Positions 1 through 64,000 of a DNA stretch of 64,000 nt are shown here, in pieces. This DNA is from a virus (lineage: Duplodnaviria > Caudoviricetes). How positions within the stretch are numbered: position 1 is the stretch's first letter; each line of letters starts with the position of its first letter. The notes beneath the pieces are model-generated. The model did no database searches. It saw only the letters and a list, made by a program, of their open reading frames with translations, and was not told where the DNA came from. Position numbers and translations under genes: made by a program. The stretch lies in IMG/VR virus record IMGVR_UViG_2974732567_000001, positions 1 to 64,000 of that record; one strand, written 5' to 3'.

Positions 1-154
1 CTTGTATTTCTTCTTCATTAACTAGGCTGAGAAGTTTCTGAATGTCTTGATTGATGTTTTTGATATCACTCAATACAAGTGTTAGGAATACTAATTGATT
101 AATAGATAAGTTTTCAATCCGATCAAGGATTGAGGTGTCTATTTCTAAAATCAT
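1..154 (-). CDS. Hypothetical protein, 5' part only (runs off the window edge)
   Basis: ATG at 154-152 gives an open frame MILEIDTSILDRIENLSINQLVFLTLVL... to base 1, directly downstream of the polymerase. Confidence 0.6.
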   Translation of the reverse strand, partial: MILEIDTSILDRIENLSINQLVFLTLVLSDIKNINQDIQKLLSLVNEEEIQ

Positions 155-209
155 ATTCTCATATATTATACGAGCATACGGTAATTGAAATATATCTGAT
201 AAGCCTCTG

Positions 210-2282
210 TTAATCCCATAGGCTCATTTGTAACGGTTTTAATTCACGGATTATCTTATAGGCTTCCATAATATAATACCTATAATTAATCTTTCTCTCT
301 TCAATCGGTTTATCATCTAAGTAATTTAATAAAGTAACACCAGACGCAGTAAGCATATTCTGATACTGTCTTTCTTTTGCAACAAGTGTTTTTTTACCTA
401 CATATGGTTCATCATATTCTACAATTTCACCTTCTTTGTATCCTGTTGGTTTCCATTTCCATAAATAGGCACCATTAGTACTTGCATAGAAACGATTAGT
501 CCTCTGTTGTTCTTTATTATTATATTCAACATGCCATTGTTTACCAGTCTTTTCAGCCATTAGAAAATCTCTAATGTCTTGGCAACCTTTTATAGTTTCC
601 TCTACTGGTACTCCGTTCTTAAAAAAGTTTATTACTGCTTTCGGTATAATCTTTGGAGTTAGACCTTTTCCTAATTTCACAGTAGTAATAAACATACCTT
701 TTTCTTTAACAAAATCTTTATAGATTTGTGCTTCAGAGGTATAAGGTTCTCCTTTTGCATTTAAAGCTTTTTTAGGATTAGTACGAAATAAAGTTATCAT
801 TTCATAATATCCTTCTTTAATTGCAAAGTAGTCATTTATAGCATATTGATACATAGCTTTGAAACGTTCTTCTTCTAAAGTAAGTTTAGTAAGTTGTTCC
901 CATTCTCTGCATACTTTGTTTAAATCATTATATACAGATTTTTTAAGTAATACAAATAATCCATCTGTATTAGCTTGGACGATTCGACATCCTAATTGGG
1001 TTAGTTTTTCAGCTAGCATTAGTAATAGTAACTGTCCATTTATACGTATTTGCATTACTGCGAATGGACTATAACAGAAATTATGTGGATTCTGTAAGTT
1101 ACCTGATAATCCATTGAGAGCGAGTTTTAAGGTCTCATTTTTAACCTTATTACCATTATGTTTAGCTTCGATACGCTCATCTTTAATTTGTCTATATACT
1201 TCTAGAAATTCAGGACCTAAATGTTTAGGGTAAAAACCGTATTCTATTAGCATACTTGGATATAGTGATGCAACATCTATATCAATGAGCATTTCATCTT
1301 CTTTCGGTATAACTATTTCAGGATCATTTACTGAATGAATTCCTCCAACTCCTACAGAATATCTTAATCCTTCAAATATGAATTTATTTTCATATCCTTT
1401 TCTTCCTGGAGATACTATCTGATTTTTCATATCATCTAATACCTTTTGAAGTATAGGACTATCATACTTAATAAATGGTAGTATCACCTTATTTAAAGGT
1501 ATTACATCCATTGGAGATCTTAAATCTTTAATATCATACCAAGTTTGACCTGTTTTTTCAAGATATTTTTGAGTCAAAATCTTCATTCCAATGTTTACTC
1601 CGTCTTTACTAAGTACTCTTACTCCGTATTCGTCTTCAATAGCTAACCTTAAATCTACATCTTTTTTACATCTATTGAGTAACTCTTCAGTAGAATTAAC
1701 ATCATTAATATTATATTCAATCATTGAATCTATTTGATTTTCAGGTAAATCTGCCTGCCAATCTGCAACAAATTCCTGTACATTTTTGTACTGCATTGTT
1801 ACTTGAATTTCTTTCAAACCTACTCTTAACTTATTGCTATAAAGCATAGTAAGAATATCAAATGAGTCAAAACAAATCATATACTTCCACTTACTCCAAG
1901 CTCTGATATCATCTTCACTTGAAGTAGTAATTACTTTACTTAGATTGAATATAGATCTACATATATCTCTATATCCTTTGTATTTCATTGTATTATAATA
2001 ATCTATTATATAATTTATAATAGGATTATCATAATGAAGATTATTATAACCACAAAATAATTTATCAGTATTTAGCTGAATTTTCGTAGTATATAAATCT
2101 CCAAAAGTATAATCTGTATTAACTGTATGAAAGAAATTAACCAATTCATCTAATTGATTTCTTCTGCAAGATATTTCAAATTTATGTAACTCACCTGTCT
2201 CTGTATTCTTTACAGTACAATGAAAAACATTGGGGAATACCTCAATATCATATACATAAACAATCTTATCTCGTATAATCAT
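210..2282 (-). CDS. polB: DNA polymerase family B, crAss-type (690 aa)
   Basis: Exonuclease motif YDIEV; polymerase motifs DVASLYPS, KLALNGLSG, QANTDG. Confidence 0.93.
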   Translation of the reverse strand: MIIRDKIVYVYDIEVFPNVFHCTVKNTETGELHKFEISCRRNQLDELVNFFHTVNTDYTFGDLYTTKIQLNTDKLFCGYNNLHYDNPIINYIIDYYNTMKYKGYRDICRSIFNLSKVITTSSEDDIRAWSKWKYMICFDSFDILTMLYSNKLRVGLKEIQVTMQYKNVQEFVADWQADLPENQIDSMIEYNINDVNSTEELLNRCKKDVDLRLAIEDEYGVRVLSKDGVNIGMKILTQKYLEKTGQTWYDIKDLRSPMDVIPLNKVILPFIKYDSPILQKVLDDMKNQIVSPGRKGYENKFIFEGLRYSVGVGGIHSVNDPEIVIPKEDEMLIDIDVASLYPSMLIEYGFYPKHLGPEFLEVYRQIKDERIEAKHNGNKVKNETLKLALNGLSGNLQNPHNFCYSPFAVMQIRINGQLLLLMLAEKLTQLGCRIVQANTDGLFVLLKKSVYNDLNKVCREWEQLTKLTLEEERFKAMYQYAINDYFAIKEGYYEMITLFRTNPKKALNAKGEPYTSEAQIYKDFVKEKGMFITTVKLGKGLTPKIIPKAVINFFKNGVPVEETIKGCQDIRDFLMAEKTGKQWHVEYNNKEQQRTNRFYASTNGAYLWKWKPTGYKEGEIVEYDEPYVGKKTLVAKERQYQNMLTASGVTLLNYLDDKPIEERKINYRYYIMEAYKIIRELKPLQMSLWD

Positions 2283-2301
2283 AATTAATAATGTTAGTTT
2301 G

Positions 2302-2359
2302 AGTCTGTGGAGGGATTCGAACCCTCATTTAACAGTTTTACCATTTAAACTACACAGAC
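2302..2359 (-). ncRNA. tRNA-like element with no anticodon arm
   Basis: Minus strand GTCTGTG-TA-GTTT-AAATGGTA-AAAC-TGTTAAAT-GAGGG-TTCGAAT-CCCTC-CACAGAC-T: perfect acceptor stem, D arm and T arm, with only an 8-nt linker between them. Confidence 0.75.
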
Positions 2360-2413
2360 AACCAGTATATTACTGCAACTAAAAATTTCTAAATTATGGA
2401 TTGCTAGCGTATT

Positions 2414-3175
2414 TTAGGCGGCTAGCGTAGCCTTTGGATAATAGGTACTATCATTACTTATAGTATCTTCGATACGCATTCCTGTAAACTTTTCATTGTT
2501 TACATATTTTTTAGCGATATCTTTTACTTTAGTTAAAGCTTCTTCTTTTGTATTAGCTTCTATATAATCTGTCAAGAAATCAACATCTTTAGACGGATTA
2601 TCTTCGCTCTGGTTTTGTACTATGTAACGGAACTTACGAGTGTTCTTTTTGTTATTTAGTACTTTTTTATTTTGTTTTAAGAACTCTAGAACTGAAGCTT
2701 TTATCTCATTTGCATGAGGTCTACTAGCTAACAGTTCAGCTTTATGTTCTTTTTCACGTTGAAATCTAACTTTAATTTCTTCATCTGTTAGATTAACCGG
2801 TTTCGGTTGAACAAATAATAATTTTTTAATTGTTCGAGTAAATTTCTTCTTTTCTTTTCTAGTATAGTGAACTGTAGGTTCAAATCCCATACCAGCTAAA
2901 ATCTGTTTGATACGTTCTTTTTTAGCTTGTCTAGCAGTTTTATTCTCCTGACGAGCATTTTTACCAATCTTTGTAGTATAGTCTTTTTGTTTTACCTTAC
3001 CACTAATATTAGTTATTATTACTTTCCCATTCTCTCCTTTAGTAATAAAGGGTGACGGACCCGGACTACTAAGTATTACTTCAGTCTTTTTAGACTTACG
3101 TAACTTAGTACGGTTAGTTCTCGATAATTTCTTTCCTTTATGATCTTTATGTTTACCTGATAAATTCTTTTTCAT
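2414..3175 (-). CDS. Lys/Arg-rich hypothetical protein ending in an ssrA-like LAA
   Basis: 253-aa ORF, very basic, C-terminus YPKATLAA. Confidence 0.8.
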   Translation of the reverse strand: MKKNLSGKHKDHKGKKLSRTNRTKLRKSKKTEVILSSPGPSPFITKGENGKVIITNISGKVKQKDYTTKIGKNARQENKTARQAKKERIKQILAGMGFEPTVHYTRKEKKKFTRTIKKLLFVQPKPVNLTDEEIKVRFQREKEHKAELLASRPHANEIKASVLEFLKQNKKVLNNKKNTRKFRYIVQNQSEDNPSKDVDFLTDYIEANTKEEALTKVKDIAKKYVNNEKFTGMRIEDTISNDSTYYPKATLAA

Positions 3176-3205
3176 AATCTTGATAATTTTAGAAGTTAAT
3201 AACTA

Positions 3206-3223
3206 GTGAGCCCGAAGGCTCAC
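3206..3223 (-). terminator. UUCG-tetraloop hairpin (terminator or RNA stabiliser)
   Basis: Minus strand GTGAGCC-TTCG-GGCTCAC right after the stop of 3229..3738; weak U tract. Confidence 0.5.
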
Positions 3224-3228
3224 ATTAA

Positions 3229-3738
3229 TTAAGCAGCTAGACAAATAGGAGCTGATTCAATATCAAGTTCAGCTTTATCATTAAAATCTTCCAGATCTTT
3301 ATTCAACTTATTAATATCAAGCTGAAGTTTATTCTTTAAGCTAGTTATATAAGCTGATGTAAGTTCTTCTGTAATCTTTAATGCTTTTTTGCCTTTGGCT
3401 CGCTTTATTTTCGGGTCGATTGTCTTTATCTTCCCAAGATGAAACAGTTGCTCCTGTTTCTCGGACAGTGAAAATATTGTATAATAATTGTTTTCTGCTG
3501 GTAAATCAGAGAACTTTTTATATCCCATATTGATACACTGTAAATACAGTTTCATAAGGATTCGTTCTTCTGCCATTTCTTGAATCTTCGTTAATAATAC
3601 CTTAAGGTCATAGTTACGAATAGTTTCTTTAGAAATGATATTTTCGTTTTTAATAATCGTCCAATATTTAGTAATATCTTTACTAAGTTCATCACGACGG
3701 TTTTTTGCATATTTAGATGTAATTGATTTCATATTCAA
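3229..3738 (-). CDS. Helical hypothetical protein ending in LAA
   Basis: 169-aa ORF, C-terminus APICLAA. Confidence 0.8.
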   Translation of the reverse strand: MNMKSITSKYAKNRRDELSKDITKYWTIIKNENIISKETIRNYDLKVLLTKIQEMAEERILMKLYLQCINMGYKKFSDLPAENNYYTIFSLSEKQEQLFHLGKIKTIDPKIKRAKGKKALKITEELTSAYITSLKNKLQLDINKLNKDLEDFNDKAELDIESAPICLAA

Positions 3739-3785
3739 GTGATTTGTTTTAAGTTAATACTTGACCGAAATCGTTTACTAGTTAG

Positions 3786-3851
3786 TCATGCATGAAGGGG
3801 TCAAACCTCCGTCTCTTTGAAAAGCGCTCTAATCAACTAAGCTAATGCATG
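3786..3851 (-). ncRNA. tRNA-like element with a truncated anticodon arm
   Basis: Minus strand CATGCAT-TA-GCTT-AGTTGATTA-GAGC-G-CTT-TTCA-AAG-AGAC-GGAGG-TTTGACC-CCTTC-ATGCATG-A. Confidence 0.65.
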
Positions 3852-3856
3852 GTGTA

Positions 3857-3956
3857 TAATAGAGAACTGCCCAATTCAGCAGTCTCTATTAAAGTAGTAC
3901 CCCGTTCAGTACTATTAATAGAAATTATTTCTTAGACGAACGTCCAGTTCAACGTT
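3857..3956 (-). repeat. Three tandem hairpins sharing an 8-nt loop (minus strand TGAAYNGG)
   Basis: Plus-strand loops CCAATTCA (3871-78), CCCGTTCA (3901-08), CCAGTTCA (3944-51), each closed by a different inverted repeat. Confidence 0.65.
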
Positions 3957-4522
3957 TATTCGTCATGATATTCGACTCGGCCGACTACACATGGTAAAAT
4001 TCGCCCTTGTTCTGTTCTAATACCAACATAGCCGTTAAGACCTAAATCTACAACGCCTATTCTTTTTCTGGTTTGTTTCTTTTCTTTAACATATTTTTGT
4101 AAATACTTTTCATTAATATACTTAGAATGTAGCTCTCCGTTCGAACTATTCCGTATATTATCAAATAAAATATCTACAATAGCGTCAAGATCATTATTAT
4201 CAGTAGCTTCTTTTAATACAGCATTCATAATGCCATAAAAAGCTTCTTCATTTCTTGCTTCTCCAGTCCCAGACATTGTGTCTGCTAATTTGATTGCAAT
4301 ATCTGTAATGCTTACCAGTCCATAAGCATTGAAGAACCTTTGCCACCATTTTGGCCCATTGCCATAGTATAAAATAACCTGACCATTATCTTGTACTTCA
4401 ACTTTTTTGGGTCTTTCGTTAACTCTCCCGTTCAAGATTTTAACTTTTGCTAAGACAGCTGGTTCATAAATAATTAGCATACGCAAGATATCGATCCGAG
4501 AAGGCGATAATCTTCCGTCCAT
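3956..4522 (-). CDS. Hypothetical protein
   Basis: 188-aa ORF co-oriented with its neighbours. Confidence 0.8.
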   Translation of the reverse strand: MDGRLSPSRIDILRMLIIYEPAVLAKVKILNGRVNERPKKVEVQDNGQVILYYGNGPKWWQRFFNAYGLVSITDIAIKLADTMSGTGEARNEEAFYGIMNAVLKEATDNNDLDAIVDILFDNIRNSSNGELHSKYINEKYLQKYVKEKKQTRKRIGVVDLGLNGYVGIRTEQGRILPCVVGRVEYHDE

Positions 4523-4527
4523 ATCTG

Positions 4528-5160
4528 TTACTCTGCTGAAGTTGTTTCAATATGAACGTTTACTTCAACATCATTGTTAATTCCGCACTGCCGCATATAG
4601 TCAGTGTAAATACGCTTGTTAGCGTCAGAATAACCCCGTACTGTCTTAGACAGATTCAGGCAATGACGAGCAAAGTTCTCGTAATGAGTGATAGCACCCA
4701 TGTTTGCTTCCTCAACTAATTTGTCGAGATTCGGCAAATCTTCAGCAGAGAAGAACATTGGACTAGCTCCAGTTTTGCCGAGCCGGTCAATTGCCTCTGT
4801 GACATTTGCTCGAGTAGCTTTACTGAAATCAGGTTCTGCTATTTCGAACATAAGTGGCTCAACACCGGGAATATCTTTGTTGATTGCGATCTTAGGCCGT
4901 TGGTCAAGATCCTTTGCAACGATACTTACGCTCATAATATCAATTGCTTTGATAATATAAGCCTTAATTTCAGAACGGAAAGTATTAATGCCATTCATAA
5001 CATCTTCCTTATACTTCGGATCTGGATTTATAGCTACAATTGTAAACAACTGTTTACCAAAGTAAGGACCATACTTCTGTGCAACCTGCCGGTTACGAGC
5101 CAAGATTTGTGCGGCAGCATTAGGGATCTGCGGTGCACTGTTGTTGTTAATATTTTCCAT
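4528..5160 (-). CDS. Hypothetical protein
   Basis: 210-aa ORF with an AGGAG upstream. Confidence 0.8.
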   Translation of the reverse strand: MENINNNSAPQIPNAAAQILARNRQVAQKYGPYFGKQLFTIVAINPDPKYKEDVMNGINTFRSEIKAYIIKAIDIMSVSIVAKDLDQRPKIAINKDIPGVEPLMFEIAEPDFSKATRANVTEAIDRLGKTGASPMFFSAEDLPNLDKLVEEANMGAITHYENFARHCLNLSKTVRGYSDANKRIYTDYMRQCGINNDVEVNVHIETTSAE

Positions 5161-7302
5161 AAAAATATCTCCTTTTTGAGTCTGTATTTGAGATACTAAT
5201 ACGAGACTATTTTTTTGTTTTTAGTTAATAATAAGTTAATGCTCTCCACTGTTCGGTTATTTATAGTATTACAATATGGTAATAGTGAATTCAATCACAT
5301 AACCTACTAAGTATATCTGATAATAAATGTTAATTTACTTGAAAATATCTTCTGATAAATTCTCTGTTAAGTTCTGATAATTATAATAGTTTTAGCGTCC
5401 CGTTTCGACGGTTAAGATTCAACTCTTTCGATGCTTAACGCACCTCTCACCGTTATCTTATATCGCGATTAGATGCAATATAAGAAACACAGATCATCGA
5501 CCCACACGGTAGTCTACCTGGTATTTCCGGATTATCGAAATTCATAGAATTACGGTCGTTTATCTAACGTTACCAACTCACAAGCTCATTGACTATATCA
5601 TCCGTGTTAAAAACGTTCACTGTTACAGTGCTCCACCGGATTAATAGCATGACCCACTTGTACCATGCATAGGATTTGTTGTTTATTACTGCTCGAACAC
5701 GAGGATTTCCACCTCTCATCGTTTCCTTGCTGCTCAATTGTTATTACTATTGAGTCAAAATATACTACTCCCTTTAATCTACCGAGACAGGGTGATAGGA
5801 GGCAGGTTATTAACGAATCAGCGTTCTCTTTACATATATACTTGCAATATATACTTTAGGAGTTTCTAATGTCAGCGATGACGGTTGGCAGTCTGGGGGT
5901 GACTTATACTCCATACGGTCTGTCTTACAAATGACAATTTGCTACTTCTGTACTATCATTGGACTTCCCCAACTTCTATGTGACTCATAGCCTTCCCACA
6001 CTATGCAGTCTGATTAATAATATTAATTCATTCTCTTAGAACAGATTTAACTAGGCCGGTTCTATTCGGCATTAACTTTCAGATGCAGTAAAGTAACATC
6101 ATCTGTTACAGTCCTACCTCTCTGGTTCCAGGGTTCTAAGCTGGAGCAGCTTGGCTCTTACTTATTAATTTATTGTTTTTTTGACCACTACTAATATCTC
6201 CTACTCTGGAATGAGTGTGATAATTTAGCAATGCACCTTTTACATATCTTGAAAGGTATAAGCTCTGCTGTTTTTTAGAAGGAGTTCCAAAGCTTCTCCT
6301 TAGTATTATTTTATGTCATAATCGTACTTGCTGAAGGTACGTGACAACTAGAATCAGGGTTATTGCGCCCTCAAACCGCTTAGACACTCTTGGTCTATTC
6401 ATTCCTCATTCAATTATACTCACACGAACGAATAAGCACGTGAGTCACCTTAGACTTGAAAGACGGTATCAATCTCATATACCTCATCCCTTATACGTAA
6501 ATTCTTTTGCGGCACGCTAGTTACGGTAGCGCACAGGATTGGCTCCTGCTCCCTGGTAATCAGTCTATTTTCACTATAATTTAACATAGCTACTTAGGAT
6601 CATTGCATGTCCAGCCTTCATATCTTTACTTTGTATAAGTATGTACCATAACACGGTTATCCTTACATTAGTATCAGTAATTACTCCCTTTATATTATGA
6701 ACCAATTATCATAAAAACACTAGAGTTAGCCTATTTTTCCAGTCAGGACGCATAGTTGCGCTTTTGTATGAAGCGAGGTTGGAGCCCGCTTGTTGCGTTA
6801 GTCAGCCATAATATTATTCGATAATCCTTTTCCAAGGGATTATCCAAGAGCCCTTTGCTCTTGTTTCAGCATCGTGTTTATATTCCTTTTTGAATCACAT
6901 TTTGATTAATGCATACGAATATATGGATTTCGTTCCATTTGAATTACTTTGTAACTAGGGTATCTTCTTGTAGCTCCTATATTACGGGTTCTTCACTTTT
7001 AACATCACCAAACGGTTCTCATGCTAATTGCGCAGGTTATTCACCCTCTCCTGCTTTCTTATACCTTTTTCACCAGTATAAGTTATTATCCTACCTTTTG
7101 TGTATCTCACTGTGATTGCAGCTTACATATTCTCGGATTCTGTCCTTTTCGGGCTATGTGTAAATGGACACAAACTCCCTGACGTAGCGCGTGTTATCTT
7201 ATTTTAGATACCGCAATGCCTTCTACCGGAGTGATTTACGATATAGTTTTACTCCTCTCGAACTATGATATAATTATAGTATTTATATAGCGGCTATTAT
7301 CA
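5161..7302. other. 2.1-kb region with no convincing ORF; hairpin-rich candidate large ncRNA locus
   Basis: Only two short plus-strand ORFs, antisense to the arm; local inverted repeats such as TGTCA..CGTAC/GTACG-TGACA near 6314-6346 and ATAATCC/GGATTAT near 6821-6843. Confidence 0.45.
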
Positions 7303-7728
7303 TTAACTTTTTTCCGCTGAGGATTTATCTTCTCCTGCAATTTCTGACTCTGGTTTTACAAGAAATATGTCTCCAGAAGATAAGTTGATGTTTGCAACCA
7401 CCTTCTTACCCCGGCATAGATCAACTATGCCATTTTTTATATCACTACTACTGATATAATCAATTGGATCCATACATCCTGGATCAAAACCATCCAAGTG
7501 CATACATATACTACTTACAGACGAGCGTAAGTACTGTTCTACGAATAAGATGTTACTTATACTAGCTTTTGCTTGTACTTGTATCATATTAGAACTCTCT
7601 CCAGCTACTATAAAGTAACCAGTTTGGTCTACTATCAAATCTAAATTACGCCTAGCATCTTTGCTATTTCGTATGATACGTGATAGTCGCATCATACTAT
7701 TAAGCATAATAAGATTCTTCTTACTCAT
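7303..7728 (-). CDS. Hypothetical protein
   Basis: 141-aa ORF overlapping the stop of the upstream gene. Confidence 0.75.
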   Translation of the reverse strand: MSKKNLIMLNSMMRLSRIIRNSKDARRNLDLIVDQTGYFIVAGESSNMIQVQAKASISNILFVEQYLRSSVSSICMHLDGFDPGCMDPIDYISSSDIKNGIVDLCRGKKVVANINLSSGDIFLVKPESEIAGEDKSSAEKS

Positions 7729-8122
7729 TTTGAGATTCTTTAGTAAAAGGAGAAAGCGGTTTTACATCCTCTGGTAGGTTAGCTATACTACGTACCTTTG
7801 GAAATCCTGTATTTACTTCTTTTACTTTAGTTCTCCACTTAACTACTGGTTTTAATTCACCAGTAGTTGTTACATTCACAATTGCGTCTGCTGTTCCTTT
7901 TACGGATACTTCCTGAGTATTAACATCATAAGATACTTCTATAGTATCTACCTTACTCACAGACTTTGCTTCCTTATTAGAGTGCATCATAGACATCAAC
8001 TCTAAATATGAAGGTACTACAGGTGGTTGTGCCTGCACGGGTTCAACTGTACTGATTAAGTTCCAGCCAACAAATACGCTAGCTGTAAACAAAACTACAG
8101 CTGATAAGATTCTACGATTCAT
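7721..8122 (-). CDS. Protein with an N-terminal signal or membrane anchor
   Basis: MNRRILSAVVLFTASVFVGWNLI... Confidence 0.75.
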   Translation of the reverse strand: MNRRILSAVVLFTASVFVGWNLISTVEPVQAQPPVVPSYLELMSMMHSNKEAKSVSKVDTIEVSYDVNTQEVSVKGTADAIVNVTTTGELKPVVKWRTKVKEVNTGFPKVRSIANLPEDVKPLSPFTKESQNE

Positions 8123-8189
8123 ATTGATTACGAATTAGAGAATAGTTTCTTAAACTTGTATACAATATTCCACTTACTATGGACTACAC

Positions 8190-9665
8190 TTAGCTTTTTT
8201 TTTCGACAGCTGTGTCTTCCTTCTTAGTTTCTGGATATTCTCCAACAATAACGGGAAGTGGACCTTCAAATTCAGCAATTCGATCCATTGGCGAACGATA
8301 AGCATTGATAATTTTACCAATTGCAAATCGAAGCTGTTCGTTCGTAGGAGGAATCTTTCCAGGATAGTAATTTGCACGAATTAGAGAAATAATCTTTCTA
8401 GCTCCGTCTCGAGCCATTTTGATTTCTACTAACTGTTCGTCTGTTGCATTTTCAGGAACAGAACAGGTATAGTCATGCATCAATTTATCAACATAATCTA
8501 CACCAATTACTCCCATTGTTGCTTGAATGGCTTTATCATCTACCGGATTTTCAATCTTTTCGGTTTTGATAACATTACCATTAACATCAATCTTGTCTTC
8601 GAGATTGTATCGGAAATTTTCCTGAATGAATGTACGAACAATACGTACTACTTCATCCTCTGTAACTGAAGGTACAGCACCGTGAACTATGCAATGAGCA
8701 CTTACTGGCGAACCTTCCTTCTTAGTATACAGATATACTGCACGTCCAATTCCTTTCATCAGACCTGCTACAGGTACAAGATGGAAAATCTCATTGATCC
8801 ATTCGTCAATTTGACGATTGTCAAGCTTCAACTTTTCATCAGTAGAAGTAGCGTTATTGATACAAAGTTTACGATACCATTCTATGGTGTCAATTAAACT
8901 GATTACAATGTTACGATCCTTACGTAACAGGTACTCCAAAGCATTGCAGATCTTTTCATGATCTGATCCCACTTTTTCAATATCAGTTTCCGGGACTTCA
9001 AGTTTTGTCAACTTTGAATCCTTTAGTTCTTCAGGAACGACTGTTTCTTGAGCACTGAACGGAATTGCTAATTGTCCGTCAGTTGCTCCAGGAAGAGCTT
9101 TTGGAGATGCTAATTTAACACCAAACATTTCTGCTATTTCTTGTAATGGCATAACTTGCTCTGGTGCTACAATTAACTGAAGCTTACCGTCAGCTTGCAA
9201 TCCAGCTAATTCCTGTTGTACTCCAAGTGCTCCAAGGAACCATACTGCATTAATCACTTGATTAATAGCATTGTATTGTTCCGGGAAGTTCTTCTTCAAC
9301 TCTTCATTATTAGTGAAACGTTGATGACCAACAAATGAAAGCATAGCTTTAGCATCTGTAGAACTTACATAGGAACCGGAAGGAGCGCCGATAGATTTAG
9401 CAAGTGTTTTTACTGCTTCCTCTGGAGATACTTCTTCAGCAATAACTGTAGGAGTCTTATCTTTCTTAGGCTTAGCAGTCTCTTTTTGGGTGGACTGTTT
9501 CTCTGTTTTAGCCTGAGTTTGTACTTTCTCCTCTTTTACTTGCTGAGTATTAGCATTCTCCTTCTCTGTTTTAGTTACTTTAGCAGTGTTTTCTGCTTTA
9601 GCTGTTTCTGCAGGTTTTGCTGCAGTACTTGCAGCTCCTTTAGCTGCTTTATTTTTATTTCCCAT
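8190..9665 (-). CDS. Hypothetical protein with a low-complexity K/A/T/E-rich N-terminus (about 491 aa)
   Basis: Long ORF. Start moved to MGNKNK (9665) because the recurrent ATTATCAAAA leader precedes it. Confidence 0.8.
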   Translation of the reverse strand: MGNKNKAAKGAASTAAKPAETAKAENTAKVTKTEKENANTQQVKEEKVQTQAKTEKQSTQKETAKPKKDKTPTVIAEEVSPEEAVKTLAKSIGAPSGSYVSSTDAKAMLSFVGHQRFTNNEELKKNFPEQYNAINQVINAVWFLGALGVQQELAGLQADGKLQLIVAPEQVMPLQEIAEMFGVKLASPKALPGATDGQLAIPFSAQETVVPEELKDSKLTKLEVPETDIEKVGSDHEKICNALEYLLRKDRNIVISLIDTIEWYRKLCINNATSTDEKLKLDNRQIDEWINEIFHLVPVAGLMKGIGRAVYLYTKKEGSPVSAHCIVHGAVPSVTEDEVVRIVRTFIQENFRYNLEDKIDVNGNVIKTEKIENPVDDKAIQATMGVIGVDYVDKLMHDYTCSVPENATDEQLVEIKMARDGARKIISLIRANYYPGKIPPTNEQLRFAIGKIINAYRSPMDRIAEFEGPLPVIVGEYPETKKEDTAVEKKS

Positions 9666-9727
9666 TTTGATAATGTTTTTAAAATTGTTAATAAATAAAT
9701 GAATTCTGATAGATTGTTTATTGAGGT

Positions 9728-10096
9728 TCAACTATCATCCTCATAAGCTGGTGAATCTCTTCCCTTAGTAGTATGATTACTAACTAATGCGTCTGACAAT
9801 ACTACTGAAGGACTTGAAATGTAACTCACTACTCCAGACTGGCTAGTAGTTTCTGTCACTAAAACTACTGGTAGTGTGCAATTCAAATCCGTATTGTCTA
9901 CGGTATTAATTAGCTGAGTAATAGAAGCTGTAGTTTCATTCTTTACGAGATGTTTTACAGCCTCTTTACTCAACATACCTACTAATAAACCAGCCATGAT
10001 AGTGAATAAAAATATCCACCACATCTTAGTGGAACGCATTGCACGCGCAAATATTACTCCTGCTAGAAGTAATAAAGTAATCCATGTTGCTGACAT
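9728..10096 (-). CDS. Two-TM membrane protein directly downstream of the sigma factor (possible anti-sigma)
   Basis: Hydrophobic segments WITLLLLAGVIFA and WWIFLFTIMAGLLVGML. The anti-sigma role is inferred from position only. Confidence 0.7.
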   Translation of the reverse strand: MSATWITLLLLAGVIFARAMRSTKMWWIFLFTIMAGLLVGMLSKEAVKHLVKNETTASITQLINTVDNTDLNCTLPVVLVTETTSQSGVVSYISSPSVVLSDALVSNHTTKGRDSPAYEDDS

Positions 10097-10106
10097 AATT
10101 AGTAAA

Positions 10107-10670
10107 TTAATCTGTTAATAATTCTTTTAATTTTTCTCTTGCCTTGTTAAGGCGTGATTTTACTTGAGACTCTGTGAGTCCAAGTTGCTCTGATATCTGT
10201 TTGTAAGACAGATTTTGTATAGAGCGTAGTTCAATTATATTCTTATACTTCCAACGAAGCCGCGACAAGGCATTATCTAGAGCATCACTTTTCTCTGCGA
10301 AGATAAAATCTTCTTCAGGTGAGTAACTGGCCTGGTTACTCAACTGTAGAGAGTTGGCATCGTCGTCAATCCAATAGTTCGCTTTTTCCTTTTTAGTATG
10401 TCGAATATAATCAATACTAGTATTTATTGCAATAGTTTTCAACCACATCTCAAATGAGATATTGTTTACATAGCTATCTAGCTTACTAAAAGCTTTAGTA
10501 AAAGTAACAGATAATAAATCATCTGCTACATCTTTATTATTTACAATATAATAAATAGTATTATAAATAACTTTACTAAAACGATTATAAAGCTTTGTGA
10601 AGGCAGATTGTTTACCTTCTTTTGCCTGTTTGATCAGTTCGAAAATCTGCTGTTTTTCTAAATCTGTCAT
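10107..10670 (-). CDS. ECF-type sigma-70 factor
   Basis: Region 2 (AFTKLY..DVADDLLSVTFTKAF..FEMWLKTIAINTSIDYIR) and region 4 HTH (LSYKQISEQLGLTESQVKSRLNKAREKLK); likely start MTDLEK. Confidence 0.9.
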   Translation of the reverse strand: MTDLEKQQIFELIKQAKEGKQSAFTKLYNRFSKVIYNTIYYIVNNKDVADDLLSVTFTKAFSKLDSYVNNISFEMWLKTIAINTSIDYIRHTKKEKANYWIDDDANSLQLSNQASYSPEEDFIFAEKSDALDNALSRLRWKYKNIIELRSIQNLSYKQISEQLGLTESQVKSRLNKAREKLKELLTD

Positions 10671-10766
10671 AATTACGGGCATTGTGCTGAACTGATAATC
10701 ATAAAAGTATTTCGACACTATTACATAATTTGAAGTAACTTTTATTTGACCTGTTCAACGATTAGT

Positions 10767-10796
10767 GAATATAGGGCCGATCAAAGCCCTATATTC
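10767..10796 (-). terminator. 11-bp hairpin with loop CGATCAAA (plus sense)
   Basis: GAATATAGGGC-CGATCAAA-GCCCTATATTC immediately after the stop of 10797..11153. Confidence 0.55.
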
Positions 10797-11153
10797 TTAA
10801 AATGGTAATCCTAGTTCATATCTACAGTGATACTCCATATAATCTTTTGAGAACTTTTGATAAGTATCCCAAATACATTCCATAAACTCTCTTTTCATAT
10901 GCATAGATATTCTGTCTGAAGAAAGTTTATTAATCATTCCGCATATTATTCTGATACGAACATCCAGAGTAAACTTAGTATCTTTTCCAATTCTTTGAAG
11001 TATATTAGTATCAAACCAATATATTATGCGTCTAACAGATTTATGTGATTTCTCTAAATTTGTATAGACCCACCAGGAGGCTCTCCAATGAAATGACTGA
11101 TACTGTTTACCCCACGGAGTATATACTCTGTTAGTAAGACTGTATAATACCAT
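10797..11153 (-). CDS. Trp-rich hypothetical protein
   Basis: 118-aa ORF in a coupled operon. Confidence 0.7.
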   Translation of the reverse strand: MVLYSLTNRVYTPWGKQYQSFHWRASWWVYTNLEKSHKSVRRIIYWFDTNILQRIGKDTKFTLDVRIRIICGMINKLSSDRISMHMKREFMECIWDTYQKFSKDYMEYHCRYELGLPF

Positions 11154-11601
11154 TTTCCTTTTTTATTTCTTTAGCTATCTTGCATATTACAAGTTGTGCT
11201 TGTGCAGCCGACCAACCTGTTATACTCATGATATACACTTTAGTACTCATAGCACCTCTACCTGGAATAGAAGTATCTACTTTATACCTTTCTTTGAATG
11301 TGCGATACATAGCATCATCAATGCTTGGCATCTTCGCGCCACGCATAGAACGTAGTTCTATAGGTAGCTGACATACGTCTGAGCCTTCATAAGGATAAAA
11401 CACATACATTTCTGGATGTGCGTATATACTTTGAATCTCAAGGGACTCTTCTTTTACTTCTCTGAATTTTGCTTTTTGAAAAACATCATTCATAATTATT
11501 GCTGAAATAATCCGTAAATGCGGAGTTTCACCAACAACAATTGCTAGAAGTTCAATATCACTTCCAACTACTTGATATACACCTGGTTCATTTAGTCTCA
11601 T
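11131..11601 (-). CDS. Hypothetical protein
   Basis: 156-aa ORF, ATGA overlap with the upstream gene. Confidence 0.75.
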   Translation of the reverse strand: MRLNEPGVYQVVGSDIELLAIVVGETPHLRIISAIIMNDVFQKAKFREVKEESLEIQSIYAHPEMYVFYPYEGSDVCQLPIELRSMRGAKMPSIDDAMYRTFKERYKVDTSIPGRGAMSTKVYIMSITGWSAAQAQLVICKIAKEIKKENGIIQSY

Positions 11602-11786
11602 GGTTTATTGATTTCTTTTTTAAAGTTATCTACTATACCAGATACTTGATCCATAGTTAATTGTGGATATTTATCCATTACTTTACCTATTGCTTCAATA
11701 TCTGATTTACTTTCGTTCAGCATGTGCTTGAACTCTCTTTCTTCTTGTTTGGAGTCAAACCAAACCCACCAAGGTACTACGCGCAT
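11598..11786 (-). CDS. Hypothetical protein
   Basis: 62-aa ORF with coupled overlaps at both ends. Confidence 0.7.
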   Translation of the reverse strand: MRVVPWWVWFDSKQEEREFKHMLNESKSDIEAIGKVMDKYPQLTMDQVSGIVDNFKKEINKP

Positions 11787-12055
11787 TGATATTCGTATTC
11801 TTTAATTTTGTTATTCAATAACTCCCATTTCTCTCTGTCAATATCAGTTGCTTCTACTAAATAGATGATATCACAGGTAGACTTAAATACGCCACGAATA
11901 TAGTTCATTCCTTCTCTATAATGATATTTATTCTTATAGACTCTAGGAACATTAGCATGAAGACGAGTTATTAACTCGGTTTTCATTTTCAATTCAGTTG
12001 ATGCTTTCTCCCATGATTCTGGTAAGTTAGCTCTAATAAAGTTCATTAATCCCAT
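11777..12055 (-). CDS. Hypothetical protein (ends at TAG)
   Basis: 92-aa ORF whose TAG overlaps the start region of the next gene (caATGcgcgTAG). Confidence 0.7.
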   Translation of the reverse strand: MGLMNFIRANLPESWEKASTELKMKTELITRLHANVPRVYKNKYHYREGMNYIRGVFKSTCDIIYLVEATDIDREKWELLNNKIKEYEYQCA

Positions 12056-12092
12056 TTCAAATTAATTTATTGATTAAACTTAATATTATTTG

Positions 12093-12171
12093 TAGTAAGA
12101 GAGGGATTCGAACCCTCGATACTAGCTTTTGATATTATCTCACCGCTCTTCCATACTGAGCTATTCTTACT
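12093..12171 (-). ncRNA. tRNA-like element with a degenerate anticodon arm, abutting the tmRNA coding piece
   Basis: Minus strand AGTAAGA-ATA-GCTC-AGTATGGAA-GAGC...GAGGG-TTCGAAT-CCCTC-TCTTACT-A; no canonical 5-bp/7-nt anticodon arm. Confidence 0.65.
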
Positions 12172-12317
12172 TCCAGCTTTTTACGACATTAGCTTAGCCG
12201 TTTGGTTTATCTCACGCCGCTAAGCGTGTATAATCCATTACATAACTTGTATTGCCAGTTATCTGCTTATTGACCTATTCTACTTCACATTGTCGCAGTC
12301 AAATGCCTAGATGCCCC
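12172..12317 (-). ncRNA. ssrA: Permuted tmRNA, coding (5') piece
   Basis: Begins GGGGCAT-CTAGGCATTTGAC; resume context ATAACT-GGC; tag ORF 12256-12212 reads GNTSYVMDYTRLAA-TGA; helix GCTTAGC/GCTAAGC encloses the stop; 3' boundary approximate. Confidence 0.85.
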
Positions 12318-12473
12318 ATTTAAAGTAGTACTCTTACAAAATTTAACTTATAGTTTGAGTACTACTCCCGATCTTCCTATCGCTGTTAATGAAAAAACTC
12401 TTAAAGAGAAATCGAAAATTAGCGTGAGATTTCTATACGGGCCTCTTATTATTCTTGCTTATTCCATTTTTTG

Positions 12474-12530
12474 TGGAGCATGAGGGAGTCGAACCCTCGT
12501 CCTAACGACTGATTCATAGACCTAACAGTC
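12474..12530 (-). ncRNA. ssrA: Permuted tmRNA, acceptor (3') piece
   Basis: Minus strand ...GTCGTTAG-GAC-GAGGG-TTCGACT-CCCTC-ATGCTCC-A. It pairs with GGGGCAT to give the G3.U70 and A73 alanine identity; 5' boundary uncertain. Confidence 0.82.
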
Positions 12531-12536
12531 AATTGT

Positions 12537-12566
12537 GACTATGTAGGCGACCAAACCTACATAGTC
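12537..12566. other. 11-bp hairpin with loop CGACCAAA (plus sense)
   Basis: GACTATGTAGG-CGACCAAA-CCTACATAGTC, just upstream of the tmRNA acceptor piece. Confidence 0.55.
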
Positions 12567-12999
12567 TTTGGTCTTTTTTAAATTATTTTTTTAATGCCTT
12601 GATAACCTGTCTTGGAAGTATAGGATACCTTTCGGCTTCTATACGGCATGATGTCTAGCATCGCACTATTCCAAAAATGCCGACTTGATATCATAAGAAT
12701 GCTATTGCATAATATACTCAAAGAGTATAGAATCTGTATTTATATATTGCGCAATTTATATATACATCCTCATGATCTTAGGCACATGATCAGTGGCACG
12801 TTGTCATAATGTCCTACTCTGGCATCGGTTGTATTACTACACCTTACACTTGTTGTATGCATGTTAATTCATGCATGAGCTGCTTCTTTGGGTACTTAGC
12901 ACACAATGTCGTTACCTCCTATTAGCTACTTTCTCTAGTTAGGTTATATAGTCAATATTGCTATTGCTAAAACACTATACTTGGACTATGCGTGGAGAA

Positions 13000-13464
13000 T
13001 TAAAGGGACAACAATTGTCCATCCCATCTCCAATCATAACGGGCTTTCGGGTATTGGTTAAGCAATTTGTTTTGCTGTTCCTGATACCATTTGTCAACTT
13101 CACGAAGAAGATTGTTAGCCTCTTTGTAGAGCTCTTTACAATCCTTCAGGTAGTCTTCAATAGTGATTCCGCCGTTACGCAGTTTGTCATCTTTTTCAGA
13201 GAACTTCTTCAAGTAATTGAGTTTGACCTCTTTTTCCTTGTCAGTCTTTTTCATACTCAAATAAGTTGCAAGACGAGTATACTCACTCTTCAAAGTTACG
13301 TCAATATGACGTTCCGTGAGCTCCTCTTTACGCTGTTTTGCAATCTTTTCAGCAGCAGCTTTTGCAACATCTTCTGTTACAGTTGAGCCATTGTTGATTA
13401 CTTCTTCAATGTTCTCTGCTGATACTTTTGTAATATCAGCTACTTTTGCTTCTTCTTTTGTCAT
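13000..13464 (-). CDS. Coiled-coil hypothetical protein
   Basis: 154-aa ORF with the ATTATCAAAA leader. Confidence 0.8.
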   Translation of the reverse strand: MTKEEAKVADITKVSAENIEEVINNGSTVTEDVAKAAAEKIAKQRKEELTERHIDVTLKSEYTRLATYLSMKKTDKEKEVKLNYLKKFSEKDDKLRNGGITIEDYLKDCKELYKEANNLLREVDKWYQEQQNKLLNQYPKARYDWRWDGQLLSL

Positions 13465-13516
13465 TTTTTTGATAATGTTTAAAGATTGATACTATTATTA
13501 ATTAATCTCAAGTTAT

Positions 13517-13780
13517 TTACTCTTCTTTTTTTTTTGCAAGATATTCTTTACGAAGACGTCTCTTGCGTTGGTTACATGATTCACGTTTACCTGCTTTGAC
13601 AAGTTTACGATTGTCGTACGCAGTTTGGTTTCTTGTTTTATTTTCAGCGTTAATCTGAAGATAAATAATGCCTCTAGCAAAGCTCTTTGTTACTCTTTTG
13701 CGATAGGCGATAATTCTTTTCATTGCTTCCTCTTTTCCATATCTTTTATAGAGGTTAGCTTGAATTCTTTGTTGTCCCAT
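13517..13780 (-). CDS. Small basic protein
   Basis: 87-aa K/R-rich ORF with the ATTATCAAAA leader. Confidence 0.75.
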   Translation of the reverse strand: MGQQRIQANLYKRYGKEEAMKRIIAYRKRVTKSFARGIIYLQINAENKTRNQTAYDNRKLVKAGKRESCNQRKRRLRKEYLAKKKEE

Positions 13781-13990
13781 ATTTTTGATAATAATTGGTT
13801 TAATAATAAAAAAGAACTGTTCTGTATATTTGTATACCTTATTCTACAGATAACCCCTATCCTTCTTCTATCCTATATAGGATTGCCGTTGTATAGCCAT
13901 TGTACTCTAGTTCTTATGAACTTCCATTAGGGTTCTGGTATATTTACAGTTCTTTTGGGTTGATTGGAATCCACCATACTAACAATTTAA

Positions 13991-14143
13991 TTAGTAATAT
14001 ATAACAGCGGGCAGAGGCTCTGGCGGAACCTCTTGCTTGTTATTCGTTGCCATTCTGAGTTTACACTCAAGATCACATTCACTACAGTTGATAATATTAT
14101 CTCGTGTAGGACATTCGTTAGAAATCGAATTTGAAGTTTTCAT
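13991..14143 (-). CDS. Small Cys-rich protein
   Basis: MKTSNSISNECPTRDNIINCSECDLECKLR... Confidence 0.5.
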   Translation of the reverse strand: MKTSNSISNECPTRDNIINCSECDLECKLRMATNNKQEVPPEPLPAVIYY

Positions 14144-14525
14144 GATCGTCTCGATCAAATAAATGTTTAACAATCATAGGTTTACATATTCTTGCAAATT
14201 CTTTTGCTGTATCTCTGTCTTTGAGTTCCAAGGAAGTACCGGCAGTAGCATAAGCATAGCCGGGCTCAAGGTGAGAACCAACACAGAGCAAGCCCGAAGG
14301 TTTTCGATTATCTGTATAGCTCCAGCCCCATATGAAATATCTTACTTCTTCTGGATCTGTTATTCTAGGTTTCCAGCCTTTATTCAAAGCTTTTGCAATG
14401 GTTTCTAACTTGATGAAGTTCCTAGTTTCATCTGTTAATTTGTAGCTTTTATAATTAGCTACAGGACGAAGACCTAGCAATTTGCATGCATCTTCATACG
14501 GTTTTTCTTTACTTAATTCAATCAT
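14118..14525 (-). CDS. Small early protein carrying a remote DGR variable repeat (VR2)
   Basis: 135 aa; internal SGLLCVGSHLEPGYAYATAGT matches the VR1 peptide SGLLCVGSHLGPGHADAHVGT. Confidence 0.85.
   Translation of the reverse strand: MIELSKEKPYEDACKLLGLRPVANYKSYKLTDETRNFIKLETIAKALNKGWKPRITDPEEVRYFIWGWSYTDNRKPSGLLCVGSHLEPGYAYATAGTSLELKDRDTAKEFARICKPMIVKHLFDRDDHENFKFDF
14235..14298 (-). repeat. DGR variable repeat VR2
   Basis: 64-nt ungapped match to TR 60569-60632 with 17 mismatches, 15 of them at TR adenines. Confidence 0.85.
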
Positions 14526-14620
14526 GCCTTTTTACGATTATAAGGTTCCATTTTCTTATGCTTAGGACGTTTCTTGTATTCCGTCTTAGTTTTTACTTCT
14601 TTCTCCTTATTCTTTCCCAT
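14522..14620 (-). CDS. Small basic peptide (32 aa)
   Basis: MGKNKEKEVKTKTEYKKRPKHKKMEPYNRKKA fills the gap and has an ATGA overlap. Confidence 0.55.
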   Translation of the reverse strand: MGKNKEKEVKTKTEYKKRPKHKKMEPYNRKKA

Positions 14621-14622
14621 AA

Positions 14623-15093
14623 TTAAAAGAGTTTTAATATACCGTTGATTTCTTTCAAATAATATGGAATATTTGAAAGGTGTTTAGTCTCAAGAACTTT
14701 TTTGCAACTAGGCTGTAGTCTTCCAGCAGATATTAGATATTTAATCATATCTGTATTTTGTTTGCGAATATCTTCATCATTGAGGAATCTTTTTACAAAC
14801 TCTACTTTGAATAAACTTTCATTGCTAAAGTTTACTGGATTACCTACTTTTGTGATGATGTTATCACAGAATATTGTTGTAAGTTCTTCAAGATTTGGCT
14901 CCTTAGATGTTATTGTTTCTGCCTTCGATACTAATATCTTAGCTACATCAACATCTTCGAAATCAACAATTTTTAGATTATCTGACTCTATTTTTATGTG
15001 TTGCGCTACAGTATTAACAATATTACTGATAGCTGCACTTTTACGGACGTTACTTCCATAATCACCTTCAAATAAAATTACAATTGCCTTCAT
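14623..15093 (-). CDS. Hypothetical protein
   Basis: 156-aa ORF. Confidence 0.75.
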   Translation of the reverse strand: MKAIVILFEGDYGSNVRKSAAISNIVNTVAQHIKIESDNLKIVDFEDVDVAKILVSKAETITSKEPNLEELTTIFCDNIITKVGNPVNFSNESLFKVEFVKRFLNDEDIRKQNTDMIKYLISAGRLQPSCKKVLETKHLSNIPYYLKEINGILKLF

Positions 15094-15095
15094 AA

Positions 15096-15353
15096 TTATT
15101 GATTAATTATTTTTATTTCTATTTCATACTCATCTAATTCATTCTTAATATCATCAGTAGACATATTTGAATTAAGATTCAAGTATGGACATAAATGAAT
15201 TTCTTCACTTGGTTTACTTCTAGCTAATCTTTTAGCTTCACTAAAAGGTATACCTAGTATTTTATTTAATGCTAAAATGTTAGCATACAAATGTCCAGTA
15301 TGCAATATTATACTGGTAATTTGCCTTTTGGATTCCGATTTTTTTGTTTTCAT
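15096..15353 (-). CDS. Hypothetical protein
   Basis: 85-aa ORF. Confidence 0.7.
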   Translation of the reverse strand: MKTKKSESKRQITSIILHTGHLYANILALNKILGIPFSEAKRLARSKPSEEIHLCPYLNLNSNMSTDDIKNELDEYEIEIKIINQ

Positions 15354-15836
15354 TACATAAGCTTAAGTTTTAATTGTTAGTAAAATTGACGACGTCTGTA
15401 TACAGCACTATATACAGAATAATTTACCGCAGTGCTACGGGTTCGCGACTAATACTATAAAACAATAGCGCTCTATTGTACATCTGTTATTAAAGAAATC
15501 ACCTTCACACATATTACTATGTTAATTTAAACCCTCATATGTTTTAGGATTACTCCAGAGTACATACAGAAATAGCTGTCAAACTAAATCTTAGAACTCA
15601 CCTGATTTTAACGTCCGCACGATCATAGATATGTTCCTACACCTTGGGCTCAATTGAATTATGTAGGCCTAATTCTTTTGACAAGACATATCTATTTACG
15701 CCCCACAGGCTTGTCATCTTCTGAAGACTAGTCTATTCTCACGAACTGACTAGTTATTAAGTCGAAATTTTTAAACCATTTCTATTATGCAAAATGCTTC
15801 AAAAAACTGTAATAAATTGTTGTTAATTATTACTCT

Positions 15837-16295
15837 CTAACGCCTTAGAGAATCACGAGGATTCTTCACAGAATCCATTGGGGTAATTATATCGCGTTGA
15901 ATAACTGCGCCTTTTAATACATCTTTAAAATGCTCTTTGTTTGATTCATATATATAAACAATGTCGCTGTTCGACAATGATGTACCATGAGTCATAAGTA
16001 TATCAATCAAAACAGCTTCAGGCATTGCTAAAAATATACTATCAATGCGCATTCCCTCTTTTACGTCTTCTCTAAATTTGAGAATTTCTTGTACCGTTGG
16101 TACATGTTCAACTGCTTTTGCAGTATCAATGCAAACTGATTCGTCTTCCGACGTAACAATCTTAGCAATAGGCTCATGACACAGAAACACTATTACTCCA
16201 GTAGCGATTGCTAATGCAATGACTACTAATATCGTCCAAAAGCATCCATTAGACGATTTTTTTACTACAGGATATTGATTATCTTCCATACTCAA
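15837..16295 (-). CDS. Single-TM membrane protein (ends at TAG)
   Basis: Hydrophobic segment FWTILVVIALAIATGVIVFLC. Confidence 0.75.
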   Translation of the reverse strand: MSMEDNQYPVVKKSSNGCFWTILVVIALAIATGVIVFLCHEPIAKIVTSEDESVCIDTAKAVEHVPTVQEILKFREDVKEGMRIDSIFLAMPEAVLIDILMTHGTSLSNSDIVYIYESNKEHFKDVLKGAVIQRDIITPMDSVKNPRDSLRR

Positions 16296-16477
16296 TCCTC
16301 CAGTTCATCTAGTAGTTCAGATACTACGGACGGAGTCTCGATGATATCGAACTTCTCACCGCATATTGATACTAAACTTCCGTTACTATTTCCACAGCAG
16401 TAATCTAATGATACCGATGTGAATGTTAACTCTTCTCCGTCCACTGTATGGACTGTAGCAGATCTTTTTTTTTCCAT
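16292..16477 (-). CDS. Hypothetical protein
   Basis: 61-aa ORF with the ATTATCAAAA leader. Confidence 0.7.
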   Translation of the reverse strand: MEKKRSATVHTVDGEELTFTSVSLDYCCGNSNGSLVSICGEKFDIIETPSVVSELLDELED

Positions 16478-16503
16478 TTTGATAATGTTTTTAAAATTAA
16501 TAA

Positions 16504-16800
16504 TTATTTAATAGTATCACCTACAAAGTATACATTCATATATAAATAATCTGCAATATATGCTTTGTATTCATCTCCAGTAACAGGATTTACTAAACGT
16601 ATTACATATGTATCTTCATCTTCTTGATATTTATCAGATACTACATAATGTTTAAACCTCATTTGCAAATCCACAAAACCATATGGATCTTTAGGCTCCC
16701 AGTCTTTTAGCATATGTACTATAACAATAATTGTTATTGACAATACTAATAACTTGCTTATTCCATTTAGAATATTACTACTTTTAATTCTAACTGTCAT
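16504..16800 (-). CDS. Membrane-anchored hypothetical protein
   Basis: TM segment LLVLSITIIVIV; likely start MTVRIK just after the upstream peptide stop. Confidence 0.7.
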   Translation of the reverse strand: MTVRIKSSNILNGISKLLVLSITIIVIVHMLKDWEPKDPYGFVDLQMRFKHYVVSDKYQEDEDTYVIRLVNPVTGDEYKAYIADYLYMNVYFVGDTIK

Positions 16801-16801
16801 A

Positions 16802-16903
16802 TTACTTGTTGATTTCCTTCCATAATTCAATTCCTTCATGTATTATTAGGAAAACAACAGCAATTGCTCCTATAAATAGAAGTAAATTGAAAAATGTTGT
16901 CAT
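16802..16903 (-). CDS. Small membrane peptide (33 aa)
   Basis: MTTFFNLLLFIGAIAVVFLIIHEGIELWKEINK. Confidence 0.5.
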   Translation of the reverse strand: MTTFFNLLLFIGAIAVVFLIIHEGIELWKEINK

Positions 16904-17853
16904 TAATATTTAATTTGTTAATACTGTTAAATAATTTAAATACATTAGCTTCACATGCAAACTAGGAAGGTTTTGTTTTTAACATGTTACTAGACTCTAT
17001 CACCACGATGAGGTTGTATTTATTGATAGAGAAGACTACTACAATACCTTATTAGCACGGATTTTACATGTAGTAGTCGGAGGTTACGTGAGAGGTATTA
17101 TATTATTATAATTTAATCAAGAATAAAGTAAGCGCATTATATTCGCCCTCATAATTTGCAGTTATGCGCAGTAATAACTATGCTATTCTCTTACTTTAAA
17201 ATGATACTTATTGTTCAGTTAGTATCAGACTGTCAAGCACCATGTTAACCCTACTTATGGTTAAGAGTATTTCTCCCTACTTGCTTAGGATTAGTTGCTC
17301 TAAAGGGTTGCACATCACAGTGAACCTAACTGTGACCCCTTACCACGTGGATTATTAACTATTAGAATATCAATAATTTATTGTGCATATAAACTAAAGA
17401 TAAATAATAATTAATTACTTTTGACTCTGCATTTTCAATCGACTTGTCACGATCTTTAGGTAGCATTAAAAGTAATAATACATGTAGAATTACACTATCT
17501 TCACAGACCGTGTAATTGGAGACAATATTAATTTAAAAATAATATTATGAAAGATCTCTCTCTAGAGATGCATTTTACACCTAAAACTTAACAGTTAGTT
17601 TCAGTATAGAGTCCATTGCTAACACTAATACTCTATTCTTTAGCTAAGAAACTGGTGCCCTCAATGTCTTGGGAAGTTATTGAGTTTTTTGATGTGTAAC
17701 AGATTTTCACTTCGGTGGTCTATGTTACCTAACCACGCTAGCACTTACATTGATTTTCACAAACGGCTAGTGTTCTAACTTAATTTACATATTAGTGATT
17801 TTAAAAAAGGGCAGCCATAAAGACTGCCCATAAAACCAACCTCACGAAACGAA

Positions 17854-18015
17854 CTAATCTAGGTCTTTACAAGCATTAGCAATTAGCAACGTTAATAACT
17901 GAATACCTATTAGTATTGGTAAAGGATCTTTACCGTTACTAACAAATGACCAAGTTATTACATCGCAAATTAGAAAAAATGCAAGTAATAAACCATTAAA
18001 TGTCAATCTGTCCAT
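17854..18015 (-). CDS. Small two-TM protein (53 aa, ends at TAG)
   Basis: MDRLTFNGLLLAFFLICDVITWSFVSNGKDPLPILIGIQLLTLLIANACKDLD. Confidence 0.5.
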   Translation of the reverse strand: MDRLTFNGLLLAFFLICDVITWSFVSNGKDPLPILIGIQLLTLLIANACKDLD

Positions 18016-18349
18016 TTTAATTGGTTTTTTAAGTTAAACATATGTTACTTGTGAGCCTTTTATAGTCCTACTCATGACTTTTACGATATATCATTATAAT
18101 CGTTTTCTTATAATGTTGCTTAGTATCTTGCCTAAGTGCAAAGTATTAATCTTGTAATACACAAAGCTACATATTTCATGTGTGTAGCCCATAAGTTCCA
18201 GCTTAGTTTTACATCTCACTGTCTCAAAAAAGAGATGAATAAATTTAATTCAAACCTAAATTTGCTATATTGGTAAAACAATTGTTAACAAAAAGGATAA
18301 AGATAGGGTTGACGTGTGCCAACCCTTAAAAATTGTTAAGGCTATATAT

Positions 18350-18922
18350 TTATTCCTTAGCTTGTTCTTCTTCTTCATCCGTAATGTCAAGATAGACGCC
18401 TGAAGATAGGTTATTGTTAAGATTTGTTAACGCCGTTTCTTCTGCGCTTTGTTGTTCTGCCCAATTTCCGTCACTATCAGCAAAACCAATAACTGTAATA
18501 AAGTTTTGCTTTATTAACCTTCCAGAATTAGAAGTAAATTGTATTTGTTTTACCGTGTCGCTAATGTCTTTTAACGGAACTTGTTTATAACACAAATCAA
18601 GGCTTAGACAATCGTCTACTTTTGTATTTCTTGTTTTCTCTGTTATCTCGCCCGTTTCTTTATCAACAACTAGTTCAACCAAAGGTTCTAATGCTTTATC
18701 CCATTTAGTTGCCTCTTCATCCGATACGGGAAAAATACATTTTGTTAGCGTAATTGTACGAGCTTTTGCGGCTTCTATATTAATCTTTAAACGCCCTGTT
18801 TTGGGGTCTTTAATTACTTTTTCCGCATTAACATCACCTATTGTACCAACCCATGTACATACAAAAAAGTCCGGTTTGCCTTCTCTTTCTTTCTTCATTT
18901 TAGATTGTAAATAACACAACAT
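18350..18922 (-). CDS. Hypothetical protein with an acidic C-terminus, first gene of the left arm
   Basis: 190-aa ORF ending DITDEEEEQAKE. Confidence 0.8.
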   Translation of the reverse strand: MLCYLQSKMKKEREGKPDFFVCTWVGTIGDVNAEKVIKDPKTGRLKINIEAAKARTITLTKCIFPVSDEEATKWDKALEPLVELVVDKETGEITEKTRNTKVDDCLSLDLCYKQVPLKDISDTVKQIQFTSNSGRLIKQNFITVIGFADSDGNWAEQQSAEETALTNLNNNLSSGVYLDITDEEEEQAKE

Positions 18923-19303
18923 AACATTTGAATTTAAAAGGTTTGAATTTAAAATTTATAGGTGTAAGGAAAACCGCGTTAGTCAGACAAGCCGACTAGG
19001 GGCGTTCCATACCGATACTAGATACAGGGGAGTAATCCGTTGCTGGTAATCGCACGCACAACCCCTCCCTAAATTTTTATCTACCAAAAATTTTTTATAT
19101 ATTTTTTTGTTAAATAATGTTAAATTTCTGTAGTTAAATAGCTTTAAACATTGTTAATAAATGTTAAAGAAATGGGAACCAAGCGCATATAAGAGACGTT
19201 ATAAGGGGAGTAAGAGGGGTAGTAGTACTTACTAGTTACTATAATCTAAAGTAAGAGTAATAGTTTTTTAACTACTATTATACCTTTACTTTAATAGACA
19301 CAT
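18923..19303. promoter_or_regulatory. Divergent control region between the two arms
   Basis: Gene orientation switches here; 13-nt direct repeat TTTGAATTTAAAA (18927, 18942); TGTTAA repeats 19108-19167; GGAACC-N16-CGTTAT at 19175-19202. Confidence 0.65.
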
Positions 19304-19543
19304 ATGGAAAACATAAAATATAGATTCATTAATCTGAATAGTGTATCTACAGAAGTACATAAGAAATTAATCCCTTAGTATCTACCATTTAATGTAGCTT
19401 ATAACTTATACTAGAAAGCAAAACATATTGGCAATACAGATGATGGTTGGGCTCATATCGTAGAAGTAGATAATTCATATTATCATGTTACTATAGATAA
19501 TGGGGATATTTATATGACAGAAATAGAAATACTAGAACAATGA
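19304..19543 (+). CDS. Hypothetical protein (79 aa, 2 recoded TAG)
   Basis: Read-through gives MENIKYRF...EILEQ-TGA with an ATGA overlap on the next gene. Confidence 0.65.
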
Positions 19544-19824
19544 ATACAAAAGTAACTAGAAAACAAGTTGAAGAAGCTAGAAATTACTTATATAACATTA
19601 ATACGCAATTAGGTATGACACTATACGATCCAGAATTAGCAGAGATAATCAAGAATAGAGAAGTAGTAGAAATCCAAGGTAATAGATATCATATAGAGAG
19701 TTCTCCTCTAGGAACTTGTGATGGTTGTTGCTTTATGGGCAAACAATGTCCACAGAGAGCTGTAACATATTGTACCTCAAATGGAGGAAATATTATAGTA
19801 GAAGCAGAACCAAAGAAGAAATAA
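19540..19824 (+). CDS. Cys-rich hypothetical protein
   Basis: CDGCCF..C......C motif. Confidence 0.75.
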   Translation: MNTKVTRKQVEEARNYLYNINTQLGMTLYDPELAEIIKNREVVEIQGNRYHIESSPLGTCDGCCFMGKQCPQRAVTYCTSNGGNIIVEAEPKKK

Positions 19825-19857
19825 TACGTTATAAGTAGAAACTAAGTAAAAAAGAAT

Positions 19858-20208
19858 ATGGAAGATAAAGTACTAGAAACAGTGGTTAATGGCATTAAGT
19901 GGAATATGTTGAAGGATGTGTTGGTTAAACCACTGCCTGCAATTATGGTCACTAAGGAGTTTACAGAACAAATACCTAATGGTAAAGTAAGTGAAGACGG
20001 GTTTAACGAATACGATACTAAGACAGAGACTAAGGAAGTAGAGTCTGATTGGGCTACAGGTATCGTATTGCAGATTCCATCACACTTGACAGATGTTAAA
20101 TTTAAGGTTGGTGATACAGTTGCTTATAATAAGAAGTTTGCAATGTATTTTGATCTACTAAAAGATACACAATTAGTGAAACCTTACGACATTGTTGCCG
20201 TTAAGTAA
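19858..20208 (+). CDS. groES: GroES-like co-chaperonin
   Basis: DVLVKP...TGIVLQI...KVGDTVAY...YDIVAV follows the Cpn10 pattern. Confidence 0.7.
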   Translation: MEDKVLETVVNGIKWNMLKDVLVKPLPAIMVTKEFTEQIPNGKVSEDGFNEYDTKTETKEVESDWATGIVLQIPSHLTDVKFKVGDTVAYNKKFAMYFDLLKDTQLVKPYDIVAVK

Positions 20209-20274
20209 TATATCTAATTAAATTTTTCATAATCAAAAAGGTTCAACATAAATTTTAACCCGCTGAAAGGCACT

Positions 20275-20305
20275 GAGAGCTCGACTTAGGTCGGGCTTTC
20301 TTTTT
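20275..20305 (+). terminator. Rho-independent terminator
   Basis: GAGAGCTCGAC-TTAG-GTCGGGCTTTC-TTTTT. Confidence 0.75.
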
Positions 20306-20376
20306 ATATGTTAATTAATTGTTAACAAATGTTAAAAGCTATTAACAATTATTCACAACTAACGTTTTATAGGCAT

Positions 20377-20460
20377 ATGGAAAAATTAATAGTAATAGGT
20401 CTCTGCTTTTCCATAATATGGTTAGCCATATGGGGACTTAATGATAAAAATAGGAAATAA
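20377..20460 (+). CDS. Small membrane peptide (27 aa)
   Basis: MEKLIVIGLCFSIIWLAIWGLNDKNRK. Confidence 0.5.
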   Translation: MEKLIVIGLCFSIIWLAIWGLNDKNRK

Positions 20461-20462
20461 TT

Positions 20463-20843
20463 ATGAAATACACATTTAGAAAAGATTTCGGCATTTTCAA
20501 AGCAAATGATACACTTACTTGGGATGGTGAGCTTAAAGCTTTTACTATGGATGTAAAAGAAGGTGATAGTTTCAGATCTGCAATGATTGACGGTAATACT
20601 GTTAAAGACATGTGTAACGAAGGTTTGCTGAAAGAGGATTCTGATCAGAAAGAAGATAAGATCAACAGCACCGTTGAGTTTATTGACAACTTGCTTGACC
20701 AGTATGAGAAAGACTACAAAGAAGTAATGGACAAGTATAACGAAGGTAATATACAACCTTGTGTTAAGGTAGAAGCTGAAACAGTATACTATAATCTTAC
20801 TAAAGTATTAAATAAAGTTAGAGAAGAATTGACAAATGAATAA
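20463..20843 (+). CDS. Hypothetical protein
   Basis: 126-aa ORF. Confidence 0.8.
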   Translation: MKYTFRKDFGIFKANDTLTWDGELKAFTMDVKEGDSFRSAMIDGNTVKDMCNEGLLKEDSDQKEDKINSTVEFIDNLLDQYEKDYKEVMDKYNEGNIQPCVKVEAETVYYNLTKVLNKVREELTNE

Positions 20844-21228
20844 ATTGGTTAAGGCTGTACCTAAGACCGATTTATTAAAGGAATTTCTGAAAAGCCTGAA
20901 TGGCATACTTAATCTAACAGACAGAGAATTGGAGTTGTTAACAACTTTCGTAGAGTTAGATGTTAACACTCCAAAACTCCCTAATATTCACAAGAATGTT
21001 ATATCTACAGAAAATAGAAAGTATATTAAACGTACTTTAGGTATTACTCCTGATAATCTAAGTAGATACATTGCTAAGTTTAAAGCTTAGGGGATATTAC
21101 AGAGGGGAAAAGCCGAAGATGAAGTATTTGTGAATAAGGCTCTAATTCCAGAGATAATAGGCGATAGAGTACAAATCACAATAATACTAAAATTAAAGAA
21201 AGATGAAGATGAGATCACTAATGCTTGA
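20836..21228 (+). CDS. Winged-HTH-like DNA-binding protein (130 aa, 1 TAG)
   Basis: LTDRELELL...IKRTLGITPDNLSRYIAKFKA(Q)GIL; read-through to TGA at 21226. Confidence 0.65.
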
Positions 21229-21589
21229 TGCAGGTTCTATTATACTTTGGAAAGAGTATAATATACTACATAAGCTATGGAACAAGTTGAGAAGGAAAGA
21301 ACTGCCATTTAACCGTTTTACTATAGTAGGACAAAAGACGGAACTTCTTACTTCAGATAAGCTTGAAAACGTAATAGTATATGAACCCATCAGGAAGTAC
21401 AATAAATTAGAAAGTAACAAACTTACGACTATTACTTTTGGATTAGGTTCCTCAAAACAATGGGATGAAGTAGTTACTATAATTAACCTAGTACGACCTA
21501 ATACGCTGCTTACAACAAGCAGTATTGATAAGTGTAAGTACTATAAGAAGGTACAATGGAATGAGAAACTAGACGAGTATATATACTAA
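21203..21589 (+). CDS. Hypothetical protein
   Basis: 128-aa ORF. Confidence 0.7.
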   Translation: MKMRSLMLDAGSIILWKEYNILHKLWNKLRRKELPFNRFTIVGQKTELLTSDKLENVIVYEPIRKYNKLESNKLTTITFGLGSSKQWDEVVTIINLVRPNTLLTTSSIDKCKYYKKVQWNEKLDEYIY

Positions 21590-21767
21590 ACTTAGTAATA
21601 AATACAATATACCGTATCAAGTAATAGAAGTAATATGCAACAGCCCATTTAAATTTGCTAACAAAGCCATAACAGAATTTGATCCTAAACCGGTTATGAT
21701 GGCTTACTTGGGTAAATTTAAAGTAAAGAAGAGATATGAAGAAGATGCCAAAAGTAGATAGATATGA
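21561..21767 (+). CDS. HU/IHF-like DNA-binding protein (68 aa, 2 TAG)
   Basis: MRN(Q)TSIYTKLSNKYNIPYQVIEVICNSPFKFANKAITEFDPKPVMMAYLGKFKVKKR has the HU-like two-helix plus LGxF strand layout. Confidence 0.6.
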
Positions 21768-22198
21768 TCCGGTTATATATCCTAGAAAGTTTTGGGTAAC
21801 CTACGACGTAGAAGGATTAGATAAGATGTTCGAATTCTGCAGTTATGGAAGACGGTAAAACTGAAGCGATAGGAGCATATAATAAACTCCTTGAAGAATA
21901 CGACGAAGGTACAGGAGTATTAGTAACATGTCCAGTAATTCATAAATCAAGTAGAAGATTGGGAGTATTGACTATAATTATGAAGCCAGAAGATGTAAAA
22001 GCTGGTGATGAGGCTCATGAAGCAGTACATGTAGCTGATTATATGTTCGAACAATTAGGTATGTATAGTCAAGATTTTCATGATAACAATGAGCAATATG
22101 CCTACTTAGTAGGCTGGGCTGCAGGTTGCATAAGTGAAACAATAATTAAGAATAGAGAATATGACACACGAAGAGAGTCTGATGATGTGGAAGCTTGA
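21736..22198 (+). CDS. HExxH zinc metallopeptidase-like protein, apparently split by a 1-nt frameshift near 21844
   Basis: N-part MKKMPKVDRYDPVIYPRKFWV (21736 frame); C-part with AHEAVH...NEQYAYLVGW (21845 frame). Confidence 0.55.
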
Positions 22199-22571
22199 AA
22201 TGGAGAATTTCAATAAGAATATTGGAATGGCTTCTAAAGACATGAAAAAAATGTATAAAATCCTTGATACAGTAATTACTGAAGGTATTATTACTTATGA
22301 AGATTTTACCAATGATATGATTGACGAACTTACTACACTAATGGTAGAAGAAGGAAAAGCTGGTAAGGATCCTAAAGATAGATCTACAGAAGTCGATATC
22401 ATATGTAAACGTTTAGCTGAAAAGTATGAAACCAAATATAACGAAAGAGAGTCTGGAACAGGAACTACAGAATTATCAACAGATAATACAGAAGTATCAG
22501 ACACTGAAGAACTACACGAATCCGAATGTGTCTCTGAGGAGTGCAATGGCGATAGTAGCGAGATTGCGTAA
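22161..22571 (+). CDS. Acidic hypothetical protein
   Basis: 136-aa ORF. Confidence 0.75.
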   Translation: MTHEESLMMWKLEMENFNKNIGMASKDMKKMYKILDTVITEGIITYEDFTNDMIDELTTLMVEEGKAGKDPKDRSTEVDIICKRLAEKYETKYNERESGTGTTELSTDNTEVSDTEELHESECVSEECNGDSSEIA

Positions 22572-22604
22572 AGAAAGATTAACAGGTTATAGAATTGATT
22601 AATT

Positions 22605-22976
22605 ATGGTAAAGTTTTGTGCAAGAGTAAATGATAGCGATATCTATAGAGTAGATTTCGAGAAAGAAGAATTTGAACCAATAGGTTACTGTAGTAACATT
22701 GATTATCGTTATCTTATACCAGAAGATGGCATCTTAGAAATAACTGATAAAGATGGCAATAAGAAGACTATTGAAGTAAAAAAGCATGATGTGCTATTTA
22801 AGATGTACAGTATTACTGATAATTTTGAAGATAGAGAATATATAGTAATAAATAATCCAGAATTGAAGGACTATTATCGTAGAATGACTGAGAAATTAGA
22901 GGCTGATAAAAAAGCAAGAGAAGCAGTGTCTGGTGAGAAAGTTTGTTGTGATTGTGGATCAATTGGAGAAAAGTGA
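22605..22976 (+). CDS. Hypothetical protein
   Basis: 123-aa ORF. Confidence 0.75.
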   Translation: MVKFCARVNDSDIYRVDFEKEEFEPIGYCSNIDYRYLIPEDGILEITDKDGNKKTIEVKKHDVLFKMYSITDNFEDREYIVINNPELKDYYRRMTEKLEADKKAREAVSGEKVCCDCGSIGEK

Positions 22977-23302
22977 TGGAAAAGATTTTAATTAAAAGAG
23001 GTCGTATCGTAGTATACGATACTGACACTAACAGCATAGGATATTGTAGCCCAACATATGTACATTGTAATGAAATGTACTCTCCACAAAAGAATGGACA
23101 AGTAATTACGGAAACTTAGTTGATTGATGTTGATGCTGGAGATATCGTCATTCCAATATATTATTTCTCTAAGAAAGAGAATAAGGAAATGACTGAAGTG
23201 ATAGTCATTACAGACAAAGTTGCTGCTTATGATCTGAATAAAGCTTTAGAGAAAATGAAGTATCACAGAGAATATAAAGAAGAAAAGAATGAATCTTGTT
23301 GA
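22976..23302 (+). CDS. Hypothetical protein (108 aa, 1 TAG), probable paralog of the preceding gene
   Basis: Read-through joins MEKILIKRGR... to the 23120 ORF; both proteins contain IGYCS. Confidence 0.7.
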
Positions 23303-23822
23303 TATAGTAGGCGGTAAAGTAGTAATTCATCCTGACTTATACTTTGTACCAGCATTTAAAAAGCTATACGAACAAGACACTTCAGAAGATAAGATTCATC
23401 AAGAGCTTGTTATTACTTATATAGTACTTATGCACAAGTGGAGTAGCCCATATAAGAAGAGCATGGATGCTTCTACTAGGGAAATAAGGTTAAAAGAGCA
23501 AGTATTCAACGATGTAAATTATCAGCTTACTGAAGATGAAAAGGTAGCTGAACAAGAATACATAGATTGGCAAAATACTAGGATACTTAAGATGCTAGAC
23601 GCTCAAATGAACAAACTAGACTCTGTTACAAAGTGGTATGAAGATTCACTAGATGATTGTTTGGACGAGAAAAAGATCAAAGATTTGCTAGCCGGAATGG
23701 GGTCCACTGCTAATACTATTAAGAGTATAGAAGCTTTAAAATCTATGGTTCAAGCTGAAGAATTAGCAATGGGTAAAGTAAAAGGCGACGCCAAGGTTAA
23801 TCCTTATGAGTTGGCAGGATAA
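23289..23822 (+). CDS. Helical protein upstream of TerL (possible small terminase subunit)
   Basis: 177-aa ORF; function inferred from position only. Confidence 0.6.
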   Translation: MNLVDIVGGKVVIHPDLYFVPAFKKLYEQDTSEDKIHQELVITYIVLMHKWSSPYKKSMDASTREIRLKEQVFNDVNYQLTEDEKVAEQEYIDWQNTRILKMLDAQMNKLDSVTKWYEDSLDDCLDEKKIKDLLAGMGSTANTIKSIEALKSMVQAEELAMGKVKGDAKVNPYELAG

Positions 23823-23882
23823 TACAGTAAAAAACAACATAAAATAAACAACACGTTATAGGTGTTATAAAACTAAACTAAT

Positions 23883-24020
23883 ATGAAAAAGCAGATGATT
23901 ATTTCGATTGATGCAACACAAGGTGCAGAGAAATTCTGGGCTGATATCTATGAAGCTCATGAAGCTATAATGAAGGCGAAAAAGCCTTCATTGTGGCAAA
24001 GAATTAAATCTTGGTTCTGA
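23883..24020 (+). CDS. Small protein (45 aa)
   Basis: MKKQMIISIDATQGAEKFW...KKPSLWQRIKSWF. Confidence 0.6.
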   Translation: MKKQMIISIDATQGAEKFWADIYEAHEAIMKAKKPSLWQRIKSWF

Positions 24021-24064
24021 TACAAGACGTCCAACGGGGATGGACAATAAGTATTCCCCGGCAC

Positions 24065-24167
24065 GGGAGAGTGGCGGAATGGTATACGGCAGTAGATTGA
24101 CGGAAGCGCCCTAAAGTCGTCGTTAACAAAGCTCTTGGGTTTGAGAGTTCGAATCTCTCCTCTCCCG
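24065..24167 (+). tRNA. Atypical 103-nt tRNA-like RNA with an expanded central arm; identity unresolved
   Basis: Acceptor GGGAGAG/CTCTCCC-G, D loop GAATGGTATA, T arm GAGAG-TTCGAAT-CTCTC; no canonical anticodon stem. Confidence 0.6.
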
Positions 24168-24175
24168 CTTAATAT

Positions 24176-24250
24176 TGCCCTATGGTGTAATGGTTAGCAC
24201 AGGAGGCTCTAACCCTCTTAGTCTGCGTTCGAGTCGTAGTAGGGCTACCA
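24176..24250 (+). tRNA. Amber suppressor tRNA(CUA) with a Gln-type body
   Basis: Full cloverleaf, anticodon arm GGAGG-CTCTAAC-CCTCT (CTA at 24209-11), unpaired U1, encoded CCA. Confidence 0.93.
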
Positions 24251-24391
24251 ATAAAATAGTGAAGTATGGCGCGCATACAACGTAAACACCTAAGTCACTT
24301 ATTGCGTAATTAACAATAAACACAGCTCATGATGGTCCTAATCGTAAGTAGGCAGGTTAGGCGGTTCCTGGTTTTAGTAAAACCGCTGTAC

Positions 24392-24464
24392 TGTGGGATG
24401 GAGCAGTTGGTAGCTCGTTAGGCTCATAACCTAAAGGTCGTTGGTTCAAATCCAACTCCCGCAA
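24392..24464 (+). tRNA. tRNA-Met(CAU) on an initiator-like scaffold
   Basis: TGTGGGA..GAGCAGTTGGTAGCTC-G-TTAGG-CTCATAA-CCTAA-AGGTC-GTTGG-TTCAAAT-CCAAC-TCCCGCA-A. Confidence 0.9.
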
Positions 24465-24480
24465 CTTAAGAAGAAATAAT

Positions 24481-26532
24481 ATGGTAGATTTCAACAAGTA
24501 GATAAAAAATAGTGACAAGTTTAGATAGCCGGCTCTGAGATTTCTCGAAGTCGGCTCTTATTGTTAGTATCCAGAAGGTACATCAGAGTACTTTAAATAC
24601 TGGGACGAATAGATGGACAGATGTAAATATGGTTATACAGCTGATGATGGAGATTTCATCAGTGGGTATAACTATTTTTATTTAAACTTCTGTCCTATTC
24701 AAAGAATTATCTATACTACTATAACTAATCCTGATGGCTCTACTAAAGTAAAAAAAACAAGGGAATTACAATTTCCTGACTTCTATGATTATGACTATTA
24801 CTTCTTCTTAGCTGTAGAAGATGCGGAAGGAGCAGGTAAACATTTGTGTGCATTAAAGAGTAGACGTAAAGGTTATTCTTATAAGAATGCAGCAATGGCT
24901 TGCCGTAATTATTACTTAATCCCAGGTAGCAAGACATATATATACGCTAGTAATAAACAGTACTTGACAGAGGACGGTATTCTTACTAAAGCATGGGACT
25001 ATATGGACTTTATAGACAAGAATACAGCTTGGGGTAAGAAGAGATCCGTTAATACTTAGATGCGTAAACGTGCTGGATTCTTTACTAAGGATGAGTACGG
25101 TAATGAAATAGAATTAGGTTTCAAATCTGAAATTATCGGTGTTACTTTGAAAGACAATCCTGACGTAGTTCGTGGTAAGGCTGGTAAGTTAATTATATTT
25201 GAAGAAGCAGGTTCTTTTTCAGAATTAGGTGCTGCATGGCAAATCGCTAGACCGTCTGTAGAACAAGATGGTGTTGCATTCGGTACTATGATTGCGTTTG
25301 GTACAGGTGGTGATGAAGATAGTCACTTTGAAACGCTTAAAGATATGTTCTATAATCCAGATGGTTACAACTGTATTGGATTTGATAACATATGGGATGA
25401 AACACCATCCGATAAATAGTGTGGATTCTTTATACCTCAGTATACCAATATGGACTTTCGTGATGACAATGGTAACAGAATGTTCATGGATATTGACGGT
25501 AATACTTTGCGTAAGAAGTCTGTAGAATATATCCTATCAGAACGTAGAAAGGTAATAGAGAATGCAACTAACTCTGTAGCAGTGGATAGATATGTTGCAG
25601 AACACTGTATAACGCCCTAGGAGGCATGTTTGGAGTTTGGTGGTAATATATTCCCTAAAAAAGAATTACAGGAGCAGTTAGCCAAAATACGTATAAATAA
25701 GAGCCTTAGTAATATGAAGCAAGTAGGTGATTTAGTATGGGAAACAGATGGATCACTTAAATGGGTCATCAAGAAACATGGCGATATAACGCATTATCCT
25801 TTGAAAAAAGACGATGATCCTACTGGATCAATAGTTATATGGGAACATCCTATGAAAGACGCTCCTATAGGCTTATATATACTTGGAGTAGACCCTTATG
25901 ATCATGATTAGTCAGGAACCAATTCATTAGGATCTACATTTGTATATAAAAGATTTTAGAACTTCGAAAACTACTATGATATCATAGTAGCTGAATACAC
26001 AGGACGACCTTCGACAGCTGAAGAATATTACGAAAACTTACGTAAGTTAGCAGTATATTATAATGGTAGGATCATGTACGAAAATGAACGTAAAGGATTA
26101 TTTCCTTACTTTACTGCTAAGCATTGTGACTATTTGTTAGCTGATCAACCGGATATTATCTCCGATATTGTAGGTAATACTAAAGTATAGAGAAAGAAGG
26201 GTTGTCACATGAATAAGTAGATCAAGCAATGGGGTGAAGGCTTGATTAAAGACTGGTTGAATGAAGAACAAGCCCCAGGTAAAAAGAACCTACACAATAT
26301 CCTATCAGAGCCGCTATTAGAAGAACTTATAAGCTATAATGATACAGGAAACTTCGATAGGGTCATGGCGTTGATGCAGGTAATGATTTATAGAGAACAG
26401 CTCTATAATTTAAAGGTTAAAGAGAAGAAAAAAGAGAATAAAAATAGGGTATTGTTTGAAGGTCCTATTTTTACTCAAGAATGGTTTCATGACGATGAAT
26501 CCATTGATAATTTAAAAGCATATATGTTTTAA
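24481..26532 (+). CDS. terL: Terminase large subunit (683 aa, many recoded TAG)
   Basis: Four ORF fragments share one frame, separated by TAG; Walker A KSRRKGYS, Walker B IIFEEAG, nuclease LGVDPY and YENE. Confidence 0.93.
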
Positions 26533-26534
26533 TT

Positions 26535-29039
26535 ATGAGAAATATCAATCAGTTTCCAATACAGAAATTACCAGCTTCTAAAAAGACATAGGATTGGAAA
26601 GAGTCTTGTGTAGACTATATTATAGGTAGAAGTATGGGAGGTTCTAGAAATGGCAATAACAGAACTCGCAAGGAAGAGATGTAGACATACTATGATCTTT
26701 ACAACAGTATATACAATGAAAAAGATCTAAAGTATGTTACTAATCCATTTAAACAACAAGATGGGTTTCCTGCAACGGCATAGGACTATAATATAGTTAA
26801 GCCTAAGATTGACCTACTATTAGGAGAAGAAACAAAAAGACCATTTAACTTCAAGGTAGTACGTACTAGTGAAATAGCTACTAGTGAGATGCAGGATAAG
26901 GCTAAAGAGCTCCTTATTCAGTATATACAAGCTACTATTATGAGTAAATTAGGTCCGGAAGAACAAGCTAGATATCAGCAAGCATTGCAGTCTGGTGAGA
27001 TTATGCCTCCTGAATAGATACAGAAATATATGAGTAAAGACTATAAAGATATTGCAGAAATGACAGCATATCATAGTCTTAATTACTTAAAGAATAAACT
27101 TAATATTACACATGAGTTCTGCAAAGGTTGGAAGGATGCACTAATAGGTGGGGAAGAAATTTATTATGTAGGTATACAGAACGGTAATCCATGCTTAGAA
27201 CGCATCAATCCTATTTACTTTGATTACGATACTGATACTTCGGATCTAGAATTCATTCATGACGCTCAATGGTGCGTTTATGAGATGAAACTATCAGCAA
27301 CTGATATATATGATAGATATTATGATAAACTGTCTGAAAAGCAGCTAAATTAGCTCCTAGACATGATGGATGATACATCTAGAGGAGGCTTCAACCCTGA
27401 AGTAAGAAAAACTTCTTTAGACTTCCCTCATATTAAAACTCATAGTATCAATGGTTTTACTTCTAACCCTTTTGATAGTACTAATGCAATTAGTGTATGG
27501 CATTGCTGTTGGCAGTCATTCAGAAAGATAGCATTTGTTACTATTGCAGATCCTGAAACAGGAGAACCAGTAGAATATATAGTAGACGAATCATACAATG
27601 AAACAGGTACTGAAATAAGTGTAGAATGGAAGTGGATCATTGAGACGTGGGAAGGATATAGAGCTGGAGATGACCTTTACTTTGGTATGGGTCCTATTGA
27701 ATATCAACATGTATCTGCAGATAATCCTAATGCACAAAGGCTGCCATATACAGGAGTAATATACAATAATACTAATAGTAGACCTAGATCTCTAGTAAGT
27801 ATGATGAAACCATTACAGTATATGTATATAGTATTGTGGTACCGTCTAGAACTTGCTATGTCAAGGGATAAGGGTAAAGTAGTAAATATGGATATTACTT
27901 AGATTCCTAAATCTATGAATATAGACGTAGCTAAGTGGATGCACTACTTATCAGCGCTAGGTGTTAACTTTATTAACCCTTATGAAGAAGGTTGGGATAT
28001 ACCTGGTAGAGAGGGTGGTAAGCCATCATAGTTCAATCAGATTACAGCATTAGATCTTACTATGGCTAATACTATTGACTAGTATATAGCACTGATGGAT
28101 AAGATAGAAGCTATGTTATCAGAGATAACAGGTGTATCTAAACAACGCGAAGGTTCTATTTCATCTAATGAACTAGTAGGTAATGTAGAAAGATCAGTAG
28201 TACAATCAGCTCATATTACTGAACCGTGGTTTTGGGTTCATAACCAAGTAAAGAGAGAGTGTTTAATTATGCTGTTAAATACAGCTAAGTATGCATGGAA
28301 GGACAATAAGACTAGTTTATAGTACGTATTTGATGATGCTACTAGAGCATTTATGACTCTTAATGATGATATGTTCTATGAAGATTTTGATATATTTGTA
28401 GAAGATACTACTAAGAATCAACAGCAGATAGAAGCGCTTAAGAACCTTATGCAACCTGCTATGCAAAATGGTGCTAGTCTATTAGATATTGCTGAAATCA
28501 TTACTCTGGACAATGTTACTATGATTAAGAATAGATTAGAGGAAATTGAACAGAAACGTATGGAACAACAGCAAGCTATGGAGCAAGCACAAGCTGAACG
28601 TGAACAGCAAATGTTACAAATGCAGAATGAGGTTAAGGAAGAAGAGTTAATGATCAAAGAAGCAGAAATGGATCTCAAGAAATATGAAATTGATCAGAAT
28701 AATGCAACTAAGATCACAGTAGCTCAACTTAATGCTTATAGAGGTTTGGAAGATCAAGATCAGAATGATAATGGTATTCCAGATACTATGGAAATAGCAG
28801 CACAAGCTCTAGAAGAGAGAAAACAAGCATCAGAAGAAGCTTCTAAACAGTTTGAGTTCAATGCTAAGATGCGTGAACAACAATTGAAGAAGGAAATAGA
28901 GGATAAGAAGATTGAACTTGAAAAACAGAAATTACAAGTTCAAAAAGACATTCAGAAACAAAAAGATGATGCAGCTCTTGAAAGAGAGAAGATTAAAGCT
29001 AGAACAGCCTTGAAGAATAAAGTAGTAGGAGAGAAGTAA
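26535..29039 (+). CDS. Portal protein (834 aa, recoded TAG)
   Basis: Same-frame fragments joined by TAG; follows TerL; RSLVSMMKPLQYMY, ITGVSKQREG and a long Q/E coiled-coil C-terminus. Confidence 0.88.
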
Positions 29040-29040
29040 T

Positions 29041-29457
29041 ATGAAAAAGATTTGGAAATCTATTAAGAATACAGTATCATATATCTGGTAGTTACCTCAA
29101 AATATATTAGGTGCAATACTCTGTTATATTTATTGTAGTGATGGAGATATATATGATTGGAATAAAGCTACTAGCGATGTGAAGGTAAACTGCTATTCTA
29201 AAAGGATAAGAGGAGGAATTACATTAGGTAAATATATAATTATTGGAGACGCTAGTTATGCTTATCACGAATTTGGACATACTATTCAAAGTAAGATACT
29301 AGGCCCTTTGTATTTACTAGTGATAGGATTACCTTCTATAATTCATGCCGCATTACACAAACATGTATGCAAGAATAAAGACTACTATCACTTTTGGACT
29401 GAAAAGTGGGCTAATAACTTAGTAGATAAACATTATAAGAAGTTAAAGGAGGATTAA
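29041..29457 (+). CDS. Membrane HExxH metallopeptidase-like protein (138 aa, 1 TAG)
   Basis: YIW(Q)LPQNILG, GGITLGKYII, HEFGHTIQS, FWTEKWAN. Confidence 0.8.
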
Positions 29458-29459
29458 TT

Positions 29460-29501
29460 ATGGGATGCAAGAAAGGCGGAAAGAAACCTGTAAAGAAATA
29501 A
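29460..29501 (+). CDS. Tiny basic peptide MGCKKGGKKPVKK
   Basis: AGGAGG upstream; fills the intergenic gap. Confidence 0.4.
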   Translation: MGCKKGGKKPVKK

Positions 29502-29505
29502 GGTT

Positions 29506-29691
29506 ATGGGAGAAGTAGAGAAAAGAGATGTAGTGTTAGAGAATCTTCGAGAGAAATATCCTGAAGATCTAAATAAAGATTACAACTGTTACTGGTGGTG
29601 TACTTGTGATACAGATGGATCCGCTTTAACTTACTATCTATCTTCAATCTTTATAGAAGTCCTAAGTTATTCAACAAGGACTTTTAGATGA
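29506..29691 (+). CDS. Hypothetical protein
   Basis: 61-aa ORF. Confidence 0.45.
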   Translation: MGEVEKRDVVLENLREKYPEDLNKDYNCYWWCTCDTDGSALTYYLSSIFIEVLSYSTRTFR

Positions 29692-29731
29692 TACCTATAG
29701 TAAATAATAATGATAATAACACTATAGTATA

Positions 29732-29971
29732 ATGGATAATTCATATCAAATAGACATGGCGCTGATAATGCCAGAATATCCAATTCCTAAGTATAAGGAT
29801 GGTGGCATACATATCAAGAAAGAGAATAGAGGTAAGTTTAATGCCTTAAAGAAACGTACTGGCAAAAGTACTGAAGAACTTACACATAGCAAGAACCCAT
29901 TGACTCGTAAGAGAGCTATCTTTGCTTAGAATGCGAAGAAATGGAAACACAAAGGAAGAAAGAAAAAATAA
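29732..29971 (+). CDS. Small basic protein (79 aa, 1 TAG)
   Basis: KDGGIHIKKENRGKF...KRAIFA(Q)NAKKWKH. Confidence 0.7.
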
Positions 29972-29989
29972 ATCTAATTATATATAATT

Positions 29990-31159
29990 ATGGAAGAAAT
30001 TACATTAAACGGTTTTGAAGTATTCGAAGACTTCCTGCCAGGAGCTAATGTACCAAAAAAAGAAACACAGCAGACTGAACAGGAAGAAGATAATATTGAT
30101 CCAGATCAAGATGCTGCTGGAGAAGAACTAACTGACGAAGAGCTTGAAGCATTACGTAATCCCAAGAAGGATAAGAAAGATGATAATTCAACTAAAGAGG
30201 ATGAAGAGTAGGATGCACCTACTAAAAAGAAGACCGGGAAGAATAAAGAAGTTGAAGAAGATGATAATTCAGCTGGAGAAGACGAGGGAAGTACGGAAAC
30301 TGAAGAAACTGATGATGACACTAATGCAGTGAGCGCATTCTTCGGAGTAATGGCAGAAAAAATGGGATGGGATATTGACGAAGAAGACGAAGTCCCTTCT
30401 ACTCCTGAAGAGCTTGTTGATTATTTTCAATCAGTTATTGAAGAAAATTCAGTACCACAATACGCTAGTGAAGAGGTAGAAGCACTAGATAACTTTGTTA
30501 AAAATGGTGGTAACTTGAGAGATTACTTTGAAATTGATGGTGAGCTAGATTTAGAAGAGATCAATATAGAAGATGACGAAGTTAATCAGAAGTTGGTTGT
30601 TAAAGAATTCTTGAAAGAAAAGGGTTTCAGTAACAAGCAAATTGAAAAGAAACTGTCTAAATATGAAGATGCTGGTCTACTTGAGGATGAGGCTACAGAT
30701 GCATTGGAAGCTCTTAAAGAGATCAAAGAACAGAAGAAACAATAGCTATTGAAAGATCAAGAAAACCAAGCTAAGGCGGCTGCTAAACGTCAACAGGAGT
30801 ATTTTAATAGCGTTGTCAACGAAATAAAAGGCATGGATGATATTCGTGGTATTAAGATACCAGAAAAAGACAAGAGAGCCTTGTTAGAATATATATTTAA
30901 GCCTGACGCCGAAGGTAAGACGCAGTATCAGAAGGATTGGTCTAAAAGCGTAAAGAATTTGCTGGAATCCGCTTACTTCACCATGAAAGGTGATACTTTG
31001 TTAAAAGCAGCTAAGAATGAAGGTTCTAATAATGCTATTAACAAATTTAAGAGCAGTTTGAATAAAACTGGCGTAAGTAGGAAGACAAAGAAAACGGACA
31101 ACACTAGCACTACAGATATGTGGAAGTCTTTTGCGCAACAGTTGCGTACAAATTATTAA
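29990..31159 (+). CDS. Acidic scaffolding-like protein (389 aa, 2 TAG)
   Basis: Three same-frame fragments; very acidic; immediately upstream of the major capsid gene. Confidence 0.75.
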
Positions 31160-31191
31160 TAAACTAAATAAATTAAAATTACTAGTATTTT

Positions 31192-32661
31192 ATGGATAAT
31201 AATATTCTAAATAACTTAGTTTTATACAAAGGTAAATGGTTTTCAGACTTGATTGACACTGCCAAAATCAGTGCAGCTTCGCAATAGAACCCGTATCAGG
31301 TTGCTACCGTATTGTCTTATGTATTTGGAACTAAGGATAGCGGTTACAACACTTCTCTGGATATGTTGACAGGTGGTCTTGGTAACGTAATGACTATTGA
31401 TCAACCGAGCTGGGAGTGGAATGTAATGATTGATGCTGACAGAGCAGTAACTATTAGAGATGCAAAATGGAATGGTGCAGCTATCAGTAATGATACTACA
31501 GCTGGTCTGGGTAACACTCCGATCCAATTGTGGCTTGAAGATAACTGGTTCGGTCCTACAGCAATCTTGGAATTTGATGATAAAGAATACCAAGTACGTG
31601 TAGCTGGTGCTCCTTATCAGGATGGAAACCTTTGGGTTTACACTTGCTTTGTAGCAGATGGTCAACCTTCCTCTTATATTCCTGCTGACCTGTTGAAACC
31701 AGGTTGTCAAGTATCACGTCTTGCTTCTGCTGTTGAAGAATACAGTGAAGAAGGTGATATCCTGAACTATAGTACTCATTTCAAAATGCGTAATTATCTG
31801 ACGACAATTCGTATTAACTATGATATTACTGGTTCAGCTTATTCTACAGTAATGGCAATCGCATTGCAAGATCCGAAAACAGGTAAGAAATCTTATTTGT
31901 GGGCAGATTATCAGGAATGGAAAGCTATGAGAGAATGGTACAAGAGATGTGAAAGAATGCTGGTTTACATGAAAAATAATGTAAACAAAGATGGTTCTTG
32001 TAACTTGAAAGGTACCAATGGTCGTCCGGTATTTATTGGCGCTGGTTTGCTGGAACAGATTGCTCCGTCTAACAGACGTTATTATACTGAACTGACTGCA
32101 GAACTGTTGGAAGATTTCTTGTTCGACCTGTCTTACAATGTACTTGGTACTAATGAACGTAAGTTTATTGCCTTGACTGGTGAAATGGGTATGAGAGAAT
32201 TCGACAGAATCCTGAAAGAAAAAGTTGTTAACATGAACTTGATTGATACAGTATTTGTAACAGGTTCTGGTGATAACCTTACTTTTGGTGGTCAGTTTAA
32301 GACATTTAAGATGACTAACGGAATTGAGCTTACATTGAGATATTTCCCATTGTATGACGATTTGATGTATAACCGTAAACTTCATCCGATTACTAAGAAA
32401 CCGTTGGAATCATATCGTATGACATTCCTTGATCTTGGTAGACGTGATGGTGAAGCTAACATCGTAAAAGTAGTTCGTAAAGATCGTGAATTCGTTACTT
32501 GGACTGTTGGTGGTGCTGTGCTTCCGTCAGGTTATGGTAAATCCATCAATACTCTGAGATCTAATGGTAAGGACGGTTATACCGTATTCTTCCTGGGCGA
32601 AATGGGTATCATGTTGAGAGACCCAAGAGCTTGTGGTGAACTTATCATGGAAGCAGAGTAA
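31192..32661 (+). CDS. Major capsid protein (489 aa, single TAG at codon 32)
   Basis: Size, position between scaffold and ring genes, crAss MCP-like sequence; read-through of TAG 31285-87 links it to ATG 31192. Confidence 0.88.
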
Positions 32662-32686
32662 TTTACACTCTGGAATCCTAAACAAA

Positions 32687-32702
32687 GGGGCCTTCGGGCC
32701 CC
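32687..32702 (+). terminator. UUCG hairpin after the capsid gene
   Basis: GGGGCC-TTCG-GGCCCC with no U tract (stabiliser or attenuator). Confidence 0.5.
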
Positions 32703-32734
32703 ATACCTAACTAGATAATCTAATATTTGATATT

Positions 32735-33487
32735 ATGGAAGTAATCGTTAGAATCATTAAAACAAATCCTTGGACCGGGATTACAAAATGGCCCACATGT
32801 TTTGATTATGTTGGATCTTATTGGACAAGATCAGGTAATCGTTACACAGGTCTTATTGAAGAACAGGCAAGACGTCTAGAAAAAGAAATTGGTTATCAGG
32901 AAGGAGAACTCTCTCCCAATAGTGATTATTGGAAAACATTTGCATGTCAGATTGGTAAGAAGGATCTGATTCTGCATACTGAAAATCCTTACGATGAACT
33001 ACAATATTTATTCCTTAAGAGTCATAAAAGAGTAGCAGATGGATTGAACAACATTAAACCATCTAGTGATTATGTTATGATCAATAAGGATAGCGAAGCT
33101 GAAGGAGCTAACAAGATTAATAAAGTTAAGCGTGAAGCATATAGAGAAATGGATAAGATGTCTATTGAAGATATGCGTAAGTGTTTGAGACTGTATGGTA
33201 TTAAGTCTGATACTATGTCTAATGAGCTTGTTGAAGCTAAATTGACTGAACAGATTGAAACATTACCGAAGAACTTTATGATGAAATGGGTTAATAACCC
33301 TAACAAAGAAATTAACTTTGTGATTGAAGAAGCCATATCTAAAAACATTATTAGAAAGAATAGAGCTAATTATTACTTTGGTACAGATCTAATTGGTAAT
33401 GGTTTGGAAGATGTAATTGCTTATTTGAAAGATAAAAAGAATAATGATATCAAGATGGCAATTCTTAACGAAATTAAGTCTAAATAA
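32735..33487 (+). CDS. Protein following the major capsid gene in the crAss structural block
   Basis: 250-aa ORF; position. Confidence 0.8.
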   Translation: MEVIVRIIKTNPWTGITKWPTCFDYVGSYWTRSGNRYTGLIEEQARRLEKEIGYQEGELSPNSDYWKTFACQIGKKDLILHTENPYDELQYLFLKSHKRVADGLNNIKPSSDYVMINKDSEAEGANKINKVKREAYREMDKMSIEDMRKCLRLYGIKSDTMSNELVEAKLTEQIETLPKNFMMKWVNNPNKEINFVIEEAISKNIIRKNRANYYFGTDLIGNGLEDVIAYLKDKKNNDIKMAILNEIKSK

Positions 33488-34185
33488 TGAATAATCGTAC
33501 TGCACATATTTAGTTTAAAGTTATCCTTGATAAGAATGCATAGGGGGTTGCCTTCGGTGGTGCTCCCGCATTCCTACCAGAGGAAATAGACTTATTTCTT
33601 AATCAAGGACAAGATGAAATTATAAGTAATAAGATTAGTGGTAATAATGCTCTTAAGATAGGTTTTGAAGGTTCTCAACAGAGAATATCAGAACTAGATG
33701 CATTAGTACGTACTGATAAAAATGTAACTTCTAATAGAAGTGATTATAATGAATTTGTACTTGATAATGTGCACAAAGATGGAGAAAGACTTACTATATG
33801 GAGTGTAATGCTGAAATATGGTAATTACCCTACTAATTGCCTGTTAGTAGATCATAATACGGCTGGTTTATTTAAGTAGACGTATAATAATATACCTTGG
33901 GTTGAATACCCAGTATCTACTATTGAGAATAACCAATTACTTATATATGTAGACCCTATCATGATGGAAGATCCATTATATAGTCCTACTGATAATAAAT
34001 ATGCAGTAGACATTACATATATAAAGAAACCCACTCCTTTTGACTATACTAAGCCTGATGAAGAACTAGATTTACCAGATGATGTAATGACAGAAGTAAT
34101 CAATAGAGCTGTAGTATTAGCGTTAGAAAACATTGAATCACAGAGAACTGCTGGTAAACTATAGTTGAATCAATTATCTGAATAA
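33487..34185 (+). CDS. Tail ring protein (232 aa, recoded TAG)
   Basis: FLPEEIDLFLNQGQD...YIKKP...EVINRAV, a crAss ring-protein-like pattern. Confidence 0.75.
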
Positions 34186-34187
34186 TT

Positions 34188-34850
34188 ATGACTGAAAGAC
34201 AATTCCAAATATCATTTGAAAGATAGTTGTAGACTTTAATACCTGGTTACAATACTACTACTAAACTTAATTCAGATACTATCTTTTAGTACATAAATCG
34301 TGCAAAAGATGAGTATGTAAAGTAGTTATACAGAGTATTCCAGTAGAATCAAGAGATAACAGATAAACTACGAACTTTAGTAGACAAGACTATCTATACT
34401 AAATCTGACTTCGTGGTTGAAGAAAATAGATGGTCTGCTAGCTACCCTAATAATTATTTGTTTACTTTAGGTGAAGAAACATTTATTGATATTTATTCTA
34501 ATGCTTGCCCATTGCTAGTAGTTAGAACCAGGGATGTGTTAGAAGCTACCATAGAAACAGTAGACAGAATTCTAGAAAACAGTCTGTCAGAATACCACCT
34601 CCACCATAATCAAGCCAGACCTGTTCGCTTATATACGGAGAACAAAATAGTACTGATTACTGATGGTAATTATGGTATTACAAAATATATTATGACTTAC
34701 TTGAGAAATGCTAAAGATCTAGGTAAGGAATTAACAAAAGAATATACAGAGTTACCTGAAGTAACTCATCAAGAAATTGTTGATGCGGCAGTTAGACTAT
34801 ATCTGTCAGAAGCGGCTTCAACTAAATAGTCAGATAAATCTGACGAATAA
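34188..34850 (+). CDS. Tail ring protein paralog (220 aa, recoded TAG)
   Basis: Read-through from ATG 34188; TYLRN...ELPEVTHQEIVDAAV resembles the preceding gene. Confidence 0.75.
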
Positions 34851-34948
34851 TAAAGCGTTCATCGACGTGGAAATCTGAAATAAGGAAAGTAGAAGATGAA
34901 TAAAGTTGATATGAGCGCGCATCGTTAAACTAAAAATAATTTAATACA

Positions 34949-35932
34949 ATGTTACAACACGTAGATTATATTCTAATCGGTAAGAATCTGCCAGCATCAT
35001 ATACAACTGCTGATGTTTTGAGTGCAGGTGATGTTGCTTTGTTCGATCAGAATAGAGCTATCATTAAAGATGCTGCTGATGCAGTTAATGCTACTTCTCT
35101 TTATGTAGGAGTTGCTCAGAACAAGATTAATGTAACTATGCCAGATGGTTCAGTTGTACAGAAAGCTAATATTAAATTCGGTAATGAAATTCAGAAAGCT
35201 TCTAAACCGAAGGCAGTTATTGGTGAGTACGTAGCACCGGTTCAAGACAAAATTGTTATTACTTTGGCTGGCGCTACTATCGTTGCTGGTCACAGATATG
35301 TCTTGAGAATGGTTTACAAAGACATCTATGAAGCTCCGGGTCAGTTTACTCATACTTATGAAGTATACGCTGATTCTGATGATGCTGGAGCTTTGGCAGC
35401 TGCTATTGTTAAGAAGATTAATAAACACAAAAATCGTAGAATCCAGGCTCAGGCTTCTGCTTCTGCTGTTATTACTTTGACAGCTATGGAGAAGGATGAT
35501 AATGAAGGAGTTTATTCATTGAGTGAATACTCTGTAGTTAGCATGGAAGCTACTCTGTACACTACTGTTCCTGGTGCATTGCTGGCAAATCAGCCTACTG
35601 CAATCCCTGGTGCTACTATCGTTAAGACTCCTGGTAATCCTGGTAAAGGTTACTGGAAACAAGTACGTGACGCTGAAGTACGTTTTATGGGTTACCAAGG
35701 TCATGTATTTACTGGAGCTTATCCTGAAGTAGAACAGGCTAGAATGGTAGAAGAAGGTGCAACTTACGATTGCATTACTATCAAAAATGATAACCTGTAC
35801 TTGAGTAACGATAACCAGTATATCAAAACTACTCCGCTTACTACTGAATTGTATGTTAAGCATCCAAGTGGTTTTGCTAACTCTATTGTTGCAAAAGGTA
35901 TCGAAGTGTTTATCGCAGGTAAAGCAGCCTAA
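34949..35932 (+). CDS. Structural protein, probably the auxiliary capsid protein (327 aa, no TAG)
   Basis: Uninterrupted ORF; position after the two ring genes as in the crAss gene order. Confidence 0.7.
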   Translation: MLQHVDYILIGKNLPASYTTADVLSAGDVALFDQNRAIIKDAADAVNATSLYVGVAQNKINVTMPDGSVVQKANIKFGNEIQKASKPKAVIGEYVAPVQDKIVITLAGATIVAGHRYVLRMVYKDIYEAPGQFTHTYEVYADSDDAGALAAAIVKKINKHKNRRIQAQASASAVITLTAMEKDDNEGVYSLSEYSVVSMEATLYTTVPGALLANQPTAIPGATIVKTPGNPGKGYWKQVRDAEVRFMGYQGHVFTGAYPEVEQARMVEEGATYDCITIKNDNLYLSNDNQYIKTTPLTTELYVKHPSGFANSIVAKGIEVFIAGKAA

Positions 35933-35954
35933 TAATAAATTACTGTAATAATTA

Positions 35955-35996
35955 AGTGGGGCGGGTTGGATTATTCCTTCCCACTCCACTTTTTTT
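35955..35996 (+). terminator. Rho-independent terminator
   Basis: AGTGGGG..GGG...CCC..CTCCACT followed by a T run. Confidence 0.6.
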
Positions 35997-36007
35997 ATTT
36001 TTATAAT

Positions 36008-36634
36008 ATGAATAAAATAGTTGATGCGAACATAAAAGATAATGTGCTCAAATTCAATGTTATAGCAGATGTGTCTATTACTAATAGTTCACAAGTAATA
36101 GTATATATCAATGAATGTAGTAACATTAAGAATTTGTATAGTGATGATCCTGAGCTGCAAGATTACATATTTAATTCTGAAAATAGCGCAATATCTGTAA
36201 CACAGATAGTTAGAGAAGGAGAACCAGAACTAGTAACTACAGTATATACTTATGAAGTAACTGTTACTTCTGATGTTATTGGTAGCTTTGATTCTAATAT
36301 GAAATACATCAAGATGTATTGTGCTACAGAGAATTATGTAAACGATTACATAGATGGAATAATCTACGATCCTAATACGTTATATGAAGCAGAGATAAAG
36401 ATGCTACATGGTTATTGTAGTACTTGTCTAGATGATAAGTAGATGCAAAAAATAATGATATTAGTGTTCAAAAGGCAGTTACTAGAATAGGCTATTGCTA
36501 CTTCTCATAATAAAGAAGCTATGCAATATTATTTAGATTTGGTACGCTTAATGGGCGTTAATGTTAATAAAAAATGTGATAATAATGGATGCTAGGAATG
36601 TAAAGTGTGCTTTAACGGGATGTGTTCCCTGTAA
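36008..36634 (+). CDS. Tail-associated protein with a Cys-rich C-terminus (208 aa, 3 TAG)
   Basis: Read-through to TAA 36632; ends C(Q)ECKVCFNGMCSL. Confidence 0.7.
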
Positions 36635-36845
36635 TAAAAACTGCATCCAGCCTCTTAATCAATTCTTCTATATAACTGTAGATTATAAGGGAAATTTAGT
36701 AATAATATCTGACTATGTTAAATACCCTGAAGTAGAAGTGGATCCAGCTGATCAATAGATTACGTTCCATGATAAAGAGGTTACGGATTTCAATAAACCT
36801 GATACTAAACTGTTTTACAATGGAATACACAAAATTACTTGGTAA
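36585..36845 (+). CDS. Small tail-associated protein (86 aa, 1 TAG)
   Basis: MDARNVKC...DPADQ(Q)ITFHDK...KITW. Confidence 0.55.
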
Positions 36846-37977
36846 GGTAACCTTAACAACAGATGGTCTACACGATAGTGCTAGAACATATGATAGACTA
36901 TGTTTAGTATATGACTCTGCATATAGATCCTTCATATCCATTAAAGAAGTACCAGCTAACATTAGTATTGACAATAAAACATATTGGCAACCATTAAGTA
37001 TAATTACAGCTGATAATGAGGATTTAATGGTAGATGAGAATCTACGTATTAAGTTTGCAAACAAAGAGTATAATCCTACACAAAATAGTGGTATGGGTTA
37101 TATTATACTACGCAAGAGAAAAGACAATATAATCACATAGGAAGACTTCAATTAGGCTAATACATTATATGTAGTAGAGTATGATTTCTATTTAGGTGAT
37201 GATACTATTACTATGCCAGAAGGATGTGCAATATACTTTAAAGGTGGTACTTTAAATGCTGGTACTATGGTAGGTACAGATACTATGGCATATGGTACTA
37301 TAAGTAATAAAGGAGATGCTACATTTGATGGTACTTGGTAGGAGTCAGGTACAGGAAGTGGAGGAGATCTTAGTGATTTAGAAGAAAGAGTAAAGAGATT
37401 AGAAGAAGCTATGTTCCCGTATAAATTTACAGTTAGTGGAGGGGGAGTATATAAAAGAGGTACTACTACTTCGGTTACTGTTAAATGGTCATTTGTATAG
37501 GGTACTACTCCAGCTACACCTGATACGTTGACTATTAATGGAGAAACAGTATCTACTTCATAGACTAGTAAAACATACTTAGATGTAGGTGTAGACACTG
37601 ACTATGTGATTAAAGCTACTAAGGATGGAATTGAATATACTGATACAGTTACAGCAAGATTTGTTAATCCATCATACTTTGGAGTAGTTCCTAGCAACTT
37701 TGTACCTACAGAAGAGTTAGTTAAAGAACTTAGTAGTGGTGATATTATAAAGGATACCAAAACTTATTCTACTCCAACATTCACACAGAATGCTTAGAAG
37801 AACTGTTATGCATATCCGAAAGCATTTGGTATGCTAACTGATATTAGAGATATGAGTAATCAAAATTTGAATGGTTCTTATGTTTATACTGAAATAGCAA
37901 TCAATGATGAGATGTATTACGTCTATGTTCTTAAGACACCATCTACAGTAACAAATTACAAAATAACATTTAATTAA
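36820..37977 (+). CDS. Tail/fibre-associated protein (385 aa, recoded TAG)
   Basis: Same-frame fragments joined; MEYTKLLGKVTLT...YAYPKAFGMLTDIRD. Confidence 0.75.
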
Positions 37978-37983
37978 AGATAT

Positions 37984-40713
37984 ATGATACAAATTATAGA
38001 CAACTTTGAACATAGAAGTAAATTGCCTAACTTTACTAGAGACCAATTTACTACATTAGAGGACATGAAAAATGTTCGTGATGAGGATATCGACGAAGGA
38101 CATATATCTTATTGCATATCCACTGATAAACACTATAAATTTAATGTTGGTAATGTTGCTGACGAACTCACAGGAAAGTGGCGAGAATTCAAAGGTGAAA
38201 AAGGAGATAAGGGAGAAGACGGTAAACCTGGTACAAGTGTTCCATCTAACCTTACTGCATTTGTCTTTAAGTCTAGCGAAAGCGAACCTAGCAAACCAGT
38301 GGGTGGTAGTTGGAACTTAGATACTAATATCTTTACTCCTCCAATAGGTTGGTATACAACAGATCAAGACATGGTCGGTACTATTTGGATGTCTTGGGCA
38401 GTATTTCAAACCGATGGTTCTATTTAGGGAGAATGGTCTACTCCGATAAGATTAACTGGAGAAAATGGTAAAGATGGACAAGATGGTAAATCCATAGAGT
38501 TCATATATAAAACATCTAATAGAACACCGACTAGTGCTGATAAACCTAGTAGCGTAAATGTAGATGGTAATGTACCAGAAGGATGGACTAATAACCCTAC
38601 CGGTATTACTGAAGGTACTCCATACGAATGGATGTGTAATAGAATCAAGACAGAAGACGTATGGTCAGATTGGAATGGACCTACAGTATGGGCTAAATGG
38701 GGAGCTAATGGTAAAGATGGTGATGGAGTAGAATATATTTACAAAAGAACTATTACTAATGTTTCACCGGACAGACCTACTGAAGTAAGTCAAGAAGATG
38801 AATTTGTTCCAGATGGTTGGACAGATGATCCTACAGGAGTTAATGAAGATAACATGTACGAATGGGTATGTGTTAGAAAGTATAGAGACGGATTCTGGGG
38901 AGAATTTAGTAATCCTGCTTTGTGGGCTAAATGGGGAGAGAAAGGTGAACCCGGTAAAGATGGAAATGATGGTACATCTGTTAATATTAAAGGAGAATTA
39001 GAATCTACCACTGACCTACCAGAATCAGCACAACCAGGAGACGCATATGTAATAAATGGAGATCTTTATGTATGGGATGGTACAAAATGGAATAACATTG
39101 GAGGAATAAAAGGTCCTGCAGGAGATTCAGCTTATGTGCACATAGCATTTGCAGATGGTGTAGAAACTGATGATGAAGGTATCGTAACTATAGTATACGG
39201 TTTTACTACAACTGGTAGTGTTATAGGAAAAGCTTATATAGGTACTTATGCTGACCATACTGTAGCAGATTCGTAGGATCCACTAGCATACAAATGGTAG
39301 AAGAATAAAGGAGACAAAGGTGACACTGGAGAACCTGGAAAAGAAGGTCCTCAAGGAGTACAAGGTCCTGTAGGTCCAGATGGTAAGACTTATTACACAT
39401 GGATTCGTTATGCAGAAGATTCAAATGGAACTGGTATAAGCAATAATCCCGATGGTAAATCTTACATCGGATTGGCATATAATAAAGAAACTGCTACGGA
39501 AAGTAATGATCCAGATGACTATACTTGGTCAAAGATAACTGGTGAAGATGGAGTACCGGGTCCTGCTGGTGAAGATGGAAAGACACTTTACACATGGATC
39601 AAGTATGCAGATACAATGCCTACATCCTCATCTAGTACGATATACGATGTACCTAATGAGAGTACTAAATACATTGGTATAGCAGTAAATAAAGAAACAG
39701 CATCCGAAGGTACTGATCCTATGGAGTATACTTGGAGTTTATTTAGAGGTGCTGATGGTACTAATGGAACAAATGGAAAAGACGGTAGAGATGGTAGAAT
39801 CACATATCCAGCAGGTATATATGACGCTACTGTAACATATACAGCCACTGATACTAAAGCACCATATGTGTTATATGGTGATACATATTATGTAATGAAT
39901 GTTACTACTAGTTGGACTGGTTCACAGAATGAAGGTAAAACTCCAGCAGATGATTATGAACAAAACGGTGAACATGCTACTTGGATACCTATGGAGAAAT
40001 TTGAAGCAGTATATGCTAAATTATTGATTGCAGATAATGGTACATTAGGTAAGTTCGTGTTTAATGGAAATTACATGTTTAGTCAAGAAGGTGTTAATAG
40101 TGATGGAGATAGTTCTAATAATTATGAGGACTTCAATCCAGATAGCCCTGATTCAGGAAGTTTTTAGCCTAACTTCTATGTAAATGGACTTACAGGTAAA
40201 GTAGTTGCTAGGAATGCATATATAAAAGGTGCATACAAGGAACAAACTAAACTAGTAGATAATTCTAGTTATTCTTATGTAACACTAGGTGGAGGTAATA
40301 TAAGTGTAAATAGAAGTGTAGATGATATAATGGGGAGAGGTACACATCAACATATAAGTGTTGGTAGTGGTTGGATATACGATATTGCTAGTGCTGAAAA
40401 ACAATGGTCGGCATATACTGTTACAAATATATCAGATACCCCTCTTTTGATAACAAATTACTTTTCCGGTTGTTTCAAAGCTTTTTGTTATCTTGGAGAT
40501 TTGTATTATGGAGTGATATTACCCTCTAAATACAGTTCTGTTACATTAACAAAGATAAGAGTACCGAATAATACTGCTATTGATTTCGATGGAATATCTA
40601 ATGCTGGTTATGTAAATGAGTTAGTGTTGATAAGTCCAAATCAAAATAGGGTGGTTTCTATTGTAGATAATTGGACCGTGGGAAGGGTTACTTATAAAAT
40701 GTTACAACTCTAA
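37984..40713 (+). CDS. Tail fibre protein with collagen-like GXY runs and internal repeats (909 aa)
   Basis: Four same-frame fragments; GEKGDKGEDGKPG, repeated DGWT.DPTG, W.KWG..GKDG and GKT.YTWI.YA modules. Confidence 0.82.
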
Positions 40714-41735
40714 TGAAAAATGCGATAGATAAGCAATTGAGATATTCTGTTAAAATAAATTACAGAGATGTTTTAGCATCTATCTGTGTAAATGAACTAA
40801 CATCTTTACTTAGTAAAGTAGATTTCGTTCAAGATCGGTAGATGTTGAAAGCTATGATCTGTCATTGCGAAAGACAGATAGGGACCGACATTCCACTAGG
40901 ATTTACTACTATATGTAATTTGTTCACTCCTTATACAGAACCTGAATGTTTACACGGTAGAGTAATATACAACCTATTCCAATTAGGAGGAGGTATAGAA
41001 GAAGCTCCGATTGATGGTAAGTAGTATGCTAGACAGAATGCTAAATGGAGTGAAGTTACAGGCGGAGGTGGAGGAGAAATAGAAACAAACACTCCTCTAG
41101 TTAAACCAATCATGACAGTATAGTGGACTAATAAAAGAACTGGTAATACTAGTAACTCACTAAACATTAATACTGAAATAGGGGATACCTATAAATGGAG
41201 TGGTAACTATATGTGGCAATCAAAGAAAAATTATAAAGATCCTGAAACTATGGAAAGTAATGTATTTAGTGAATTAACAGAAGATGGAATACAATCTCCT
41301 ACAGTAGAGATGGAAACATTATCTAATGCTAATTACTATGTAACACTTAAAGCTCCTAAGACTGGTTATGAAGTAGTAGATGGACAGTTAGTACCAGCTA
41401 CTGGAGATGACGAAGAAACAGTAAATAGTAAAATTACATTCCTATATCCTGCTTATTATGGAGTAGAAGGTAATATGAATAAACAATTAGTTTCTTCTAA
41501 CAACATAACTATATCCAATATAACTACTAGTGGCAGTGAATATTTTGTGTACAAATATCCTAGTAATTTTCCTAAGCTGACTACTATTACTTAGAATGAT
41601 GCTTATAATGTTACACAAGCATTTAACTATAGTGAAGAATCATTCACAACTGATACAGGACTTAAATTAACAATGAGAGTATATACTTCTGCTAATCCAG
41701 GAGCGTTTACTAATGCTAAACTAAATTTTAAATGA
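40713..41735 (+). CDS. Fibre-associated protein with a foldon-like motif (340 aa)
   Basis: EAPIDGK(Q)YARQNAKW resembles the fibritin foldon EAPxDGxxYxRxxxxW. Confidence 0.72.
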
Positions 41736-44700
41736 CAGAGAGTATAATCACATTCCCGTCGAAGATTGGTAGTAATAACCCTAAAGCCTATGGAGCAGTT
41801 AATGCAACATAGGTTTCTGGGCATAAATAGGTTTTTACTACTAGTGATCTGTATACTATTTCTGATTCTATACTTAGCGAAAGTAAAGATAACACTAATA
41901 ATGATGCTATAGGTTAGAGGTGGTTCGTACAGAGTTCATAGGCTTATTACCAATTAATCAGCTGGGAAAATAGAAATAATAGTAGAGGTTGGTCAGTAGT
42001 GCAAGGCGGGAGTGGTGATGGAGGTACTAACATTGTTATATCAGATACTCCGCCTTTAGATACTAATGACATATGGGCCGATGACTCCGAGAAGTCAATT
42101 CCTGAATATGTAAATGAAGATTTACAGAGCTTAATACAAGCTGTTAATACTATTCAATAGCAAATTAAAAAGTATGAATACGCATTTAACAATCAGTTGA
42201 GTTCAGGAGATTTCACTAATAATACAGCTGATGTAATTACTAGTGTAGACCCAGAATAGCCTGTAGAGTATACAGAAGAATAGAACCTAAAATATATAGG
42301 AACTAATACAGCTAGAGATCCAGAGTATCCAGCATACTCTGAAACAATGGTACCTAACCTTAAGCACTTATGTATTAAGGCAGGTAAATATACAGATTTA
42401 CTAGCTAATCAAGATAAATTTTTAAATAGTGAATTATTGTGGTGTACCGATACCCAAAGGCTTTATATTAAAAGTGAAGGTAACCTTGTATGGATTAACA
42501 AATCCGGAGGTGGTGGAGGTGAAGACCCAGACCCAGGAGACGAAGGCATGACTAAAGATGATTTAGATAAACTGGACTATATTGGATTTGTAGCTCCAAG
42601 TGGACAAACTTATCGTGTTAAGGTAAGTAACGATGGTAAACTTATTGTTTACATGAAAGAACTCGATACACCTCAAGCAGAACCAACTGGAGGACAAACA
42701 GATCCTTCTACAGGTTGGGTGTATGTAACATCTCTGTATTTACAGAAATTGTACATTAATAGTTTGTATTGTGGTGGATTAACTGCAGACGAACACTCAT
42801 ATAATTATTGCTCCCATAACTTTGTAGAACTATCCAATTTGACTGATGCTGATATCAATCTTAACGGTTTATCACTACAGTATTCTAGTGGTGGAACTAA
42901 CTGGGAGGTTCTTCCTCTTGAAGGGCTAATTAAGAAAGGAGAAACGTTCCTCATTAGAGGAGCACAATGTTCAGTAATGGACGCGAATACTACTCGTATT
43001 AAAGTAAATAGTTATGATATGGAGTGGTATGCTAAGGACGGAGGATTAATTAAGTTTGATAACACAAAAGCTAAATTCTACCTTACTTGGGGTGATACTT
43101 CCTCTAGTGTAGCATCGCCATATAGTAATGTAGGAGGTAGTTATAAAGTTAGTAAAGGTTATATCGACTTAGTAGGATTGAATAAAGAGAATGCAGGAGA
43201 TGCAGACACTATTGATGCTAAAGAGAATAGTCCTTATGCATATCTTAATTCTAATAGACTATTTACTAAGTATTATAGTATGGATCCAGTTAGTCAAGCA
43301 ACTAAGGCTCTGAGTGCTAGAAATAACGCTAATGATTGGTATTTCGTAGATCTTACGAAAGATGTTATTCCTATGATAGAATCTTATACTCCTAAGGCTA
43401 CTTATGAGCATAAAGACATATTCTACAATAAGACTAAATTAGACGATACTAAGCCTAATTATGTTACTTGTACTTTCGGTATTCAAGCTACTGCTCCTAA
43501 TGCTACTAGATGTTTTAATTGGATATCTACCGAATATCACGATGAATTCCTATGGTATAAAAAGTCTACAGAGAGTGATTGGAATAAAGTAGAATCATTT
43601 AAAAATGAAACTGGGAATAGGAAGTATTACAATAGAATTAGATCTGAATTTACTGACGGTACTGCATTTACTACTCATAAGGTTATAATCAAAAACCTTA
43701 GCGCAGGTACTTATGATTATAAAGTAGTAAGAGATGCTAATTATGAGAGTGATGTAATGCACTTTACAGTTAGAGAAGTAGGAGATGATTTCACTTTTGT
43801 TCAAGTATCAGATCAATAGGGATTCAGATGGGATGAGTATCAGATATGGAAATCATCAGCAGAATACATAGCAGAAAATGTACCAGAGATGGAATTTACT
43901 GTTAATACTGGTGATATGACTCAAAATGGTAATCGTGTCAATGAGTGGATTGATTACTATACAGGTAGACAAGCTATGAGAGATTTCGAGGAAATGCCTG
44001 TTATCGGTAATAATGACCTGTGCCCTGCTAATATCTATCAGTTAGGTAATGGAGGCGATAGTTCAAAGATTAATCCTAAAAACCTATCATTCTTCTATAC
44101 TTTTGAAATTGATGAAGAGAATCCACCTATATTCAATATTGAGGATAAAGAAGTGTTTATTGATTCTCTATATTCATTCAATTACGGTAATGTACACTTT
44201 ATGGCTATCAATTCTGAAATTACAGATGGTACTGAAAAGAATGTATATGGACTGAGTACAAATGGTTTAGTATACTCTAATATGAAGACATGGTGTCAGA
44301 ATGATATTAATAAGAATTCTGATAAAACATGGAAGATAGCATTTACTCATGAGTTACCATTTACTATTATTACCCAGAATGTGATCAGTAATTTCTATTG
44401 GGATAACACAGAGAACAGTAAGATTGAAAGATCAGGTAGTCACTTGAACTATAATACTACAGCTGATAATAAGTACTGGTTTAGTAAATTCTGTCAGGAG
44501 AATGACATTAGATTGGCTATAGGTGGACACAAACATACCTATGCTGCTACATTCCCTTTAAAAGAAAATCCAGCTAGTACTATGAAACCTATTATCCAAG
44601 TAACCGAAGAAATGTTACAAGAATCGTTTGGTACTACTACTCTTGCTTCGGATGACTCTGATCCACAGTTAGAGGGTCAACTATTCCCATCTACATGGAT

Positions 44701-45112
44701 TGGTAATGATGCATATAAGACTCAAAAACACTTGTGTACATTTGAATTAGTAGAGAAGATAACAGCGCCTGTATATATTACTAATCAAGCTACAGGTTAT
44801 AAACACACTTCTAATAAAGAGTTGCCATCTCCATACACTCCTTGGGATCACTACTTCTTCCCAGCTACTATTACTCAAACTAGTCAAACGGATATTACAG
44901 CTAAAGTAAATGCTGGGCAAAGATATCCTTTCTATACTATTTATAAGGTATCTGCGGATAATATTCAATGTACTACTAAAAAGATAAATTATCTATTTAC
45001 TTCTGCTGGTAAATATAATGTTAACATTCCTAGTAGTAGTAATCCTCCTGCAGCAATTGGTGGAAACGGAGAAATTAATAGTGGTAATGACATAATTGTT
45101 ATAACAAAATGA
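41732..45112 (+). CDS. Large protein with lamin-tail-like and purple-acid-phosphatase-type metallophosphoesterase domains (1126 aa)
   Basis: NFVELSNLTDADINLNGLSLQY (LTD-like); VSDQ(Q), NTGDMTQNG, IGNND, AFTHE, GGHKHTY (calcineurin-like motifs). Confidence 0.8.
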
Positions 45113-48100
45113 ATTTAAAAAAGTATAATGAATCTACCGGCACTTGGGATATAATTTCTTCAGGTAATGCTTCTGGTATCATGGTTACTGACCCTCACTT
45201 TTTAGAAGAGGGTCAAACCTTTAAATCCGTTAATCAGGTATTAGTGGATATGGACGATAAAGTAGAAGAGACTAAAAGAAATCTAAGCTGGGTCGTATTA
45301 AATGGTACTATTGGTGGCGGAGGAAGCGGTGGTGGAACCACTGCTTCTATTAAGCTTACTGACAGTAGTATCGTTACTACTGAAGGCGTACATTATCTAT
45401 ATTCTACTTCTACTAAGTTAACACTACATTATCTTATTAGTTCTACTAAACCTAATGAGAAGTATAACATATCTGTATCACTAGATGGTAATACTATTAT
45501 AAGTAATCAAGTAGGTTATTCTTCAGTATAGGGTACATTAGAAATTCCTAATATTGCTGAATTTTCTAGTTCAGCTAGTCACAGTATTGTTGTTACTGCT
45601 GAGAATACAGAAGGTATCTCAGTAAGCCCTTACTTACTTACTGTAGTAGAATCATCTATCAGTCTAGAATCTTCCGTAACTTCTGTAACTGCTACTATAG
45701 GTTTACCATACAATATTACTTATAAAATAACTAATAAGGTATTAGGTTCTGAAACTTCTCTTATAGTTACTAATACAACTAATGGTATATCTAAGAGTTA
45801 TTCTGTAGGAAAATTTACTTCAGTAGAACCTAAGTTATTAGATGTAAACTTCTTTGACTTATTCAATGGTGCTACTCCTACTGCTGGTAGTTCATATACT
45901 ATATCTGCGCAAGCTACTACTTCTGTAGATACTTAGGTAATTCAATCAGATACTGTTACTAATAAAGTAGTAGTAGAAGATGGACAAACACTAGTAGTAT
46001 TGGTAGATGGAATCACTACACAAGCTGATATAGAAGCAGGAACAGAACCAACAGAGTTCGCATAGTCTGGTAATATATCATTCTCATTTACTCCGTACTT
46101 AGCAGGAGTATCAATTATATATTATGCTATCAGAATACAAAGAGGTACTATCACAACTGATATAGGTAACTTCGATGCTGATAGTAGTAATTTCAATTCT
46201 AACAGTTATGTGTTAAGAGGTAAAGCTCAAGTATTTAGTTGGTCTATTCCACAAGAAGAATCATACTTGGGAGACTATGTTATTACTTTAAGATGTTGGT
46301 CTGAAAAAGGTAGTCCTATAACTGATACTATCCTTAGATGTAATGTCATAGCTGCAGATCAAAGTTTGATTCCTACATAGAATCCAAACAATACTATGTA
46401 CGCATAGTGGAATATAAAACAAGCTACATTCCCTCAAGAAACATCTGCTAAAATCTGGCCTAGTGTTGTATCTAACTTTATTATGCCAGGATAGCAAGAA
46501 GAACAATCTGTAACTACCAATTTAAATGTATATGATACTAATGGTATACTATCAGGTTTCTTGAATGAAAATGGATAGAGTAAATTAAGACTAGCCGGAG
46601 AAGCATATGGGGTAGTAGATTTACAACCATTCGCTGCATCTACTGCAGATAATACTAACTGGTCTAGACTAGGTTTTACTATATCTACTACATTTAAAAC
46701 AGACTTACATCCATACAATGATAGAAGTGTGTTCTTTATTGGAGATTACTCTTCAGATAATCAATTTCAAGAAGGTATTAAAGTAGACCTTGAAGATGTA
46801 GTTTGGAAGTATACAGACGGTGCTATTAAAGAAAGTATATCTTGTAAGATACAATAGAATACTGTAAATACTCTTGATTTTGTAGTAGATCAAAGTAACA
46901 AGGAAGTAAAGATATTTGTCAATGGAGTATTAAATGTAGCCAGAGAGATTAAAGATAATTTCACATGGAGTAGTTCTAGTAAGATATATCTTGGGTGTAC
47001 TTACCAGAATGATAGACCTACTAATTTTAGTGATGTGGAATTCTATGAAATGAATTTATTCAGATCTCCACTAAATGATAAGCAAATAGTAATTAATGCT
47101 CTAAATGCTAGAGTAAGATCTACGCTTACTAGTACAGGTTCTGTAGACTTTACAGAGTATAATAACCTCAAATTAAAGAATTTCTTTAGCATTACAGAAA
47201 ACAGTAATGCATCTACTTTATGGGACGATTCTACCGGTACTTATGCTAAGTTGAATTTTAATAGTTTGATAGGTGACGTAAATAGAAAACCACCATTGCC
47301 TGTAGCATTAATCAATTGCTCCAATTCAGGTTTTACTAAAGCTGTATACGAGGCAATTGGTCCTAATACTACATTGTATAATGGTTGTACATTCAGTTAC
47401 TTCGACCCAGATTCTACTAGTGGTTCAGCTGTATCTACTACAGATATGTCTATATAGATTCAGGGTACTTCATCTACAGGTTATAGAAGTAAGAACTTAG
47501 AGGTTGCTTTTAATAAAATACTAACAGACGATGAAGGAAAAAGCATAGGTCCAGAGTTATTCCAACCTAAAGCTACGTGGATGCCAGAGAATCAATTTAC
47601 TTTGAAAGCAGACGTAGTGGACAGTGCTCATGCTAATAATGCATCTATAGGTAAATGGATCAATGATAATGCAGATGTGTTATTCGATAAGACTCCTCCT
47701 ATGCAAGAACTAGAAGCTAGACGACCTGTAGACTCTGTTACACCTAGTGAAGTACACAATGAAGTTACTATTAAGCATACTCTAGAAGGTTTTCCAATCA
47801 TTCTACTTATATAGTTTGATGGTACTAGTACTCAAGAAATGTTAGGTATATATTCATTTAACTTGGGTCGTGCTGCATACTACAACATGGGTATGAAGTT
47901 CTTAAAGAACTTTACTACTAAGATTAAGAATGTTACCGGAGAATATGTAGATCAACCTCTTCCTGCTTTCATTACTAAGTATGAAGCTTATAAGGTGGAT
48001 GAAAACTTCGGTAGTATAAATCAATAGTAGATTTACTCGTATGAATTCGGAGATAATGCAAACATAATAGAAACTCCAGAAGGTATACAACATACAGCTC

Positions 48101-51100
48101 TATTTATGTAGGATGACTTAACTGTATTACAGCACGTAGGTGAATTCAAATTTAATGGAGCTACATAGGATGCTACATCTGTAACTGATAATAATATATG
48201 GTAGAGGTTGTAGTTATTATTTACTACTCTAGCTGGAATGACTGGTGAAGAGATAGATAAGTATAGGTGGAATACTATCAATAAAGGTTATGAGAAAACA
48301 GGAGGAACTTATCCTGCATAGCAATCATGGTCTGCATTAGCTGATGATCTTACTTTAAGATTGAGTATTAGAAATGCTTATTCATACTTCATGATATGTG
48401 TAGTATTTGGGCTTGTTGACTCTCTAGGTAAAAACATGGTATTAAGATCGTGGAATGTTGGAGGATCTCTCACAGATTCTAATATGAACAAATGGTGGCC
48501 TTGTTTTTACGATATGGATACTGGAAATGGTATTAGTAATACTGGAGAAGAGAACGTGGCTAAAACCGCTTATATAGATGGTTTTAGTAATGCAGATGCT
48601 AGTTCAGGAGTAAACTCTTTAGTAATCAAACAAAATGATCCAAACAATGGTTACGATGAGTATTCTAGTAGATTATGGGATGTATTAAGAGATAGTAGAT
48701 TCATAAGTACTGGAGTATATTCAGGAAGTGATTACAATGGTTTATGGGACTTATGGAGAACTAATAGTTCTTTATTAACCAGTTCTTCTATGTATGTAGA
48801 AAATTACTTCAGTGCTCAAACGAAAAACTGTGGAGAACTTCTATACAACTATGACTATAGAGTAAAGTATCTTACTAAATACCAGAAAGATGAAGACAGT
48901 CCTGCTTCATATGCTAATGTAGAATTCTTGCATGGTACACGTAATGACTTTGTAAGAGATTGGTTAAAGAAGCGTTTGACGTTTATGGATGGAGTATTCT
49001 TGTTTGCTAACAATAATGTTATTTATCCCTACAACGAGAAAGGTTCATTTAAATGTGGTGGAGCTTAGACTAACAATTCTAAACTTACTGTTAAGATAAA
49101 TAGTCCTGCTATTCTTACAGTAAATATAGGTAATGCTGCTGGTAGCGAGACTAGATATTATATTGAAGAAAATGTAGATACGGACATATATCTTTCATCA
49201 TTGTCATCTTTCAATACACAGATTACTGTTAATAATATGTCTGAAATAAGTAACATGATGGGACTAGATGAAATTAGGTTTCAAGGTTTTATGACATCTA
49301 TGTCATTGCCTAGTATGTCCGAAATAGATATACAAAATACTAGTACATTATCATCGAATCCTATAGACTTTGCTACTATATTCGTTAAGAAATAGGATGG
49401 TAAGAGTGTTTCAGATATTAGACATATTAACTTGTCTAACACTAGTTTTTGGTCAGGAAACAGTGGTGTTAACTCATTTCCAGTAGACGTATAGAACTAT
49501 AACAAATTAAAGACAATAGATATATCAAATGGATGTGTAACTTCACTAGCACTGCCTAATGCCGCACTATCTACTCTTACTCTAACAAATTCTGCGATAG
49601 AAAGAGTAACTCTAGCTGACCAACCTTTTATTAGTAAAATTGATTTTACAGGATGTAATAAACTACAATCTGTAGAAGTAAGTAATTGTAACTAGATAAC
49701 GGAATTAGACTTACGTAATTTGAGTGACTTAACTAGTATCAATATTATTGGTTGTGCTAAGCTTGAAAGAATTTATGCACCTAACTGTAATAAGTTAGCC
49801 ACATTTAATGTGTCAAATGCTAATGCACTTAAGTCTGTAACACTATCTAATTGCAATAATGCTAACTTAAGTATTAGTTTAGTAGGAGCTTCTAATCTTG
49901 AAGAACTGAATCTAGATAATACAAATACTACTGATGTAATTGAATTTGCACCAGGATTCAATAAATTGAAGGTATTAAATATTGCTTCAAGTAATATTAA
50001 TGCATTTCAATTTGGAAATGATCCTGTAGCTACTACATCTACAGGTGAAAGAATACTAGATCTTAGTCCATTTACTTTTACTAATCTGTATATGTACTAT
50101 AATAGTTCTAAGTATGTAAAATTCAAGAATAGTAAAACCAACCCTTTAGAAGTTAATAGTTCTACCTTTAATAATTGTTCTAGTTTAACCAGAGTATTTG
50201 GACACATAAAACTAATATCAGGAAGTGTATTCAGTACTTGTCCTAACTTCTTTATACACGACGTACTAGAAGACGTGACTATTAAACCAACTAGAGGACA
50301 ATGGTATGGTCCAGATACAGATACTGCAGAAGGTTAGGAATAGTGGGATAACAATCAAGGATTAGAGACTAATATATCTATAGGTACTACTAATTTAAGT
50401 AACTGCTTTGTAGGAACTAAAGTAAACTTATACGATGTATATTATATATTGAACATGTGTGACAATGTTGAAAATATTGTTTCTATATTTCATTCTTGTT
50501 CAAATGTAATTACAGATTTTAGTAATCCTTTAAGTAGAGATACATTTAAATATTGCGGTAACATTACTAATGCTACTAATGCCTTCTACGCTACTAGACT
50601 AACAGGTCCCATGTATAGTCCTACTCATACTGGAGATACAATTACTGAATACAATGGTTTATTAAGCCCTTTGAAGAAGTTAGTATATTGTAATAGTATG
50701 TTTAAAACTACTGCTGGCAATTTCTACATAGATGATTTGTTCTTCGCAGAGATAGGCAACAATCAGTATTTACAATTGGCGCATCTGTATAGTATGTTCA
50801 ATTACGGTGATAGCAATGTAATATTTGTGGATAACTGTGATGAAACTTTAACTTCAACAGAAGTAGCAGAGGGACGAAGAGCGTATGCTAGAGCATCTAA
50901 ATTATTAAGAAATCTTCCCAATATAGATACTATAGCTAATATGTTTAATGGTTGTTGGTTTAATTTCGATACAGAAAGTACTGACGATAGTGTAACATAT
51001 AGTCCGTTATTTGCTTATAATAATAAACTAAAAGTAGTTAGTTGGAGTTTCAGAAATATCAAAGCTAAAGGTTCATTGATTAATCTATTTGGTGGTAATT

Positions 51101-53052
51101 CAGTATTTGATAGCAGCAATTTATTCTCTAGGCAAATAACTAAATTATTAGGATGTTTCTATATAACTTCTAATGATGGAGATAAGGTGTATTTCCCTAT
51201 ACACAATAGTATGTTTAGGTAGATTAAACTTACTTTACAATACATAGGTAATGCAGAAGATATTAATCAAATTCCAGATTAGGCTGCTACATGTTTTCAT
51301 GGCGCTGGTATAAATAGAGTATTTGTTAGAGAGTCTGATGAAATATATCCTTATGATGTATTTAAAGGCGTTGTTAATCTAATTGCATGCCCGTGTTTCT
51401 TTGCTAACATAACTATTCCTAATTCCAGTGGTGTAGTATATGAACTACCAGGAAACATCTTCTAGGACTGTTCAAATCTAGTACAGATAACAGGTTGCTT
51501 TAGAAATCAATCAGTAAAGTATAAGTTGACAGGTAAAGGATTTACTAATTGTAAACTTACAAATGTTGCATATGCATTCTATGAAGATTCAAACAGTTAT
51601 ACAAAAGAAGGAGGAGTTCCATATGGTTTGTTTTATATGGAAAGAGATGTAGTAAGATCTTCTACTGGTTGGAGTTATGCAGATGCACTTAGACTAGGAA
51701 TAACTGAAAACTTTGGTATAACTGAAGAAGGAGAACATGATCCTGATGCAGTACTTCCACAAACTATTGATTACAGTGAATCAATAAAAGCTGTTAGAAG
51801 TAGTATAACTGATATGCGGTATGCATTGGCAAATTTCTCTAGCCCTAATGCGGAAGGATACATCAGAAAGCAAGTAGAATTAAATACTGTTGAAGATGCA
51901 GGAGATTTGATAATAACTAATGAAAATTACAATGTCTCAGAATTCATAGTAAATACTGCGTATGATCCGAGAGATCAAATACCTAATCCTGTGTATGATC
52001 CTAATAATCCTGGTTCTACTCCAGAATATATTGATAATCCCAATAAGAATATACATAGAGTAATAAAGAATCCAAACTATAGTCCTTACAAGAAAATATG
52101 GAATATTGATTACTATGATGGAGTATATGGTCTAGGGGATTTGATATAGAACAGCACTTTGTATCAGAACATACAATCTGGTGTTATAACAGATATTGAT
52201 CCTAATATACCATCAGAATTCTTCAATGAAGATGATATGCGATATCCTCTTAGTCCTGCTGGATAGCATAGATTAGATAGTATGAATTACATAGTTCCAT
52301 CAGATCTATTTAAGTATTGCGTCAATAATACTAATATTAATATATCAGATGTTCTCACAGGCAGTGGTAGAAAAATTGATAATGGAGTACAAAGATATAA
52401 TTATGGTATATATGGTAGAATACCAAATAGAATATTCAAAACTCTCACTAACATATCCAGTTTAACTAATGTGTTTGCGTATTGTTATTGCATTAATCCA
52501 TATACTTGGAATGACGATAGTAATAATGGACAGATGTTCCCTTCTGATATGTTATCTAACAATACTGCATTAAAAAGCGTTTCAGGACTATTCCGTGGAA
52601 TATATATACCTGCAAAAGTAGTTATACCTTCTACTTTACTTAGTAAGAACTTAGCTCTTACAGATATATCTTATTTATTCTATGATGCTACATTCCAAGG
52701 CTCTGCTGATGATGTTCAACAGTTAAGTGATACTACATTCTAGTATAATTATATATTACAGAATATATCATATGCATTAGCTAGTACCAGTTCTACTGGA
52801 GGATGGATGGGACAAGGACCTAAGAAGATAGGATCAAATCTGTTTACTCAATCTAAACATAAGAATCTTACGAATGTAACAGGTTTATTCTATGGAGATA
52901 CTTCCACAACAGGTTCTGTGCCAGAATTCTGGACATGGCTAAATAATCTTACTAATACGAATAAACAAAATGTATTTGCTTACATGAGTAAGAGTCTTAT
53001 CACTAATAGTAGTAGTATACCAGAACAATGGGCAACTAATATGAGGGATTAA
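45109..53052 (+). CDS. Giant protein (about 2647 aa) with beta-sandwich/LamG-like, CotH-kinase-like and leucine-rich repeat regions
   Basis: All plus-strand fragments from 45109 to 53052 share one frame; QGTSSTGYRSKN, FTLKAD, LGIYSFN, GLVDSLGKN, FYDMDTG, then LxxLxLxxCxxL and L..i..mF..C repeats. Confidence 0.8.
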
Positions 53053-53053
53053 T

Positions 53054-53239
53054 ATGGATGTGAAGTTATTAACTGATAGAGAGTTATTAGAAGGCATATA
53101 TACTATGTTGTAGTATGTATTAGTCAAGGTAAACGAAATAGATAATGACGATAAACAATTTGGCATGAACTTAGCTGCTGACTTACTCGGCAGCATAGTT
53201 TATGACGCTCAACCTAGAACTACAAGATATGCAAATTAA
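53054..53239 (+). CDS. Hypothetical protein (61 aa, 1 TAG)
   Basis: MDVKLLTDRELLEGIYTML(Q)YVLVK...FGMNLAADLLG. Confidence 0.6.
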
Positions 53240-53465
53240 ATGGTTAAAAGAAAGTAATAGAATGAAGCACCTGAAGTACGCAATTGTACCAGGTGCTCTG
53301 TTCACCATACTATTCGTAGCTGGTCTAGCATCAGGTATGGAGTTTAAAGATAAGATGTATGGTGGTAAATGGGATTGGTTAGACTGGATAGCTACTATAA
53401 TTGGTGGTATGATAGGTCAAGCAATTCAAGTAGGTATAATATTATTATTGAAGTTATGCATATAA
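53229..53465 (+). CDS. Small multi-TM protein (possible holin or antiholin)
   Basis: WLKESNRMKH...GMEFKD..YGGKWDWLDWIATIIGG; directly upstream of the lysin. Confidence 0.65.
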   Translation: MQIKWLKESNRMKHLKYAIVPGALFTILFVAGLASGMEFKDKMYGGKWDWLDWIATIIGGMIGQAIQVGIILLLKLCI

Positions 53466-53917
53466 TATCAGAAAGAATAGCTAAAAAGAGTACATATACT
53501 ATAAGTAATATGTATATAGATGGTGTTAAGTTCTGCAATGTTCTTGAAGATACAGACAGAGGACTTACACAAGATATGCCATTAGAGGATATATAGAAAG
53601 CTAAAGTATATGGTAAGACTGCTATACCTACTGGTACATATAAAGTTACTTTAGATGTTGTGTCTCCTAAATTTAGTAAGTACAAACAGTATAAATTCTG
53701 TAATGGAAAGCTACCTAGATTGTTAGATGTACCTAGTTTCAATGGCATTCTAATTCACATAGGTAATACAGAGGGGGATACAGATGGGTGCCTGTTGGTA
53801 GGAAAAAATAATGTAGTTGGTAAAGTAACAGAGAGTACTGCAATATTTAAAGCATTATATGCTAAGATGCAAGAAGCAGTAGAAAATGGAGAAGAAATTA
53901 CTATTACTATTAAGTAA
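53456..53917 (+). CDS. DUF5675-type peptidoglycan peptidase, putative endolysin (153 aa, 1 TAG)
   Basis: FCNVLED, TAIPTGTY, ILIHIGNT..DTDGCLLVG His/Cys motif. Confidence 0.8.
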
Positions 53918-53937
53918 TACAGAGGGGGATACAGATG
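53763..53937 (+). repeat. 24-nt perfect direct repeat GTAATACAGAGGGGGATACAGATG
   Basis: Copies at 53763-53786 and 53914-53937. Confidence 0.9.
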
Positions 53938-56900
53938 AAAACAATTTTATATAATCCAATATTCATTAATCCTTAGGCATACTATGTGTTTCCAAGGTTA
54001 ACTAGGTATCTACAGCCAGATAATGAGTCTACTGTAGAACCGGCTAACTATATAGGTACTATTGAAGTAAAAGTAATAGCATATGGAGATACTACTTTAA
54101 AAAGAACTTATTCTAGTACAGATTATATAGACCTAAGCGAATTCAAGAACACTTGGATACGCATTAGTCTATTTACTAAAGTAGGTTCATGTGTCTTAGG
54201 AGAATGGAAGATTGGTGACATGCAGACAGACTTACCTTATATAGAACCAGAAGTATTAGCTTCTCTTAAGGCTGTAGTTGTAGTAGGTAACAAAAGTAAT
54301 AGTGATAGTGATAGAGCTATTGTTAGGAACTTAGTAGATAAAGATAATCCGTTTATAATTAGTAATACTTCTTATAATCTTAATAGTGGTTATGGTAAAT
54401 ATAATATTACTTTTCAATACTTTCCATATAGAGAAAACATAATAAGTATAAGTGATAACAAAGTAGTATTTGATAAAGGAGGATAGCTATTATTACCATA
54501 TCCATCAATGGATGAAGACATACCGTCATTTAAAATAAAGGTTAGCGGTTTAAGTGAAACTTATCATTTTAGGTATTATTACAGAACAGATGATGGAGTT
54601 CAACAATCTATAAACATGGCTAAGGATGGATATTATGAGTTACCTATAGGATATAATGTACAAAGTAGTTCTGATGGCACTAATTGCGGTTTTGCAAATA
54701 ACGGTTCTGATATAGTAACTATAGAATAGGTACCTGAATTCCAAGGAGCATTTGTTACAGATGGCGTTAATGACTTGATTACTTCTACTAAGACTGTAGA
54801 AGAGATGTTAGGAGGAAGCAATGAGCTAACCATTGTGTCCATGATTCATCAGGTTAAAGATTCAGCTAATAATGTATCTTTTACCAATTATATAAGAGGT
54901 AGTGCCAATGGCTATTTCCGTAATATCGTGAATAACTACGACAAGACTGGAATATATGGATATACTTCTTCTGACTTAATGGGTCTTTCAGTTGTAAATA
55001 ATATATTAGGCGATAAGAATGATTATACAGCTAATGGTGACAATAGAGACTCCATAATCAATGGTAATTTTAGCGTTCAAGGATATTCGTATAATGACGG
55101 TAATAATACTGGTGATTTTAGTTCTGTAGCTTGGTACTGGACAATCATCGCCAACAAGGTACTGACTACCGACCAAATCAAGCAAGTAATCGCTTACTTC
55201 AACTTGGATAGAACTCTTAAACCTGATATACTGTGTAATACTATCAAGCAGGGAATCACTAACGAGAACCACGCAGAGTTTGGCGACAAGCTGATTGACT
55301 TTTCAGGTAATGGTAGAGATATCCAATTAAATAATCTAGCTTGGAAAGGCGGTAGTGGTATCGCGGCTAAACAATATGAAACATTTAAAGATTGGACTAA
55401 TACTCCTTATCAAACTTCGACAGTAACAGAAATAGATGAGTTTACTAGAGTAGTAGATTCTACTTCTAATGCTTATTGGGTAAGTATGATTAATAGAACT
55501 TCTGATTTTGATAAAGTTCATGATTCTATTAATATAGTTCTATACCAAGATGATATGCTATTAGTTCATGAATGTAAATATAAGATAGACGAGAATGTTA
55601 CAACTAAGGCATTATACGAAACTTTAAAATCGGGTGTAAATACAATAACATTAGCAACTATTGATAAGTTTACAGATATACCGGAAGATGCAGAAATAAT
55701 GAGTCTTGGCGAATGGGTTAATCCTAAAAGTAACAAAGGTTCTGTTAAGATAACTCTATTACCTAGTTACAAAGGAGGATTGTTGCTTGACGGAGTAAAT
55801 GACTTCGGTAAGGTGACAGGGATGCCTGTTTACAAGGATTATACTTTCATTATAGATAGACAAATAACATCTATTGGTGATACAGCCGGAGTAGTCGCTT
55901 CTAAATCCGAGGATTCAGCAGACGCAACTAAGCATGGAGCCTTCATATTTGAATATTTAGCTGCTCCTGATAAGATAAGTACTTGGAGTTTCTATAAAGA
56001 TAATGGTAAAGTTGCTAATACTGATTTTACTAGAGGTATAAGTTATCAATCAACATATAGTTATAATGGAAAAGATTTAACTATCGGAACGTCTAAAGAT
56101 AGTGATAAATTATGGCTAGGGACAATTCGAGATAGAGATTCTCGTTTCTTCAACGGGGCTATCTACTCTCTCATGTCTTTCCCCTACTCCATGTCCGAGT
56201 TTCTAATCGAAAGACAACTAAAGAAGCATAAGTTAGGAACACTATACCCTAATATGGTTGAATTTAGACCTGTTATTAAAAGTAGTGTTGAATTAGCAAG
56301 TAAGCCAACATTTGTAATAAGAGGTACTCCTACATTGTTAAATGCAGGAGATTATATACCTGAAAACAGTGAAATATGGGTGGTGATAACCATGAATAAC
56401 GCTGCTGATAGGATGACTAAATTTGTTATCAACGGTAATACTATTGATATTCCTAGTTCTGCGTATAATCCTTCTACTATGAAATATAGTTTTCCTTCTA
56501 CAATAGATAGTAAGTCTCCACAGAAGATTACTATGACTATCGAACAGGATGAAAACTACGTCCATTAGATTTTTATTTAAATAATTATCAAAAGAGAATT
56601 AATATAGGCGATTATATACCCAAAGATGTTTATCTTAGAGCTATTTTTTATCTAAAAAATAATGTTGACGAACTTACGGTATTTACATTTAACGGAGTAA
56701 ATATTGATTATAAAAGAAGTGTGGTTGATGATACGGCTTTTAATATTGGCGCAATATATAATTATGATTCTCCACAAGAAGTAAACATCACCATTGACGA
56801 GTACATCAGATACGAGGATATAGACTTTACGAATTGCTATCCAGGAGTACCTCGTATTTATGTTAATGATAAATCTGTAACATGGGGTGATAAATTAAAA

Positions 56901-58462
56901 GTAGGAGATGAATTTACATTCTATGGGAATGTCAACATTTTACCTGAAATGTATAATGTTTTAGTAAAAGCATTATATAACGGAGAAGAGATGGTTTATG
57001 GCTCAATTGGAACTATATCTAAATCTATGGCATTTACTAGTTTCAAAACTTATACTTTTGACGATAATGAACCGAAATGTATTCTATCTCCTAGACTATT
57101 GAATATACCTAACAGCTCATATAAAATACTTGGATACATTCCTGATATATCCGGTCACGGTAATAATGGAGTTATCCATAACTCGGCTTATGCAGGAATG
57201 AGTGGAGCCAATGGTTATCCTTATGATTATAAATCATCGCGTTTCACAGTTCACGCTAGCGATGTTGTTCTCGTAAATAGTGAAACTGTTAAGTATGTAA
57301 ATGCTTTAACTCAAACATCTTTCTATTATAGAAATACAAGTTATAAAGGAAAAATTAAAGTAACAGGAATAACTAAAGCTATTTCTAGTGGTTAGGAACT
57401 AATTATGCAAATACTGTGTATGCTAAGATGTCTCTCTACGACTTTATGCTCTTCGATGAAATCTCAACGGACGATAAGATACAGGAATTGAATGAGTATG
57501 TGGGCGTTGAAGCAAAAGTAGAGAAACCTGATTATTATTGGGACGCTTATGGTAAGACTAACTTTGATGAAGATAAAGCAACTATTCAACAAAGAGGTGT
57601 AGCTGTAGGTGATTATGATTTGATTAATTATAATCATGCTTACGATAAGATGTCAGGTTATGATGGTTATGAGTTTGCTAAGTTTGATAATGAACTAGAT
57701 TGGTATTTAACTCCTGATAATGGTTATATTGATGTTGTATCTCGAAATGGATATAGTATTACACTTAAGAATCTAAGTACTTCGGATTATGGCTGGTATT
57801 TCCAAAACAGTACTGTTAAAGAATTTATAACAAAGGATATCCCATTTAAAGTTAAAGCTAATAAATCTATTAGAGTTTACTGGGATATGCATTCCTATAA
57901 ATCTAACGGGGAAAACTTTGGATATGTAGTTAATAATATTACCTTAAATCCTAATGAAGATACTTCTATTAATTTAAGGCATTTAACCGAAGAGGAATTA
58001 ACTGAATTAGACGCAAATAAAGATAGAATGTACTATCTGTTATGGTTTGATTTATCTACTCTTGCAGTAGACGAAGAAGTTACCATTGAAATGCTTCCTC
58101 TGTATCCTAATGGTTTGGTATACGATGGAGTAGAAGATTTTAGTGTTAATAAGAATATTCCTATAATTGATGACTTTACAGTAATCGCAAAGAGAACTTG
58201 GTTAGAGGAAAATATTTCTGACAAACCTTTTATCATTAAAGGTGACACTTTGTATCCTGACGGGAACCAGAATGCTTTCTTATTTGAATATGGCAAACTA
58301 TCTACTTATTCTTTCGGACAAAATAACAAGTATGATGAGAGTGTAGTTCCTTCTCTAATTTCTTGGGCTACTCCTACATCACTAGAGATTAACTTCCTAA
58401 AGAATCTAATGGAGAAAGACGAAATAATTGATTTAACTAACCCAATATTTATACAAGAATGA
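53935..58462 (+). CDS. Modular receptor-binding/fibre-like gene broken by two frameshifts (about 56565 and 57390)
   Basis: Frame 1 is 53935-56580, frame 2 about 56553-57395 onward, frame 3 about 57376-58462; repeated LamG-like modules (DGVND/DGVED, D.SG.G, GDYIP). Confidence 0.7.
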
Positions 58463-58734
58463 AATATATTGTTGTACCAGCCGAAGTGCTGATTGATATA
58501 ACACAAGATACACTAGACGAAATGCATTTAGTATTTCGTTATAGTGTAGATGGAACTGAAGTAATCATGAAAGTTGCTAACTATGAATTACTATTCCCAT
58601 CAGCAATGACATTACCTTTAACAGAAGAAGACGAAACTCCGGAAGTAGTATATCCGTATCCTACTTATGAAGGAGAAGAATTACAGAAATTGTTAAGCAG
58701 TGATAAATGGACTAATAAAGAAGAACAACTATGA
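58459..58734 (+). CDS. Small acidic fibre-accessory protein
   Basis: 91-aa ORF with ATGA overlaps. Confidence 0.75.
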   Translation: MKYIVVPAEVLIDITQDTLDEMHLVFRYSVDGTEVIMKVANYELLFPSAMTLPLTEEDETPEVVYPYPTYEGEELQKLLSSDKWTNKEEQL

Positions 58735-59261
58735 GAGAAACTATAAATTTCGTACCTAGTAAGTCAACTCCCAATCACAAAGAAGTACAGTATTGGATAG
58801 ACTTACAAACTGATCCATATGGTAGATGTATTAAAGCATGGACTGGATCTGAATGGAGTACTATTACTGATAATGATCTAATTGAATCTATTAACAAAGA
58901 ACTAGCTAATAAAGCGAATAAAGCTACTACTTTGTCTGGTTACGGTATTCAAGATGCATATACTAAGGAACAAGTAGATGCTAAAGTAGCATCTGTATAT
59001 AGAGTGAAAGGTTCTGTAGCTAATTTTGAAGCACTACCTGCTACAGCTGTAGTTGGAGATGTATATAATCTAACAGATACTGGTGCTAACTATGTATGTA
59101 TTGTAGCTAGTCCTGCTGAATGGGATAAGTTATCTGAAACAGTAGACTTGAGTCACTGTGTAACATCTGATGAAGTATCTACTGTAGTATCTATGACTTA
59201 GACAGAATATGATGCTTTGTCCGTTAAAGATTCTAAAACACTATATTTAATTCACGAATAA
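58731..59261 (+). CDS. Short fibre protein (176 aa, 1 TAG)
   Basis: ATTLSGYGIQDAYTK, VYRVKGSV, MT(Q)TEYDALSVKDSKTLYLI. Confidence 0.78.
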
Positions 59262-59262
59262 T

Positions 59263-60504
59263 ATGAAATTAGGAGATAAAAATATTGTAGCTGCATATCT
59301 TGGCGATGTTAATGTATTTACTAACTATTATGGGGTTAGCTTTCCTATAGAACCGTAGAATACATTAATGACTAGAACAGGATACATGCCTTGGCATAAA
59401 GAACTTCCTATACATTCTAAGATGAAGTCTTGCACGATTACTTCTGATGGAACAGTTAAATATCTTAATGCTACAGATAGAACCAAGTATGAAGATGGTA
59501 CTGATAGAGACATGACATTAAATACTATGGTAGAAATACCAGAGTTTTGGTATAAATGTATGAGAGATGATACTACTGTATATTTGAACTTATATCCAGC
59601 AGATCCTCATATTCCAGAAGCTGAACATGTAGAGAAGTTCTATATTTCTGCATATGAAGCGTCTAATGTAGACAATGTGTTAAAATCTATTAATAATGGA
59701 TCTATCACTCCGGTAGTAAGCATTAATAGAACTACTATGCAATCTAGAGCTAGGGCTAATAACTCTAGTACTACTAATTGGAACATGTATACTTATAGAG
59801 CTCATAGAATACTTACTGTGCTTTACTTAGTTGAATATGCATGTACTAATAGTCAGAAAGCTTTCAATGCTGAATTAACTGCAGAAGGATACCATCAAGG
59901 AGGTTTAGGAGATGGAGTTACTGCAGGTAATATTAAAGTAAATGGAGTTGATACATGGAGTTTTATACCTTGTGGAAGTACAGACGAACATGGAAACTCT
60001 ACTGGTATAACTTCCGTTACTGTTAATAGTACTGACGCAGAAGGTGTTGCAACTCAGAAGTCTTATAATGTTCCTACTTATAGAGGTATTGAGAATCCAT
60101 TTGGTCATGTATGGAAAAATTGTATAGACATACTTGTACATTTTAATGCACAAACTAATAAAAATGACGTTTATATAAATACCGACTTAAGTACATTTGG
60201 ATCTACTGATGTATTTGATTATGACTATCAATGTAGTACTACTATTACTGAAGGTTATAAGAAGAAATTGGTATACAATGCAGCATTTGACATATTTCCT
60301 CCAATAGATGAAGCATTTGGTGGTAACACTACAACTTATTGGTGTGACTACAATTGGACTAACAATAGTACAACTGATAGGCTAACAGTAATAGGCGGTT
60401 TTGCGGGTTATGGTGCTAATTCGGGCTTGCTCTGTGTTGGTTCTCACCTTGGGCCCGGCCATGCTGATGCTCATGTCGGTACTCGGTTAATCTATATACC
60501 GTAA
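59263..60504 (+). CDS. DGR target protein, CLec/Mtd-like putative receptor-binding protein (413 aa, 1 TAG)
   Basis: MVEIPEFW, YISAYEAS, YRGIENPFGHVW and a C-terminal variable region ending GTRL. Confidence 0.85.
60392..60484 (+). repeat. DGR variable repeat VR1
   Basis: 93-nt ungapped match to TR with 24 mismatches, 23 at TR adenines. Confidence 0.95.
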
Positions 60505-60540
60505 TTTAATTAAAAATATAGATAGGTTGTTCCTCATCAT

Positions 60541-60633
60541 TAAGCAGTAATGCGAGTAATAGTGCTAATTCAGGCTTACTCAATGTTAATTCTAACAATG
60601 AGCTCAGCAATGCTAATGCTAATGTCAGTACAC
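60541..60633 (+). repeat. DGR template repeat (TR)
   Basis: AAT/AAC-rich copy of VR1 containing 32 adenines, between the target gene and the RT. Confidence 0.95.
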
Positions 60634-60760
60634 TGAATCCGTAATTAAAAAAAGTAAAGAAATTAAGAGACTGTAGAGGGAGACCTTGCCCCTTGGCAAA
60701 AAATAACATACTAATTAACTGTGCTAGTAACATATGTGAAAACTCGGTAAGGGATTACAG

Positions 60761-61786
60761 ATGAAAAGATATAACAATTTATTTGACAAAATAGTAACTT
60801 TAGATAATCTATATTTAGCAGATAAAAGAGCTAGAAGGCAAAAACAACACAGACCCGAAATAATTGAATTCGATAAGAATAGGGAGAAGTTACTCTTAGA
60901 TCTTCAGAAGAAATTAATAAATGGTGAATACAGAACTTCTGAATATTACATATTTAAGATATATGAACCGAAAGAAAGAGAAATATTTAAACTTCCGTAT
61001 TATCCAGATAGAATAGTTCATCACGCAATAATGAATATAATGGAACCTATATGGGTATCTTCTTTCGTTAAAGGCACTTATAGTTGTATAAAAAATCGTG
61101 GAATACACAAAGCTTTAAAAGATGTCAAACATGCATTAAAAGATGAAGCTAACACATAGTATTGCCTTAAATTAAATGTCAGAAAATTTTATCCTTCAAT
61201 AGATCATGCAATATTAAAATAGTTGATTAGAAAGAAAATAAAAGACAAACAACTGTTAGTAATATTAGATGAAATTATAGATTCAGCAGAGGGAGTACCT
61301 ATTGGAAATTACTTATCATAGTTCTTTGCTAATCTGTATTTAACATATCTAGATCATTGGGTAAAAGAAGAAAAACACATAAAATATTACTTCAGATACG
61401 CAGATGATATTGTAATACTTCATGGAGATAAAGACTATCTAAGACAGTTATTCAAGGATATGAAGTAGTATCTAGAAGAAAGACTTAATATCAGTTTTAA
61501 AGACAATTGGCAAATATTTAAAGTAGATGACAGAGGTATAGACTTTGTAGGATACAAGATATTTCATACTCATACTCTTTTAAGAAAACGTATTAAGAAA
61601 AACTTCTGTAAAAAGTTAAGCAAACTGAATAAGAAATAGAATCTAGATAGGCACGTTTACCAACAAAAGATATGTAGTTACATAGGTTGGATTAAATATT
61701 GTAACGGTCGCAATTTATTTAATAAAATGACTAAACATAAAGAGCTATTGCAATACATATCTAAGAATAAAAAGAGGAAAACCTAA
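60761..61786 (+). CDS. DGR reverse transcriptase (341 aa, 5 recoded TAG); motif-A Asp replaced by Asn
   Basis: EPKERE, YPDRIVHHA, YCLKLNVRKFYPSIDH, GVPIGNYLS(Q)FFAN, FRYADD, GIDFVGY, SYIGW. Confidence 0.93.
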
Positions 61787-61832
61787 ACAAGTAACTTACG
61801 TTTTAAAAGTATATCTCAGATAAAATTGTCAT

Positions 61833-61862
61833 CCCTGTCAGAGCAATCTCTCAGGGTTTTTT
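61833..61862 (+). terminator. Probable terminator after the RT
   Basis: CCCTG..AGAG-CAAT-CTCT-CAGGG-TTTTTT. Confidence 0.6.
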
Positions 61863-61880
61863 ACTTTCAAATTACTTGCT

Positions 61881-62411
61881 ATGATTTACAATGTAGGAGA
61901 TTCAATTATGACTTTGTTCAAAAGTATATTTAGTAGCGCAGGAAGATTCGCCAGCAGTTGCTTTGCTGGAATAACATCTTTCTTAGCACCAGTTTAGGTA
62001 GCTATAATTGCAGCGACTAGTTTTATACTGATAGATGTCATATTAGGATACAAGGTATCAAGAAAATACGGACATAAACACGTTGAGTCTTATAAACTAT
62101 GGAAGACTATTAATAAGATGTTTGAAGCAGCTCTATTAATAGTAGGCGCATACATAATAGATACTCATATCGTGATTTCATTAGATTTGCATGCTGTAGA
62201 GTTTGTATCCGGTATGATATGTGGAACAGAATTCATATCTTGGCTAGAATCAATGAAGGATTTACATCCGAATTGCAAAGTATGTAAAGTATTAGACAAA
62301 GTACTCGGCAAGGTTATCAAAGCTAAAGGTGAAAAGTATCTAGGAGTAGATTTAGATATAAATGATTTTAAACCAAATAACAATGATAACAGCAATAATA
62401 TCAGTAGTTAA
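61881..62411 (+). CDS. Holin (phage holin family 4-like; 176 aa, 1 TAG)
   Basis: Several TM segments; LIDVILG..K....ES.KLWKT..K...EFISWLES pattern; second in-frame ATG at 61908. Confidence 0.75.
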
Positions 62412-63021
62412 CTGGCTTGCAAAGAATTTCAAAGCACTTACCATAGGTTTCATATGTATTCTCTCGGTAAGTGCTTTTTTTATGTACAAGCAGCTACAAA
62501 AGAAGGACAAAGAAATAGCTAGACTATCCAACAACAGTGAATATTATTAGTCATTATTTGACTAGAGTAGTGATGAAAATAGAACATTACAACTAACTAT
62601 ATCTGATCTCAATACTAGTAGAGATAGTATAGTACAACAATTGAATGAAACTAAAAAGAAATTAAAAGTCAAAGATAAGAATCTGGTATAGGCACAGGTA
62701 ATCAATACCGAAGTTAAAGATTCCGTTAAAACAATAATTAAAACCAAAGAAGTTGACTTTACTTAGGAATTAAAATTAAACAATTTAACAACTATCATAG
62801 TAAGTAGAAAAGACTCAATCTTAACAGCCACATTAGATTTGAAAAACTAGCAAACGCTGTTTGTAGAAGAAAAGAAAGAATATCGTAATAAGTATAAGAC
62901 GTGGCTAGCCAGATTCTTTCACTTTGACTTCAAAAAAGATGTTCACAGAAAATATACGATTAACAATTCTAACAAACTTATCAAAGTAACAGATACTAGA
63001 ATAATAGAGATTAGTAAATAA
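62383..63021 (+). CDS. Spanin-like protein with N-terminal TM and coiled coil (212 aa, several TAG)
   Basis: TM segment LTIGFICILSVSAFFMY then coiled coil; follows the holin. Confidence 0.6.
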
Positions 63022-63051
63022 AATCAATCTATAATATTAATCAATAATAAT

Positions 63052-63567
63052 ATGCATAGAATAATCCGTACAAAGGCTTATGAAGCTAAACATGGTCCTC
63101 ACTTTGATGAAGAACATGCCCGTAAAGCTGTAAGTAAGATGGAAAACGAAGACGGATCTAGAGGCCAACATTGGTCTGTAGAAGAAACCTCTGCTCTTGC
63201 AAATCAATATGGGATTCGCTTTGATAGCAAATTCAATAAGTATGATTGGTATGTTGCATTAAATATGGTTTACTCTGATTACTACAAAGTAATTGTTAAC
63301 ATGACCGGTTCTAATAACTCTAAGTATTTTGTGGAGTTAGCTAAAGCTTGGTTGAATGACAAAGACATTGATGAAGGTAAAATGTGGTACTATTATATTT
63401 ATGTAATGTGCGATAAGCTGAGAGATGCAGAAGAAGAATACTTCGATAGAAACTACAGCAAATATGAAGATGAAGATGATGACGATGACGAACCTTATGG
63501 AACTTACCGTCATAGTAGTTTCCAATGCCTAACTAGAATAGAAAGAAGTTAGTAGACATAGTTATAA
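63052..63567 (+). CDS. Hypothetical phage protein, probably truncated or fused at about 63512
   Basis: HGPHFDE...HWS...FNKYDWYVALNMVYSDY...WLNDKD; the reading degrades after the acidic tract. Confidence 0.7.
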
Positions 63568-63941
63568 GTTGTGGTGGTGAACAAAAGAAGTTAACAGTAG
63601 AGGAAGGCAAATCATTAATTAATGATACTCAACTAGGTCTTACTGTAGCTACAGACAAACAACATATAGTTAATATGGTTAAATCTAGTTACAATGAATA
63701 CAAAGCGAAAAAAGAAGCTGTTGCTAGATATGACGAAGAAATGACTAAATGTGAAGCTATACTTAAGTAGTTAGATTATACAGAGAAAGAGCCTGAAAAG
63801 GAAGATCCTAGAATATAGGAATTACAAGATTAGATTAGAGAACTTAAAGATTTAATAAAACAGGCAAGTAATATGGTTCCACCTTAGATGAAATAGATGT
63901 TACCATAGAATATGCAGAAAGCAATGAATGAGGCTAGTTAA
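63525..63941 (+). CDS. Coiled-coil hypothetical protein (recoded TAG), possibly lacking its N-terminus
   Basis: Open frame MPN(Q)NRKKLVDIVISCGGEQKK...KAMNEAS-TAA. Confidence 0.6.
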
Positions 63942-63957
63942 CACTAGCCTTTTTTTA
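63931..63957 (+). terminator. Rho-independent terminator
   Basis: AGGCTAGT-TAAC-ACTAGCCT-TTTTTT. Confidence 0.8.
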
Positions 63958-64000
63958 TTTTAAGCCTTTTAGACAAACGCTATTATATTACTTGACCAAT

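Follow-up and report, generated by a model that had tools for sequence, protein, structure and literature searches.

The region studied here, in a 64-kb window (the whole stretch of DNA that was analyzed), matches crAss-like phages of the family Suoliviridae by sequence comparison, the nearest relatives being Buchavirus cr113_1 and cr56_1 (84 to 86% identity across the matched parts). The locus holds, on the minus strand, the two pieces of a tmRNA gene and, adjoining the second piece, a tRNA-like element (Table 1). The same arm of the window carries on this strand the RAGATH-20, RAGATH-9, and RAGATH-7 RNAs and one hatchet ribozyme.

Table 1 Features of the tmRNA locus and of the adjoining tRNA-like element in the window
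Feature	Positions	Strand	Details and basis
tmRNA acceptor piece	12474..12533	-	P2 3' strand; T arm, 12498-12482; acceptor 3' strand, 12481-12475 (ATGCTCC); discriminator, A12474; RF04321, ARAGORN
tmRNA intervening segment, 156 nt	12318..12473	-	
Predicted mature tmRNA coding piece, ~146 nt, with GGGGCAT at its 5' end	12172..12317	-	Stem covariation and RF04321; 3' end predicted
tmRNA tag reading frame GNTSYVMDYTRLAA, then stop	12212..12256	-	ARAGORN; related tags in relatives
Conserved 3' block of the tmRNA coding piece	12172..12200	-	Hairpin of AGCT (12194-12191), 12-nt loop AATGTCGTAAAA, and AGCT (12178-12175), then GG(A); invariant in relatives
tRNA-like element (t-element)	12093..12171	-	ARAGORN; Rfam tRNA, 31.5 bits; covariation of the homologous position in relatives
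Acceptor 5' strand AGTAAGA	12165..12171	-	7/7 pairs with 12100-12094; predicted RNase P cut at 12172/12171
D arm: GCTC, loop AGTATGGAA (GG inside), GAGC	12145..12161	-	
Degenerate middle, no valid anticodon arm	12118..12144	-	ARAGORN drawing; 19 nt unaligned by Rfam
T arm GAGGG-TTCGAAT-CCCTC	12101..12117	-	Fits the GGTTCRANYCC motif
Acceptor 3' strand TCTTACT, discriminator A12093, trailer CAA	12090..12100	-	Predicted RNase Z or 3'-trimming site past 12093

A permuted tmRNA upstream of the element

ARAGORN reports a permuted tmRNA in the window, and the Rfam permuted-tmRNA model, RF04321, aligns to positions 12533 to 12212 with 40.3 bits (gathering score, 47); relatives score 50 to 58 bits (50.3 to 58.3). 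The acceptor piece comes first, followed by the spacer and by the coding piece, whose initial GGGGCAT (from 12317) pairs with the ATGCTCC of the acceptor piece, G3.U70 included. This split acceptor stem covaries among relatives (GGGGCTG/CAGCTCC, GGGGCTA/TAGCTCC, and GGGGTAT/ATACTCC), which, together with the conservation of G3.U70, indicates that the upstream partner is a real tmRNA. Related tags are present in relatives, and RefSeq annotates a tmRNA for several of these crAss-like genomes. Judged from its sequence, the window carries a circularly permuted, two-piece tmRNA, a form already known from phages (PMC9004378, PMC11915505).

The intervening segment ranges in relatives from 63 nt to several hundred nucleotides and in some of them holds a tRNA-His gene or an endonuclease ORF. 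The tRNA-His(GTG) of cr114_1 (L005:1570-1642; 63 bits) lies within the segment, and its own processing would cut the spacer. The ORF annotated as an endonuclease, possibly a homing endonuclease, is located on the opposite strand in or beside the segment (cr113_1, L001:1594-2175; cr56_1, L002:1563-2144; cr6_1, L145:319-921) and stretches it to several hundred nucleotides. A group I intron (75 to 96 bits) starts directly past the acceptor-piece T loop, TTCGACT, in cr4_1 (L008:591-880; also L012:3568-3827), where the tmRNA gene would be both permuted and intron interrupted, a combined form absent from the 2025 tmRNA database. In cr10_1 (L144:1255-1280), the segment has a second T-arm-like hairpin, AGAGG-TTCGACT-CCTCT, directly past the acceptor piece. 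RAGATH RNAs are found just upstream of the acceptor piece (window, 12774-12875; L006:1315-1483; L007:1171-1350; L032:1516-1643) and differ in kind by lineage (RAGATH-20, RAGATH-9, or RAGATH-7-associated); RAGATH-9 overlaps the start of the ARAGORN tmRNA call in L006 and L007. These RNAs might define the 5' end of the acceptor piece.

The coding piece runs into a conserved block that reads AACGGCTAAGCTAATGTCGTArAAAGCTGG in 10/10 annotated relatives. In these ten, the block leads into a 5' strand and a variable middle, after which come a T arm, a 3' strand complementary to the 5' strand, and ACAA. A single additional A (12172) separates the conserved GCTGG from the acceptor stem of the element in the window. 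Pairing by eye reveals a compensatory GCC/GGC change in the hairpin of the block at cr4_1-type loci and an analogue of this hairpin, UCAC/GUGA plus GG, in cr10_1. The hairpin loop (window, 12179-12190) is invariant in more than 200 loci, partly through the way the search was constructed; such conservation suggests a putative binding partner. A pseudoknot between the TGTCG of this loop and the CGACA of helix P2 was considered and rejected: relatives have GCAACA or GCAATA in place of GCGACA without a matching change.

Structure of the tRNA-like element

The preliminary description of this DNA placed a tRNA-shaped element about 40 nt past the tag stop. The stop codon TGA occupies 12214-12212 of the minus strand, and the element indeed starts at 12171, 40 nt after it. 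Its other components are also as described: the acceptor stem AGTAAGA/TCTTACT is fully paired, the D arm GCTC/GAGC joins 12161-12158 with 12148-12145, and the T arm is letter identical to that of a second element, at 2302-2359. The anticodon arm, which had been called invalid, is drawn by ARAGORN with 3 pairs and 2 mismatches and with an A instead of U33.

Compared with a decoding tRNA, the element has the acceptor stem, the D arm, and the T arm with its conserved T loop, whereas a degenerate 26-nt region replaces the anticodon and variable arms; a 5-bp anticodon stem with a 7-nt loop carrying U33 is absent from the window element. ARAGORN forces a "tRNA-Leu(taa)" on it, and the Rfam tRNA model, RF00005, reaches 31.5 bits against a gathering score of 29 while skipping the 19-nt anticodon region. 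The gap between the acceptor and D stems is 3 nt (ATA) rather than 2. A strict scan of the 64-kb window that required a 7-bp acceptor stem together with a T loop on a 5-bp T stem containing G53-C61 returned five sites, versus 0.02 per shuffled window: the 12171-12093 element, two others at 3851-3786 and 2359-2302, and two true tRNAs. The element exceeds chance. Single-sequence folding recovers a cloverleaf-like fold, with an energy not better than that of shuffles (z = -1.06); the support for the element comes from covariation in relatives, not from folding energy.

The two further elements, on the minus strand of the early arm at 3786-3851 and 2302-2359, have an anticodon arm that is missing or collapsed. 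In the degenerate middle of the 12171-12093 element, positions 12123-12131 read AAAAGCTAG (AAAAGCTGG in relatives), which nearly repeats the leader AAAAGCTGG found ahead of the acceptor stem and hints at a duplication or composite origin of this cassette type. Two alternative pairings were discarded. A longer fold in which the tag-stop GUGAGA pairs with the acceptor 3' strand was put down to similar sequences, since the acceptor stems of relatives differ. The element is also not the 3' tRNA-like half of a one-piece tmRNA: the partner of its 3' strand is its own 5' strand and not GGGGCAT.

Linkage of the tmRNA and the element in related phages

Whether the two elements are linked in related phages had been suggested as a check. 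An exact-pattern scan of viral and metagenome contigs, supplemented with a variant pattern, yielded 254 stretches with enough downstream sequence, of which 8 chance matches in GC-rich bacterial genes and 1 chimeric stretch were set aside. In all of the remaining ~245 stretches, an acceptor/T-arm minihelix follows the tmRNA 3' block (226 parsed automatically; the rest, which comprise the cr52_1 type, the cr4_1 type, and two singletons, by eye), so that the pair is present in every stretch kept. The element is retained in four subfamilies, Loutivirinae, Uncouvirinae, Bearivirinae, and Boorivirinae. In the last of these, cr10_1 has a different 3' block with the same layout, namely, a 4-bp hairpin, GG, and a tRNA-like element with a collapsed anticodon arm (CTGA-TTGT-TCAG). 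As in t-elements, a tRNA-like unit directly follows another functional RNA of the same strand, and the two are conserved as a pair.

The junction is also regular in its spacing. The 5' strand of the minihelix starts exactly 10 nt past GTCGT, right after GCWGG, in 32/49 unique elements and 9 to 11 nt past it in 39/49, and 34 of the 49 have the trailer ACAA. In several lineages, 6 to ~75 extra nucleotides separate the conserved block from the minihelix. Insertions of 50 to 75 nt with hairpins are found between the two, right after AAAAGC, in the viral contigs L013, L016, L018, L045, L046, and L072.

The downstream side of the junction bears on a different role for the element, in which its main job would be to form, via RNase Z, the 5' end of the downstream early mRNA, the linkage to the tmRNA being secondary. 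In favor of this role, the coding strand of the early arm carries all three tRNA-like elements of the window, the next ATG follows the present element by 37 nt, and the ACAA trailer is conserved. Genes and spacers downstream nevertheless vary by lineage, while the junction with the upstream tmRNA block is constant, and we regard such a primary role as quite unlikely. It would be compatible with formation of the tmRNA 3' end, rather than exclusive of it.

Replacement and covariation of the cassettes

Across the linked stretches, the sequence of the element has been replaced about 20 times. The 63 distinct elements comprise 35 acceptor stems and 22 T stems and represent ~20 cassette types that share no sequence. 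In 36 representatives, canonical pairs make up 94% at 12 stem positions, versus 60% (standard deviation, 2.3; maximum, 68%) in 1,000 shuffles of the 3' strands, the pairs being counted with a geometry-anchored script rather than from a formal covariance-model alignment. Several pair types occur at every stem position, and 35 of the 36 representatives have G53-C61. The presence of ~20 unrelated cassette types between conserved flanks argues for selection on shape and place, not on sequence.

The middle of the cassettes is far less constrained, its length going from an 11-nt linker (cr114_1 type) up to 91 nt, and the anticodon arm is degenerate, collapsed, or absent in most relatives. Of 86 distinct segments, the 10 of the Ile(GAU) type are the only ones, besides the forced call in the window, to which ARAGORN assigns a normal three-letter anticodon; another five are called "tRNA-???" with two-letter anticodons, which correspond to 6-nt loops. 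The Rfam tRNA model gives, by type, 52.8 (Ile), 36.7, 36.0, 31.5 (window), and 22.6 bits and has no match in nine other cassette types tested. Within one homologous lineage, the anticodon arm goes from 5 bp with a 6-nt loop to 3 to 4 bp with a 4-nt loop, and one cassette type keeps an anticodon-type stem, with a 6-nt loop, through compensatory change. What is conserved across the cassettes is the 12-bp acceptor/T stack with its T loop, and the GG of the linker is often kept. The acceptor/T-arm stack and T loop form the minimal recognition unit of RNase P, RNase Z, and the CCA-adding enzyme. By this comparison, the cassettes have lost what the ribosome and the synthetases use and have kept the unit recognized by processing enzymes, which leaves a tRNA-like fold unable to decode, as expected of a t-element.

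A simpler account would be that of a plain phage tRNA gene, or of its decaying remnant, lying beside the tmRNA without any selected role in the formation of its 3' end. The Ile(GAU) cassette is a good tRNA by its score, the types form a graded series from tRNA to stub, and a tRNA-His occurs inside the tmRNA intervening segment of cr114_1, all of which fit this account. Neutral decay, however, would erode the acceptor and T stems and the position as well, and these survive ~20 cassette replacements in four subfamilies, the element being lost from no phage locus. We therefore regard the remnant as rather unlikely.

An identical cassette is found in cr53_1 (Loutivirinae) and cr115_1 (Uncouvirinae), which indicates that cassettes were exchanged between lineages. 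Such exchange would also fit a recombination scar or an attP-like remnant of a tRNA or tmRNA integration site, and tRNA and tmRNA genes are classic integration targets (PMC4383910). On the other hand, the elements are complete, covarying helices and not 3' fragments, and integrase families matched 0/6 of the neighboring ORFs tested. A search of these six ORFs against Pfam and PHROGs returned no integrase or RNase, the sole match being an ECF-type sigma factor (10107-10718). An origin as a scar is highly improbable.

Predicted processing at the junction

We propose that the element acts as a t-element or mascRNA-like signal for processing of the tmRNA, a reading that we hold as probable, though well short of certain. 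The t-element would be cotranscribed with the permuted tmRNA, and the host RNase P would read the acceptor/T-arm stack and the T loop and cut at the 5' border, between 12172 and 12171. This cut would release the ~146-nt coding piece with the 3' end ...AAAAGCUGG(A)-OH, 2 to 3 nt past the small conserved hairpin, which may leave the new end protected. Concurrently, RNase Z, or 3' trimming past A12093, would release the early mRNA that lies downstream, with a small mini-tRNA as a by-product. From structure and position, we infer both cleavages as well as the definition of the mature 3' end by the first of them.

Several observations bear on this proposal. The minus strand from the tag stop to the next ORF (12212-12055) was found to have no intrinsic terminator (GC-rich hairpin plus T run). 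At loci with a real tRNA-Ile as the partner, RNase P has to mature this tRNA and thereby necessarily generates the 3' end of the upstream RNA. The decayed cassettes sit at the very same place, which favors the processing model for them as well. Conversely, the context of the predicted cut (G at -1, A at +1, and a CAA trailer rather than CCA) differs from the optimum known for E. coli RNase P. The enzyme does not need an anticodon-type stem, yet one cassette type keeps such a stem, which counts against the model. The 6 to ~75 extra nucleotides present in several lineages imply that the 3' end would not be located at a fixed distance from the hairpin.

Contigs of relatives assembled from four RNA libraries extend 10 to 29 nt into the element; being assemblies, they cannot show RNA ends, and their reach indicates that precursor RNA or DNA was present in those libraries. 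The breaks of RNA contigs near 12170 coincide with the border at which cassettes differ between strains. Ends of metagenome contigs near the motif were likewise dismissed as RNA ends, since they are breaks in DNA assembly. Separately, in RNA-library contigs of two studies, an Illumina adapter abuts 12474, the acceptor-piece discriminator, with no CCA, and short contigs over 12474-12508 are very deep, up to ~8000 in that bin. One RNA-library contig has the adapter at 12013, inside the next ORF. The adapter-bearing contigs may derive from relatives or from other tmRNAs.

The mini-tRNA itself could also be the functional product. The minihelix might stay on the coding piece as a CCA-tailed cap against exonucleases or act in trans as a decoy for SmpB, EF-Tu, or the CCA-adding enzyme. 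The stubs without an anticodon arm are similar to the tRNA-like domain of tmRNA, the GG retained in many linkers could dock on the T loop, and an RNA of phage DS6A consists of that domain alone and inhibits tmRNA (PMC4131195, PMC11915505). The elements lack G3.U70, however, and their extreme sequence variability, which includes full cloverleaves and a real tRNA-Ile, is better fitted by a generic shape signal than by a specific partner, so that we find this use of the minihelix quite improbable. In a broader form, the mini-tRNA, released or attached, would be a stable, CCA-tailed RNA acting in trans on host translation or trans-translation, for example, by titrating SmpB, EF-Tu, or the CCA-adding enzyme, with lineage-specific versions beside private tmRNAs; we consider this unlikely too.

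Implications

The coding piece of a two-piece tmRNA needs a defined 3' end, and how this end is made is poorly described. If RNase P cleavage at the tRNA-like element is the answer here, phages of an entire family that is very abundant in the human gut form it with the host RNase P and an expendable tRNA mimic. This would be, as far as we could find, the first case of a bacteriophage, and of a tmRNA, relying on the t-element or mascRNA type of 3'-end formation; our literature search found no description of a tRNA-like partner adjoining a phage tmRNA. The same process would explain the "tRNA pseudogenes" and the low-scoring tRNA calls in Crassvirales genomes. In annotation, the element helps to correct the boundaries of the tmRNA, which ARAGORN runs into the element. 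The element and the hatchet and RAGATH RNAs of this arm, taken together, suggest that RNA-level signals cut up the early transcripts of these phages.

Comparison with known systems

The closest likeness is to the t-elements of plant mitochondria, to which, in the case of the Arabidopsis ccmC and nad6 mRNA 3' ends, RNase P cleavage has been attributed (PMC1920247). Like the phage element, those of Arabidopsis ccmC and nad6 and of Brassica orf138 have a nondecoding tRNA-like fold with a GGTTCRANYCC T arm and lie directly downstream of a functional RNA (PMC1920247). In plants, RNase P cuts at the 5' end of the t-element, making the 3' end of the upstream RNA, and RNase Z cuts on the other side, whereas in the phage these cleavages are predicted. 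The phage element further differs in residing in a bacteriophage genome and in that the upstream RNA is a piece of tmRNA and not an mRNA.

In the MALAT1-mascRNA and MEN-beta systems, the 3' end of a noncoding RNA is formed by RNase P, which is recruited by a tRNA mimic lying downstream. That end is protected by a triple helix, a role that we propose for the hairpin in the phage coding piece. These systems are eukaryotic and nuclear and rely on one conserved sequence, while the phages have ~20 interchangeable cassettes, some reduced to the acceptor/T minihelix. Cutting of polycistronic transcripts by tRNA enzymes at tRNA-shaped units also underlies mitochondrial tRNA punctuation and the processing of tRNA-containing bacterial operons. 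There the punctuating units are functional tRNAs, in contrast to the phage units, most of which have no anticodon arm.

Permuted two-piece tmRNAs of the RF04321 type are found in alpha- and betaproteobacteria, cyanobacteria, and some phages (PMC11915505, PMC9004378), and the Rfam model deliberately omits their protruding terminal regions (PMC11915505). The phage locus shares their layout of acceptor piece, spacer, and coding piece, along with G3.U70 and a tag ending in LAA or similar. It differs in that the coding piece is bounded on its 3' side by a tRNA-like element, a feature that we did not find described for RF04321 tmRNAs.

Finally, the tRNA-miRNA units of murid gammaherpesvirus 68 offer a viral parallel, in which nonaminoacylated tRNA-like units let the host tRNA enzymes process a linked small RNA. 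In that virus of a eukaryotic host, the tRNA-like unit lies upstream and RNase Z is the relevant enzyme, whereas the phage element lies downstream of the tmRNA.

Follow-up and report, generated by a model that had tools for sequence, protein, structure and literature searches.

The window, a stretch of 64,000 nucleotides of a gut crAss-like phage genome, carries a circularly permuted tmRNA (ssrA) gene on its minus strand, which is the strand of the early genes; the gene sits in the early arm. Read along that strand, the 3' module of the tmRNA comes first and ends at 12474. A spacer of 156 nt and the 5' module follow, the latter running with a 14-codon tag frame and a pseudoknot from 12317 to 12172. 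The features of the locus, all on the minus strand, are the following:

12537..12566, hairpin of 11 bp, GACTATGTAGG / CCTACATAGTC, immediately preceding the conserved acceptor piece
12474..12533, conserved core of the acceptor piece, with conservation beginning at ATTGAC (from sequence reading, ARAGORN and Rfam)
12533-12528, 3' strand of P2c, ATTGAC, in the acceptor piece
12520-12516, 3' strand of P2b, TCTAT, in the acceptor piece
12509-12502, 3' strand of P2a, GTCGTTAG, in the acceptor piece, pairing with CTGCGAC
12498-12482, T-arm GAGGG-TTCGACT-CCCTC, with a T-psi-C type loop, adjoining the acceptor 3' strand
12481-12475, acceptor 3' strand ATGCTCC, with the discriminator A at 12474
12318..12473, intervening segment of 156 nt, whose sequence is not conserved among relatives
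12172..12317, coding piece (from sequence reading, ARAGORN, Rfam, alignment, pairing counts and a two-strand fold)
12317-12311, acceptor 5' strand GGGGCAT, followed by a D-loop analogue
12298-12292, 12283-12279 and 12274-12269, 5' strands of P2a, P2b and P2c within the coding piece
Following P2c in the coding piece, small hairpin that contains the resume codon
12212..12256, tag reading frame GGC ... TGA, with the resume codon GGC at 12256 and TGA at 12214-12212, encoding (A)GNTSYVMDYTRLAA
12228-12213, H5 hairpin, which spans the stop codon
12175..12201, PK2-like H-type pseudoknot downstream of the tag, with stem 1 ACGGC/GTCGT and stem 2 AGCT/AGCT
12092..12171, tRNA-shaped element abutting the coding piece (ARAGORN tRNA-Leu(UAA); Rfam tRNA, 31.5 bits; poor anticodon stem)

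The original prediction of a permuted tmRNA on the minus strand holds base for base in all of its coordinates. Strands GGGGCAT and ATGCTCC form an acceptor stem of 7 bp with G3.U70 and A73, and this stem and the predicted P2a pairing are both present in the sequence. An unconstrained two-strand fold (-58.6 kcal/mol) recovers the acceptor stem, P2a-c, the T-arm, H5 and stem 1 of the pseudoknot. CCA is not encoded at the acceptor end of the window gene, where CAA follows the discriminator A. The hairpin upstream of the acceptor piece occurs only in a subset of relatives, with unrelated sequence at that place elsewhere. In the alignments of the relatives that bear it both arms change together (e.g. 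GGGTATATAGC / GCTATATACCC), and it may be an element that protects the 5' end or a leftover of a pseudoknot. Further structured RNAs lie upstream on the same strand at 12774-17415: RAGATH-20 (12774-12875), RAGATH-9 (13810-13967), a Hatchet ribozyme (15600-15728) and RAGATH-7 (17202-17415), each above its own Rfam gathering threshold. These RNAs also flank the tmRNA in cr56_1, cr115_1 and cr6_1, and the early arm has the look of a transcript that is processed into several RNAs.

Both kinds of search proposed with the prediction, ARAGORN and Infernal-type models, return the gene. ARAGORN calls a tmRNA* (its permuted form) at 12121-12567 on the minus strand, with a tag identical to the one read from the sequence. 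In a permissive search of 901 nt, the Rfam model RF04321 (tmRNA_permuted) aligns end to end with 12533-12212 at 40.3 bits (E 1.8e-6). This score falls short of the gathering score of 47 bits, and for this reason an Rfam 15 scan of the whole window at gathering thresholds missed the gene and gave no tmRNA match. Relatives score 41.3-70.6 bits with the same model, and five of them exceed 47 (49.6-70.6). The shortfall is a matter of divergence from the alpha, beta and cyano seed sequences and not of a missing structural feature. The one-piece model RF00023 aligns with the 3' module only (23.6 bits), and the colinear one-piece order is not found at the locus. The alpha, beta and cyano permuted models RF01849-51, merged as RF04321, have no match among those listed, which omit two weaker clan-overlapping matches. 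In relatives where a nuclease gene in the spacer or an intron splits the gene, ARAGORN and Rfam both miss it.

BLAST against phage records places the homologues in Crassvirales, family Suoliviridae. An exact 29-mer of the 3' module recurs at 54 IMG/VR loci, and a coding-piece pattern retrieves at least 115 further stretches. We compared the 126 related phage loci in which we could place both halves. Every one of them has the 3' module upstream of the 5' module, and a search for the standard order, in which the 3' module would come second, returned 0 of 126. Recurrence of the arrangement in more than 100 independent contigs excludes a misassembly, and chance is ruled out by its maintenance, with compensatory changes, at the 126 loci. 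G3.U70 and A73 are invariant across these loci, and A73 is always followed by C and then never by CA, i.e. CCA is not encoded in any of them. The acceptor stem occurs in five versions and the T-arm in thirteen, with both strands changing in concert; the search that yielded the 126 loci required pairing of these two helices, and their full pairing is partly a result of construction. The covarying versions nonetheless stand at a fixed distance from independently conserved flanks. Spacers measure 16-166 nt, or approximately 600 nt where they hold an endonuclease ORF on the opposite strand.

Compensatory changes affect four of the five T-arm pairs. Pairing within the other helices was counted in 85 distinct sequences. 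Standard pairs make up 93% in P2a (compensatory change in 3 of 7 pairs), 97% in P2b (4 of 5), 95% in stem 1 of the pseudoknot (3 of 5) and 88% in stem 2 (3 of 4), while P2c, with 99% standard pairs, is invariant and displays no compensatory change. Controls with shifted partners gave 0-48% pairing over P2a, P2b, P2c and both pseudoknot stems, and 6-47% for the pseudoknot. Pairing was scored per locus in H5 and at the final two acceptor pairs, as column counts there are upset by alignment gaps and by a one-base register shift that separates TAA-type from TGA-type tags in the alignment. One further pairing, of the invariant internal loop TGTTAGG with the conserved tail CTAATG or with ATAAC upstream of the resume codon, was rejected after inspection by eye revealed no covariation in divergent members.

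Not all relatives retain every element. In four of the IMG/VR loci (L021, L044, L045 and L051) the pseudoknot tail after the tag is replaced by unrelated sequence (…CTAGGGGAGTA…), so the pseudoknot is not universal. Two others (L107 and L123) combine a 16-nt spacer with a non-canonical T-arm, CGCGG-GGCAGTG-CCGCG, and the acceptor pair GGGGATG/CATCTCC, and may be degenerate or divergent copies. In copies of the cr56_1 type the T-loop, TATCGTAT, is unusual in having 8 nt and sits on a GGGGC/GCCCC stem. Judging by such odd T-loops (TATCGTAT, GGCAGTG) and by the absence of the pseudoknot tail in some relatives, not every copy need be active.

The tag frame is kept in 125 of the 126 loci, as 22 peptide variants of 13-14 residues with the consensus [GD][NK]..[YF][VI][TMS][DN]Y[TS].[LIV].A. 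All 22 variants finish with an aliphatic residue, a small residue and Ala. Several of the tags exist in two or more DNA versions, and the stop codon is TGA in 76 loci and TAA in 49. According to ARAGORN and the comparison of the 126 loci, the tag begins with a resume codon starting with G and has a hydrophobic end that finishes in Ala. The 3' strand of a 4-bp hairpin contains the resume codon; the hairpin covaries between GCCA/TGGC and GTCA/TGAC, which changes the residue from Gly to Asp. Pseudoknot 1 matters in the tmRNA of E. coli. Between P2 and the resume codon of the phage gene we found no pseudoknot backed by covariation, and only about 12 nt are available there.

To trace the descent of the gene we scanned one genome per species, in 185,579 species, with a 23-mer pattern of 18 fixed bases taken from the phage 5' module. 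At least 120 stretches match, and 77 of 80 titles among the matches listed name Bacteroidota. The 5' signature GGGG-N5-TGGTTTTGACAGCG is found almost exclusively in Bacteroidota genomes, where one-piece tmRNA genes begin. In 103 of 120 pattern-selected stretches ARAGORN reports a standard one-piece tmRNA, approximately 370-400 nt long. These 103 genes bear out the earlier description of Bacteroidota tmRNAs as one-piece and resuming on Gly; their tags nearly all end in AA, mostly LAA. The genes that we inspected begin exactly at the pattern, with GENNYALAA and GNNNFALAA among the tags. The phage 3' module has a stretch of 25 nt identical to Bacteroidaceae genes, the bulged-U architecture of P2a is common to the phage gene and the Bacteroidota one-piece genes, and a 3' end that reads A-C and then not CA is present in 99 of 103 Bacteroidota tmRNA genes and in 126 of 126 phage genes. 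Since the phage gene bears these signatures of one-piece Bacteroidota genes, it probably derives from a one-piece Bacteroidota ssrA, with a swap of the halves that was probably independent of the three known bacterial lineages (alpha, beta and cyano). The claim that the permutation is specific to the phage stands with respect to the host phylum: the phage gene is of Bacteroidota type, and the genes of the phylum itself are one-piece.

Two-piece tmRNAs of Alphaproteobacteria, some Betaproteobacteria and Cyanobacteria were reportedly described by Keiler in 2000 and by Sharkady and Williams in 2004. The phage gene resembles them in the order of acceptor piece, spacer and coding piece, and in the joining of the pieces by the acceptor stem and P2. 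It differs in the Bacteroidota-type features TTTGAC instead of TTCGAC, an AGCG start of P2a and the lack of an encoded CCA, and also in having no detectable pseudoknot 1, a longer tag and a host phylum with one-piece genes. Two-piece tmRNAs also occur in marine and aquatic phages, including the OM43 phage Melnitz, pelagimyophages and cyanophages, and 53 of 133 unique phage tmRNAs are two-piece by ARAGORN (PMC9004378). These genes are, like that of the window, phage-borne permuted ssrA with no phage SmpB reported (PMC9004378). By contrast, they group with the alphaproteobacterial or cyanobacterial two-piece lineages, the tmRNA of Melnitz being alphaproteobacterial though the Melnitz host is not (PMC9004378), whereas the window gene has no known cellular two-piece counterpart in its host phylum. 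With the one-piece Bacteroidota tmRNA (RF00023) the phage gene shares the 5' module, the bulged-U P2a, the T-arm, resumption on Gly, the final AC without CCA and a Tyr/Phe-containing tag ending in AA. The bacterial genes, 370-400 nt long, have tags of 8-10 residues, mostly nine as GENNYALAA, while the phage gene is permuted, half-sized at approximately 210 nt when mature, and has one pseudoknot and a tag of 13-14 residues. A tmRNA typically has four pseudoknots (PMC11915505).

Taken with these comparisons, the Suoliviridae gene is likely to represent a further independent lineage of permutation, born in phages from a one-piece Bacteroidota ssrA, pared down to the tRNA-like domain, the tag and a single pseudoknot without pseudoknot 1, and serving as a hot spot for selfish elements (group I introns in the T-loop and nuclease genes in the spacer). 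The object is real and its mechanism is ordinary for a two-piece tmRNA; what remains novel is the probably independent lineage of Bacteroidota type and the reduced architecture.

We regard the locus as quite probably a functional circularly permuted tmRNA gene of Bacteroidota descent, which a Suoliviridae crAss-like phage carries in its early-gene arm. Should the RNA work, it would have to mature into two pieces, as the acceptor 3' end cannot be free unless the spacer is cut away. Processing of the ends as in tRNA is expected for two-piece tmRNA (PMC11915505). In some relatives the spacer has only 16-25 nt, which favours a single precursor over the use of a second promoter. RNase P would cut the early transcript twice, at G12317 and at 12171, where the tRNA-like element lies. 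At least 52 of 118 relatives, and members of divergent subfamilies as well, have a tRNA-shaped element that starts 3-10 nt past the pseudoknot; this fits RNase P making the 3' end of the coding piece; the element at 12092..12171 is the likely site. The 156-nt spacer would be removed and discarded, exposing both the 3' end of the acceptor strand and the 5' end at GGGG, and the 3' end would be trimmed to A12474 or the following C before the CCA-adding enzyme of the host completes CCA. The coding piece of 146 nt and the acceptor piece of approximately 60 nt would be held together by approximately 25 intermolecular base pairs (acceptor stem and P2a-c). Host AlaRS would presumably charge the RNA via G3.U70 and A73, and host SmpB would deliver it to stalled ribosomes. 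Translation would resume at GGC 12256 and append AGNTSYVMDYTRLAA, a tag of the degradation type. The complete genome, 100,198 bp with terminal repeats, contains no SmpB gene, so that the absence of smpB first noticed in the window extends to the whole of the approximately 100-kb genome, and host SmpB would be needed. The host would also have to supply AlaRS, RNase P, a 3' trimming activity and the CCA-adding enzyme. The likely benefit would be to keep ribosomes free during breakdown of host messages or attack by host RNases in the course of infection.

The original prediction had tentatively tied the gene to stop-codon recoding, and we compared the presence of the tmRNA with in-frame stops in the portal gene of 21 Crassvirales genomes. 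The 2653-aa late protein, used as a query, has no match in Boorivirinae, which are too divergent for it, and the portal protein and sums of open frames were used instead. The tmRNA is present in 14 of the 15 Suoliviridae sampled and in none of the six other Crassvirales. Its carriers are eleven TAG-recoded Suoliviridae and three Boorivirinae with the standard code (cr10_1, cr50_1 and cr1_1), whose portal gene has no in-frame stops. For cr1_1, reading TAG as sense opens no further frame, and no tRNA(CUA) is reported. Among the 21 genomes the gene is absent in the Azobacteroides phage ProJPt-Bp1 and in six Steigviridae and Intestiviridae; a scan of the other Crassvirales with RF00023 gave only weak matches of 11-18 bits, for the most part to short pieces around the T-arm. 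Because three standard-code Suoliviridae carry the gene, its presence follows the family and not the genetic code, and the link to recoding is not supported. In the window, the start of the late arm (24065-24465, plus strand) holds a tRNA(CUA) amber suppressor at 24176-24250 (labelled 'Pyl' by ARAGORN), a tRNA-Met at 24392-24465 and an oversized tRNA match of 103 nt at 24065-24167.

This distribution weighs against the proposal that the phage tmRNA serves to rescue ribosomes that stall at UAG, or deals with the products of host genes that end in UAG, during the switch to TAG=Gln. In favour of the proposal, nearly all long plus-strand frames of the late arm contain 1-29 in-frame TAGs and the early minus-strand arm has almost none, a tRNA(CUA) is encoded at 24176, all 80 close relatives by TerL are TAG-recoded, and unassigned UAG codons trigger tmRNA rescue in RF1-less E. 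coli (PMC6207430). Yet the same permuted tmRNA in three standard-code Boorivirinae speaks against both a service to the UAG code switch and the co-occurrence with TAG recoding that was to be tested across Crassvirales. We also discarded the argument that a tag which never stops at TAG supports recoding: Bacteroidota tags likewise never do (0 of 103), which makes the absence of such a stop uninformative. Overall, a role as a helper of recoding seems decidedly improbable.

Hardly less improbable is that the RNA acts as a decoy or re-director, competing with host tmRNA for SmpB and ribosomes and so blunting trans-translation, or substituting a longer tag that gives the product a different fate. 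Such a role would suit the phage tag, which has 13-14 residues and the core DYT-x-[LI]-x-A against 8-10 residues, mostly GENNYALAA, in sampled Bacteroidota tags, and the lack of a phage SmpB, which obliges the phage and host RNAs to share the host protein. There is also a precedent in the tmRNA of phage DS6A, which has no CDS and inhibits host tmRNA, as cited in the tmRNA database paper (PMC11915505). But the tag frame, the resume context and the aliphatic-small-Ala end are conserved as in working tmRNAs, which argues for productive tagging and not for mere blocking. The same conservation bears on the idea of a non-functional relic, or a mimic of an attachment site, copied from host ssrA. Although 3' fragments of ssrA are frequent in temperate elements (PMC9004378), an att fragment would need neither the 5' half nor the tag, and both halves, the tag frame and the pseudoknot are kept across subfamilies with compensatory changes. 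We consider this origin extremely improbable.

The suggestion that the gene might be unreported holds only in part. GenBank/RefSeq records of cr52_1 (NC_055888), cr114_1, cr125_1, cr115_1 and cr10_1 (MT774382) contain a 'tmRNA, SsrA' feature, and in cr52_1, cr114_1 and cr125_1 its coordinates equal those of the ARAGORN tmRNA* call. These annotated sisters have a gene homologous to that of the window, with the permuted order, a shared neighbourhood and near-identical tags; their records give the label without mention of permutation. In cr56_1, cr6_1, cr4_1 and cr1_1 the gene is interrupted by a nuclease ORF or an intron and for that reason goes unannotated. Full-text literature searches found no paper that discusses tmRNA in Crassvirales. 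The 2025 tmRNA database paper covers 79 phage sequences and three gene forms, and crAss-like phages are unmentioned in it (PMC11915505).

The consequences for annotation are plain: the gene lies below the Rfam cut-off in the window, and relatives split by a spacer nuclease or an intron escape both detectors. In the human gut, crAss-like phages rank with the most abundant viruses. A ribosome-rescue RNA that occurs throughout a family of them and depends on SmpB, AlaRS and tRNA-processing enzymes of the host suggests that stalled ribosomes are managed by these phages while they infect. To the biology of tmRNA, the gene contributes a two-piece form of Bacteroidota descent that is minimal by nature, and it indicates that genes can become permuted in lineages other than the three classical bacterial ones. 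The null result on recoding removes an attractive but unsupported story.

Selfish elements are found inside the tmRNA genes of several relatives. A group I intron (RF00028) splits the T-loop of the permuted tmRNA in cr6_1 (NC_055894; L064:412-671, 96.7 bits), cr4_1 (L382:11686-11975, 75.4 bits) and cr1_1 (L385:17686-17930, 63.0 bits). The insertion point is after base 2 of the T-loop in cr6_1 and after base 7 in cr4_1 and cr1_1. An annotated endonuclease ORF lies past the ribozyme core in cr6_1, on the opposite strand, and seven IMG/VR loci share an intron of the cr6_1 type. A form that is both permuted and interrupted by an intron is not listed in the tmRNA database paper (PMC11915505). In cr56_1 (L002:3063-3644), cr113_1 and approximately ten IMG/VR loci, the spacer of approximately 600 nt holds the endonuclease ORF on the opposite strand, and the 3' end of this ORF (cr56_1 type) overlaps the acceptor module. 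The spacers of the Boorivirinae cr50_1 and cr10_1 (L363 and L366) hold a T-arm-like sequence, AGAGG-TTCGACT-CCTCT, as if a mini tRNA-like element stood between the pieces. In Uncouvirinae (L060:2417-2608, L061:2270-2461 and L062:2226-2411), a small gene annotated as 'ribosomal protein-like protein' shares the strand of the tmRNA and lies approximately 500 nt downstream of it.

Follow-up and report, generated by a model that had tools for sequence, protein, structure and literature searches.

DGRs of phages are generally seen as host-range devices that retune receptor-binding proteins. At the locus described here, a repeat resembling a DGR template lies in the middle of a small gene far from the cassette and on the other strand. 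This raises two questions: what kind of protein carries the repeat, and whether the repeat is still being rewritten from the template. The window, that is, the whole stretch of 64,000 nucleotides that was analysed, corresponds to positions 1-64000 of a genome of 100,198 bp from a crAss-like phage of the genus Buchavirus (Suoliviridae, Loutivirinae), to which cr109_1, cr113_1, cr52_1 and cr56_1 are related. The features used below are as follows.

Positions 14118 to 14525, minus strand: gene of P0001, a small soluble protein of 135 aa and member of phrog_11581, with a conserved scaffold and a hypervariable VR-encoded loop.
Positions 14235 to 14301, minus strand: VR2, the second variable repeat, corresponding to TR offsets 25-92 and encoding residues ~76-97 of the small protein.
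Positions 14235 to 14243, minus strand: IMH-like 3' block of VR2, GCCGGTACT in the window.
Positions 14522 to 14620, minus strand: highly basic ORF of 32 aa, with a stop codon that overlaps the VR2 gene start (ATGA).
Positions 59263 to 60504, plus strand: tail protein, the adjacent DGR target, 413 aa with one in-frame TAG read as Q.
Positions 60392 to 60485, plus strand: VR1, at the C-terminus of the tail target, with 16 of 17 mismatches at TR adenines (shared 64 nt).
Positions 60541 to 60634, plus strand: TR, the template repeat, 94 nt.
Positions 60761 to 61786, plus strand: DGR reverse transcriptase (RT), of 341 aa when its five in-frame TAG codons are translated as Q.

The cassette itself is readily recognised. 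The tail target matches the tail protein family phrog_5302, and its orthologues are annotated as 'tail protein; similar to sulfatase, major tropism determinant'. The RT matches RVT_1 at 6.9e-16, and its translation contains the motifs IGNYLSQ and YADD. Like the BPP-1 DGR (Mtd, TR, Avd, Brt), the system has adenine-specific transfer from TR to VR by a DGR RT, AAY-rich TR codons, and a tail adhesin with a C-terminal VR (here VR1) beside TR and RT. It differs from BPP-1 in several respects. BPP-1 has Avd, whereas no avd ORF was present when the interval between the tail target, the TR and the RT was inspected for ORFs; the RT is translated only with TAG suppression; and the second target is small, distant, located in the early arm, and carries its VR internally. 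DGRs described for crAss-like phages (crAssphage LMMB, PMC7290462; epsilon, PMC11054128; zeta, PMC12386605) come from the same virus order and also have an RT/TR/tail-fibre cassette that ends the structural module, but the portions of these reports that were consulted describe adjacent tail-fibre targets only and mention no remote small target in Suoliviridae.

We next turn to the repeat in the small gene. Positions 14298-14235 of the minus strand align without gaps to TR positions 60569-60632. Of the 17 mismatches over 64 nt, 15 are at TR adenines, of which there are 21 (hypergeometric probability of 15 or more among 17, 3.6e-8), which reproduces exactly the alignment claimed in an earlier note on this DNA. 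The two remaining mismatches are T>C at TR 60604, which is also seen in VR1, and T>C at TR 60625. That note had further placed the repeat in mid-gene, about 46 kb from the TR, in a 135-aa protein unrelated to the tail target outside the VR. All of this is correct: the repeat is internal to its ORF with 38 codons downstream, the distance from VR2 to TR is 46.3 kb with the strands opposite, and in BLASTP and profile comparisons the likeness to the tail target is confined to 23-27 residues, all of them VR-encoded, with the VR-encoded segment of P0001 resembling the end of the tail target's VR domain. VR2 and VR1 are translated in one and the same frame, so that both genes use the TR's AAY codons as such. 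When the whole genome of 100,198 bp was scanned in an adenine-tolerant manner, only three copies were found, namely VR1, TR and VR2, with no third DGR target, and the same scan of five shuffled genomes gave zero copies.

One further property of the window concerns the two variable repeats themselves. The first ~32 nt of VR1 and VR2 are the same, nine variable adenine sites included, and the two repeats share 11 of 16 variable adenine sites, compared with 3-8 in other genomes and a mean of 5.2 in cross-genome pairs. Such a long identical block is unusual and is not predicted by independent homing.

P0001 matches phrog_11581, where no function is assigned, at 3.8e-13, and members of the family occur in at least 525 IMG/VR loci. 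Among 80 loci with distant members, 46 have an adenine-specific TR and an RT directly downstream, the RT being 51-63% identical to that of the window, and 34 have no TR or RT within 8 kb; the count of 46 depends on these 8-kb flanks. In all 36 cassettes analysed, one TR serves two or three VRs in small ORFs of 101-269 aa (median 150), about 23 codons following the VR, and none of the 36 has a large tail-like target within 8 kb. The canonical order is two or three tandem small genes, then the TR, then an RT of the same lineage as that of the window. For example, the contig L130 of a Mu-like phage encodes three consecutive paralogues of 159, 125 and 135 aa, each with an internal VR. They are followed by a spacer that contains the TR (for the last gene, 70 nt with 0 non-A and 14 A mismatches), and the next gene is an RT with 55% identity to that of the window. 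In L133, three VRs are provided by a tandem two-domain member together with its single-domain neighbour; one TR serves all three, and a truncated RT follows. Apparent TR matches in L131 were discarded as an A-rich low-complexity stretch. The idea that L130 is Hankyphage, or that a Hankyphage target belongs to the family, was unsupported: a tblastn search with P0134 in an annotated phage collection, in which the presence of Hankyphage is unconfirmed, returned only crAss-like records and one weak match to a Bacteroides phage.

The small-protein family is widespread and is the adjacent, primary DGR target in many other phages, a point that the earlier note had missed, and these cassettes show P0001 to be a non-accidental DGR target and a member of a family dedicated to that purpose. 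The canonical small-protein cassettes are probably already contained in published DGR catalogues without being named. A global DGR survey was unable to detect remote targets (PMC8144416), and within the limited literature searched we found no description of the P0001 family or of a remote target in Suoliviridae.

The position of the gene bears on what the protein may do. In the late genes of this phage, TAG is a sense codon read as Q. In-frame TAG is abundant in the plus-strand arm from 24 to 92 kb and essentially absent from the ORFs of the minus-strand arm, which runs from ~92 kb across the origin to ~19 kb and includes a polymerase-sized ORF. The VR2 gene belongs to this TAG-free replication arm, on the strand opposite to all structural genes, and its neighbours are a run of small genes on the same strand. 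The basic 32-aa ORF is annotated at the equivalent position in cr109_1, cr113_1 and cr52_1 (gp04, gp08 and gp90, respectively).

Comparable surroundings are seen in other phages. L151, the one cassette with annotated neighbours, lies within a replication/recombination module: RecT, an exonuclease and SSB are encoded on one side of it, and HNH, a primosomal-like protein and a methyltransferase on the opposite side. The member in L129 adjoins an SMC-like ATPase, SSB and VRR-NUC. In L135 it directly follows a cI/Cro-type switch, near a crAss001_48-related protein, PcfJ/PcfK and a Dam-type methyltransferase, and in L132 it lies in an integrase-proximal early region. In L133 the adjoining protein has an Acb2/Tad1-type hairpin domain (27.4 bits against the Pfam cut-off of 27). 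None of these five members is located in a tail module. This genomic context supports an early, non-structural role of the family but is no proof of it. The earlier note had described the setting of the VR2 gene as early and non-structural, a description that gains indirect support from the TAG-free arm, from the early and replication modules around the family elsewhere, and from the lack of a signal peptide or TM segment.

The protein sequence combines strong conservation with local hypervariability. At 90% identity, the close homologues of P0001 split into 968 clusters, almost all of which are 84-92% identical to P0001; this by itself points to a conserved scaffold that bears a hypervariable patch. 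The scaffold is strongly conserved across the 968 clusters, while about eight positions are fully variable in the alignment, following the pattern SGLLxVxSxxGLGxAxAxVGTS. An exhaustive search gave 152 representatives at 50% clustering (E <= 1e-3), including ~140 distant relatives at 26-50% identity. The scaffold motifs of the family are EDAC..LG, ALNEGW.PDW, KYYPWF and VGSRL.FK, after which comes a C-terminal helix; P0001 belongs to the divergent members and has WKPRITD, RYFIWGW and AGTSLELK. No TM-like segment or hydrophobic N-terminus was found in P0001. In the family, 137 of 141 members are without a TM-like segment, and a signal-like N-terminus occurs in 0 of 141.

A first AF2 model from a shallow alignment reached a pLDDT of 52 and was superseded by a run with 144 sequences (pLDDT 84.3, pTM 0.79). 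The predicted fold is a three-helix scaffold (helices 9-17, 32-48 and 104-123) with a long variable loop, and low confidence is limited to the VR loop. Neither P0001 nor 40 family members matched Pfam. A Foldseek search of the model against PDB gave a best E-value of 1.8, a wide VIA-align search gave a best Z of 4.2 with no CLec row, and the PDB sequence-profile search returned nothing. The ESM Atlas search found hypothetical viral clusters only, and the BFVD structure search uncharacterised phage proteins only. The minimal CLec fold that had been suggested for the protein finds no support in these searches, as the confident model (pLDDT 84) matches no solved fold, a result that speaks neither for nor against a C-type lectin fold. 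Also, no known anti-defence family was matched by Pfam or by solved structures; hints of anti-defence come from family neighbours only, namely the Acb2/Tad1-type hairpin domain and the crAss001_48-related protein.

We give about an even chance to P0001 being a cytoplasmic binder, a kind of role that the earlier note had suggested; its programmable loop would face a variable molecule of the host or a competitor, in anti-defence, host takeover or exclusion.

Alternatively, the small protein could be an adhesin that acts outside the cell or on the virion, for example as a tail-tip accessory or a decoration protein, with a gene that happens to lie outside the structural module; the DGR would then tune two parts of the adsorption apparatus. 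Nearly all phage DGR targets characterised so far bind receptors or belong to the virion (PMC8144416, PMC6199706). Whole cassettes given over to two or three copies of the family, with no tail-like target within 8 kb, suggest a role as important as adsorption, and a DGR that serves small proteins alone could equally mean extracellular or virion binding. A TAG-free gene is compatible with late expression, and a phage virion protein needs no signal peptide. However, the gene is found in the replication arm opposite all structural genes, and five unrelated phages place the family among early, recombination or replication genes instead of tail genes. In addition, the searches of PDB, VIA-align and BFVD revealed no structural similarity of P0001 to virion proteins, and the protein is small, without a recognisable virion-attachment domain. 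We consider an adhesin the main rival reading, less likely than not but with a real share of the probability.

Phage DGRs with two targets are relevant here. They have been described for tentaclins (PMC10743442), for the Faecalibacterium phages Lelie and CP11, which have large and small DUF6273 targets, and likewise for the Roseburia phage Shimadzu (PMC11792537). As in the window, these DGRs (PMC10743442, PMC11792537) have two different proteins as targets, one of them small or without assigned function, and the VR is not always C-terminal. Their targets adjoin the cassette and are read as structural or receptor-binding, whereas P0001 is encoded in the replication arm. Unlike the targets of Lelie and CP11, P0001 has no match to DUF6273 or to any other Pfam family.

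If the protein does act inside the cell, it may still be directed at something other than host defence, namely at rival phages or mobile elements, with the protein serving as a sensor or exclusion factor. Many members are carried by temperate phages in accessory, moron-type positions near immunity and recombination regions, and a role in diversifying cytoplasmic sensors of conflict systems has been proposed for cellular DGRs (PMC10907252). The DGR targets of Thiohalocapsa PB-PSB1 are such a case: they are predicted to be intracellular and to belong to conflict systems, as is proposed here, but they are bacterial multidomain STAND/NACHT and CLec defence proteins, whereas P0001 is a single-domain phage protein without a CLec match (PMC10907252). 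On the other hand, the family is also present in two crAss-like genera with no lysogeny genes in the regions examined, an effector domain is neither fused nor consistently adjacent, and the one neighbour with an Acb2/Tad1-type domain, barely above the cut-off, points to counter-defence. We regard such a sensor or exclusion role as improbable. A 2026 cohort preprint reports that phage DGR targets are mostly unannotated and that none matches a known anti-defence protein (10.64898/2026.03.05.709809).

Whether VR2 is still rewritten was evaluated by comparison of assembled genomes. The small gene was paired to RT/TR loci for 38 IMG/VR loci, mostly on the same contig; in three of the 38 pairings, the RT and TR were on a second contig of the same sample. 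There were 25 usable pairs; L012/L048 and L021/L069 were left out, since VR1 had been taken for the TR in both. When VR2 is compared with its own TR in the 25 paired genomes, 377 of 523 adenine sites differ and 41 of 1077 other sites (Fisher P ~1e-190), and the corresponding values for VR1 are 365 of 503 and 7 of 1033. The mean number of non-A mismatches of VR2 is 1.6 against the TR of its own genome and 6.8 against foreign TRs. At lineage-specific non-A positions, the VR2 copies of cr52_1 and cr56_1 have 1 and 0 mismatches to their own TR, respectively, compared with 5-10 non-A differences to the TRs of other genomes. This tracking of the own TR is seen in three lineages at species level and extends to another genus. 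Blohavirus cr53_1 has a divergent homologue of 122 aa, distant from the cassette, and the VR in it matches the TR of cr53_1 over 60 nt, with 13 mismatches at A and 0 at non-A positions.

The variation is also sharply localised and recent. In the four RefSeq relatives, the flanks of the orthologue are ~95% identical and the scrambling is confined exactly to the VR2 segment. Over 42 orthologues, TR-A columns have an entropy of 1.42 bits, compared with 0.39 for non-A VR columns and 0.36 for the remainder of the gene. Between contigs with 100% identity over the 564 nt of flank, 9-11 of 19 A columns of VR2 differ. L009, of all contigs the nearest to the window (flanks 99.7% identical), departs from it at 13 adenine columns and at 2 other columns. 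Seven genomes have one TR core in common, but their seven VR2 copies are all distinct, and so are their seven VR1 copies.

At the level of assembled genomes, these patterns demonstrate adenine-specific, TR-directed and recent rewriting of VR2 in trans. A comparison of VR2 among relatives had been proposed as a check; variation at TR adenines is found in more than 40 of them, contigs with identical flanks differ, and VR2 is thus not invariant and varies in an adenine-specific manner. The claim that one TR diversifies both a tail protein and a small protein of the early arm is strongly supported by the way in which VR2 tracks its own TR. Taking this together with the membership of its protein in a dedicated family, we consider it highly probable that VR2 is a genuine and live second target of the phage's single DGR.

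Some genomes depart from the common arrangement. In contig L045/L117, VR2 is unlike the resident TR (9 non-A mismatches), the cassette having probably been replaced. The TR and RT are lost in cr109_1, which keeps both target genes. In cr113_1 the tail target, TR and RT are all lost, and the small gene has a frame-breaking deletion of 94 nt (window-equivalent 14336-14243), the 3' edge of which abuts the conserved VR 3' block. The reading of this deletion as a footprint of the TR was rejected, as it covers TR-equivalent 60531-60624 and the match in length is a coincidence.

Non-adjacent targets of phage-associated DGRs within ~50 kb have been documented, and the action of TR and RT in trans is established (Wu et al. 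2018, PMC5758913). Those cases share with the window the use of one TR for an adjacent target and a second one within ~50 kb of the same phage genome. They were recognised by the A-to-N pattern only, whereas the second target described here is conserved in two genera, has been active recently, and belongs to a family with dedicated cassettes of its own.

The diversity of VR2 could also have been acquired second-hand, by occasional homologous gene conversion from VR1, so that it would represent past states of VR1. The ~32-nt identity and the 11 of 16 common sites in the window would fit this, and conversion from VR1 would bring the non-A states of the TR into VR2 too. However, VR1 and VR2 share no more variable sites in the 24 other genomes than cross-genome pairs do, and with only 64-67 nt of homology at ~75% identity, ending within 9 nt of the 3' end, the two loci are poorly suited to recombine. 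Several genomes have a VR2 5' end that is unlike both the TR and VR1, and the canonical cassettes target the family directly from their own TR without any tail-type VR. Conversion as the source of VR2 is therefore very improbable. The remaining idea, that VR2 is a decaying relic of a one-off VR copy and no longer a target in this lineage, could draw on the two non-A mismatches and the altered 3' block of the window VR2 and on the DGR-less relatives that keep the gene (cr109_1) or carry it broken (cr113_1), but it is hardly credible given the differences to L009, the tracking of the own TR across lineages and a second genus, and the conserved scaffold of the 968 clusters.

With VR2 taken as a live target, its boundaries suggest how it may be recognised. 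The 3' block reads GTCGGTACT in nearly all other copies of VR1 and VR2 and GTCAGTACA in the TRs; it is fixed in the VRs, and two A positions distinguish VRs from TRs. In the VR2 of the window the block is altered, with GCC in place of GTC. The similarity between VR1 and VR2 stops immediately past these 9 nt, and the flanks are then unrelated. We infer that the block is a short IMH/IMH* pair that would act as the recognition signal. A GC-rich IMH of the BPP-1 type was not found 3' of VR2 or VR1, where nothing is common beyond the 9 nt, and no hairpin or cruciform was detected there, the DNA folding no better than shuffles (z = 0.03 to -0.78); in this the VR2 site differs from BPP-1 with its GC-rich IMH and hairpin. 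There is a weak GCAAA/TTTGC stem ~27 nt downstream of the VR. The non-A mismatches of VR2 are concentrated at its 5' end, as expected if homing is anchored at the 3' side with a variable 5' crossover.

We propose the following mechanism. The TR (60541-60634) would be transcribed and copied by the RT (60761-61786) with adenine-specific errors, and the mutated cDNA would replace VR1 in the adjacent tail gene. The same source of cDNA would act in trans and replace the 64-67 nt of VR2, on the opposite strand at a distance of 46 kb. For VR2, the probable anchor of homing is the 3' block that both targets have in common (GTCGGTACT in the VRs, GTCAGTACA in the TR), with a 5' crossover that depends on homology. 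Such a process would account for the restriction of copying to TR offsets 25-92 and for the occasional lag of the VR2 5' end relative to the TR. TAG suppression is required for the RT but not for the product of the VR2 gene, so diversification would take place late in infection, and new variants would act in the next infection. The small protein rewritten in this way belongs to a family of soluble proteins of 100-270 aa with a three-helix scaffold, a VR-encoded loop and a C-terminal helix.

The same template thus rewrites a tail adhesin and a small soluble protein encoded among replication and early genes. DGR surveys that are limited to the neighbourhood of the RT miss such conserved remote targets in the crAss-like phages that are abundant in the human gut. 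The family is large and easily recognised, and its compact scaffold of ~130 aa tolerates roughly eight fully randomised positions; the temperate phages with canonical cassettes are tractable systems for tests of function. More broadly, a whole class of phage DGRs may serve small cytoplasmic early proteins instead of virion adhesins, providing programmable intracellular binders against host defences, host factors or rival elements, with the TR of the Loutivirinae crAss-like phages wired to both arms of the genome. We put this forward tentatively, as somewhat less probable than not. If the proteins act in the cell, phages would gain a built-in evolution of binders against variable intracellular targets such as defence systems, a phage counterpart of the diversified sensors proposed for bacteria. 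If this is true, a single template in Loutivirinae would diversify both cell entry, through the tail protein, and the conflict after entry, through the small protein.

In the window genome, the first ~32 nt of the variable repeat of the small-protein gene (VR2) and of the tail target gene (VR1) are identical, with 14267-14298 on the minus strand equal to 60420-60451 on the plus strand. Nine of the variable adenine sites fall in this block, as do two synonymous changes. When the whole repeat is considered, 11 of 16 variable sites are common to VR1 and VR2 in the window genome; in 24 other genomes the counts range from 3 to 8, and the cross-genome mean is 5.2. This sharing suggests that both repeats were copied from one cDNA, that one VR was converted by the other, or that the assembly produced it.

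In several genomes (L011, L020, L023, L032 and L035), the first 8 nt of VR2, at its 5' end, are of the type of another template repeat (TR) lineage (TTCGGGCTT versus TGCTAGGTT, or vice versa), and VR2 beyond these 8 nt follows the resident TR. These foreign-type ends fit partial 5' crossovers or recent TR exchange. In L045 and L117, which represent IMG/VR contig 3300045988_074447, VR2 departs from the resident TR at 9 non-A positions. It was found that this VR2 is similar to the TR type of sister genomes. Its flanks match those of L041 and L044 at 100% identity. A recombination seems to have swapped the cassette of the diversity-generating retroelement, leaving VR2 as an orphan.

Two Buchavirus relatives have lost parts of the system. 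In cr113_1, the tail target, the TR and the reverse transcriptase (RT) are all gone, and its small gene carries a deletion:

L002:1889-2146 (equivalent to window 14336-14243): 94-nt deletion in the small gene of cr113_1, which breaks the frame.

The entire VR2 segment is removed and the edge of the deletion adjoins the GTCGGTACT block; this might be the product of an aberrant homing event. In cr109_1 (L007:3637-3873), both target genes (tail and small) are retained, but the TR and RT are deleted, with the holin gene coming directly after, so the VRs of this genome are expected to be frozen.

Upstream of the VR2 gene lies another small frame:

14522-14620, minus strand: very basic ORF of 32 aa; its stop and the start codon of the VR2 gene overlap (ATGA).

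This ORF is annotated at the corresponding position in cr109_1, cr113_1 and cr52_1, and its translation may be coupled to that of the VR2 gene.

Further observations concern small-protein cassettes in other phages. In L133 (11379-11699 and 12853-13899), the cassette has a shortened RT of 106 aa, with an IS1595-type transposase about 1 kb downstream. Its three VRs still differ from the TR at up to 14-17 adenines per 45-nt window. Two canonical cassettes, L149 and L167, each have an extra VR-bearing family member (L149:2615-2692 and L167:8234-8310) located 4-6 kb from the TR, so non-adjacent copies also occur outside the crAss-like phages.
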